Source: Utricularia gibba (Eukaryota; Plantae; Magnoliophyta). Taken from it: a stretch of DNA of 64,000 nucleotides. The notes below the pieces were generated by a model that was given only the letters and a program-made list of their open reading frames with translations, had not been told where the DNA came from and did not search any database. Positions 1 to 64,000 of this stretch are shown here, piece by piece. The DNA is taken from NCBI GenBank assembly GCA_002189035.1, contig NEEC01000002.1:1054001-1118000 (forward strand). The letters are read 5' to 3'. Each line of letters opens with the position of its first letter. The first letter of the stretch is position 1. A program made the translations under genes and the position numbers.

Positions 1-95
1 AGTAATTACACCTTCACATATAAAAAGTGCTAAAAGGCCGGCCTTCTTTATGCTTTATGTCCTCCATACTTTTCTGATCCGCTGGTAGCTTTCAG

Positions 96-386
96 GTGCT
101 GTGGCGGTGCCGTCGTATTGGTTGCGTCGCCGACGCCGGCAGAGTCACAGGGTTTAGATTCCTTCGCTAACTGTGCCCATTTCCTGCTGTGCTTCCGAAT
201 CCCGATTCGATGAATAGCGTTGCAATGATCGTGTTTAATCTCCGAATTTTCAGGTTCAAATGGGAGAAACTTCAGGAGGCTATAGTGGTGAATCCTGCGG
301 CTCCGATTCCGGAGCATTGTGCTCCTTCGTCCACGGGCAGTGATGGGGTGTTCATCAAGTCAGAGATCGTCCGCTTACATTTGTAA
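96..386 (+). CDS. 3' end (last two exons) of an unidentified gene that begins before the window
   Basis: Acceptor ttcag at 93-95, exon 96-151, GT-AG intron 152-253, exon 254-386. The splice keeps phase and reads VLWRCRRIGCVADAGRVTGFKWEKLQEAIVVNP...VRLHL*. Family not recognised. Confidence 0.45.
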
Positions 387-665
387 GAAACAGATTAGTG
401 TCCATTGTTTTGCTTAGGAGGGGCGAATTCCTTTCTCGAGAGAAGATGCCGAATTAGATCATTCAAGCGGGCTTCAGCTTTGGGAGCCATCTCTAGCTCA
501 ATCATCCCAGTGAAACTCCAATTTATTTCTGGGATGCAGTGTTCATACAATTCAAGTCTGTTTCACGAAATCCAACTTAGATTGGATTAGGTGTAGAATG
601 GAAGAAAGCCCTTTTATCAAAAAAAGACTCCCAAGTTCACTTTCAAATTCCAACACCAGATGAAG

Positions 666-2019
666 TTACTGGGGAAGCACTGCTGTGCATTCGATTTCAA
701 TCCTGGCGTCCATTGGCAGTGCAGCAACCTGAAATGTAGAACGAGCGGGTGCCGGTGCCGGGAAGACTGCAGCACGAAGCGTAGAACAGGGTTCTCTTGT
801 ATTAGAATCAGCATTGAGTAGTTGGAGTAGGATACAGGAAAAATACACTTGAATATTAACCACATGTAAAATGTTTGCAATTATATAGAAACTTACACTT
901 TGCATATATCTCATTAACTTTCTTGAAATCCTTAAGATCAGCCAACCTGCACAGGAACAAAAACATGGTGTCAATTGCGTGCAGGAGGTCCTTTGTCTTA
1001 AAGTACAGCCGGATGCATTCATTTGCGTTCATTTTCCTGTTCCGGTGGATGTAAAAATAGTGAACGTGGAGAAAGACAAAAAAACAAACATGATTGTTGT
1101 CTTGACGACTGAGGAATAGTTGGCACCACTTGCTTCAAGAATCATTCCCATATTCTTGAGTACCTAGCATCAGTCAGCACAAGATGCAGTTGTAAAAAAA
1201 TGAAGCCACCATAAAAACACAGGGAAGAAAATGAAAACCACTACTCAGTTGGTGATCGACTAACTGTACAAACGACTACAAAATATAAATATTTGGATCA
1301 AACGACCATTTCACAGGTTGAGAAGACCTAAGTAAAGATTATAGGATATTCGATGCGTTCATAAACTTTCTTGCCTTATAAGGGGGATTCCAAGAAGAAA
1401 AGGGGAAAACTAGCAAGATTACCTGCTCAGTCTGTTCTTCCACAGTTTCTGCAACAAATTTCCCCGTCTGGAAATGGTAACTTGTAGACATCAGCTATCT
1501 TATCCATGCTTAAGAAGATGACGCAGCAGAAGCATTTAAAGATCACAAACCTCAGGAACAAGCCCAAGAACCCCAGAGACAAATAAAAGATTGTTGGCTT
1601 TGATGGCTTGAGAATAAGGCCCCAATGCCAAGGGAGCCTTGTCTGTCCGAACAGCTTCCTTCACAACTAAATCCATAGTAAAAAAAAAACCATTCAAGTC
1701 TCAAAAAAAAAAAAAAAAAAAACAGATACAAAATTAGGCGCATCACATCCTTCTTATCAAACAATAGTATCGAGCGTGTCTGCATTCTTGTAGCAACGTA
1801 GTTGAAAAAGAAGAAAGAAAACACGAAGCACTGACTAGGGTTGGGGGATGTAGAAATGCCCAAAGATGCGAACGCCGGAGATCGAACTGATCGCAGCAGA
1901 TTACTGCCGACGTAGGAGGCACATCCTATGGCCACCGCAAAAGGTGCCCAACTCCTTAGCTTTCCCCCGTCGACTGCCGAAAGACGGAAGCTCGTCGCAG
2001 CGGAGATCCAGCTTGCCAT
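666..2019 (-). CDS. RIDA: Reactive intermediate/imine deaminase RidA (YjgF/L-PSP family), with organellar transit peptide, 6 exons
   Basis: Spliced exons give ...KAPLALGPYSQAIKANNLLFVSGVLGL..., VLKNMG...VVKTTIMLADLKDFKKVNEIYAK and FPAPAPARSTFQVAALPMDARIEIEC, close to Arabidopsis RidA as recalled. ATG at 2017-2019. Confidence 0.95.
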
Positions 2020-2288
2020 CGGCGACCCCTCGGAGGCTCCACTTTCTTTCTTTGTAATTTTGACAGCCGAAGGCACGACTCTTAATGGGCTTTACCACCA
2101 AACGTTACCATTGTGGCCCAATTGTCAATTTTCCATTTCTGAGCTGGGCCTATGCTGCATATGGTCTATCTAAAAATAATAATTTATTCAAATTTAGATA
2201 AAAATTATGTAATAAAATTATTATTTTTATATATTTTATTCAGTAAATTTAAATAAATTCTTCATGATAAAATTAAAAAAACATTAAT

Positions 2289-3422
2289 TTAATGAAAGTC
2301 ATGGTGTGGCTCGGAGAAATCACAAGACCTACCGACTTTCCCCATCACCACGTCCTTGAGGCCGATGGATTCTCGAGCTGGAGTGCCTCCCGGGTTCATC
2401 CTCCGCTCGGATCCGACCCGCGGCCGCTGCTTTGGCGCGCTACGCGATCTCACCTTCCCCTTGAATGTCTCCGTCTTCGCCATGTAACTGGGGCCCTCGC
2501 TCCCTGTGCTGCACAGGCTCTTGGCTGCCGGCAGCTCGAGTTCGGGTCCCGAGATGCACCGCACGTAGCGACGCCCCGCATCCACCTCCACGATTTTAGG
2601 GTTTCCCTGGAAAACTATGGCTGCTTGGGTGGATGATGGTGCGAGCCTTGTATGCATGTCGTTCACCTGTCAGTTTCGAACAAAAAGGGATGCGTCAGAC
2701 GGGATGGATACCACGGCGTCTCCATCGACAAAACACACAGAATGATTATTTGTAAAAGATTACCGGTGAAACGGAGCTGACTTGCCGTGCCCGAATGGTT
2801 ACTTGAGCTCTTCTGAGAGGTTGCATGCTGCGAAGGGTTGCAGCTGCTTGCTTCCGTACAAGGAAACCTTTCACCAACGCCTGAATCTTGACCAGCTGTC
2901 TCAATGCGTGGAGAGCCTTTCGAGCCTGAAGACAAGGAGCGAAGGGATAAAGGGAAGGAGCTGTGAACCCCAATCGGAAAACACAGCATAAGAATCAATG
3001 AGTGAATGGGGGAAATGGTTTACCAGGAATCCACGGAAACAAGATTGGATCATGACAGCCGCCCACTTCTCCCGTCCCCGATACGTCAGTCTAACTACCG
3101 CAGCCGCCGCCTCCCGGGCAGCCGCGACGGCCGCGTCCGCCGCCGCAGCCGTGGCCGTAGCAACCGCGATAGCGTGTTTGCTCTGCTCGTCATTAGCGCC
3201 ACTATAAAAGCATCTCATCCACTCGGCCTCCTCAGGTGTGATGTTCGCAATGTTGCCGAAGCCGCCGGAGAACCCGAAGCTGCGGCTCCAGGACCCCTTC
3301 TCCCGGTCAGCTGTGAGAACGGTTATATTCGTGGCAGTATCGCTCCTCCTCCTCTTCCTCTTCTTCTTGTTCTTCTTATCTCGGCCGAAGAGTGCTCTGA
3401 GCCACCGTCCCATTACTCCCAT
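2289..3422 (-). CDS. IQ67-domain calmodulin-binding protein (IQD, DUF4005 C-terminus), 3 exons
   Basis: [11 protein letters not shown]-terminus; [13 protein letters not shown]|[37 protein letters not shown]67 domain split by the typical phase-0 intron (donor at 3023); PKIVEVD and [23 protein letters not shown] motifs in the last exon. Confidence 0.92.
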
Positions 3423-5506
3423 TTATTCTTCGTCAAAGTTTGCCGGTGGAGGATGGGGAGAAGCGAGCGGCGAGATGCCAGTGCGCGGTCTTCTTCTATT
3501 CTCTGAAAAGCTGAGCGCGGTTAAAAAACCAGTGAACAAGACACTGTAATAAGTAGCAGCAAAATCCAATATTTACCACCACCACGATACACGAAAGCAG
3601 CATTTTACCGAGAATGCCTACCAAACACACTTCCAAGTGTTACCAGATAATGAGGAAAAAATTCAATTCTGTGCACATAAGAAGGTCCGAGATTTCCCAA
3701 GTCAAGTTTGAAAAATGTGGGACCCTTCCCAAAATGACCATTCGAAAATACCAATTGACAATGCTGCCCCTGAACCAATCATTCTCCAACAACTCATTTC
3801 CCACAAAACCACTTGACTGGTCGTTCTAATTTAATAATTCAGCAATCCATGTTTCAAGTATAAACACCAGTTACATGTTTAGGTTTCGTAAGTTCTATGG
3901 AAAAAAGAACCATCTTTCAACCGCACCCTGTGATTCTCTGCAATGAGTGAACATGTTTTCTGTCTAAGAAAATATGAACTCCTTGTTGTACTAAAAAGAG
4001 GCATATTCAAATTATACACATATATAAGAGGCATAGATTGCCAAAAAAAAAAAGAATAATATGCGAATATGATGCAAAACATACCCGTGATCCTTCGGCT
4101 TCTTTTCCTTCTGTCAGGAAGCGAGACAAGAAAACAAAGGTAGTTCCATTTGACAGGATTTTCACCACTGTATCACCTTGAGTCACAGCACATGATTCGG
4201 GAAAAGCTATGTATCCCCCAAAGGCAAAGAGTCTTGCCTTTTCCCGGCGAGATGTGACTTCTTCTTTCAACGTATGAAGACAAAAACTCAACTTTCCAGC
4301 CATAACCACGACTTTCCTTCTGATCCATAGGTGTAGAAAGATTAGCCATAGAACAACTGCAACAAGAGCCCAAGGCCTATGAGAACTTTTTATCAGTTAA
4401 AAAAGTTACGGTGACTGTGTAGTGGTGAATTGTGGAGGTGATGAATCTCCTACTTTTTGTAAGACTCCGCAAATTGTTTGGTGAATGTGTAGGTAGATAG
4501 CTAGGGACTGTGAAATTAATTAAATGAGTCTATGGTTGCTGCATGCGAATCTCTACCTTCTGTTACGTAGAACATGAAAGGGCTCGTAGGAGCTACATGG
4601 GCATTAAGGAACTCGCCGCATGCGAAGTTTAACATTGCTCTGATGTGTGAATTGCAAAGCAATAAAGGTGTTTAATGAACCTACAGGGGCTAAATAAATC
4701 CCTACTTTGAGTAGCAAGACTAGGTGTTCTGATATAGCTTCTATGCGCTACATCGGCATGAAGGAACCTTTGCCTCCAATTTGAACAGAAAAAAACAAAC
4801 GACCTATAACAGAGCATCTTCTACCAATAAAATAAAAAGGCTAAGCTGATCATTCGAACTCCCGGAAAACAGAGCACCTGACACAAAATCTACAGAAACT
4901 ACAGAGAACTACATGAAACAGCACGCAAGGACATAAACGAAGTTCATATCGGAAAAGAAACAAGAACACCGGATTCAGTAACCTTTCATATTCGTAAACC
5001 TGAGTCCCGATCTTCTACAACACAAATCCGGAATAGCTGCATCAGCGTTCAGCCTTGGCCAAAAAAATCCACGTCCCCCGCCGATGAACACGCAAAGGTT
5101 GAATCCCCTATGCTATTGGCTGCTTTCTTGCCCTAATTAATTCCAGTTTCCCTAATTAGTCTGCCAGTGACCTTATTTTTAAATATTAAAAAAGGAAAAT
5201 TAATTTGGCAAGAGGCGAAAAGCTTTCCCACTTCTCCATCTACACATGCAATGTGGATAATGATGAGTGATTGATAAGCAACGCGACAGCATCATTCCCT
5301 TAAATGCTGCCTGCGACTCCATCCTCACGTTGTCCTGTGAATCTCGAAGCTTTTTCCCACGTTGAAAATTCATCGCCCTCCCCATTTACCACCCACCCAC
5401 CAACCAACGTTGACCCTGCAACGCAAATCCTCTATTATTTCCGCTTACTACGAACCAAGGTTGTTGATTTCTTGTCTGGGTTTTCGTCATATTTGCCGGC
5501 GGTGAG

Positions 5507-7903
<2,397 letters not shown>

Positions 7904-9032
7904 GCACAAGAACTCATCTCAGCTTCCACCCTGGTTCATTTTGTCAATAAGAACTAGGATATTGTGATCGAGTATTTTAATGTTTGTAACCATTTTCAAT
8001 GTCATCTCGGTACATATTTCAGAAAACAGATGGCTCACGAGTAAGTGGCAGAGGATAAAAAACGGGGGGAGAAATCAAAGTTTGGAACTTTACCAGCTCA
8101 GGACATAGTTGAGATTCTTCAGAGCTAAGACCCGTGCTTGCGTTCCCAAATCGCCACGTCCATGAGCGTTACAAAGGAGGCTTTTCTGAGAATAGATAAG
8201 ACTTTACATGAAACCACCGTTATCCAAGCAATTGTCACCTGGTTCGCTAATTCGCCGAATTGCCCCTTCCCAGGACCACCCATGTGCTACAACACTCTTC
8301 GTAAATAGCTCAGCAATGGCGTAACCCTAGCTACCACGATTCATCGCCGCCAGCGAAGATCGATAGCGCCGCGAGACAAGCGCCTCGATCTTCCCCCAGA
8401 CACCGGAGCATCGTTTGATGAAAAAACTGAGGGGGGCGGAGTGTATTTCCACGGCGAGGGATGCATCGGAGACGGTCACATCGAAGATCACGCCGCCTCT
8501 TCGAAGACCGGAAATTACGCCGGGGATATCCAGTTGGGGGGCGTTTCAACACCCTTCTTTCGCACGGCTGCAGCGGAGACGATAACCGCGTAACCGGCGG
8601 CGCTGATTCAAACGAGTAACGATTCCGAAATACCCTTGTCCCCTAGAGCAGGATCCGCAATAAAATAATCATCATCCGATGTGGTAAGTTAACATACATG
8701 GCCATTGTTTTCTCATTCACATGTCAAATGGTGTGACATGACATCATGATGTGCTGCATCACAGGCATGCCCATCCCACAATGAGACAAAAACGCGCATA
8801 CACCATCCATCATGTCTTAATTTCCTTAAATAGACACCACAATTTGAATGTACGGGTGCTACCAATTTCCAAACAACTACAATCTTTCTAGAAAAATAAT
8901 AATATTTTAATTTTCATTTTTAATATGATAAAAAAATAAATATTCTGTAAAAAAAAAAAGTTTGGATAACTAGAAAGCATATAGCGTTGAAAATGAATTG
9001 CCTGTGATTCTTCTAACTACCGGCTTCTTGGA

Positions 9033-10141
9033 TCATACATTGACTACGCGGGGGTTAGGTTCCTCCGACGTTGACGTTGAGGTTCCGGCCACGGGCTCGA
9101 CCACCGGCGTGGTTTCAATTTGGAGCGGAAGCGTTCTTCTGCCGGCGGCGCCGAAGCTGGATGTTCGTTGCCCATTCGTATCGGAAACTCTAAGGTAAGG
9201 AGAGATATCTGAAAGCGACCTCTGGTCAGTTGTACTGTGGGAAGAACCCGCGGCCGTCGTAGGACAGCGAAACGGCGGGGGATGATTGATTTCAGAGATC
9301 TGTCTCTTCCTCCTGATATCGAATATGGATTCGCCGTTGCCGCTTTCTACTCTGGCGCTGGAAACGTCGGTCATCATTTCGGAGATGAGAAGGATGAGGT
9401 CCGGGGAGCTCATGCTACTCCAGCGGCCGTTAATTGGCGGCTGCGCTACGACGATTTCGTGATTGAATTTATGCAGGTTATTTCCATCGCCTCCTTCGTC
9501 GGGACCGACGGCGAGGCAGAGAGCCGCGTCTTCCTTGGTATCTTCCATCCCTGACCTCGAAGACCAATCGAGACTCTCCTCCCGTCGCACGTACAAATCC
9601 GAATCCTCAGATTGAAATTGGAAGCTTCTGGAAGACGGCGCAAGAAGCAGATCATCCGCCGTAACTCTCCGGCGACAGAGCGGGCAACTAGAGTGCTTCT
9701 CAAGCCAACTGTCGATACATTCGACGTGAAACGCGTGCTTACATTTCGGCAGGAGTCGAAGAATCTCATCATCCTCGTATTTCGCAAGACAAACAGGGCA
9801 CTCCAGCCCTCCCTTGGCACCTTTCAGGGCCTCAAATCGGAAAAACGGCAGCGATTCCACCACGCTCTTATCGACACCAGACGACCGCCGCCACGATCGT
9901 AGGAAACCGCCGTCGTGGAGCTGGTTCCCCCGCGGCGCACCCTGCTTGGTCGGTGACATAGTTTCGCGTAGAGAAGAAGCACGAAGGTGATCGAGAACAT
10001 AACAGACAACATCGCTATGACGAAGGCGAGCGTGGGCTGGAATCCGGCCATGGGATCCGGCGACGACCCTGGATTCTGAGAACGAACATCCCCGGGGAGG
10101 AGGAGGCAGAGCACCAAGACAAGGAAAGGTACCATTGCCAT
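9033..10141 (-). CDS. ATL42: ATL-family RING-H2 E3 ligase (ATL42-like), intronless, interrupted by a 1-nt frameshift near 9927-9931
   Basis: Signal peptide and TM helix (FQPTLAFVIAMLSVMFSITFVLLLYAKLCH) are in ORF 9824-10141. The GLD-like SGVDKSVVESLPFFRFEALKG motif and RING-H2 CPVCLAKYEDDEILRLLPKCKHAFHVECIDSWLEKHSSCPLC are in the other frame (ORF 9033-10247). Confidence 0.85.
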
Positions 10142-10863
10142 CGATCTCCCTCGTTAAAACTGACACATAACTGGCGCTTTTAAAATAGATAACACACTTG
10201 ATCTTACCCAAAACCCCCAGAAAGGTATGTGCTTTTAAAATAGACATTGATATTCATCATCCATTAAAACAAAAAATAAATAAAAAATGAAATTCCAACT
10301 CTTCCCCCAATTTAAATAAATTACATAAATTAAAATAAAATAAACTCAGGGCCAGTTTGGTGATTTCACGTCGGGAATGGAAGACCGTTGACTTCCCATG
10401 CAGTCGATGTATATATGTTGACTTGGTAATTAAATATTAACAAATTATTATTATTATTTTATTATAGGTTATCAACTGAATTATTATGATGTTGAGTTCA
10501 ATCGATTTTCTTTTTTTAGTATATTTTAAAAAATAAATAATTATCTAATTTAATATTTTTAAATTTTTTATGAAAATTTATTAATTTTAAGTCAGTGGGT
10601 TGCATAATTAACAATTTTTAAGAAAAAAAAAAGAGAGGATTAGGTCACTAACCCGATGATAATTGTGATTTGACATGCAAAATATGTATTTTTGTAGCCA
10701 GTAGGTTTCTAAACCCGACCGACTGGAATGCACATGCACACGCATTTGCGTCGCATCTCGTGTTGATTTGAATTTCATTTGAGGGCTACGGAGGAAAGCT
10801 CAGGCTGCGGCGTCAATGGCTTCTCAGGCAGGAGAGATCTAACATTACAACACGACTACATTT

Positions 10864-13800
10864 TTACGCGGTGGAAGCGATGGGGCTGCTGCCCAATGAG
10901 CGGCCGGAGACTTTCCTTCTCCTCCTGCGCTTCTGCCGTAGTTTCCAGAAGCTCCAAAGAAGCAACAGGCCTGCAGGCAACACCATTAGCGTTCATGATG
11001 CTGACGGTGGATCAGACCGATCAGAGTGGAACCAGTCACGATGAGGGGATTAGCAACATTCTGCTTACCAAAAGCTGCAATGACGGCAGGGATGACCCAA
11101 TGGCTGGCCACTAATTCAGGTGCATCCAGCTGCATGGGAGAAGATAGCACGAACCGGCGTTATCCTTCTTTTATGAGGGATTCAAAGGAAAGGAGTAAAC
11201 CTGGCGCTTACGTCTTCTCCGTAGAAGTACCCCAAGAACCTGCTTCCAGAAGAATGTGTTCCACCATTTGCACCGGAAACCTCGAATTTGTAAGAAGCAG
11301 TGGTGAAGGAGAGGTTTGTGCCGGCGTCGAAGTCGAAGGCGGGGTAACCGGGAAGTCTGCGCTGCCTTCCTCGGACGTGCAGGTTGTATCCCTTCGTCCC
11401 CCAGACTTCAAATCTAGAGTCAGTCCCGCACACCAACTCTTTACCCACGACTGAGGAGTAAGTGGAGAAATTCACATCTGTTCTGCGGGATGGCAGTTGC
11501 CTGATATCAACGTGCAAAGACTTGTCTAGTTTGGTGCTGTCTGAGAAGAGTGAAGGGTCCTTTCGCTTCTTTGCAGTGAAGTCTAATATCTTCTTTAGCA
11601 GCCAGTAGCAATTAGAAACCATGTGACTGCTGTCCAAGCAGTTGGAGTCTCCATAGACAGCTATCCTTCCTCCACCAATCTCAAGAAGGCCAAGAATAGG
11701 AGAATCAGCCTGCACAGATTCAACCAGCAAATCACAAAAAGGAATAGTTTCTGTATTCAGGGGAAGCAGGGACTGAAACAGGCTTAAAGCCAGAAGCAAC
11801 TTACTTTATTCATACCAGACAGGAGGAGATTTTGGGTGGCACCATTCTCTGAGCTATCCAAGAAAGGGAACCTGTGTAAGAATCCTCCTTGTGGGAACCT
11901 CACAATGTCAGTTCCTGATGCATATCGACTCTGCTCCCCATTAATAAGAAAATCTCCATTCAAAATTTTGTCCCCAAAAGAAACACCAAATGGTGCCAAA
12001 AGATCATTCAATGCAGGAACATTAGCACCGCCGGTGACAGGCGTCCACCAGCTTCGTGTGTTATCATCAAAAAACTTCATTTTCATCATGGAATTCACAT
12101 TATACCAATCAGCAAACACAGCAATACCCAGTCCATTGTTAAGGACATCTTGTTTCACCTTTTCTATTTCCTCATCAAAGTATTCGTCTTCAAGATCCAC
12201 TAGTAAGAGTGTTCCATATCGGTTAGCATCAAAGCAGGTGAAGGGAGAACCCAGAGTTTCAATGTAGTAACCAGCATCCCTCAGCATGTTAAACATTATG
12301 TGAAAATTTGTATGCAAGTGATCTCCATGCCAATCCAGAATGTCATTCCTAACATCCAAGGAATCTCGGGGGATATAACCAGGCGGGTATTTGATATTGT
12401 GAAATTGATCCCATAGTATTCTCAAAGACCTTTCAGGAGTAGGAACAACTTTTATCTTCAAGAGAAGAACGCAGGTACTCCTTCGAGGTTTTTTCTCTCC
12501 TAGTGCTGCAGGACTGTATACGGTGACAGTTACATTGCCTTCAATATCACCAGAGAATTGAGCCCCTTCCTCTTTGACTTGCATGTGAAGAGCTAGATAG
12601 CCTGTCCATGGCCAAATAACATCTGAGTATGTGAAGCGAATACTGAGAATATTGCCTTCCTCACCAGAAGGATTCCACATGGGAGGACTTTCAATATAAC
12701 CAATGACGCCCATTCCATTCAGAATGGTAACATTGAAAATCACAGGCATTGCCCCAGCATACAGTGGCTGTCGGCAAAAAGGCCAGGAATATGGACAATC
12801 TGTATAATCTAGTCTACCCGGAAATATGCTTGCTCGTGGTTCATAGCTCTTCAAAATCTCAAATGATTGCATTCTGATATTATTATCGCAAATCAGACTC
12901 AAGGAGCAAAAATTATCATAGTGAAAAAAAAAAAAAAAACTGAGGAATACTCACAGGTCAACCTTGCCTGCTCCTTGCTCATACATGTTTGGGCCAGAAA
13001 GCTTTGAAGCGCCTTCAACTAGTGCTTGTTTCATGCTTCCCGGATTGAAAACTTCCTTTCTTTTGTTTTCAGGTAGAACACTAACAAGAAGACAAACAAT
13101 GCCAGCGACAACAGGACTAGCCACACTGGTGCCTGATAAACTTTTACAGCCTGTACTGATCTTGGATCCCATGATCTCACGACCATAAGCAACAACATCA
13201 GGCTTCACACGACCATAACTGTTGAATGAAGCAACAGAAGTCTTATACATTATCTGAAGCAATGCAAGAAAGTCCTAGCTTTTATGAACTTTCTCTCAGA
13301 TGATTACTTGAACAGACATTACTCCTTCAAACACCCAGAGCACAAACTTAAGTTTTTGATGACCAAGGCATAGGTGATCATTTGCAAATTCAGTAAAGAA
13401 AGTACGCTCTGCATAACGAAGATTACCCATGGGGGATCTCCCAGGTACTCATGCCACGTGATGAAAATGATGCTATGTGGTCATTGTAGTCAATGCCTCC
13501 AACACCAATAATGTCACTTTGGTCGGCAGGATTGTTCAGTGTTCCATAAAGTGGTCCATCGTTCCCAATAGCAGAAACCATAATTACATTATTTGCAGTA
13601 ATTTCCCAAACCTAGAAAAGGAGCATCAAAGCAACATGAAAGTTATTGGTTTGACGTTATGTTTCACTCAGGACATCAATACAATCAGGGGATATAAACA
13701 TATGCAAATTTGTACGAAATGTTATTTCATTCAGAAATACAATTTTCATCACTCCCATCCATACCAGCACCAGATCATTTTTAAATGTGTCAAAAATAAT

Positions 13801-15846
13801 AGGCTAAAAGAATCCCCGGTGAACAAAAGACATGCAGCAGGCTAATGAATAGAAAAGACTGCACATTTATTTGGTTGCTCAGATGTTTTTGGAGATTTTT
13901 GAGGCATGCATAAATGATCCCCAAATATGCTGTGGATGCTCTATGAAAGGAAATACTTTGTTCCAGATTTACATGTTTTCTTAAAAAAGAAACCATCCAT
14001 AATCTCAGTTTATTTATTTACACAACCAAAATTCTGCACTCACAGACATAGGTCGAGAGAATACTGGAATTAAAGACTTACCTTTTCGACAAAAGGGAGA
14101 TCTAAATAATCAGGTCCACCAATGCTCAAGTTCAATACGTCCATCTTGGTAGCAATAGCATAGTTGAATGCATCAAGAAACCATGAGGTGTACGAAACCT
14201 GTAGAGTGCTTAAAAGAGGTTTCTCATAAGCTTCGTCTATAATTTGTAGTGTTATTTAAAAAACTCAGAAGAACATGAAACAATATGACAGGGGAAACTT
14301 AGACACACCACAACTACTATTTCCGAGCAAAAAAAAAAATAAAAAAATAAAAACGCTACAAAAAAACTGGGAATCAATTTATGCACCAGAAGTAGAACTT
14401 TGATGGAAATTGTTTGCACAAAGTATATAGAAGCGCATTATACTACAGATGAACCAAGACTGATGGTGGAAAAAGCTTCAACTGATTCTAGTTTTGAAGC
14501 CATAAAAAATTTTATGCGTCACGCATGCCAGTCTTAGACTGGGCATTTCATAGAAATAGACAGGGCAATGCTAGTTCACGGAATCAGTGACTCATTCCAA
14601 GGCCTGGTGAATGAAATTTAAATAGTTAAATCAAAGAAAAAAACCACATACTTGGGCCTTAACTCCAGTTCTACCTAAACACTATCATCATCCAACCAAA
14701 TATCGTGTAACAGAGAAATAAGCATTACCTGTGCATCAGTAAAGACTCTGAATGCATAAATCTCCGCATCAGGAGCAAAGCCAAGACACTCTGGATCTTG
14801 ACCTGCAACTACACCAGCAACAAATGTCCCATGACCGAGATTGTCACTTAAAGTGTCCTCATTGGTCCAATTAGTCCTCTCCTGAAATTGTGATACCATG
14901 GTATCATAACCTAAGGAATCATCAAGAAAACTTTTAACTTAACGGAGGGGAACCTTGATATTTCGGAAATGTGGGTGATTTTCACGAATCCCTGTGTCGA
15001 AAATAGCCATCTTTACTTTTGCGCCAGTATATCCCTTGGACCACAAAGCATCTGCTCCAAACAAGGAAGTAACTTGAGATCTCTGCAACATTAGACCAAG
15101 AAAAGACATTTAGACGATGGACCCAGATATAAGCGATCGAGAGAACTCATGAATAGAAGTCTGCGAAATATCGATTCAAGCATGCCATATAGAGAACTTG
15201 CATTCAGACGGCGTGATACAAAATAGGGAAGAAAATGCAAAGCAGGAAAAGCATCCAGAAGTACAGTTCTGAAAAACTTTACCTGCATCATCAGCTTCCT
15301 CCTCAAGTCAATTTGGACACCACTGGTATTTCCCACTGCATTTTCTTCACTAAACGACATTGCAGTGAAGATCTTACCCGGCCTCTTTTTTCCATCAGCA
15401 AACGCCCCAGCAGAATTCTCCCCCAAAACCACCCTTTGGTAACTCAAATCCAACGAAACATCCTTCACAAGCTCCAATTTCTCAAATTTACCGACCAAAG
15501 TCTCCCTGATACAGTCTTCGATTGCTACTAGTGCAAAATCCGTCGGAAACTTCATCGCTGGATTGTGCCTCTCGATCCATTTCCAGCCTCCCGAGTTAAT
15601 ATTCCGCTCAAGATAGCCCCTAAGATCCTCAACTTCCTTGTACTGAAAAAATCGGATAATGTGATTCCTAAATATCGGGACTTTCTCCTCCACAATCGAA
15701 GAATTTAGAACAGCGGACGAAAGAAAATGGCGGATAATACACGAAGAGATAATGGAAATTAAGAAGAAGAAGAAGACGGCGGTCGGTGACGTAAGGCGGT
15801 GGATCATGGCGATCGACCCCTCATCGGAGAAGGCGCATCGAGCCAA
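10864..15846 (-). CDS. SBT6.1: Subtilisin-like site-1 protease (membrane-bound transcription factor peptidase S1P)
   Basis: Catalytic motifs [22 protein letters not shown] and [11 protein letters not shown]; RRKL/KIFT pro-domain processing sites; C-terminal TM and basic tail ([15 protein letters not shown]). Stop TAA at 10864-10866. The start may instead be the second ATG at 15807. Confidence 0.96.
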
Positions 15847-16661
15847 ACTTTGAGCTCCTTTTCCAAATGTTCAGATGGACGATTCTTGGGGGACCCGGAA
15901 CCAGAATACGAACCCAGATGGGAACGATGACTGAAAAAAGATAGTAGTACTCCAAATATTCATGTCTCAAATAAAAAAACAAGAAAAGAAGAGTCTTTAG
16001 TTGGCATTCTTTCCTACTAAAAAAAATAATAAACAAAACATAACATAAGTTTTGATGTCATGTTCAAATGGTTGCTTTTCCATCTGGGGAAGTTGGTTAC
16101 GAGTAATATCTACTTCAAGGTGGAGGATATTGGTTGGTAGCCAGCTTGGTATGTTGCCCGATTCAGATGCTCAGTTGCAATCTTCGTTCTTTTTTCTTTC
16201 TTGTCACGTTTGGTATGGCTTATGTTTCAAGCATGTATCCCTTTGTTCCTTATTTTGTTTTTTAATTGATGGGTTTGTGTTGCTCTATATAAGCGTGTGA
16301 TTCTCTGGGTCGATCAGCGTCTTCTGGAGCTTACACACACTCGTTTTCGTCGATCTGGTTGTTTACCCTTTCTCTGCTTCTTGTCTGATCGAGTACTTTT
16401 CTGATTGAACCAGTGACCAAGACATGTGATCTTTTTGTGTTACTGTTGTTGTTGTCTGGTTTCGTTTGTGATGAAAGATGGGATAAATCAGAAGATCACG
16501 TTTGAAACATTGATAAAAGAGTGCGATGTCTCTGTGTTTTGTATCATGATCGTTTATTTTCTTGGTCTGCTGATCATTCTTCCACTGCGATTCCTCTGTT
16601 TTGATTGAAATTTGATATTTTGATTGGCTCATGGTTCATAGATATACAGAACTAATCGAGA

Positions 16662-18610
16662 ATGGCTACGGAAGCGTGTAACGGAGGGAGCCATGTGACC
16701 AGCAAGCCACCTCCAGAGCCGTCACCATTGAGGAAGGCCAAGTTTTTCAAGGTATCAGTCCGATGTAAACCGAAGAAGAGAACGGTGCCTGTGTTTTCCG
16801 TTTTGAGATATGTGAACATGATCAGTGATTACCGATATCTCTATGCTGCAACTGATATGTATCCATCTTGTCTAATGAACCCGTATCAGGCAAACATGAG
16901 GATTCTTGTGACTGGAGGAGCAGGGTTCATTGGATCTCACTTGGTTGACAAGCTGATGGAAAACGAAAAGAATGAAGTGGGATCTTTTCATTACCAGTAC
17001 TTTTGCACAAGTTTAGTAGCATTGTCCTGGGTCTCAAACATTTCTGGATTCTTTCTTCTCAGCTGATAGTTGTGGACAACTATTTTACTGGATCTAAAGA
17101 CAACCTGATTCAGTGGATTGGTCATCCAAGATTCGAACTCATTCGGCATGGTATTGTTAGCTTCGTTCTCTTGTTTCAGATCTGTGCTTGAAATCATCCA
17201 TTGATGGACTATCAGTTCTTCATCAGAGATGACATGTATTTGCTTGGCTGTGATTCTTAGATGTGACACAGCCTCTGCTGGTTGAAGTTGATCAGATATA
17301 CCATCTTGCTTGTCCCGCATCTCCCATTTTCTACAAGTACAATCCTGTGAAGGTCAGTTTCTTGAATCAATATCTTGAGCTGCTTGACTCGAAGCATCAG
17401 CCCGGGAGTATGAATGTTGCAATGCTGCATGCAGACTATAAAGACAAATGTGATCGGAACAATGAACATGCTGGGCCTCGCCAAGCGTGTAGGAGCAAGG
17501 TACCGTAGTGGATTGTTCTCCTTCTTGGCTCACATCTCATGAATAACATATTCAGTCACGGTGCAGAATCTTGTTGACCTCAACATCAGAAGTTTATGGT
17601 GATCCACTTGTGCATCCCCAGACTGAAGATTACTGGGGCAACGTCAATCCCATAGGTAGTTTTGAGTTTCTAGTGAGCTGAACATAGAATCTCTGACGAG
17701 CCTCAAGTTTTCCTCCTTGTTCAGGAGTCAGGAGCTGCTACGATGAAGGGAAAAGAGTAGCAGAAACTCTGATGTTCGATTACCACAGACAGCATGGAAT
17801 TGGTATGTTCTCTCTCTTGTCCATGTCTCTGAGATACAAACAAATCTTGATTGCTGTTTTTCCAATAGAAATCAGGATTGCTAGGATCTTCAACACCTAC
17901 GGGCCACGTATGAACATTGATGATGGCCGGGTTGTCAGCAACTTCATAGCTCAAGCAATACGGTAAGCTAAAGATTTCACCTTCTTTTTTGATGGCTGGC
18001 GGGAGAGACTGACTTGAAACCGTGCCTGCAGCAATGAGCCATTGACAGTACAGTTGCCAGGAACACAAACAAGAAGCTTCTGCTATGTCTCTGATATGGT
18101 AGTCTTCTGCATCACATGTCATTCACAAACAGAAGCACAGGGACACTGTTACAAGTCATTCCCTTTCAGGTTGATGGTCTTATTCGGCTGATGGAAGGGA
18201 ACAGCATTGGTCCAATCAACATTGGGAATCCAGGTCATTCTTTGGTTCTGTCACTCGTAGCTTTAAACAAAAGCCCTCACCTGGGAATTCATTCTGTTCA
18301 GGTGAATTTACAATGACTGAGCTTGCGGAGACGGTGAAAGAGGTAAGCTAAGTGATCTCATTTCACTGCTCAGAATCAGTCAGATTGAACATGTTTTCTG
18401 GCTTTTCACCAGCTGATTAATCCAGAGGTGAAGATAATCACCGTGGAGAATACACCAGATGATCCTCGACAGAGGAAACCAGACATAACAAAAGCCAGAG
18501 AGTTGCTAGGCTGGGAACCAAAGATCAAGCTGCATGAAGGCGTTCCATTCATGGAGGAAGATTTTCGTAAGAGGCTTGGTATTGCGCGAGACGGTGCTCC
18601 TTCTGCCTGA
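16662..18610 (+). CDS. UXS: UDP-glucuronate decarboxylase / UDP-xylose synthase, soluble type (UXS3/5/6-like)
   Basis: [64 protein letters not shown] and [10 protein letters not shown] motifs over ~12 short exons. No N-terminal TM segment. Confidence 0.96.
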
Positions 18611-18927
18611 ACGTTGAGAAATCTATCCAAAATAACAGGCGTGTTTTGTTTTAAGATAGGTCTGAATGAACGAAAGCTTCATTAAAAATCATGATGCAGA
18701 GTCACATTACACAAATACAATGTAGAAACGACACTGCAAAAACGTTCATTGAATATTTCAGGGGATATCATCTCAGCCAACAGCTCCATAGCAGCGGAAC
18801 AACAGCACCATTCAACATCTGCCATAACATGAAAAGAAAATCCACGCAGCAATGTAGCATATAACAAAGAAACAGACTTCAGAATGATCAGACACAAGCA
18901 AGTCAGATCAAGGAGCATATTTTCAAG

Positions 18928-19064
18928 TGATGTAGTTCCCCAACGTCCTATTGATACATGCAAGAATCAAAGGATAGCGAGAGGAACAAATTTCTTGCTT
19001 CACTTGCCAATGCCATACAAGGAGATGCGTATGTCTGGCATATGAAATTATGCATGTGAAGCAA
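18928..19064 (-). ncRNA. Candidate box H/ACA snoRNA, target not identified
   Basis: Two hairpins (ttgcttcac/gtgaagcaa; gttcctc/ggggaac with upper ttgat/atcaa), hinge AAGAAAT, and ACA three nt from the end. 137 nt, inside the snoRNA cluster. Confidence 0.55.
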
Positions 19065-19090
19065 AACCATTCAAGAGCAACTCGTTGTGT

Positions 19091-19177
19091 GAAACAATTC
19101 AGTCCCTTAGATGTTCGTAATGAATGCGATCACTTCCGCTGTCATTACAGGTCTGAGTAACGCATCAGCATTGTTTC
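19091..19177 (-). ncRNA. Box C/D snoRNA U25/snR56/snoR19-like, dual 18S guide
   Basis: 8-bp terminal stem gaaacaat/attgtttc; box C variant ATGCTGA. Guide CAGACCTGT + D' ATGA is complementary to 18S ACAGGTCTG (G equivalent to yeast Gm1428). Guide GAACATCTAAGGG + box D CTGA is complementary to 18S CCCTTAGATGTTC. Confidence 0.9.
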
Positions 19178-19223
19178 CAGACTGATTAGCTATCGATGTA
19201 AAATTCAAACTTCAGTAAATGGG

Positions 19224-19360
19224 TAGTGTAGCTGCTCAAAGGTTTTCCACATCTAAGAAAAAATGCGGAAGCAATACGTAGAAACAGCACTCCATCTGTT
19301 GCTTCAAGGGAACGAGTCAAAAGGAAATAAGGATAAATCCAGTCAACTAGATAGTGAAGC
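19224..19360 (-). ncRNA. Box H/ACA snoRNA, predicted to guide pseudouridylation in 25S GGGAACG-U-GAGCUGG (yeast snR37-type site)
   Basis: Hairpin 1: gcttca/tgaagc and agttga/ttgact, with pocket strands ctatct and cgttccct pairing AGGGAACG-UG-AGCUGG. Hairpin 2: gctgttt/gagcagc and ttccgcat/atgtggaa. ACA at 19227-19229. Confidence 0.75.
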
Positions 19361-19531
19361 TCTCCAGGAGTGAAAATGCGAATCACACTGGGTGGAATAC
19401 AAAATGCATTATCACAAGCCTGACCATCGCAATATCACTGTTTTGAAAATGTTCTATTGTTCATGTTGAGGAGACTTGAGAGTCTTTTAAAAAGTGAAGA
19501 AACAACCAAATTTTGAACTCATTTATAAACT

Positions 19532-19666
19532 TCATGTCCTTCAGCTTACTAGACCAACTTCATGTATGCAATCAGCAGGTCTGAAGAGCAGAAGTATATG
19601 TTTGTGAGCAGATTAACACCTACCTTCCCACTTTTACAAAAGAAGCGGTTGCCTGAAATTCCACTC
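19532..19666 (-). ncRNA. Box H/ACA snoRNA, predicted to guide pseudouridylation in 18S UUACU-U-UGAAGA (yeast snR80 site)
   Basis: In the 3' hairpin, pocket strands tcttc and agtaa flank the agacc/ggtct stem and pair with plant 18S TTACT-TT-GAAGA as recalled. ACA at 19535-19537. The 5' hairpin is closed by gagtgga/tctgctc. Confidence 0.72.
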
Positions 19667-19732
19667 AAAACCCAATTTCAAAATCTTACAATCAATAAAA
19701 CGAAAAGAGCAAGTCTTTGAAAAATTAACCAT

Positions 19733-19832
19733 TAACTCAGAATAATGCTTTATGTGCTCAAGGAATAGCCTTTGAAGGGCTTTTCTCATACAAGAGGTGT
19801 CAGAAAAATGAAAAGCACCACTCATCATCGTT
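19733..19832 (-). ncRNA. Candidate box C/D snoRNA
   Basis: Perfect box C ATGATGA (19822-19828), an internal CTGA, and a terminal CTGA (19737-19740). CTTTTCATTTTT before the internal CTGA could pair with 25S AAAGATGAAAAG with one G-U. Family not recognised. Confidence 0.45.
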
Positions 19833-19986
19833 TGCCCATACGACATGGGAGCAAATTTTTTTAAAAAGAGCTCAAATTTACGAAAATCAGTTAACAATCT
19901 CAAAAAACATGAATATTTTAGAAATTCAGCGCCTTTACTACTTGGAAACCGGAGAACAGAAAAACTAGTACAACAACACGAAAGAA

Positions 19987-20066
19987 GGCCTCAATGAGAA
20001 AATTCGACTGTCCACAAGAATGATTCAGACATATGCTTGTCAAGTGAAAATTTATTATCATTGGCC
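19987..20066 (-). ncRNA. U27: Box C/D snoRNA U27 (18S Am28 guide)
   Basis: GGCC/GGCC terminal stem. GACAAGCATATG followed by T-CTGA (D') is complementary to 18S CATATGCTTGTC and places A28 by the +5 rule. Box C is the variant ATGATAA and box D the variant TTGA. Confidence 0.88.
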
Positions 20067-20129
20067 AATACAGTTAGATAATCACGCTGCAACACAATTT
20101 CCGAATTCAGTAACAAAAAAATCAAATGG

Positions 20130-20197
20130 GATCATCAGATAGGAGCGAAAGATATTTTTGTAATCAAAGGTAGATCATTTGAACTATGCATCCACTC
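20130..20197 (-). ncRNA. U80: Box C/D snoRNA U80/snR60 (two 25S guides)
   Basis: Box C ATGATGA. GCATAGTTCA + D' ATGA pairs 25S TGAACTATGC (yeast Am817 equivalent). TCTTTCGCTCCTAT + CTGA pairs 25S ATAGGGGCGAAAGA (yeast Gm908 equivalent). Same architecture as human SNORD80 as recalled. Confidence 0.92.
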
Positions 20198-20367
20198 ATC
20201 ATATGAAACAAAATGGTGACTTTAGAAAAAATAAGAAACAAGAATATGGCAACAAAAACAGCATATCCAATCCTTCAAACCCATTGCGAAAACCAACAGT
20301 AACTACGAAGAGCCCGCAACAAAGCGTACAGACAAAAAAATTCATGGACTCAGTTTATGGGTGGTGA

Positions 20368-20442
20368 TATATCAGAATGGTCGGCATGGCACAGGGTGCC
20401 GATACGACGAACGAGACCTATCACAACTCATCATCATTGCCC
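20368..20442 (-). ncRNA. Box C/D snoRNA with 18S guide (snoR32-like; site equivalent to human 18S Am1383)
   Basis: Box C ATGATGA; box D CTGA at 20372-20375. The 13-nt AGGTCTCGTTCGT is complementary to 18S ACGAACGAGACCT and is followed by a degenerate D' (CGTA). The family name is tentative. Confidence 0.8.
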
Positions 20443-20554
20443 GCATCCTCCAAACCGCAATTACCAACACAACGAAGAAGAGGGTAAAAAAATCGAAACT
20501 GAAATTGCTCAAAGGAACCGGTGAACGGCGGACAAGGGATCCTGATCCCGTGTA

Positions 20555-20638
20555 CTTATAGGCGGCGGACAGGGGGTTTAGGGTTTGTGAGGAAGCTGCC
20601 CATGGGTCCAAAATGGATAAATAAAATAAGTTTGGGCT
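20555..20638 (-). promoter_or_regulatory. Putative Pol II promoter of the snoRNA polycistron: TATA-like box, telo-box, site II
   Basis: CCTATAAG (20555-20562), AAACCCTAA (20578-20586) and a TGGGCT site II (~20633). This combination is established for plant snoRNA and ribosome-biogenesis promoters. Confidence 0.6.
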
Positions 20639-20907
20639 CCGAGTCCGAGTCTCCGAGAAAAGGCGCCCGAGTGAAATTAATATTTTAAATAATTAAAAAT
20701 ATACCAATTAAATCATAATTTAATCAAATTTAACTCAATTTTTTATTATAAACAGCATGTAACATATAAATAACTTTATATTTCATTAAAAAAATATTAC
20801 GAACCAACAATGACCATCATTGTTCATAGGAGTAGCATGATCATGTACACTATATCTAATTTTTTAGATATATGATGATCAATTTTCTAAAAGAAAAGGA
20901 AGATTGA

Positions 20908-22563
20908 TCAATTTTCTAATACTTCACCCCAAGAATGACCAAGGGCGGACTGTAGAACGCTGCGCATCCTGGCTGCCTGTGGGTGAGACATTTCACCAGC
21001 AACAAATTCTTGAACAACACCTTCAACTTCAATGGCGCTGCATCCAGGTACTTTCTTCCCTTGTTTTCTATGGATTGATCTCCTCACGCTCATTGCTTCC
21101 TCGTCCCAACCGGCTTCATGGTACATATTATACGCCACCACCTGCAGCCCATAATCGATCGTCTCCTTTTCAGCTATCTTTCTCCATACCCTATTCCCAA
21201 TTTCAACCCTTCCATAAGTTCTGCATGCTCCTAAAAGGGCACCCAATATGTTCACATCGTGCATCCCTCTTCGCCCTACTGTTTCATTCACAAACTTCTC
21301 GGCCTCCTCGAGCATACCTGATCTTGCAAAGAGGTCAACAATGCAGGCGTAATGAGCAATATTTGGTTTGATGTTGTAGATGCTGCTCATACTCTGGAAG
21401 ACATGAAGGCCTCTGTCAATCAGCTTGGAGTGGGTGCAAGCTGTGAGGACGGCAACAAATGTTGCTTCAGTGGGATGAGCACCAGAGACCACCATTTCAT
21501 CGAAGAGTTGAAGGGATTTTGCAGGGTCCCCATTCATTGCTAATCCAGCTATGATCGTGTTCCAAGCTCCAGTGTCTCTGTTTTTCATCTCCTCAAAAAC
21601 TTTCAGTGCCATCTTTGCACAGCCACATTTAGAGTACATGTCAACCAATGCTGTGGCCAGTAAGGGGTTGGAGATGTAGTTGAGTTTCTGGGCTAAACTG
21701 TGCATCCATATGCCTTGAGGTAACGCGCCAAGATGAGCACAGGCAGTTAGAGCAGTCACTAGAACAGATTCGTTTGGGGGAATACCTGAGCATTCCATCT
21801 CTTTATACAAGCATAGAACTTCCTTGTAGTTGGATACCTGCAAATACGCAGCCATTAGTGCACTCCAAGATACCGTATTCCTTTCCGGCATTTCATCGAA
21901 CAGAAACCGGGCTTTCTCAACATTTTCAATTTTTCGAAAACCATCAATCATACAAGTCCACAACACCACATCTCTAGTAGGAACTTCAGCAAACAACTGC
22001 TCTGCTGTTTTCATATCCAAACTGGATGCATAAAACTCAATCAAGGCACTGGCAATGAAGGGATCATGACAAAAACCCAACCTAATCACATGGGCATGCA
22101 CTGAACGGCCGGCCGTCGGAGCATCAGAAAGAACCATGGAGCAAGCCTTGACTAGAGGCGTGAAAGTGTAGTTATTCTTTATAAGCCCTTCCTTCATCAT
22201 GTCTTTATAGCACACAATCGCCTGCCTAGGAAGGTTACCCAGGACAAAGCACCGAATCATAGTATTGCAAATAAAGGTTGTCGTTCGACCAAGGCTCTGG
22301 AAAACTGCTTGAGCATAGGAGATCGAAGATGCCGATCTTGTGGCGAATGTGAGGAGTGAAGCAATGGCAATGGGGTACTCGGACGAGGGAGATTTGAGAA
22401 TCCGGGCATGGAGCTGCTTCAAATAACGCACCTTCTGGCATGTTCCTTCCGTAATGCAACCGATCTTTGAAGGATCCACTACCGCTTCCACAACAAATCG
22501 TCCCTTTCTTGCTTCCACCCCTGTAGCAACCAAGAGATCATCACCCAGAATTTGCAGCCCCAT
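20908..22563 (-). CDS. PLS-class pentatricopeptide repeat protein, E subgroup (no DYW), intronless
   Basis: Single ORF with PPR motifs (RDVVLWTCMIDGF, RNTVSWSALMAAY, RDTGAWNTIIAGLAMNG, HYACIVDLFARSG) and an E-domain KKVPGCSAIEV...HEFVAG-like end. First ATG at 22563; the ORF-track start at 22581 is TTG. Confidence 0.93.
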   Translation of the reverse strand: MGLQILGDDLLVATGVEARKGRFVVEAVVDPSKIGCITEGTCQKVRYLKQLHARILKSPSSEYPIAIASLLTFATRSASSISYAQAVFQSLGRTTTFICNTMIRCFVLGNLPRQAIVCYKDMMKEGLIKNNYTFTPLVKACSMVLSDAPTAGRSVHAHVIRLGFCHDPFIASALIEFYASSLDMKTAEQLFAEVPTRDVVLWTCMIDGFRKIENVEKARFLFDEMPERNTVSWSALMAAYLQVSNYKEVLCLYKEMECSGIPPNESVLVTALTACAHLGALPQGIWMHSLAQKLNYISNPLLATALVDMYSKCGCAKMALKVFEEMKNRDTGAWNTIIAGLAMNGDPAKSLQLFDEMVVSGAHPTEATFVAVLTACTHSKLIDRGLHVFQSMSSIYNIKPNIAHYACIVDLFARSGMLEEAEKFVNETVGRRGMHDVNILGALLGACRTYGRVEIGNRVWRKIAEKETIDYGLQVVAYNMYHEAGWDEEAMSVRRSIHRKQGKKVPGCSAIEVEGVVQEFVAGEMSHPQAARMRSVLQSALGHSWGEVLEN

Positions 22564-23348
22564 TAGAAAATGAAAAGGCAAACAAAAAATGCTGTAATAA
22601 CCCTGAGAATGTGGAAATCAACACCAGGAAAACACTGTACCGGAAACCGGCGCATCAAGATAATCGCCAGCAGAATCATTGAGCACTGGCTACAAACAAT
22701 GGAGCCTCCGAAGCACAAAATTCAACAAGCAAACTTCTACCTTATGAAAATCACCAGGGTATTGACAATCCATTGTTCATTCAACATCAGGGAAGCATAA
22801 ACAGAATCAATTACGCGCTCAATCATACGCAAATGAGGAAACCGAAATGTTTACCTGTTCTTCTTCTTCTTATTCCGAACCCTAGCCCAACGCCGACTGG
22901 TCAGTGATAGTTTCCGTCGAGTTCCAACTTACAATTGACCGCCGCGGGGGTTCGCAACCGAGCAAATGACAAAGGGCCCGTCTTCTAACCGAAAGGGTTA
23001 TCAGGTTCGCTCCTTCATGGGGATTCGTTTTCAGAGAGACGGATCTGTATGCTTTGGTGCTGTGGCCCAGCCACCAAACCAATTTTCCAGTTTTTCAGAA
23101 GAAATATTTATTTTTTATCCATTTAACATGTCTTAGGGTGGAAATAATCCCACAATACCAAAAGTAAGAAAAACTCAAGGGATGGTAAGTGATCATTGGA
23201 GATGAAATGGGGCAACAAAAGGATTTCTTACACCTACAAGTAACCAGAAACATGTGACTGTTATATGACATGATTCGTACTCAGATGGTTCAAACCTAGA
23301 GACCATTGTACTGTAACAGCAGGCAAAAGTCCTGATTCTGAAGTGCAG

Positions 23349-25131
23349 TCAATGCCTGCTGGTGTTGGATCTAATCCCATCATCAGCTAGAATGGTTGTG
23401 GGATGCAAGGTGGTCAGGATTTGAGGCATTGACATTCCACCAGAAACAACAATTTCTGCACCCAAAGAGAAAAAAAAAAATTAAGTACTACTGGTGGACC
23501 AAAGAATATTACAGGATCAATACAAGTTGCATGCTACTCATTCCCAAAAAAGTAATCCATGTTCAGCAGAATGTCGAGCGGGATATAGTGATAAAATGGG
23601 TAGTGTTTCTGAGAGAAGACCTTCAGTGTATCTTTACTATGAGAATTCAGCAAGAAAATACAAGGATGTTTACTTGCATACGCTGGAAGAGCTTTATTAC
23701 CTATTCCTTCACGGACAGACAAATTGGGCCTGATAACATCTTTGGCGTTGACTAGAAATATGTCACCAATGTAAAGATGATTCGTTGGAACATACACACA
23801 GCACAGATCTTCATCTCCAAGATTAGTCTGAAAAAGAGTAAATAGTTTTACTGTTTTCAAAGCTACCATGGCCTTTTCCTTGAAAATATTTGGAGGCACA
23901 GAGTCTTATGATTCGTTTCTACAGTTACAAACGAGCTAACCTAATGAGCCTCCCTAATGTAATGATCTTGGCAACAGCAGTACAGGGAGTTTGAAACATA
24001 AATACCAATGAAAGAGAGGGGCCAACACAAACCTGAAGCGACAAAGATGAAGTGATAAATCCAAATGCATATTCTCCAACACGTGGATGCCTTATAATAG
24101 CCACCTCTTTGAAAGCTTTTGTATTTTGATCTGAAGGAAAGAATAATAATCCATCATCAAAGTTACTTTCGCATAATAACACACTTGAAACACAAAGCTT
24201 TACCTGGAGATATGGCAGAACTGATTTGCTTAGAGGCGTTGTAGATATGGCGAACAAATGGCATACGCTTGATAAACCACTCTCCCAAGCTCAGTAAAGA
24301 AGCACCCAACCAAGATGACATAAACACGCCGACCAAGAATATGAAAGTTATAGACGTTATAAATCCAACACCTGGATAAAGTAAAGCATGCTCAGGATAA
24401 ACATAATGACATAACCGAATTACTTCATTCACTGTTACATCAGTTTCTGATAAAATTGACACACGATTGGGTTTCAAGTGTGCAACAGAAAGTAAATTTA
24501 GGTTAAGTTTCGGTTTCTCTACTTGACAATGATGCTTAGCTCAAGAATAAAAACTTCAAAAGATCCCATCTGGAGGCCTTACCAAATACATCAACTCCGA
24601 GCTGCGCATACAGGGGAGAGAAAAAACCATCCACAAAATGAATAAACCACCACGTTATGTAGAATGTGATAGCAATAGGAAATAGAATAACACTGCAAAA
24701 AAAAAAAAAAAAAATGAACCCAATATAGCCACCGCTCCAAATAAACAAATAACTTGGATCATAGAAAAATAAGACGAATACCATCCTGTCATAAACTTCT
24801 TCGAAGCCCAACTCCTCACGAGTTTGTAAAACGTCTGCAGTAAGGATTAAGCAAATAAACCCTCAATTCCAATCGAAGGAATTGCTTCCAAATTAAGTTT
24901 TCCCCAAAAGAGTACATCAAGATACTTGAGTCGCCACCACCAAAAGCTAGCTATCAAAGATATATTGCAGTAGTTACAACCAAGCAACCATACCTCAGAG
25001 CCAGAATTCTGTTGCGAAGAAGCAGAGATAGAGGGCTTTGAAGAGTCGGAGACGGAGTCGCTCTCACCGTGGCGATGTTCGGCCACCGGAATGAGAAGCT
25101 CCAGATCTCTTTCCCCACTGGTACTCGCCAT
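23349..25131 (-). CDS. LCV: COV1/LIKE-COV (DUF502) membrane protein, 7 exons
   Basis: DLELLIPV, SWASKKFMTGCVILFPIAITFYITWWFIHFVDGFFSP, GEWFIKRMPFVRHIYNASKQIS, AFKEVAIIRHPRVGEYAFGFIT, VYVPTNHLYIGDIFL and EIVVSGGMSMPQIL motifs. Confidence 0.95.
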
Positions 25132-25789
25132 TGAAACCCGTAGATTCTTCTTCAGCAACACCACTTCCCACTCCAGAATTTCAACGCTACAAAATTCAAT
25201 CAGAGTTTTCCGAACTACACCGAATCTCTGTGTAGATTATATAGTAATTAATAATAATAAATGAATTCATATTGTTTTACTTTGTCAAATAATTAATGTA
25301 ATTTAATATCCAGGGGCTATTTTCATGTTCTGATAACTGTTTTTGTTATAGAAAAAAATATTCCACAAAAGATTTATTATCAAACTTACTTTAAAAAAAT
25401 TAAAAACCTTTATTATTTTAAAAAACTATACACTAATAACTGATCCAAAAATATTCAAAAATAATTTTTTTTACAATGACACATCATTTAGAAAATTGAT
25501 CATTCATACTTTCCTTTTCATATATTAAATTAAAAAATTTACATTAAGGATTATCACTTTTTCACATATTAATAAAAGGATCAAATTTCTAATACATCCC
25601 TAATCAATATCTGGGCAGCGGTGCATCATTTTTAACCAGGGGGCTCTCTCATTCCTTGAGCACGACTGATGAACATATGAGCAATCTATATACACGCAAA
25701 TAATGCTTATTTCATGGAGGCAACCAGCAGGGAAGATTCGGAGCAGGAGAAGAAAAAAGGGAGCAGGAGCTGCAAAAACAATATGCATC

Positions 25790-26616
25790 CTACAGTTTCT
25801 TATGATCTTCTGATTCCATCTCACTTACGTTGCCCAACACTTTCTGAATCCTTTTTGAGAGGAACTGATTATGCTCTTCTATGTGATCAACAATCAGATG
25901 TAGTTGCCTCTTGTATGCAGCCGCTTGCTTTTCGAATGTTTCTGCTCGATTTTTGGCTAGTGCGAGTTGTATGGATAGCTCCCGGATTTTCTCATGTTCG
26001 CTCTGCAGAGCAACACAAGGAGTTCAATATCAAATAAGTGTAATGCAAAGGAAACATAGGATTCTGTGCTCACGAGTGACTCCAGGGAACCACCATTTCC
26101 ATAAACATTAGCTGCTAAGATTGCCTGGCCGGATTTGACAGAGGGGTTTGCGTATGGTGGAGCCATTTCATGGTTATGCGCCCTTGAAAATCTAGAAACC
26201 TTCCACAGTCCAGAATCATCACATGAAAAAGATATCATTGCTCTGCATCCTGTTCTAGTTTCCGGCCTCTTGTAACTGAGAGAACAGGTATCTGCTTTTT
26301 CATCCTTTGCTCCTTCCTTGGAACAGCAGTATGTTTTTGATCGCACCCTTTTTGTTCCCATGAAGTAATACTGCTTCCCTCTTCTCACATTGAAACCTAC
26401 TGCTCGTGCATAATCACAGTACAACATGTATGCCTCTTCCTCACTATAAACAGGCTTCTTCAATAGTCTCTTCTCCAAATGGAGAATGTGAGCGTCATCT
26501 TGTACACCATTCACATCAACCACTTCTCCACCAGATCGGGGATTCAGACCTCCATCTTCATCACTCTCCCCACAAAGGGCTTCCTGGTTTTCAAGGTCTA
26601 ATCCAGAGCTTTCCAT
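25790..26616 (-). CDS. FAR1-related factor (FRF type: FAR1 DNA-binding domain plus short coiled-coil, no transposase core), 2 exons
   Basis: SEEEAYMLYCDYARAVGFNVRR...CSKEG...RPETRTGCRAMI...HNHEM WRKY-GCM1-like domain. The second exon encodes EKIRELSIQL...IEEHNQFLSKRIQKVLGNV, typical of FRF C-termini. Confidence 0.85.
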
Positions 26617-27511
26617 ATCTGCGAAGACCAAGTAACTAAATAATTAGGGGAGCTTCGAGAAAGCATTAAAACGGTCCAGCCCAAATGATTTCCAGCAGCC
26701 GAAGAAAGAAAAAGCCTGAATTGAGACTGCAACTGGCTAAGGAAAAACATACGAGCAACAACCAAGCACCTCACTTTGGTGATAGATACTAACGAAATTC
26801 TGCAAAATTTAACTGAAAAAAAAAAACCCACTTTTACACTGCAGACCCCAAGAAAGTGTAACGGGGAGTTCTGAGAAGAAGAAAAGACCAAATTTGCTTG
26901 GGCATGAAATCGGTAGAGACAATGAATCAAGAAATTGTCGCTGAAACCAACAGACGCATACACACACGATCCATATGTAAATTGTTGAACACAAACCTGA
27001 TCCGAGGAGTGTAATTTCACGACGGTGGCGCAATCCGGCATAAAAGAAATTGAGAGAGCAATTTCAGCTCTTTCCCTTCCGACAAAAGGGGCAAAATCCG
27101 TACCCTCAGTGCTTGCTGATTGGTAATTTCTTGGCGGTGGAAGAAACTCAAATTTAACCTAATGTTCAATTTTTTTTTCCGACGGTAAAGAACTCAGATT
27201 CGATTTTACAAAAATATTTTACACAACAAATTCAAAATATTTATTGATTTGGATTCAATAAAAATGAGAGGGTAATTCTCTATGTGCGTTTGCTCAGCAC
27301 CTGCCTGTGTTCTTGCTCTTTGGAAAGATCGCCTTTTCATTTGTTGTGATATTAGAAATTATGATTATTAAAATAAACAACATCGTATTGAAAAATTAAA
27401 ATCCTATGATAAAATATATAAACGAACATTAGTTCATTGAATATTATATTTTAAAATATGATATATATTTTTTATATAAAAATTTCAAATATATATTCTT
27501 TATTCAATTTA

Positions 27512-27795
27512 AGCAGTGTTTTAAAAAAATTTTAAAATCTATTTCTACTTTTCATAAGTAAAAATAATTTTGTTTTAATACATTTTTAATTGAACAGAAA
27601 CATTCGAAAATTAAAACTACAAAATAATTTTAACTCAAGTTTTAATTGAGTTGTATGCATACATTTTTAAAATTATAATTACAAAATTTATTTTTGAAAA
27701 AATAAGTAGTTGTTTATTTTTATTTTTTATTTCGACTTTTTAAAAGTAATTTTGAAAAATTAAAATAAAATTTAAATTTTTTTCAAAACACTGCT
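27512..27795. mobile_element. Tourist/PIF-Harbinger-like MITE (284 bp)
   Basis: TIRs agcagtgttttaaaaaaatttt and its near-complement tttaaatttttttcaaaacactgct. TTA on both sides (27509-27511, 27796-27798). AT-rich non-coding interior. Confidence 0.75.
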
Positions 27796-28834
27796 TTATA
27801 ATTTTAACATGATATTATAATATTTGTCATCTAACACGACTTGAATAACCAAAATAGATTTTGAGTTTTGATCAAAAAAATGGTCACTTCGAGGTTAAAT
27901 ATTAGAGTAAATAATTCCATGCCAAAAAAAATTAATAGATTGTATAGTATTATTAATTAATTGAATCTTATTTTTTCAAATATGATATAACATTAAATAT
28001 GTACTCATCTATATATCCTTTACTGCAACATTAGAACCATTCCAGACCACACAACTCTAGTTCATCTCGGAGAGCTGTCTTAGGTTGTTGTTTGTTTAAA
28101 AACTGTACAATTTTGCATGCATTATCGTTAAATAAATAATAGCGGGCTGAGGCTGACTCACCATCCGAGTTTTGTGGCAGACAAGACACGGGAGTCTACT
28201 GCTGACACGTCGGCCACTTGGACACGACAACGCGCGTGCCCGAATCGTGACTTGTTCCGTCCTCTGTGGTCCCCACACAGGAAAACTCTCTTCCTCCATC
28301 CCATCATTTCCTTTTATTTCCCAATAAAACAGTGATCCGTACGACACAATATTCCCGTAATATTATGGGAGTGAGATTTCAGAACTGCGAGAAATTATGT
28401 GATTTTGGGTCGCACGTGTGGAAATACAATTCACAATTTCCCATTTTGATTTACAAAAAGGTAATAAAATTATTGGGAGACATGAAAATTTAAGTAAATA
28501 AAAAAACCCCACGTGTCTTAATTATTATTATTAATTTTTAGGAAATTAAATCGTGGGCGTGGCCACAAACAGTGGACTCCGGCCCCCTACCATAATTAAG
28601 TAGGGTGCACCTACACTTGAGAACAGCAGCGACGCACCGGATTACTGCTCTTAGTCTTAATTCAGCTTTTTTTCTTAATTTTTTAATATATTTTTTGTGT
28701 AAACGGCAAAATGGCAAGTATCAACGTCAATAGCGACCATACAATAAATTCGAAAAGGAGAAGCATATAAATATTATATATGATTTTAAAAATCTTTTAC
28801 AATTTTACAATAATTTAGAAATTATAATTATGTG

Positions 28835-29659
28835 CTAGAAATTGAGCGAAGGTTGATCGTTATCCGTCCACGGGGGCTGGCTCCAGTAAACGGGATCGAC
28901 GGCAGCCGTCAGATCGAACAACCCCTGTGGTGGACCTACGCCGCCTGATAACCACTCCGGCACGCCGCCCATATCGACACTGTTGATTTCTCGCTCCATT
29001 TCCGGCAACTTGATCTCGTCCACCGCCGGGTTACAGCTCTCTAATGTAGAAGTAGAATCGTGGAACACTTGTGGATACGGCACCGCGCCGTACGCCATCA
29101 TTTCCGAGGACACCGCAGCCGGCCCCATCAAGTCCGTGTATCCGCCGATTTCTGACGGAAAGATCTGGGCGTCGGGTGGATGACTGACCAACGGCTGGCG
29201 ATTATTGAAGCTAGGGTTAGCGTGAAAAAACGAGGAATCTGAGAAATCATACGCAGCGGCTGAAATAGACGCCGCCTTCGTCGTTGCCGGGTCTTCAACA
29301 GGGGCGGTGGAAGAGCCCCCCATGATTCTGTGATTAGAGCTATCGGTGGTGCTCGTCCTCTGAGTTCGCTCCCCAGCCGCTCCCTTCTTCTGGTTGGCGC
29401 GCTTCGTCTTCCGGCAGCCGCCGCCGACGGGGACGTTGCGTAACACCCCGCCCTTCGTCCAGTACCGACGGCAATTTTTGCAGAAGTGGCGGGGCTGTGA
29501 GAGATTGTAGTTGTTATAGTAACAGAACTTTGTGTTCTGAGAATCGCACCGCGGACACTTCAAGGCCTGGAGATGGTTGTTAGCGTGGTTGAGAGGCCGC
29601 ATCCGATGGTCACAGGCGCCGAGAAACGCGCCACCGCCGACAGCGTGTATATCTTGCAT
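28835..29659 (-). CDS. Dof zinc-finger transcription factor, OBP4/DOF5.4-like, intronless
   Basis: [50 protein letters not shown] Dof domain. The MQDIH...GGG...RMR N-terminus resembles OBP4. Confidence 0.96.
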
Positions 29660-30052
29660 TTCCGGAAATTTTTCTTTTCAATAACACAGAGGAAAACAAC
29701 GAATTATTCCGATGTATTTAAAAACCAGAGAATCCTGCCGACGAGTTATCCCGGTACCGGAGACAGCGGCCGTTGCGGCGGAACAAAGTCTGAGAGAGAT
29801 TTCTCATCACTTCCCTCTGACAGAAACAAATATCCCCCCACCACAATCTTCCCCTCCATATATTTCTACATCACATGATTACGGATGTGGTGCCCATAGT
29901 CAATGACCTAAATGCCCCTCAAAACCTTACGTTTTATGCAAGCGGCCCCTACACTTTCCTTTATTGGTTTATCATACTATTTATTTCCTATATCCTAATT
30001 CCTACCCCATTATTCTCCTTGGTCAACAAAAAATAAAAATAAAAAACTCTAA

Positions 30053-30363
30053 GGTATAGTTTGTGTGACTGAATCAATAATTTATACTTAATTTATAATT
30101 AGAAGTTATTGCACAAATAGATGTAAAATAAATAGAAGTAGTCTATTTTAAATTAAGTAACTTACTTATTGAATAAGTCACATTTTATCAACTTATGTGA
30201 TAAGTTGCTGAAATATTCAAAATTGAAATAAGTTACAAATAAGTAAAAATAGAAGTAGAAGTTAAATTTTAAAACAAATAAATGTATTATGTAAAACACT
30301 TACTTTTACTTTTATTTTTATTTTAAGTCATAAATTGTAAAATAAGTCACACAGACTATAACC
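30053..30363. mobile_element. Tourist/PIF-Harbinger-like MITE (311 bp)
   Basis: TIRs ggtatagtttgtgtgact and agtcacacagactataacc (1 mismatch, 1 indel). TAA target-site duplication at 30050-30052 and 30364-30366. AT-rich interior. Confidence 0.8.
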
Positions 30364-30825
30364 TAATTCATTCTTGCAACTTTTGTCCAACCTAAAGACG
30401 GATAAAAACATTATTTATATTATTTTAACATTTAGTTAAATTTAAATCATATAAACAACAATTATATTTACTAAAACATTTTTAAAATATAATTAAATTA
30501 TTAAACTATAAAATTAAAAAATCAAATCCGAAACATATGAAGAATTGAGGAGGAGGAGATGAAAATGACTTTGAACAAGATTAGGGTTGGTTGGTTAGAG
30601 TAATTATGAATTATTGCTAATTAATGAGTTGAATGTCTTAGATTAGGACTAGGTTTAGTTGAGGTAATTAGCTGAACCGCCTTATTAAAATCCTTCGTAG
30701 TTATTCTAGCCCTACATCGGGTCGGGTCGGGTCTACGAGGCTCCGTGTCAAAACTTTTAATTCAAAATTACATGGGCTAAAAGTTTTTTTGGGCAATTAT
30801 TATGATATTTTGGATTTTTTTTTCA

Positions 30826-31970
30826 GGTTTGACTTCACGAGCTTCTGGCGTTAGCATTAGAATATCATTAATTTCTGGAGTGCATTTACTTGATTGAGGT
30901 CAAGTGCTAATGAGAGGTAGGCGAAGAGAAATTGAATTCGTGGCGCAGAGCTCGGAGTTTCTTGGAGCATGGCCGCTGATTAGATCGAGTTCATATTCCG
31001 CCGGTGCTGGATAAATTTGGTCGATTCATTGCTGAGTGAAGGTTCCGATGTTGCTCACCTGGAGCAGTTGGGTGTCACGGACGAGTTGCCCGGAGTTTGT
31101 GAGAGGGCTTACGAGTAATATTTTTTGGGATTTCCCGCTTGAGGGTATGTCTATTGATGCTTGGGTTTATTGTTCCTGATTCCAAATTGGATTGCTTAGA
31201 GTAGTGTTTTGTTATGCTTCTGTTGTTAGGTGGGATGGTTCTCCATAAGGGAGAAATAGCTGAAATGAAAACTGGCGGATGTCTCTGAAGTTCCAGAAAT
31301 ATCAAATGTTAGACAGGATCTGTCGCAATGGGCAGCAATACGTGCTAATCTTGTTCTCACTACTGTAAAGGTCAGATCACGGCTTGTTTCAGTGGGGAGG
31401 CTTAGTGAATATTCGTTTGTCATCAGGGTATGGAAGGCTTGAAAGCTCTTATTTTCTGCTTATCTCATCACGCCATCCCTGTGTTCATCCCATTGTTTGA
31501 TCTTAGAATGGGCAAAGGATCCCCTCTATGTGTGTGTATATACTTGTACCGATATTGAGCTGCAGCTCTTTAAGTCCCATCTTGGCTTTAACCTCCAGCG
31601 ACCTGATATTGAATGTGGTTTACCATTTCCCTGCAGATGTGAAACCAATTACATGGAAGCTTTGAAGTTGTATGCAGCTGAGGTTAAGGGAAATTCTTCG
31701 AGAGAATGACCTGAGATCAGGGAAGCAAAAAATGACGAAGGAAATTCTCCAAAACCCTCAGAGCAGGACTTGGATGCGTCTCTACTTGCGAACCACAATG
31801 GCCCTGATGCTGGATCCGGTAAACCTGATTGCCCCTACCACAATCCTCATGTTTCTCTTTTCTTCACCCCAGTATCAGGAAATTCCCAAACTGTACATCC
31901 TTTTCTCTTTTCTCTTCCTCCATGGTCTCTGCTCATTGCTTTCTGCTTGTGCAGCCATTTCTTGACCTTG
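30826..31970 (+). pseudogene. Spliced mosaic of gene fragments including a plastid SecA exon piece; no intact ORF
   Basis: GGMVLHKGEIAEMKTG (31230-31277) follows a canonical acceptor and matches the SecA DEAD motor motif, then the frame breaks. Several further GT/AG sites and stop-interrupted coding-like segments follow. Confidence 0.6.
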
Positions 31971-33140
31971 GTAAGTGAATTTTTATTTATTAAATTAATA
32001 TATTTGAGTGAAATATATCAAAAATTGAATTCAGAATATAAAAATTAAATTACAGTATCATTTTTTTATAATTTCCCCCATTAATTATATTAAAAGAATA
32101 AATTACAAATAATGAATTGCTGACGTTTGAATATAAAATTATTTTTCATTTCAAAGAAAATAAATCCTGATGATAATTTTTTAATTGCCTGGTGGTATTT
32201 AAGCTCCAATCATGCAATTTTTTTAAATCATAAATAATTAAATACTAATCCGTAGAGTAATGATTGATGATTATTTTATGATAAAAGATGGCAAAAGGAT
32301 TTCCCATTCCCAAATGGAAAATTGGACAATTTTGGAAAGAGTTACTATTTTATTTATACTAAAAAAAGAAAGAAGAATCCTCCAGTAGTACGGAAAACAA
32401 ATTAGCTTGTTTTTTTTCTTTGTGCACTTAAAAAAATACAATTTATTTAAATAATTTTAAAGTAAATTGACTATTTAGGTACCAATTAATTATTTAGAAT
32501 AAAGTATATATTTTTAAAATAATAATAATAAATATTCAGATGGTGGCGTGGGGTGACGTCTCTGTCGGTGGGGTATTGTATGGGGCGGGTGGTTGAAAAA
32601 ACCAACGGTTATCATCACCATCATAACTTGATTTGTTTGAATAATATTTTATTTGCTTTCAGTAAATGTGTATTGATTTCTATGTATTGTTAAGCAGAGA
32701 GTGGATCTGTGTGTGTGACCCAAAGCGCTTCACACCTATTGCTCCGTCCTGGGCCGGGGAGGGCGTTGAGTTGAGGAGGTACAGCACTTGGATGGTGACG
32801 TCCCGGAGCCTACGTTTTCCTCTTTGGTTTTTCTTCTTCTATGCGGACGCATTGCTCCGCTAACCGACGCAGGAGTCACGCGCCTTCTTACCCTCTTTTG
32901 TTGTATCCTCAACCGCGCCATACACCTCCCTGGTTGCCTCGGAGCTTGCAGGATATACCCGGATCTTGAACTACGGTTAGTGTGTGTTGTGGGTTTGGTT
33001 GGAATCCTGCAATTTTTGTGTTACTCAAGCACTTGGGTTGAGATTTGAGATTCTGGGTATCGAGATTGGGCTTTGCTGTTGATACGGATGGGGGAAATTT
33101 TGGTTTTTGGGGTGAGGATGTGGAATAGAGCATTGCGGGG

Positions 33141-35287
33141 ATGAGAAAGAAGCCGGATGTAATGGCGCTGAAATCGCCGGGGATAAGAGGGAGTGGAATG
33201 GTTTCACGGCCGCGGGTGAAACTTTGGATGATAAGGGTTGCAACCTCGGTTTTACTGTGGACTTGCGTTGTGCAATTGACGGCTATGAGTGAGACTTGGG
33301 GTCCTCGTGTTTTGAAAGGCTGGCCTTCTTGTTTCTTGCATGAATCCGCCGCCGTCGCTTTGGATGTGCGTGAGGTTTCTGTTAGAGTTCTTCCACAGAA
33401 GAGTGAGTATTCTTTCCTCTCTTATTTTTTTATGCTATAATCTGAACTGATTCTTAGGGGGATTTCCGAGAATTTGTCATTATGTCGCTCTGCTTAGGCT
33501 TCTTGAACCTTGTTTCTGAAACTCAACACGTTCTTGTTCTAAATCTTATCTTTAGGGGTCTACAAGAACAACGGTTACCTCATGGTGTCATGTAATGGAG
33601 GTCTTAATCAGATGAGAGCTGCAGTGCGTCTTTCTGCTCCATGATCTGTTGTTACTCTTGCTTGCAGGCTTCTTATTATAGATTTTCTACTCCAAGGGGA
33701 ACTTGTTATTAAAACTCTTCCTTTGGTTACAGATATGTGACATGGTGGCTATCGCTAGACACCTGAATGTTACCTTGATTGTTCCTGAGCTTGACAAAAC
33801 TTCTTTCTGGAATGATCCAAGGTTTGTGTTGCTAGCGATGATCACTACTGATTCATCATGGAAAATGGGTTTAACATATGACTTGAATCCATGACCTGTT
33901 TGCAGTGAGTTCAACCAAATTTTCGATGTCGATCACTTTATCACATCCTTAAGAGATGAAGTTCGAATACTCAGGGAGCTACCTTCCCGTGTTAAGAAGC
34001 GAGTAGAGCTAGGGATGTACCATACCATGGCTCCTATAAGTTGGTCAGACATTTCTTATTATGAGAATCAGGTGGAAAAAAATGCTCTTCACCATATCCA
34101 TTTCTGCACATTGCCTGTGCTTCTGAGATTCAGTTTTTTATTTTTCCTGTGTGCAGATTCTTCCCCTGATTCAGAAATATAAAGTTGTTCTTCTGAACCG
34201 AACTGATGCTCGTCTTGCCAACAACGGTCAGCCACTGGAGGTTCAGAGACTCCGTTGTCGAGTGAACTTTAGTGCCTTGAAGTTCACTCCCCAGATAGAA
34301 GAATTGGGTAGGAAAGTTATCCAGATATTGAGGAAAAATGGCCCCTTTGTGGTCCTTCATCTCAGATACGAGATGGACATGCTAGCATTTTCTGGTTGCA
34401 CTCATGGCTGCGACAACAACGAGGTTGAAGAACTGACAAAAATGAGGTACCCCGGCATATGTCTGAAATCATGATGCTCCATCTGTATCTTCACTAACTA
34501 AGCCGATCTCAGATATGCCTACCCCTGGTGGAAGGAGAAGATAATCGATTCTGACATGAAAAGGAAGGAGGGTCTCTGCCCCTTGACACCAGAAGAGACT
34601 GCTCTCACACTCCGAGCACTGGATATTGATCCCAGCGTTCAAATTTACATAGCTGCCGGAGAAATTTACGGCGGTGAGAGACGACTAAGAAGCCTTGCGG
34701 CATCCTATCCAAATCTGGTCAGTTGATAGCATGCATGACTGCTATCTCTAGTGCGCCTGGTTTACTCCTGCCTCTTGTATATGATAGGTGCGGAAAGAGA
34801 CCTTGCTGGCACCTTCAGAGCTTGGTTTCTTTCAGAATCACTCATCCCAGATGGCGGCGCTCGACTATCTCGTTTCTCTGGAGAGCGATGTCTTCGTGCC
34901 CACATACGACGGAAACATGGCTAAGGTCGTCGAAGGGCACCGCAGGCAAGTGTACATCTCATCGGAAAACGTTGAAACTGCATTATTATCTGCCACAGCT
35001 TCATCCGTCCTGTGCCGGTGATCAGGTTTCTGGGGTTCAAGAAAACCATGCTGCTCGACCGGAGATCGCTGGTGGATTCGATAGACAGGTACACGTCGGG
35101 GGTTCTGAGTTGGGATGAGTTCTCTGCTGAAGTCAAACGCAGACACAGTAATCACATGGGGCTTCCGGCGAAGCGGGTGGCAATCCCCGATCGGCCCAAG
35201 GAAGAAGACTACTTCTACGCCAACCCGGTGGAGTGTCTCCGGCCGGTGAATGGAGGTGAAGCGCTGGCCACACTCCGGCGCCGATAG
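33141..35287 (+). CDS. RRT1: O-fucosyltransferase-family GT106, rhamnogalacturonan I rhamnosyltransferase RRT1-like
   Basis: [23 protein letters not shown]; [26 protein letters not shown]; [16 protein letters not shown]; [15 protein letters not shown]; CPLTPEET; [32 protein letters not shown]; [14 protein letters not shown]. Confidence 0.93.
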
Positions 35288-35451
35288 CGGAGGTAGCCGA
35301 TTTTTGTATCGAAAATGTTTACTTGAATAATACAACACGCACGTACAGAAATCTGTCCAATGCATCTTCTTCCTGCTTAATTAGGTATTAAAAATAAAAA
35401 TAAAAAGAAAAAGAAAAAGAAAATGGGTGATCGGCGTCCTATCTGAATTTC

Positions 35452-35459
35452 CACGTGGC
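35452..35459 (+). promoter_or_regulatory. G-box (CACGTGGC) upstream of CAS
   Basis: CACGTGGC about 110 bp upstream of the CAS ATG. Function is inferred only from position. Confidence 0.4.
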
Positions 35460-35563
35460 ATTAGATGGTTGATTCATGAGCATGCCCAGTCGGATTGCCT
35501 TTTATTGCCTCACCTCCTCGGCGCCAGTTTCTGTCCAAGAAAAAACCTGCCGCCGGAGAGCTG

Positions 35564-37820
35564 ATGGCCCTGAGAACTCCCTGCGTCGCGCGGACGCTGG
35601 CGCCGGCGGCATCGGGTGCGCCGCCATCGAAGCCTGTCGTGATTCCTAAAGTGAAAGCGAAGGAATCTAGATGGAATCATCGGTTGGGTGTGGGAGGCTC
35701 GTTTTCATTGCCCGCTGCTGCTGTCGCTCCTCTCTTTGCGTTTTTTGAGGGGCCTCTTGAAGTCAGAGCTGAAGTTTTGCCGAAGGATCAGATCTTCACT
35801 TCTCTCACCCAGGTTAGTGTGTCCGATTAGAAGCGAATGTGTGGAAGTTGAAGAAATTGCATTTTGAATCTGGGTTTTTATTGGGTTTTTAGTTGGATTC
35901 TGCTCTGGAACAATTTCAAGATTTCGTTTCGAGTTTTCTTGGTTCTGCTGGGGAAGTGATTGGATCTCTCACCGAAGCTGCGAAGCCGAGTATAGAAACA
36001 GCGTTGCCTGTATTGCAGCGTGCTGGAGAGGCAAGCGTGAAGCTGGCTTCTCCTGTGGTCACGGAGGCTTCCAAGAAAGCTCAAGAAGCCATCCAGAGTT
36101 CTGGATTAGATACCGAGCCATTCGTTACAGCAGCTAAGGTAATGGATACAGGGGCTCTGTTCTCTTAACACATCTTTCAATACACTTTCGTGGATTTTGT
36201 GAATGATCTTAAAATGTAAACGTTTTATTGTTGCGTGAAAAGGAATTAGAAAACTCATGTTTGGGTCTCATATGAAGGGTCACTGGTATCTTTCATACCG
36301 AATAAGTGGCTGTGCAGAATTGTCTTAAAAGGAGTGATATTCTACTTGTCTTGCTAAAAGAAATCATAGCTTTATGATTCAGATGTGGTTGTAACAAAGA
36401 AACTTATGTGTTCATTTGAATTGCAGACAATTGTTGACACAGCTCAACAAACCACAAGGATGATTGATGAGGCTAAACCTATAGCCAGCTCTACTGTCGA
36501 GACAATCTCATCGACGCAGCCGTCTGTTATCTTAGCGACTGGTGGCGCATTGGTTGTTACATATCTCTTGCTTCCCCCCATCTTTTCAGCAATTTCTTAC
36601 GGCCTTAGGGGCTATAAGGGTAATCTTCTTTTCATCAATATATCTTAATGCTTTCCTCTGTTTGATGGATCATTAGAAATGTGCATGGTTTCAAAAAAAT
36701 GTAGCTTACGGCTTTTAGTATGATTCTGAAATAAAAAAATAGCCTTGTGGAAAAGGAGACAGGGCAAGTGACTTTTCGTGTGACATAGAAGGTTTCACAG
36801 CCATGCAAACTTTTGTTGTGTTTCACTTCGCTTTAACCACTTGCTTTCAGGTGACTTAACTCCTGCACAAACGCTGGATTTCCTGTGTACAAGAAACTAT
36901 GTTTTGATTGATATAAGGTCAGAAAAGGACAAAGACAAGGCTGGTATTCCTCGAGTCCCCTCCAATGCCGCAGGCAAAGTGATATCAATCCCGTAAGCAC
37001 CATTTTCTGATCAAAATACCTGAAACCTTTACCTTGAAGCACCTCAGGATTGGAGAATATGTTCTCTATCACACTATGGCCTCATTAAATATGGAGAGGA
37101 CGGAGTGATCCATTGAAGAATGCACACATTACACCATTTGGTGAAATAATATTGACTTGAAAAGGCACTCATAACGAATGAATAACGTGACTTGATATGC
37201 TGAGCATGCAATCCCCATATGAACGTTACATTGAACTGACCTCTTAGTTTGTTGTTTCCAGTTTAGAAGAATTACCCAACAAGCTTAAAAGCATTGTCAG
37301 AAATGTCAAGAAGGTTGAAGCTGAACTTGTGGCCCTGAAGATCTCCTATCTCAAAAAAGTTAGCAAGGGCTCCAACATTGTTATTCTGGACTCGTAAGTA
37401 CTCTTATGTACTCCTTTAAACGGTTCCTAGGTATTTCATTCCCTCAGCTGGGATTCTCATGAGTCCCACTGTCTTCTAAAAGAGAAAAACATTACAAAGT
37501 CTGGCGGAAGATCTTGACTGCTCCCTTTTTACAATGTGCTTTTAGAAGAATAATGATATCTGCTTTGGAAAAATGCATTCAGGTACTCAGATTCAGCTAA
37601 AATAGTTGCGAAAACGCTAACAAAGCTCGGGTTCAAGAACAGCTGGGTAGTAACAGATGGCTTCTCTGGTGGCAAGGGCTGGCTACAAAGCCGGTTGGGG
37701 ACTGATTCATACAATTTGTCTTTTGCGGAAGTTATTTCACCATCCCGAGTATTCTCTCCATCCAGTAGACGATTCGGAGGAACAAGCTCCACAAAGCTGC
37801 TCCCTGGTGCCTCTGAGTAA
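35564..37820 (+). CDS. CAS: Chloroplast thylakoid calcium-sensing receptor (rhodanese-like domain), 6 exons
   Basis: Transit peptide; DEAKPIASSTVETIS; TM ATGGALVVTYLLLPPIFSAI; YKGDLTPAQTLD...LIDIRSEKDKDKAGIPRVP; KISYLKKVSKGSNIVILDSYSDSAK; GFSGGKGWLQSRLG. Confidence 0.96.
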
Positions 37821-38147
37821 TCTCAAATGAATGTGTATTCTTGGTCTGTTGCAATACCCTCTCCTCCTCATTTATGTTTTGTAAGTGTTCCCAATCTTTT
37901 ATATAATCAGAAAAAGTGCCGGATTCCTGGTTAGCAACAACAGAGTCCACTTTGGTTCTGAAAACAAGTGGTTAATCAGACCATCCTGTTTTTGATTCTC
38001 AACTATAGATGCAACAGAATCCTGGAATGTGCCTAAAATCTTCTGCAGTTAACACCTTTATCAATGCTATACGCAGTCACTCGAGTTCCCAAAATCTTCT
38101 GCAGCTAGCAATCAAGCTCATGATCTGATCATAAGGTTATTGACTCA

Positions 38148-38346
38148 GGGAGCCAGGAAGTCGGCTTGTTTCAGCCGAGGGTGCTTGGGATAAAGCAACG
38201 CCCTTTATTTCAGGGCGTCAACTGGGCTCCCAAGGGGAACATATACCAGCATTCCCCTTCCGTGGAGTAGAAAATATAAGCAGAGAGTCCTTGTATGTGC
38301 CGAAGTCTCGTCGCATTGCTGTAATGATCATCAAGTACTCCACCGG
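38148..38346. ncRNA. Unidentified highly structured element (four-way cloverleaf plus two hairpins); candidate ncRNA or cis-element
   Basis: Perfect Watson-Crick helices tiled almost without spacers: 38148-54/38225-31 (7 bp) enclosing 38161-66/38173-78 (6 bp), 38182-86/38193-97 (5 bp) and 38198-204/38212-18 (7 bp); then 38232-39/38252-59 (8 bp) and 38262-69/38336-43 (8 bp). No family motif recognised; strand undetermined. Confidence 0.5.
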
Positions 38347-38432
38347 CGTTGTGGTTTATATGCTTTAGTGTGCGTGTGTGTGTGGCACTGGCTGCTTTTG
38401 GAGGATAAGAAAACACTTGAAATAGTTGATTT

Positions 38433-38450
38433 TGTGTGTGTGTGTGTGTG
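38433..38450. repeat. (TG)9 microsatellite in the LMW-PTP 5' region
   Basis: Seen directly; a second interrupted (TG)n run lies at about 38368-38384. Confidence 0.95.
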
Positions 38451-38483
38451 TTTCACGAAGGTCGCGGAGGAGAATATAGAGAG

Positions 38484-39752
38484 ATGCATATGCGTATAAT
38501 ATGCAGTCCTGTGAGGCCCAGTTGCAGAATTCCTAGCTTCGTTCCAACAAGACCAAATTGCAAGTTTTTCCCTCCTGCGGTGTGGCGCAACACCGGAAGC
38601 AACGAGCAAAGAAGAGCGCCGTTGACGCAAAGAATTATTGTTGTGAAGGCTTCATCCATGGCCTCCACGCCATCGACTGCTTCAGAAGATAATACCCACG
38701 CTGCAAAGCCATTTTCTGTACTATTCGTTTGCCTCGGCAACATCTGTAGAAGCCCCGCTGCCGAGGCCGTCTTCACACATCTAGTGAAGCAAAAGAATCT
38801 GGAATCAGAATTCCGTATTGATTCTGCTGGAACCATCAACTACCATGAGGTGAAGATTTCTTGTTTTTTTAGGGTTTTGGGTTTGTTGATTCGAAACAAC
38901 AACTGGGTTCGAGATTAAGCTGTGTTCATAAACTTACGTAGGGTGACCAAGCTGATCCAAGAATGAGAGCGGCTTCCAAAAGGCGTGGAATTGCAGTAAC
39001 TTCAATATCCAGGCCAATACGGCCCTCTGATTTTAGAGATTTTGATCTTATTCTCGCCATGGATAAGCGCAACAGAGGTACAGACCAAAGACCCATCTTT
39101 TAGCTGTTGTGAAGCTCTTCCAGTTCTTGCTGTACATTGTATGCTGCAGTATTTGTCCTTTCAACCAGCTTTTCCACATGAAACTGTCATAAATTTCACA
39201 GATTCTGAAACTTAACCAGAACTAAAAAATTAACTATGATGCCCCTATGACTACCTACCTAATGGTTTATGGAGATTCATGGAATTAACTTCTGCCCGTT
39301 TCTTATTGAAAAAAGAGGATATACTTTCTGCTTTCGAGAGGTGGAGGCACAGAGAAACATATCCAGATGGTGCAGCAAATAAGGTGATGGCAATTTCTTG
39401 TTCTAGATCTTTTACTTCGGTCAAGGTTATGTGGATGGATACCAGGAACATAGCTTGCTTATTCTGCAGTAAACATATCACAGGTTCAGCTGATGTGTTC
39501 ATATTGCAAGAGGCATCAGGAGACTGAGGTTCCAGACCCATATTTTGGTGGACCTGAAGGCTTTGAAAAGGTGCCAAGTGTGATTTTTCCCGGCGTAGCA
39601 GATGAGCATCATCGTTGTGTCTACTCAGTACTACGTGTTGTCTTGAACTCGGTATCGTTTTATATTCGTATTAGGTTCTGGACATGCTTGAAGACGCCTG
39701 TGGGTCGCTGTTGGAAAGCATCATTGCTGGGAGATCAGGTAAAGCTTCTTGA
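38484..39752 (+). CDS. Low-molecular-weight protein-tyrosine phosphatase with organellar transit peptide, 5 exons
   Basis: [17 protein letters not shown]-loop; IDSAGT; DPRMR; DLILAMD; [24 protein letters not shown]. Confidence 0.95.
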
Positions 39753-40343
39753 ATCTTCTCTCAGCCTGCTGGAGAGGGAAGGCATCTTCAGATTTTTTAC
39801 AAAAACGTTGCATTTTTTTAGTCTTGAAGACACATTCTTAGTCCTTAAAGCCGTTAGCGGTTGTGTAATAATCTGGAGAAGCACTCAACATTTCAGCAGT
39901 GGGAGGCAACATTTCTCCGACCTCTGCTCTCCTGATTCATAATATATTGCTGAATGAAGTATATGCTTATCATTTGTTATGGATTCTAATCCAAAGCATC
40001 CCGATGGGGGTACTTGGTACAACAAGTTGAAGGTAGAAATTGAAGCACAAATCCTTTCTAAAAGCATCTGGGAACTGACAAAAAAACTAGCATTATCCTC
40101 AAACAAAGCAAAAAATATGGCCACTACAACAGCAACTGATACTTCCAACAACATGCATGTCCTGATATGGGTTGAAACCAGGAAGAAAGAAACAAGATTG
40201 ATGTGGGCTGCAAAAATTTACTGCAAGATCAAATCTGGGATTGGGATTTCGTACCAACGCAGGATTGTTGTTGGCACATATGCACAGGGAGCTGAGGGCT
40301 CCGATCTGAATCTACCAAGTTCACATTCTAGTAGAGCGGCAAA

Positions 40344-43300
40344 TCAAGAGGCATCATCCATGATGTGATCGTTGTCATTATCATCATTGTAGTATTCATC
40401 ATCGCGCTGGATCTGCTTGTCCTGCATCCCACCTGGAAGATGAATTAAAAGGAATTATCCTAGGTGAATATGCTGCTACAAGACCAGTCATCAAACACAG
40501 ATAATAGCAAGCAAGGTGGGTCTGGTTCCCTGGCATGGTTTTTTTCTTACGTGTTACCCTCTCATCAGGATTCTGCTCGTCTTCATCAGAATCAGGGATG
40601 TAGAAATCTGGAGGAACCTGCAATACGTGACCAAATATTATGGCTTCAATATGAAAATGGTGTAACAAAATATCAAGGTTCTTGACGTCTGTCAGAAACT
40701 AGATGTTGCTCCATCAGCTGAAGAAACAAAATGAAGTGTTCACCTCATGCATCTGAACCCCAGGAGCATGTTGAATGCTACTCAGATTTTCACATACTTG
40801 TTGTCTGATAGTGTTCAGGTAAGATTTACTATTGAAGTTTTCCTGAGATTGAAGGGAATCTTGTTGTCAGTCCAAATAAGTAGCTTTTGCTCTATCTGGG
40901 AAAGCATTAGATTTTCGGTGCTAAAGATTCATGAGAGAAGTACACGTAAACAATTACCATGTGGCCACTAGGACATTTCAAAGAGTAATCTGGAGCAAAA
41001 TACTTGATATAATCATTGTCTGGAATGGCTGCAGAGACCAGGGATTCAAGATATCAGCAGACCACAAAATAATGGCTTGTCTCGTCAAATGAAGAAGGTT
41101 CACTCTTCAACCTAAAGAATATGAACACTACAGACAGTCCTTGCAGAATACACTACAAATAGTGCAAGTATATTATATAAATAAAGAATAGGTTCATACT
41201 GATATGAAAGGTCTGTTTGGTGTAGCATATTTTTTGTCATAAATTCATCAAAAAAAATTATACATCCTTTAATGTAAGTTGTAGAATCGGCATAGAACTC
41301 AAAAATCCCACTGGAAAAAAGTTGATTGAAAAACAAGCTCAGAATATCATAAATTCATTGTGCAAATGATCTTTTGTATGCGAATAAGAATAAGAAAAAA
41401 ACATAAATACCAATTCTAAACAGCCTCAGAATCCAACATGAAGCATATGCCTACCATTAGGAAGCTCAGTATCTAGAAGAACTCCTGTCTCCACAGTCCA
41501 ACATCTAGCCACATTTTCTTTTGTATATCCCCCACCCCCTGTCACCTGCAAAAGACAGACTTAGTGATGAATCTGAGAGCAATAATATTCCAGGCAAAAA
41601 GACTTACCAGCAAAGGTAAATTGAGCTGCTTGACAAACCTAACGCAAGCTGCATGCCCTGAGCATAAATCAAGGCAACACAATCACAAGGATGCCTCATA
41701 AATCAACATGGGGGAATTAAAAAATAATAATTGAATTCCAAAGAAATTTTGAGATTATACCATCAATTGAAAGGTTGAAACATCCCAAACGATCCCCTGC
41801 AAGTGAGTCTGCTCCACACTGAAGAACAATAGCCCCAGGTGCATAGCATTCCACTACCTTCATGATTATCTGTTGCATAGAAAGTAGTAATGTTGAAACT
41901 TATGCTCAGAGAGCAAAAACACTCAACCAGATGCACATTACAAAACTTACAGTTTTAAAAAGACGCAAGAAGCTTCCATCATCGATTCCATCTTTGAGAG
42001 GGACATTGATTGCATAAAATTTTCCTTCTCTGTCCCCTACATCCTTCAGAATGTATGCAGCATTTAGCGTTCTTTTAAGAGTGATTAGAATGAAAAGGCT
42101 CCCACTATACAATAAAATCATAAAATGGCTGCCTAAATAAAAGAGGCTGACAGTGAGAATCTAATATATGTAACTGAGGAAGGTTGAAGTAAAATAACTC
42201 CAAGGGACGCACCTTCAAATCACCCGTCCCAGGGAAGAACATGTCTCCATACTTGTGAAAGCTAACAGTCATGACTCTACAATAGAAAGTATATATATTC
42301 AGTGAAAAATGTATCAGCCACTTCATACAGAAGAAATTGACAAGTGACATAATTACGAAAAAAAGAACATGTAAGAAGCAAAACGTTTTTATAATACCTA
42401 TCGGTGAAGAAAAATGCCTCTTCCACTCCATCACCATGATGAACATCAATATCAATGTATAGAACACGGTTATGATACTTCAAGAGCTCCAAAATACCCA
42501 AAACTAGGTCATTGATGTAGCAAAATCCAGATGCCTCGCACTTCTTTGCATGATGTAGTCCACCAGCCCAGTTTATGGCAATGTCACAAAGCCTGTTATT
42601 CAATCTGCGGGCAGCATCTACACATGAATCCAACACAACTCAAATGAAGTTTTAGAACAAAATTCAAGAGAAAAAAACTCTACTATATGTAGAAGTAATC
42701 ACCTATTGTACCACCAGCATAAATTTGGCAGAATTCAAACAAGTTCTCAAAGACAGGGCAATCTTCCCCAAGATTATCTACAGTAAATAAAAGTTAGAGA
42801 TAGAATTCTGCTGTATATTCCATTAGCTAAAAAAAAAATCGCCACAAAACGAATGAAAATAAAATTGATCGCATACAATTCCATATAGGAAGTACTCCCA
42901 CGGCTCAAATCTATCCCATACAAAAAGTAAAAACATAAACGTAACTTTCACAATTCAAGTATCAATCCTTAATATAGAGTCATATACTGCCCACTCTTTT
43001 TTTAGAAAAACAAGATTAAATGAAATTAGATAATATCACAATAACTACAAAAGAAAATGCCATTACACTTGACCATCTCATTGGAGAACAACTGTTGTGT
43101 GTCAGGAGTGATTCGCTGTAGAAACTCGACATAATCAGGCGAGTGAAATTGAGCTAACTCCACAGGATACGCTTTGTGAGGCCTCTAAACATCATAAATA
43201 AGCACTCAGTATATCGAACCATACTCATCCCGCAAAAACAAAAGGAGAGACAAAAAAAGAGGCGAAACACACATAAACTTCCATCTTCTTGTGGAGCTCG

Positions 43301-43502
43301 TAAGAGAGGACCAAGTGGTGGGTCATGCACAATCGATGCGGTTTCATCGGATGGTTCGGCCCAAAGTAAACATTTCCCACGTCCCCTGTGAACCCCTTTC
43401 GACTTGTGTTAGACAAGTTCCAAGACAACGCACTCACAAAACCCATAAGAACAGAAAAAACGAACCGTCATAAAAGTATGAGATTCTGTCCTTGGTGCGC
43501 AT
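40344..43502 (-). CDS. HDA9: RPD3-class histone deacetylase HDA9
   Basis: [12 protein letters not shown]|[23 protein letters not shown]; [31 protein letters not shown]; [16 protein letters not shown]; [18 protein letters not shown]; [18 protein letters not shown]; [10 protein letters not shown] tail characteristic of HDA9. Confidence 0.96.
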
Positions 43503-44290
43503 TGCGGAATCTTGGCGGAAGAAGCACAACGATCAACAACTAAGCAAATTCACCCGCCAGCTTCTATCGCCGGAACGTGAGGGAGTTCGATGGAATTGAT
43601 GCAGAGAAGTAAAAACCCTACACCCCCGCCAGCAAATCGGAGCGGGCGTCTACTGAATTCCAACTCCGGTCATCCCTCAAGCTTCATCAAGGATTTAACT
43701 ATCGGGAGCTTCAGCTTCCCTTCTAAAGTTCTCTTGCAGGATTGGCCGTGCGCATTTAAGTAAATAAATAATAAATATATTTATATTTATATTTCAATAA
43801 TCAATTTTTAATATATATTTTAATTTTTTATACAATGAAATAATGTCATAATTACACACCATACCCCTGCTCCCCTTTGAGAATATGTCTGCATAGCTAC
43901 TTCCAACTGCCCTTGCTCTTGAGACCTTCGGTGCCCCTAATCGGAGTCCGCCATAGACCGATGCATCAAGGGTTCAAAAAACAACCTGTTTCAATTCTTC
44001 CATGGATCATGAAAATGCAAGATGGTAGATGGTGGGAGGATAGGTGAGGCATGGTGGAGCCATGGCTGTTTCAGACATCAGATGCTAGATGCAAGAAGGC
44101 AATGCTGCACAAATAAGAGCACAGTGCCCATTTATACGTTCCACATTGAGACAGAAGGTACTGTGGTGCTTTCAACAGCACACACCATCAAAGAAGTCAA
44201 AGATTCAGTATTTCAGAGCTTATTAGGAACAAATCCAGTTTCAAGATCATGTCCTCCCCAGAGCTGGTCTTCAGGGAAAACAGACGGATC

Positions 44291-44574
44291 CTATTCCTTC
44301 TTTCCGATCCCATAAGACATGTTGTAGATGCCTCTTCCCTGAGCGAGGGACAGCATCAATGTGAGAAGACAGATGCATCGATTATCCAGTAAGGAAAAAC
44401 GGGTGGAACAAGACTCACAATGAGAAATAAGGAGGCTCCAGCAAAAGCCAATGGAATAGCAACTGATGTGACCTTGTCCATAGGTCCCTTCAAATACGTA
44501 TGTTTATGGATGCTCTGGAAGTATTTTTGCCTCTCAATCAGCCTAGCTCTCGCGGCAAAGGGTTCTTCAGACAT
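44291..44574 (-). CDS. Cytochrome c oxidase subunit VIIa-like mitochondrial protein, 2 coding exons
   Basis: MSEEPFAARARLIERQKYFQSIHKHTYLKGPMDKVTSVAIPLAFAGASLFLI|GRGIYNMSYGIGKKE*, matching the recalled plant COX7a family. TGGGCC site II motifs lie upstream (~45108-45128). Confidence 0.9.
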
Positions 44575-45730
44575 CCTGAAGCAAATCGAAAAATTCATAC
44601 ATCTGTTACCTCAGATTCGCATCAGAATCTTCAATTTGATTCAAGGATCAGTAAAACCTACTGCGGTGATTCATGTTCAAATTGTAATCTAGGCACCCAT
44701 ATACAGATGCTTCATTCCCAAACTTTGAACACCACTAATATAAACCAAACGGAAACATCTAGAAGAACGCATATTACCACAACCCACACCGAAAAATCTG
44801 AATGAAGGCAGATACATACAACATATCAGCATCATTCCCAATAAATCAAAATTCAAAAAAAAAAAGAAGAACGAATGCCTACAACCATATACCCATTTTC
44901 GATCGGTAAAACGACAATCAAGATCCCATGAATCAGAAAGAAAATAAGCATGGAGATTGAGAGAAAACACCCTACCTGGATATCGTCAAAAAACTGAAAA
45001 ACCGATGACGGAAATTTTGGTCGAGGGCTTGTTGGAAATGGCAGAGATAAGCGCAGTCCCTTGACATTTGGTTCGGGCCGGGTCCCTGGGTTAGAAGGTT
45101 CCCGATTTTGGGCCAGTCACATTGGGCCTCCCAAGAGCCCAAACTCAGCAGCCTGTTTCAACCAGTGCCCATTGAAGCTCAAGAGAACCGAAACTCAACA
45201 GAAACGCAGTTCGGTGGACAGCGGCGTGGCCATAATTCCGGCGCCGCTACAGAAGCCTACTCTAATTAAGGTTACTTTACATCGGTTCAACGTCCTAATA
45301 GAGCCGCTACACGTGGACGCATGGACAACACTCGTGCATCTATCCTTTACATCATTTTTAGAAATGGCGTGTGGCAAACCCGCATTTTCATAATTAAGAA
45401 TACCAAATAAGGTGTATTTTCGTATTAAAAAAAATAAAAAGAAAAAGGTAGGTATCAGATGGACTTTACCAAGAATTCCACCCACCATTGTGTTATCTCA
45501 GCCGTTGGATCCCGAAATTCGAAAGCCCGGGGACCGGGATTGTGTATGGGCTTCCGTTGGAAGTAGGATGAAGCCCCTGCAGAACTCACGATATAAAAAC
45601 TCGCGCTCCTCGTTGGTTTCTCATTTTGCAGCGGAGTGGTATAAGGTTCAGAGTTTCCTCCCTGACACTTAAGTTATTATTCTCCGTCGACCCCGAATTT
45701 GTAACCTTATTTCAATTGGACCCCTCCAGG

Positions 45731-46996
45731 ATGCACGCCCATGCTCTGTGCTCTGCGATCGAGCTCAGTCTCAGCCGGCCCGCCTCGACCTACCCGCAGG
45801 AGTCGAATGGCTCAAACGCCGCCGCGGCGCCAGTCGCTGGATTCAGAAATGGTGCCGGAAATGTCGACGGAGGTCGCCACGAGTGGCAGAGCGCATGCGC
45901 GATTTTGGCGAGTAAAGTGGTTGCGCAGCAGCAACAGCGTGAGAGGAGCATCGTAGACGGCGGCAACGGCAGATTGGTTTTTAACGGACACCCATCACTT
46001 GACCTGGTACCGGTTGAGGGTTCCCGCTCTCTAGCGCATCCCAAACCGCTACGCATCGTTGATTTTTCTCCAGCGCCGATGCACGGATCCAAGATTCGCG
46101 TGGCGTACCATGGCGTTCCGGGAGCGTATGGTGAAGCAGCGGCTGGAAAGGCTTATCCGAATTGTGAGGCTATTCCTTGCGAGCAATTTGAGGTTGCGTT
46201 CCAGGCGGTGGAGCTCTGGATCGCTGATCGGGCTGTACTTCCGGTGGAGAACTCCCTCGGCGGTTCGATTCACCGGAATTATGACCTCCTCCTCCGTCAC
46301 CGCCTCCACATCGTCGGCGAGGTTCAACTTCCGATCCATCACTGCCTCCTTGCTCTCCCCGGTGTCAGAAAGGAGAATCTCACGCGGGTGATCAGTCATC
46401 CCCAGGCTTTCTACCAGTGCGAGCGCACGCTCACGGAAATGAACCTCTCCGTCGCGCGTGAGGCCGTCGACAACACCGCTGGCGCCGCAGAATACATCGC
46501 ATCGAAAAATCTCCACGACACCGCAGCGATCGCCTCGTCCCGTGCCGCAGAGATCTACGGTCTCAACATCCTCGCCGACGGAATCCAGGACGACTTCGGC
46601 AACGTGACGCGGTTCGTGATGCTAGCTCGTGAGCCCATCGTTCCGAGAACCGACCGACCGTTCAAGACCTCCATCGTCTTCGCCCACGATGAGGCCGGCA
46701 CCAGCGTCCTCTTCAAGGTCCTGTCAGCGTTCGATTTCCGCAACATCAGCCTCACTAAAATTGAGTCGCGGCCGCACCGCAACCGCCCCATTCGCGTCAT
46801 CGACGACGCCAACGTCGGCACAGCCAAGCACTTCGAGTACGTGTTCTACATCGATTTCGAGGCCTCCATGGCGGAGGCGCGCGCGCAGAACGCGCTCGCC
46901 GAGGTCCAAGAGTTCACATCGTTTCTGAGGGTCCTCGGCAGTTATCCGATGGATATGACGCCGTGGAATGTACCGCCGTCCTGCGCCGCAGGCTGA
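45731..46996 (+). CDS. ADT: Arogenate dehydratase (ADT3/6-like), intronless, plastid transit peptide
   Basis: [13 protein letters not shown]; [16 protein letters not shown]; [20 protein letters not shown]; SHPQA; NVTRF; ACT domain with TKIESRP and [11 protein letters not shown]. Confidence 0.97.
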
Positions 46997-47215
46997 CCAG
47001 ATCTCAAATGGTTTACTGGAAGGTGCATGGCGGTGCCGTCGCCTGGTATTTCCTCCCTCGGGAGGATAATGATAAACATGACTGGCTCATCGCTGCTCCT
47101 TCGGTCGCTGTTCGACAAAAACAAAACAAAACGATTCCAGAATTCAACTTCTGATAGCAGTACTATTTCTCTGAGATCAAAATTCGCAAAAAGAGAACAT
47201 GATCCGAAAACAGAA

Positions 47216-47288
47216 CGATCGCAGTGGGATTCGAACCCACGACCTTTAGATCCGGAGTCTAACGCGATATCCACTCCGCTATGCGATC
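47216..47288 (-). tRNA. tRNA-Arg(CCG)
   Basis: 73-nt cloverleaf GATCGCA...TGCGATC; D-arm GCGGAGTGGATATCGC; anticodon arm TTAGA-CTCCGGA-TCTAA; T-loop GGTTCGAATCC. Confidence 0.97.
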
Positions 47289-48756
47289 AAAATCAGTGAA
47301 ATCAAGCAACAGCAATTTCTAACCACCGATTACTCACAGAATCAGCGGCATAAGGGCAATACAATAAGAAAAACAACGTCAGATTTACCTTTTCCAGAAT
47401 CCGCGGTAGAAAAGCGCCGGCAGATAGATCGGTGTCTTCACGTCCCCATTCCTCCACGATTTTCTCCAGAGAGATTCACGATGCGGAAACCAGGCTTCAA
47501 ACAAAAAGCTGTGAAACTCGTGACTGAAGGTTGAAAAGTGATCCTTTTTCCACATTTAGAAAAGTTGAGGTAATTTGCTCGAGCGACCCGCAAGTCTCCA
47601 TATTCGCTTTTTGACCCCACTTTTTTACTTCTTTGCCGATCCGATTTACCTGCCTGCCCACATTGCCGCTATTTTCTTGGCGCATATTTCATTAAATATT
47701 AATTTAAAACCACTCACTGAATATTGAATAAGAAATTTCATTATTCAATTCGTTATTCAATATTCGCCGAAAAATCAATTTTTAATTTTAATTTAAAACA
47801 TTTTTTTATTTTTATCTACTCAACTCTCAAGTCTCAAACCAGCATTAAAAAAGCAGAGGCACCCAAAAGTACGACACTGTCCAACACAGCAGCAGTTTGA
47901 AGTTGGAGCATCTGACATGAAATTGTTTTTTTGTCCTGCAATACTAATAGGCAAGTAACAGAAGAGAAGATGATTCAGCAACGGAGATGGTAACTTCGGA
48001 CCCCTGCACTCCTTCAACAGAAAACAGGTTAATTGACAAGAGTTGTTTGTGCTGCAGCTCCCTCAACTGGGCATACAAAAACCCCCTTCCTGACCAAACA
48101 CCTGTACCAGTTTCATAGTAACAAGATACCATTAAACACAAGAACGAAACACAGAGTATCTCAGTCTTTCTAAGCAGGGAACCTGGACCTGCAAAACTAG
48201 TTTGACAGGTTAGATAAATGCAATCTAGAGAAAACTGTTAAACGGGAATAGATGATGAAGTGGAAAACTCACAAGCATGGAACTGTTGCATGCAAAAATA
48301 TACCTCATGACTGCATTGTTTCAGCAAATAAGTCAAGGAACAACATACATCATAAAGAAAATGCTATGATCCTATAACTATTGTAAATATGAGAAGGCTC
48401 TTTTACAGGTTTATTGAATCTGTATGCTTAGAAATTGCATCCCACAATCTAACTTTCTTACTGTTACAGCAAGAGTAGATATATATGGAATTCTGTGCAA
48501 AATTTCTTAGAATGTAAACCTAAACTAACATGGTAAAAGCATAGTAACAATAGAAGGAGAAAACAAGCAAGTGAACAGAAAGGGCAGGTTCCATTTAGCA
48601 AGTTCATATAAGGGTTGCAAGAAGAAGGATATGGGTTAAGTGAAGGGACATAGGATGTATAACGTTGAGGTGACTTTTAAGTTACTTTCCAACAAGACGA
48701 ATGATAAAGAAAAAAGGAGATGAGGGAAAGGATAGAAACAAACCAGTAGTCAGGCA

Positions 48757-50060
48757 TCAATACTCATATCCATTATCCTGCTTCTGATCTGGGCCAAGAC
48801 CACGCCGTTCAGTGTTTAAATTTGTCTGATTGGAGTATTCAGTTGAATTGTGAAGGTCAGTAACAGTATCAGCATTGCGGGGATGCTCAGCCTCTTCTCT
48901 TTCCTTGTTCCACTGCGCAATTTTAGCACGCCTCTCTTCACTTCCTTCTCTGACTGGGCTGCGGCCTCTCCTGCCACCAGGACTGCGGCTTCTACCCCTT
49001 TTGTGAGGGCTCGTACTTTTGTGTCTCCTGCTTCTACTGTCATGATAATCCCTGTCATCATATTTCCTACTGTGGCCACGACTTCCATTAGGGCGCTCCT
49101 CATAGCTCCGATGCCTGTGGGGGCTTCTGCTCCTGCTGTGCCTCCTTCTGCTCCTCCCAAACAATTGGCGTCTCAATTCCCTAATTCAGAAACGAAGAAA
49201 ATCTCATACGCATCAGTCAATACTATAATGTATAATGTAGGCAAAGGTGATAATGAGATAGCTATAAAACCTGCTAATCCTCTTCAGATGCATGAAATTA
49301 CAGTATCCACCTCGATTGCAAGCATCCTCCTCATACTGCCTGCAGGTCGCTTCACGAAAATCAGTTACTGGAGAAAAATCAACGATGATGGGCCGACCTG
49401 CGGGTAACAACCATTATCAGTAAACCATCAAAACACCAATATTTTTTTCTTTCGAGGGAGATGATATGCAACCTGCGTAGAACCTCCCTGTAAGATTCTC
49501 CACCGCCTTCGCAGCATGCTCTTCTTCTCTAAACTGGACGTATACATTTCCTACCTGCTCAAGAATAAATATCCAAAATTACGGTCTACCAATTCACCCG
49601 AATATGTTCATCAAATGAAGGAAATCTACCATATGGTCAGCCAGATTATCGCACACATTCAAGCTCTCAATTTCCCCGTACTTATTCAGCTCTTCAAAGA
49701 GATCTTCATAAAAGTCCTGCAACATGCAGGGCATCAAATCAAAAGCCGAGAACATATGACCGGGTAAACTTGATACGACAATAAAAGCCAAAGAACAGGA
49801 ACACTGAATGAAAAACAGCAAACCTCGAAGTGTTCCTGCATCTTTTTGGGATCAATAGGCTGTCCATTTGCATCGATTCCAGGGGTAATCATGTCGGGAC
49901 GCTGGTACATGTTGGAGAGGAGCAAGGTCGGGCTTATACTCGGCTTCGTATGAAGCCGCGAACAGCGGTCGCCGTGCCTGCACGCACCGATTTTAAAATA
50001 GAAGGGGCAGTTGACTCTGTCCTTCTCTGTTCCGAATATGGAAGCCAGATGCTCCGCCAT
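48757..50060 (-). CDS. U2AF35: Splicing factor U2AF small subunit (U2AF35), 5 coding exons
   Basis: [41 protein letters not shown]; UHM ([10 protein letters not shown]...[18 protein letters not shown]); second CCCH ([19 protein letters not shown]); RS domain ending in [11 protein letters not shown]. Confidence 0.97.
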
Positions 50061-50187
50061 GTCGCTGCGACAAACCACTCTCTTCTGCGTGTCACAATTA
50101 TGCCACTCAGATCCACAGCTAGGGTTTTTTGGGGATAATTCTTTTATGCCTTTATATATTTTACGTCAAAACTTTTCATCATTCACC

Positions 50188-50270
50188 GGTGGTTTGCCCG
50201 AGTGGTTAAGGGGGAAGACTTAAGATCTTCTGTACATAAGTACGCGTGGGTTCGAACCCCACAGCCACCA
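50188..50270 (+). tRNA. tRNA-Leu(TAA)
   Basis: 83-nt GGTGGTT...AGCCACCA; anticodon arm GAAGA-CTTAAGA-TCTTC; long variable arm; GGTTCGAACCC; T5 terminator about 25 nt downstream. Confidence 0.97.
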
Positions 50271-50575
50271 TTGCGGTAAATGACATTGAATTGACATTTT
50301 TGAACCTCAATCTGAAAGAAAGTAAAGTTTTTTTTGTTTGAGGAACGGTTATTGTAATATGAAAATAGAGTAAAAAAAGTTAATTTTCTTCTATTTAAGT
50401 AAAAGTAACGTTAATGGATTAATTTTTAGTTAATATTTAATTAATGAATTTATAATTAGTATTAAAGTAAAGTAAATATGTTTTAATTAAAAACATGTAT
50501 AAGAAATTTAAAAAAAAAAAAACCTTGACAAAAATTTTGTATCTTTTGGTTTAGTCGTTTTTGCAGGTGGAGCGA

Positions 50576-50990
50576 TTACCATCCATTTGTATTATTCCAA
50601 CCGTACCAACTTGCCGCCGCAACGCTTGGATTCTCATCCAGTGGAGCCGGCAAGTTAAGATCCAATAACAGGAAAATTCTGTCGGGTGGGAAGAGGTTCT
50701 GGAGCCTGTGTAATCACAGCAAGAACGAAAGAGGAGTCCTGGTTATTTTCACCATTAGTCGAGTGAAAGCCTTAGTCTGCGTAGAAGGACAAGCAGACTG
50801 AATTTGCAGCTGATTGTACTCTCCCATCATACTGAATTATTCAGTATTTCTCAAGGTTCACAACCTCCAGGCACTGAGCCTGGAGACTGATTAGGTACTT
50901 CCATCGCCCACAGATTGGACTCATGGTGAAGAACCCCTCATGCTATCAGCCTGGTCGACTGCAAGTCCTGATCCCATGACTCCCAATTCA
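50576..50990 (-). pseudogene. Degenerate coding remnant ending in an EAR repression motif (LDLNLPAP)
   Basis: One frame reads LDLNLPAPLDENPSVAAASWYGWNNTNGW* (50665-50576). Upstream frames carry stops and shifts. LDLNLP is typical of C2H2 zinc-finger repressor C-termini, but no zinc finger is visible. Confidence 0.4.
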
Positions 50991-51947
50991 TGAAAGCATG
51001 TAGAATGAAAGGATGCTGTGTATATGATCAAAAACCAATGATTTAGCATTGACCTTACATACATTTTTATAGTTATCTCAAGATCGGAATTTAAACACAC
51101 TAATCACACTACACTCAACATAACTAATTCAACTTAAAAACTGACATGGAACAAACTTCATTAGATCCTCCAGCAGCCAAGGTCTACTAAGTGACCATAA
51201 TGAACTCCTTGACAGATTCCATGAGATTATCCTTGCCACCTTCAAAAGTGAGACAACAACATATGCCTCTTGATGCACATCCTATCGGTAATCAATGTGT
51301 GTATCGTAACCAGATACTTGGTTTTACATTCTTTTCTTGTTACATACTCAGCACATGCTAAATTATGTGCTCAGGTTTGATTCTAATATCAAATATTATG
51401 AGACACATTCATGTTTAATAATATGGAAGAGGCCCCTTAGCTTAGGAAGAGCGGCCCCATATTGTGAACGGTAATTGGCATGGGGCGGCGACAGGGTTCT
51501 GTTAAGTATGAACGAAAGAAGACGCCTTGTGTCTTGTGATGGGGAGGAGGAGAAGGGCGCCAGCTCCCTGAGAAGTTGAGAGCTGTGCGGGGGCGGACGC
51601 GGAGCCGCTTGCGTTCAGACGTTTCGACAAACACCACGTGGGGCCTCAATGAATGATCGATTGCAATTTCTAGTCGACGTGGCATGAAGGGATTGGGCAG
51701 TCTTCTCCCATCGGTCCAGCTCAGCCATAAAAGCGCTGCAAATTTCTATTTTCATTTAATTACCCTTCTAAAAGGAGATGATGTTAGATTAGTAAATATT
51801 TTTTTGACAAAAATAGAAACTATTTTTATTTTTTAAAATAATAAAGGGTAGGATCCTTTCTTGGAAAGTGTTGTTCGTGTTTGGAGACGATGATACTAAC
51901 AGTTTTAAGGAGAATCAGCAGCACTTAGTTTGGTTGGTGTTGGCAAG

Positions 51948-52519
51948 TTATTGGAGAAGGATCCTCTGGTACTTGAGCTCAGATGAGGACTCGGATTCAT
52001 CGGAGGGGCCTCTCTTCCGGCCGCACTTCACAACAATGGGCGGCGGAGGGATCTCGTGGGCGTCGATCGGGGGAGGAGGATGGCGCCACTCCGGTAAAGG
52101 TCCGGCAAGGAGAAGGGTTTGTAGAAGGGGCCCTGCATTCATCACGGCCTGCAGAAGCTTGCCTTTTTCCGGCAATGCTTTCTCCACTGGGAAGAAGTCC
52201 AGCAATGCGGACGAGACGATGCTCGCGTCCGAATCCGGCGAGGAGAAACCATTGCACGACTCGATTTCGACTCGTCTTCTTTGCTCCTCCTCCTCGGAGA
52301 CCCAGAGCTGGCGTTTGAGCAGCGCGTTCTCCTCCACCGTCATCCGGCAACTTTCCATGGCCGCATTCTTTTCCACGATGGCTTGATTCAGAAGCTCCCT
52401 GAGCAGGAGGATATGCTGCTCCTTCTCCAGCAGCACCTGATGAACACAATGATCAACGTTAAGTTGACACAGAAGAAGGGTGAAATCTAAAGTGGTAACT
52501 GAACCTTATGAAGCTCCAT
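51948..52519 (-). CDS. DUF1635 family protein, 2 exons
   Basis: LPEKGKLLQAVMNAGPLLQTLLLAGPLPEWRHPPP signature. The 15-nt first exon (MELHK) joins through a 68-nt GT-AG intron (52437-52504). Confidence 0.85.
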
Positions 52520-53496
52520 GAAAGAAGACGAAGACTTGGTAGTGCGAGTATGAAGAGGAAGTGAAGAGTCAGGGATTGCAGCCCCTTAAAAGGACAAAGA
52601 TGCAGCCCACTTTTTTCTTAGGCGTTTTCTACAAAACGACACTCACTGGATTGAAAACACAACTGTGGGTGGTGACTTCAGTCTCCGTGTCACTGCTGTC
52701 TTGAAAGTATGACAGTTTTTCTCTTTCTGGTTCCCATTATTTCAAAACATACCAATGTATTCCTGTAGTGGATACCATCAGTATGCGCGTCATGTCAATT
52801 TTTCTGTTTGACAGAGAATTTGAGCTTGACAACCTGATCCACCATCAGAGACCAATCTCTTTAGGACTACTCTGTCTCATCTGCTCAATTGTCGAGTTGT
52901 TGAGTGATGGGAAACCGGGAAAAATGTGATCACTTCCTGGTATAGGATTTGTTAGTGTTTCATGTTCACTTATAGAGGAACAAACTCATATCGAATACAC
53001 CAGCTCAAGAATCCGAGTGTTGCCTGGCAGGCTTTCAGTTTGAACTGGTGGTTGCAGTCCAATGCATTACAATTCAACAAAGAAAAAAAAGCATGAGCAC
53101 AAGCTCACGGTTGGGTGAAGCTTTTAGAAGAAAATACACTACTGCCTAGAACTCGAAATCTGAATGAGACCTAAAACAATCCATGGAGGAGGCTCATCAC
53201 TTGTTGCTATTCGTGGCTCCTACCTTATGGTATCCTCACTTGTTCTGATGGAAGATGAATTCCCAAGTTAACTTTAACCTATCTCATCATCATGGGCACA
53301 AACAACAGAGAAGACTTGCACAACATGTCTTTAAAGAACAACTATCGGTATGAATGAATCAAGCACAACACACAGCAACAAGTAAAAGATATGGTAACAA
53401 AAAATAAGGGAGTGCAGGACAATTTGCGTAGCCTGGCTCACCTTTAACAGCTGAAAGAAAAGAAAATCTCAGTCCCACTGGCTCCATTCAACTCCA

Positions 53497-54115
53497 CTAG
53501 TTCAGGAACACATCAGTGAGAACAGTGTTGGATTTCAGCATAGCAGCTAGCATCTTCAGTGCCTATAATCATCATCAGAGTCAATGAACACACTTTGTTC
53601 AGTACTCAACTCCATTAACCCAAGAAAATCAACCAAATAAACAAGCTTTTTTTGTTCATTACTTCATCCACGCCCATAGTCACCACACGTTCCTCCAACA
53701 ATCCCACATCCTTAATTCGAAAACTGCTGAGCAACCCAATGCTCGAAATCTTGGACAACGGCTTCACCACCAAATCATCCATCACCATATAAGTAACCAT
53801 CCCTTTCACCAGCCCACCCCCGCCGTCGATCGACGATCCCGGCAACGGAATCGAAGATGGGCAAGGTGGATAAAGAACCAGGTTCTTGTTTTGATTCGGC
53901 TGAATGTACGATTCGTTGAGGGTCTCCAGACTCTCGAAAATATTGCGCAGGGAGCCGAGAGATTGTTCGCGGGAAATCAATCCGACGACGGTGGCGACGG
54001 GAAGAGAAAGGATGTGAAAGAGGAAATCGGCGAAGTCTTTACCGGTCTCCGCGAACAGAACCCGCTTTTCTGCAGTGTCGACGAGGAGCTTCAGTTCCAC
54101 AGGCGTGATCGGCAT
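53497..54115 (-). CDS. DUF674 family protein (short form), 2 exons
   Basis: LKLLVDTAEKRVLFAETGKDFADFLFHILSLP; GSLRNIFES; GLVKGMVTYMVMDDLVVKP; EERVVTMGVDE|ALKMLAAMLKSNTVLTDVFL. Confidence 0.92.
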
Positions 54116-54787
54116 GGCTACTCCCGGTAAAAGAATCTTTCATTATTCCCCATACATAAAGCCCTAATTCCATTGGACCCAAGCTCACCCATCCCCGCGC
54201 ATTTACAGTTCATCTTCTTCGACATAATTCTATTGGGCCGCCGTCATGTGCAGCTCAAAATAGCCCACTACAGTTTTTTTTCTTTTAATTAAATTTGAAA
54301 AGAAATAAATTAAATTAAATTGATTTTCAGACAAAGAGGCTGCGGCGGCGGCGGGACCCCTCGAGTATCAACGTCGTCCTTACCTCATTAGTACGTCACG
54401 CGCCGTTAGTTTATATAAATAGAAACTTCTGAATTTATATTATTTTTCAAATTCATATTTTATAATAAAAATATTTTTGAAACGTTTTTAAATTATTAAA
54501 GTTATTTTTTAGAAAAAAATTGCTCTAACTGTGGGATTGGTGCAATTTTTAAATTTTATTAACAAAATTCTTTTTAATTTTATGATTAACTCCCAATAAT
54601 CACGTGGATAAGAAACGGTCAGCTCCATAGGGAAGAAGACAGTAGGATGATTAGAAAGCTTCTAGAAGAAAATTTGAGTCACGAGATTTGACTTTTGGTG
54701 TTTCCTGCTGCTGCTGATGGATCGGAATTTCTTCCTGTCAATAAGAACCTGCCTAAGTTTAGTTGGGTTTGGTGCAGACGGAGGAGA

Positions 54788-55589
54788 TGGGAAGAGCTCC
54801 CTGTTGCGATAAGGCGAATGTGAAGAAAGGTCCATGGTCGTCTGAAGAAGACGCCAAGCTGAAGCAGTTCGTCGAACAATTCGGTAATGGCGGAAACTGG
54901 ATCTCTCTACCTAAGAAAGCTGGTGAGCAACATGCTTGTCCTATTCGGAGATGGATGTACTTCCCCTGCACTGACTCTCGCCATTGCTGTTACTATTTTC
55001 AGGGTTGAGGAGATGCGGGAAGAGCTGCAGGCTACGGTGGCTCAACTATCTCAGGCCAAACATCAAGCACGGAGGCTTTTCCGATGAAGAAGATCGGATC
55101 ATCTGCGCTCTCTACGCAGCTATTGGAAGCAGGTCTGCTGGAATAACCCGGACACGGATCCATCAAACTGTCAATCTTTTTACGCTGATTGGGACCAATG
55201 TGGATGACAGGTGGTCGATAATGGCAACCCAGTTGCCGGGGCGAACCGATAACGACATCAAGAACTACTGGAACACGAAGCTGAAGAAGAAGCTAGTGAT
55301 GAAGATGGTTACTCAGCCGTCTTTCCTCCAGTCACACAGGGACATTGGCACGTTGCTGAGCTTCCAGATAGCGAGATCTGAATCATTTCCAGGCCTGGGA
55401 AGCTTCATCTTTTCCAATCAAAGCTCCCCATACCAGGGGCTCCATTTGCCTTCTGAAGGGTTCATTAGCAATGGAAGATATCAACAGGAAATGGGATGCT
55501 TCCAGGGGATTCTCCCTGACGAGAACGCGTGCGATCTTCCCCTTCAAGCCGCTGAAACCGATATTTGGGGAATGCACTACCCAATTTAA
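54788..55589 (+). CDS. R2R3-MYB transcription factor (RAX/MYB36-like subgroup), 3 exons
   Basis: [22 protein letters not shown]...[11 protein letters not shown]|[27 protein letters not shown]...|[29 protein letters not shown]. Confidence 0.96.
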
Positions 55590-56318
55590 CTGCAGAAGCC
55601 TTGTAAATCTGCGGTTCTTCTGTAAATAAAAATAATCATTTTAATATCTATAAAAAAAAAAATTCACAAAATTGACTTTCCATTTCGAGCATTAAAGCGT
55701 GTCCACGTTTATGGTATTATAATTATAATTTTCAGAATACAAAATAATATTTCTCGAATTTACAGTGAATAAATAAGATTGACCTAGGAAAATTTTTAGG
55801 TCCTTTTTTTACTTCTATTTTTACCAAAAGTAATTTTACACATAATACTTCCTTTTTTTTCTGTTTTTGATAAAAATATTTTTTAATTATAATTAAAAGT
55901 AATGCATCATTAAAAATAAGAAAACAGTTGTTTCTATTTTTCATTTCTATTTTTTTCATCATATTCTTAAAAATATCTATTTCTATAATTTTTCTAAAAC
56001 ATTTCATTTCTATTTACACTTCTTCAAAAAATTCATGTTTCTCCTTTTTATTTTTTTAAAAACAAAAGCAAACTTCAAAAATTTTCCAACGCACTTATTT
56101 AATGTTGGTTAATTTTGGATATGGTTACGTGTGACACACAACCGAGCCCTGGTCCTTATCCCTTGTACATTAAATAATTATATATTTAATAATATTAATT
56201 AAATTTTAATACTGACAAAACACCGTGTGAATGCGACTGGTAACAAAATATCTTGATGGGTCGCCGGTAGTTAGAATGTCCTAGAAACCTTGGGCGCCGC
56301 CATGGTGCTTCACTTCCA

Positions 56319-56510
56319 CACGTGGCGGTCAATCCTTCCTTTGGATTTCACTGCAGCATGGAAATGAATGGGTAAGGGTAATTTGGTAACGTGGCCTGGC
56401 GAAATCACGTCTGCTTTTTAGAATCCAGGCGCATCGATCCGGTGAATGGGATTTCCTGGAGGCCAAGATTGCTAGCTGGCTGTTAATTGCCGACTAATCA
56501 TCTTTATAAG
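56319..56510 (+). promoter_or_regulatory. ABRE/G-box cluster and TATA upstream of the HIPP gene
   Basis: CACGTGGC (56319-56326), ACGTGGC (56389-56395), CACGTC (~56407) and TTTATAAG (~56503). Paired ACGTGGC is the established ABRE configuration. Confidence 0.5.
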
Positions 56511-56558
56511 CAGCCCATTGGACAGGCGTAAGGAGGCGAAGAGGATATTTCCAAAGAG

Positions 56559-57706
56559 ATGGGATGGGTAAGAACAGAGGATTTCAGAGTGGGAGAGGTG
56601 ATGTGTTTAATGGGTTGCTTTGGTTGCCTGAGTTTTGATTCTTGCAGCTGAGCAAGAAGGAGAAGAAAGAGAAGGGGAAGGAGAGGAAGAGCACCGTCGT
56701 GCTGAAGACGGAATGCCAGTGCAACGGCTGTACTTCCAAAGTCATCGACTGTATTAAACGTTTTGATGGTGAGAAGAGAGAATTTGGACTGGTGGGTGAT
56801 TCCGTGGTTTGGATGTTTTCTTAAGCAGCATGTCTTTCTTTGACACAGGGGTGGATATGGTGGATTTCGGAGAGGGACAGACGGTCGTGGTGGTGGGGGA
56901 GGTAGATCCGGTGAAGCTCCAGCAGAAAGTGGAGAAAAAGACGCACAAAAAAGTGGAAATCTTGTCTCCAACTACTGGTGAAGACGAGGAGGAAGAAGAG
57001 GTTACCTTTCTGACTGTCCTGCTAGTTCATCGTTTTCAGGGTCCCCTTGTTCTTAGTAGGTTTTCATTAAACGACCGGCGGTTTTCCTCCTCCACAGCCA
57101 TCGGTGACTACGGCGGTGATGAAGTTGGACTTCCATTGCAATGGCTGCACAAAGAAGATATACAAAATAGTAATGAATACCGAAGGTAACATTTCGTCAA
57201 ACATCTGATGCTCATCCTCCTTGCACATTAAAAATTCATTCTTTCTCCTGCAAGGTTTCACAGGCATGAAGATGGACGCGGAGAGGCAACTCCTGACGGT
57301 CACCGGGTCCATGGACATGGAGGAGTTGGCCGAGTCGCTCCAGAGACGGCTATCGAGAAGCGTCGTAATCGTACCTCAAAAGGAACAAGGACGCAAAAAG
57401 AAACACTCCGGCGGCGACAAGGCCAAGGAGAAATCAAAGGAAAAGGAGCATGCTGCAGCAGCAAACCCTTCCCCCGTCGGTTGGATGGCCGGAGATCACC
57501 GCCACTCCGGCCCAAATCCTTACGGGGCTCCATGGGTTCCGACTCCGAATCCTTATGGGGCTCCATGGGTTCCGACTCCGAATCCTTATGGAGCTCCATG
57601 GGTTCCGAATCCAAACTTATACGGGGCTCCATGGGCTCCGAACCCTTACGGAGCTCCGCACTTTCACAACCCAAGTCCATCTGGAGCCCCGTTTCATGCC
57701 CAGTAG
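56559..57706 (+). CDS. Heavy-metal-associated domain protein (two HMA domains, HIPP-derived), 5 exons; CaaX tail out of frame
   Basis: VVLKTECQCNGCTSKV and AVMKLDFHCNGCTKKI metal motifs; VDPVKLQQKVEKKTHKKVEILSP; Pro/Tyr-rich repeats. Stop TAG at 57704-57706, while CSIL* lies in another frame ending at 57747. Confidence 0.88.
57512..57660 (+). repeat. 33-bp coding tandem repeat (PNPYGAPWVPT), 3 near-perfect and 2 partial copies
   Basis: cc(a/g)aatcctta(c/t)gg(g/a)gctccatgggttccga(c/a)t repeated in frame. Confidence 0.95.
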
Positions 57707-58202
57707 ACCTCCAGCGAGGAACCCTTGTTGACTGTAGTATACTATAAAATAAGCTCAAAATTACCATGTTATTTTCCTTCACATTTTGTTACCAACTTTG
57801 GTATATTTTTTATTTCCTAATTGTTTCGACAAGGTTTTACCAATCGAAATTCAAATACGGTAATTAACATTTTGAAATAAAATGAATGTGACATAATAAA
57901 TATATTATTATGGTTTAATTTCTAACTATTTCCATTTTATAATCTTCATATAAGTTACTTAAATGTTTGCTTCAATAGAATATTTGTATTTATGCCATTT
58001 ATTTAATTTGTTTTTAAAAAATTACTTTTAAATTTGGTAAGGTTCTATTTTTTTGGATTGTGCATACGGGCCCAATCTTCTGATGGGCTCCCTAGCCCAA
58101 TTGAAATAAAATATTTCCCGTTTTTTTATTGTTATTTTCGACCGAACTTGATGTTCCTTTGCTTTCACGGACTGTTCGTCCTTCTCCCAAATCGCCGGCG
58201 AG

Positions 58203-61704
<3,502 letters not shown>

Positions 61705-62879
61705 AGAACTCTGCCACAAGGGGTTTACAGACAGTTTTTCATATCATCATGCGACTTGTCTGAGATTCAAAGTCTGAACTCTTATTTGGAACTGATGTCG
61801 TCATCACCATCATGCCACTGAAAGGGTGGAGACTTTGACTGCTACTCTTTCTGGTTTTTTTATTTCCTTCAGAACGACCCCCGAGTCAATCTGTCCACAT
61901 CTACCGCCGCCGGCTTCCATGAGCCACACTTGCAGGACCACCACGACCGGTATTCATGGGCCAGATAGAGAATTAAACACTCGTTTTCTCTTCCTCTACA
62001 TCGCCTGCTTGTTTGGATAAGGGTCCAGGCTCCAGTAATCGCTAGATCGGAACTCTTCCGAACCTCCATGGACTGACCAGTATCCGAAATCCGACTTGCC
62101 CTCCAACTCTGATCCCTCCAAACCAGGATTCTTCTCTTCCCTCCAAAGCAAAGTATTCCTCTTGGTTCTTCTACGAAAATTGGATCTTTAGAATCAGCGT
62201 TGTGTCGGAAAAAAGGCTCTTCCAACCAACAGGTCAACAATGGTAGTCGTTTTCGCTTCGACGGTTATAATTGTGTGAATAGAAAAAGTTCAGAAAAGGG
62301 GTTTTGAGTGTAAATTTGAATAACTGAAGGGGTATCACCAAAATGTGGCATAACATATGCGTGAAGGCCAAGTCTTTCGAGCGAGGGAAGCAGAAGGAGA
62401 CAGCGCCATGGCGGTGGTCTGGGGTGTAACGTATTGATAAATCCCCCGTTGCTGGGCTTCGGTTTGTTAATGGCGAACAAATTTTCAGGAAGATGAGAGA
62501 GGAACGGCCCCCCAGTTAGGTAACTCCGCAGATGAGAAGCAAGGTTCGAGTAGGGCGACGATTTTGAACGTGAATCACCTTCTCTGAATCGGTCTTGATT
62601 GACCCATCTCGGAAAGTGAAAAGGGGAGAAATTGCCACCCAAATCTCACACAGACGGAGCCCAGCTTCCGGGTTTTTTCGCGAAAACAGCGGCCAATGCT
62701 GAGGAGAATGGCGGCGCGTGGCACCTATCTTCCAAAATCGATAGCTTGAGGTGATAAATAGTGGAAGAAGACTAATTATTGGAAAGGGAACACCAACCGC
62801 CGCGCGGAAGGAACAGGGGAACCATCAACCTAGTTGGGTACTGAAGGAAAAAGGGGACAAAAGAAACTTGCAAGTCTTT

Positions 62880-64000
62880 ATGAGATCGATGGAGGAAGTG
62901 GCGGTTGGGCTGAAAAGGAAGAGGATGACTGCTTGGTCATTCAAGGCATCATTTCGGAACCCCCAGAAAAAACGAGCAAGTAATTTGGTGCATCCTTACG
63001 ATAAATTGTAGCAGAACTTATGTTTTTTTCTTCTGCCCCGTAGAATGCTCATTTGGGTATCTTTGTCACATTTTTCTGGAGATTTTTTCTTTTAGAATGT
63101 TGCTAGTGAGTATAATCATGCTGGAGTATAGGTGAGATGTATATTGAGGGTTTAAGCGTCTTATCTTCTATCAGGTGGGGATGCTGAGGTTGAAAATGCA
63201 AAAAAAGCATCCAACAGCTGCAGTAGTAATGATAATAGTAAAGATGGCTTGATGAAGAAAAGGATTAACAGAGAATCTGGTCCTGCCTTTGTTCAAGATG
63301 GGGATCATCAACCAGCTCAACTTGCAGTTGCTGTTTCTAATTCTGATAAAGGTAGCAAGAATTTTCTTATGCAACTGCCTTAGTAGCATTTCAACTTGAC
63401 ATTATTCTGAAGTTTATTTGTGTTGATCTGAGGAAGTCTGTGACCGATCCCAACAATTTCGGAGAGACAGCATGATTGATGAGGTCAGCTCATGCAGCTT
63501 GTCCGGCCTGGAATCATTTGCTTCCGTGTCTGTGTCTGAAGATAGGGCATCATCATCAGTTCAGATGAACCTTAATGATCTTCCGCAGGGGGCACCAATA
63601 GGATCACAGGTAACCATTGAACTTTCAGTAAATGCTTTTCCTTTTTCTTCATTTATTTTTTTTCTCACAGTATGAGATTTGATACCGGCCTATTGGTGGA
63701 CAGGCTGATCTTATGATTCATTGGTGCTAGGGTTGTGTTCATGAAAATTTTGTCAATAGCTGATGGATTTTTATTTATGCCTCTTTGCTGTTGAATAGAA
63801 TATGATGGGGAATTCGGTACCTGAGGATGTCTTTCTGTTTGGAATTATGCCATTACCTCCAATCTTAATAAACAATTGTCATCGGATTCAAGACTTGGAT
63901 TGTTGACTGTGGTGGTGCTGTAATTTGTTATCTTTCCAACCAGGAGGAATTTCACAAGATTTGGGAGAAAGAAAGGTGTAGACTGGAAGAAGATCACAAA
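62880..64000 (+). CDS. 5' part of an unidentified multi-exon gene (runs off the window)
   Basis: Phase-compatible GT-AG exons give M(RSM)EEVAVGLKRKR...|SGDAEVENAKK...|...MIDEVSSCSLSGLES...PIGSQ and a last exon EEFHKIWEKERCRLEEDHK. It has an NLS-like KRKR. Family not recognised. Confidence 0.55.

Follow-up and report, generated by a model that had tools for sequence, protein, structure and literature searches.

The 840-bp spacer that separates a CAS-like gene from LMW-PTP contains a four-way junction built of perfect Watson-Crick helices, an object of 85 nt in which one closing helix surrounds three short perfect palindromes and which is present as a single copy in the 64-kb window (the whole stretch of DNA that was analysed). 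The junction belongs to no described RNA family and is not a tRNA-like gene. Its structure, its rarity, the symmetry of its strands, the lack of any signature of a known family or of a promoter, and the small duplications near it were all observed directly. We tentatively prefer, with rather less than even confidence, to read it as a lineage-specific nested inverted repeat that has been made and kept perfect by DNA-level copying and that has at most a by-product effect on transcription. The features of the spacer and its borders are as follows (positions are those of the window).

37818 to 37820, plus strand: stop codon of the upstream CAS-like gene (ORF listing).
38016 to 38054, plus strand: source of two local direct duplications, both diverged (alignment and shuffles).
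38148 to 38231, no strand assigned: core element, perfect Watson-Crick helices of 27 bp in all that form a four-way junction (MFE and centroid folds).
38148 to 38154 with 38225 to 38231, no strand assigned: closing helix, GGGAGCC with GGCTCCC (sequence and fold).
38148 to 38156: 5' strand of the closing helix, GGGAGCC plus AG, with partners at 38222-38223 and 38225-38231 and with G38224 bulged.
38161 to 38178, no strand assigned: arm 1, 6-bp stem and 6-nt loop (sequence and fold).
38182 to 38197: arm 2, 5-bp stem and 6-nt loop, GGGAUA on the plus strand and UAUCCC on the minus strand (sequence and fold).
38198 to 38218, no strand assigned: arm 3, 7-bp stem and 7-nt loop (sequence and fold).
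38232 to 38259, no strand assigned: hairpin 2, 8-bp stem and 12-nt loop, adjoining the junction (shuffles).
38262 to 38343, no strand assigned: hairpin 3, 8-bp inverted repeat around 66 nt of weak structure (shuffles).
38355 to 38362: TATA-like motif with a putative promoter role, TTTATATG on the plus strand and a better match, TATAAA, on the minus strand (38361-38356) (sequence).
38658 to 38860, plus strand: first coding exon of LMW-PTP, PF01451 (Pfam; ORF 38436-38918).

The closing helix is extended by 2 bp (38155-38156 with 38222-38223) beyond a one-base bulge. Arms 1 and 3 carry a common loop motif of 10-11 nt, two closing pairs included (CUGAAAYAAG on the minus strand): on the minus strand, CUGAAACAAG is the loop of arm 1 together with its two closing pairs, and arm 3, which is CUGAAAUAAAG there, contains the same motif. 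The stems of the two arms differ at at least 4 positions, each difference being complementary, and the window contains no other hairpin with a loop motif of this type. The three loops read UGUUUC, GGGAUA and UUAUUUC on the plus strand and GAAAUAA, UAUCCC and GAAACA on the minus strand. Every pair of the junction (27 of 27) is Watson-Crick; G-U pairs and mismatches are absent, and both strands, as well as single-stranded DNA, therefore fold equally well. Hints of a strand are confined to the minus strand, where two of the loops are A-rich (GAAACA, GAAAUAA) and arm 3 has one extra G-U pair. The junction is retained in the MFE and centroid folds of both strands within a 531-nt context. Next to it, hairpin 2 pairs AAGGGGAA (38232-38239) with TTCCCCTT (38252-38259), and hairpin 3 pairs GTGGAGTA (38262-38269) with TACTCCAC (38336-38343). 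The six helices that the initial annotation had placed in this region, the related loops of two arms, a 14-bp duplication (38035/38091) and the TATA-like motif are all present in the sequence.

Folding z-scores were obtained part by part on both strands, each against 500 dinucleotide shuffles. The 85-nt junction gave z = -3.8 on the plus strand and -5.4 on the minus strand, where 0/500 shuffles folded as well, and z = -4.4 when folded as single-stranded DNA with DNA parameters. Hairpin 2 is marginal with respect to chance (z = -2.1 on plus and -2.2 on minus; 14-16 of the 500 shuffles were equally stable), and hairpin 3, which is probably not part of the element, lies within chance (about -1.0 on plus and about -1.2 on minus). 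Taken whole, the 199 nt gave z = -2.7 (plus) and -3.9 (minus), and a 211-nt segment gave -2.2 and -3.3 in a separate folding run. The signal in the 199 nt is confined to the first 85 nt, comprising the closing helix and the three hairpins. The earlier statement that six helices tile beyond chance thus stands for four of the six, those of the junction, which is significant on both strands, but not for the two 'long hairpins' (hairpins 2 and 3; z = -2.1 and about -1).

In a 90-nt sliding fold scan of the whole window, the junction was the top non-repetitive locus. The sole signal above it came from a coding tandem repeat at 57.5 kb (57470-57700; PYGAPWVP-like units with a GGAGCTCC palindrome; z = -4.85), which is a repeat artefact and not RNA structure. 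Unrelated loci in the same scan reached z = -4.1 to -4.7; folding energy alone therefore fails to single out the junction, and we searched directly for four-way junctions made of perfect Watson-Crick helices only. The window contains three such junctions, of which this element is the sole GC-rich one. The other two (30415-30492 and 55857-55941) are formal junctions in low-complexity sequence of 8-16% GC, with MFEs of -7 to -10 kcal/mol, and do not fold, a reminder that counting helices without energies misleads in AT-rich DNA. Perfect four-way junctions of at least 25 bp were absent from 41 Mb of Markov sequence, and junctions of at least 25 bp with GC of at least 0.45 were absent from 72 Mb of block-shuffled window, the best there being two at 24 bp; the GC-rich equivalents of the junction thus number 0 in about 113 Mb of simulated sequence in all. 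These counts suggest a chance rate of about 0.001 per window, or of the order of one GC-rich junction of this kind per 100-Mb genome, a rate to be weighed against the roughly 1,588 windows of the genome that were examined. GC-rich perfect hairpins of at least 7 bp otherwise occur in the window at chance frequency (9 observed against 10.1 expected), and the junction is therefore a local event rather than a member of a family. The chance probability of the common loop motif in arms 1 and 3 is roughly estimated at 0.003-0.04. Junction and motif together would arise by pure chance in perhaps a few per cent of genomes, the motif having been noticed post hoc.

Searches for known families and for other copies bear out the initial description of an unrecognised structured element, given the significant folding of the junction and the absence of any match in Rfam, ARAGORN, plasmids, phages, viral contigs or prokaryotic genomes. 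Rfam 15 was searched at gathering level over the whole window and at E<=10 over 37600-38900, and nothing was reported inside 38100-38400. Neither BLAST with the spacer nor a covariance model of the junction revealed a second copy in the 64-kb window. A pattern shaped on the structure had 0 matches in viral contigs and prokaryotic genomes, and blastn against plasmids and phages left the element unmatched. An 18-mer scan of metagenome contigs returned at least 120 matches, all of them chance matches in GC-rich bacterial contigs with a flank identity of about 25%.

Several specific gene types were considered and rejected. A coding reading would rest on a 74-codon frame (38144-38365, plus strand) and a 68-aa ORF on the minus strand, neither with a Pfam match or a homologue in word searches. 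In plant genes of the snRNA type the USE stands about 25-35 bp upstream of the TATA box; here the USE (TCCCACATCG) is absent within 2 mismatches from 38000-38500, around the TATA at 38355-38362. Over the whole window, TCCCACATCG within 2 mismatches occurs 68 times against 42.7 +/- 5.8 in shuffles (0/100 reach 68). A gene of the Pol III type is contradicted by the T-runs, which fail to bracket the structure (T4 on the minus strand at 38274-38271, inside hairpin 3, and next at 38094-38091; first T4 on the plus strand at 38396-38399), and by the lack of an A or B box. For a box C/D snoRNA, UGAUGA (38333-38328, minus strand) and CUGA motifs are present, but their flanks are unpaired and form no terminal stem. 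Families of snoRNAs do not match the element, whereas five match at 18.9-20.4 kb, where Rfam confirms a minus-strand cluster of six snoRNAs (18928-20442; snoR136, SNORD25, snoR77, snoR1, snR60/Z15 and Z43). A telomerase RNA was rejected on the lack of an 8-10-mer template of any of four repeat types in 37800-38700 on either strand; the initial annotation had likewise seen neither A/B boxes nor a telomere template. A MITE or SINE is opposed by unrelated flanks (...ACTCA and AAGGG...), with no target-site duplication and no A/B boxes. Sequence inspection also led us to reject a hammerhead core, a Helitron CTRR end, a geminivirus nonanucleotide and a primer-binding site for initiator tRNA-Met.

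The window is nuclear and comes from a plant with a very compact genome; it carries about one gene per 3-4 kb. The gene upstream of the spacer is presumably CAS, as in the initial annotation and by comparison with the Arabidopsis C-terminus; its single exons had no Pfam match, and one Atlas look-up was likewise blank. From the sequence, the CAS poly(A) region likely lies at about 37900-38010, upstream of the element. Downstream, LMW-PTP, a low-molecular-weight protein tyrosine phosphatase, has an ATG at 38658 and an in-frame ATG further upstream at 38484 that would add 58 residues. The resulting extension (38484-38660) is rich in Ser, Thr and Arg and ends ...VKASS followed by MAS. An LMW-PTP homologue from another plant has an N-terminal extension in the same exon, and the Sesamum model begins at the downstream Met; LMW-PTP may have alternative starts and dual targeting. 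A single-exon arogenate dehydratase gene lies at 45731-46993, and its nearest relatives, proteins of the Lamiales (Rehmannia, Sesamum, Abeliophyllum, Buddleja), reach no more than 82-83% identity. The source is thus probably a member of the Lamiales that lacks a near sequenced relative in the protein collection; compactness alone would hint at Lentibulariaceae. In Anisodus acutangulus, homologues of LMW-PTP (38658-38915) and of arogenate dehydratase (45731-46993) lie on one contig with locus tags 14 apart (K7X08_028420 and K7X08_028406), and the gene block seems to be syntenic between this Lamiales genome and Solanaceae.

Two diverged direct duplications share the source segment upstream of the junction. 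One joins 38029-38054 to 38085-38110 (22/26 identical), and the other joins 38016-38036 to 38284-38304 (17/21 identical), its copies lying on opposite sides of the junction. Both are significant, with 0 and 1 of 200 shuffles reaching their scores, which suggests that DNA in this spacer has been repeatedly patched by local copying. The spacer also contains (GT)n tracts at 38370-38386 and 38425-38452. Together, the duplications and tracts of 37925-38350 and beyond suggest repeated local templated repair or slippage.

Structured RNAs of this size that have long been under selection usually contain a few G-U pairs. The perfection of the junction on both strands, with no G-U pair, therefore favours a DNA-level or recent origin. 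We read the junction as a product of DNA-level copying also because significant small duplications lie on both sides of it, because there is no USE, A/B box, tRNA or Rfam signal and no bracketing T-run, and because sequence and covariance-model searches found it as a single copy in 64 kb. We infer both that the junction arose by mutation and that it has no dedicated function as an RNA. A hairpin unit may have been duplicated, and the arms of the palindromes may then have been homogenised via template switching during replication or via templated repair; the small direct duplications nearby would have been left by similar processes. Two reports document that template switching creates perfect stems, keeps them perfect and expands inverted repeats near promoters (PMC8794818, PMC13100816); it can also carry a change across to the opposite arm in one step, mimicking compensation (PMC8794818). 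The spacer must act at once as the termination zone for the CAS-like gene and as LMW-PTP's proximal promoter. RNA crossing the junction in either direction, or either strand of unwound DNA, would fold into a very stable four-way junction, and any effect would be a by-product on transcription in the spacer (pausing, termination, promoter architecture) rather than a dedicated RNA product. Three points tell against a DNA-level origin: four helices tiling into a closed junction would be unexpected from independent template switches; a common loop motif on differing, complementary stems is the pattern of a selected hairpin module; and 85 nt of idle, ordered DNA is somewhat surprising in the 390-bp functional spacer of a very compact genome.

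It is possible, if doubtful, that the junction is instead a lineage-specific structured RNA domain, carried by a Pol II transcript running through the spacer. On the plus strand, such a transcript might arise by read-through from CAS or be a long 3' UTR of that gene; on the minus strand, it might be an antisense RNA that starts some 25-30 nt downstream of the TATAAA (38361-38356). The two CUGAAAYAAG loops would be a putative pair of sites at which a protein or RNA partner binds. Consistent with this are the very strong local fold that persists in the 531-nt context on both strands, the repetition of the loop motif on different, fully complementary stems, and the A-rich minus-strand loops (as in many functional RNAs) together with the G-U pair gained by arm 3. 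A good TATAAA stands on the minus strand 12 nt upstream of hairpin 3, but a start set by it would land within hairpin 3; for the plus strand, the likely CAS poly(A) region precedes the element. Plants do produce stable structured RNAs from Pol II lncRNAs, GUT15 being an example (PMC6152437). Against an RNA domain, none of the 27 pairs of this junction is G-U, and neither a second copy nor a relative was found in the 64 kb, in Rfam or in the viral, plasmid, phage and prokaryotic collections. The more specific proposal, namely that the junction is the core of an undescribed lineage-specific structured RNA, most plausibly transcribed from the minus strand under the TATAAA and bound at its loops by a dimeric or repeated RNA-binding partner, is unlikely.

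Pure chance would make of the junction four short perfect inverted repeats in a GC-rich spacer, singled out by a genome-wide search for oddities. The simulated frequency, near one GC-rich junction per 100 Mb, the large number of windows examined and the comparable z-scores of other loci in the window all make such a coincidence conceivable. Three further coincidences weigh against it, however: the loop motif common to two arms, the closing helix that extends by 2 bp and the 8-bp hairpin that adjoins the junction. With these included the expectation falls to a few per hundred genomes; we consider pure chance improbable.

Still less probable is that the junction is what remains of a mobile or single-stranded DNA element, or one of its ends; a tiny MITE, a Helitron-like or rolling-circle end and a hairpin terminus would be examples. 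Perfect palindromes nested in an inverted repeat of 7-9 bp do resemble folded ssDNA termini, the fold is stable with DNA parameters (z = -4.4), and its position is promoter-proximal, where small plant transposons commonly land. The helix ends nevertheless lack a target-site duplication, neither BLAST nor the covariance model found a second copy in 64 kb, no CTRR or nonanucleotide is suitably placed, no partner terminus or replication gene was found, and the viral, plasmid and phage collections gave no match. The mobile-element end proposed in the initial annotation is accordingly disfavoured.

We hold it very unlikely that the palindromes are a cluster of transcription-factor sites in the proximal promoter of LMW-PTP, with an incidental closing helix. 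If the ATG at 38484 is used, the start site would lie upstream of 38484 and the element at about -40 to -240 of the LMW-PTP promoter, and in yeast, as one report describes, inverted repeats near promoters have been expanded by template switching (PMC13100816). The half-sites differ among the three palindromes, however, and a closing helix of 7 + 2 bp whose strands lie 70 nt apart is left without a role.

The last reading, which goes back to the initial annotation and is of a tRNA-like element that is cut by PRORP and RNase Z or serves as a phloem-mobility signal in CAS mRNA, is largely refuted on anatomy, and we give it almost no credence. A 7-bp closing helix of the acceptor type is present (38148-38154 / 38225-38231) and, with three arms, gives the outline of a cloverleaf. 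In a tRNA the connectors measure 2, 1, 4-5 (the variable region) and 0 nt and the T arm stacks on the acceptor stem, whereas the connectors of the junction measure 4-6, 3, 0 and 3-6 nt on either strand. The T stem of a tRNA has 5 bp and a 7-nt UUCRANY loop, and its D stem has 3-4 bp and a GG loop; the junction has arms of 6, 5 and 7 bp, none of which abuts the closing helix, and it contains neither a UUCRANY T-loop nor an acceptor/T-arm minihelix. The tRNA model RF00005 (E<=10, 37600-38900) and ARAGORN were silent on the element, yet both tRNAs of the window, tRNA-Arg(CCG) and tRNA-Leu(UAA) at 47215-47289 and 50188-50270, were recovered (ARAGORN and Rfam). In the GUT15 tRNA-like RNA of Arabidopsis the stems and loops are of canonical size and the T-loop is conserved (PMC6152437), unlike in the element. 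The term 'tRNA-like cloverleaf' thus survives loosely, as a name for a four-way junction, but not as to tRNA anatomy or tRNA-model score, and the suggested processing of the RNase P/Z type falls with the missing connectors, T-loop and acceptor-stacked T arm.

The analysis has a corrective value in that the tRNA-like and RNase P/Z reading fails, that the signal resides in 85 of 199 nt, and that a z near -5 at a single locus is about what is expected once per 100-Mb genome. Should transcription and conservation of the junction be demonstrated, one of the most compact plant genomes, in which little idle DNA is left, would have yielded a new structured RNA; were the minus-strand RNA reading true, the junction would represent a new class of RNA in a plant genome that has shed most of its non-functional DNA. 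Under the DNA-level reading that we prefer, the spacer is a candidate case of several perfect inverted repeats assembling beside a promoter and could be used, with the sequences of relatives, for testing models of template switching.

Among known systems, the T- or Y-shaped hairpin termini of linear ssDNA replicons of the parvovirus type resemble the element in having small palindromes nested in a larger one and in being stable as ssDNA. They have two internal palindromes whereas the element has three, and the element is present in single copy, with no partner terminus, replication gene or viral similarity; hairpin-terminus elements of the parvovirus type are not known from plants. As in the element, a helix in the U1 and U11 snRNAs encloses three stem-loops and a further hairpin comes after it, and the length is likewise about 110-200 nt, but the element lacks an end complementary to the 5' splice site, an Sm site, a USE/TATA snRNA promoter and an Rfam match. 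The tRNA-like RNAs released from Pol II transcripts (Arabidopsis GUT15 and vertebrate mascRNA) also form a compact four-way junction whose closing helix has 7 bp, and they too lie outside a Pol III gene context, beside protein-coding genes. They differ from the element in their canonical stem, loop and connector sizes, their T-loop and their acceptor/T-arm stack, and tRNA models are silent on the element. A further comparison is with the inverted repeats that replication template switching has made or perfected (PMC8794818, PMC13100816), which share with the element short perfect arms, arbitrary loops, a promoter-proximal position and local duplications. The events so far described are single hairpins, whereas the element is a closed junction of four helices with a common loop motif in two of its arms.
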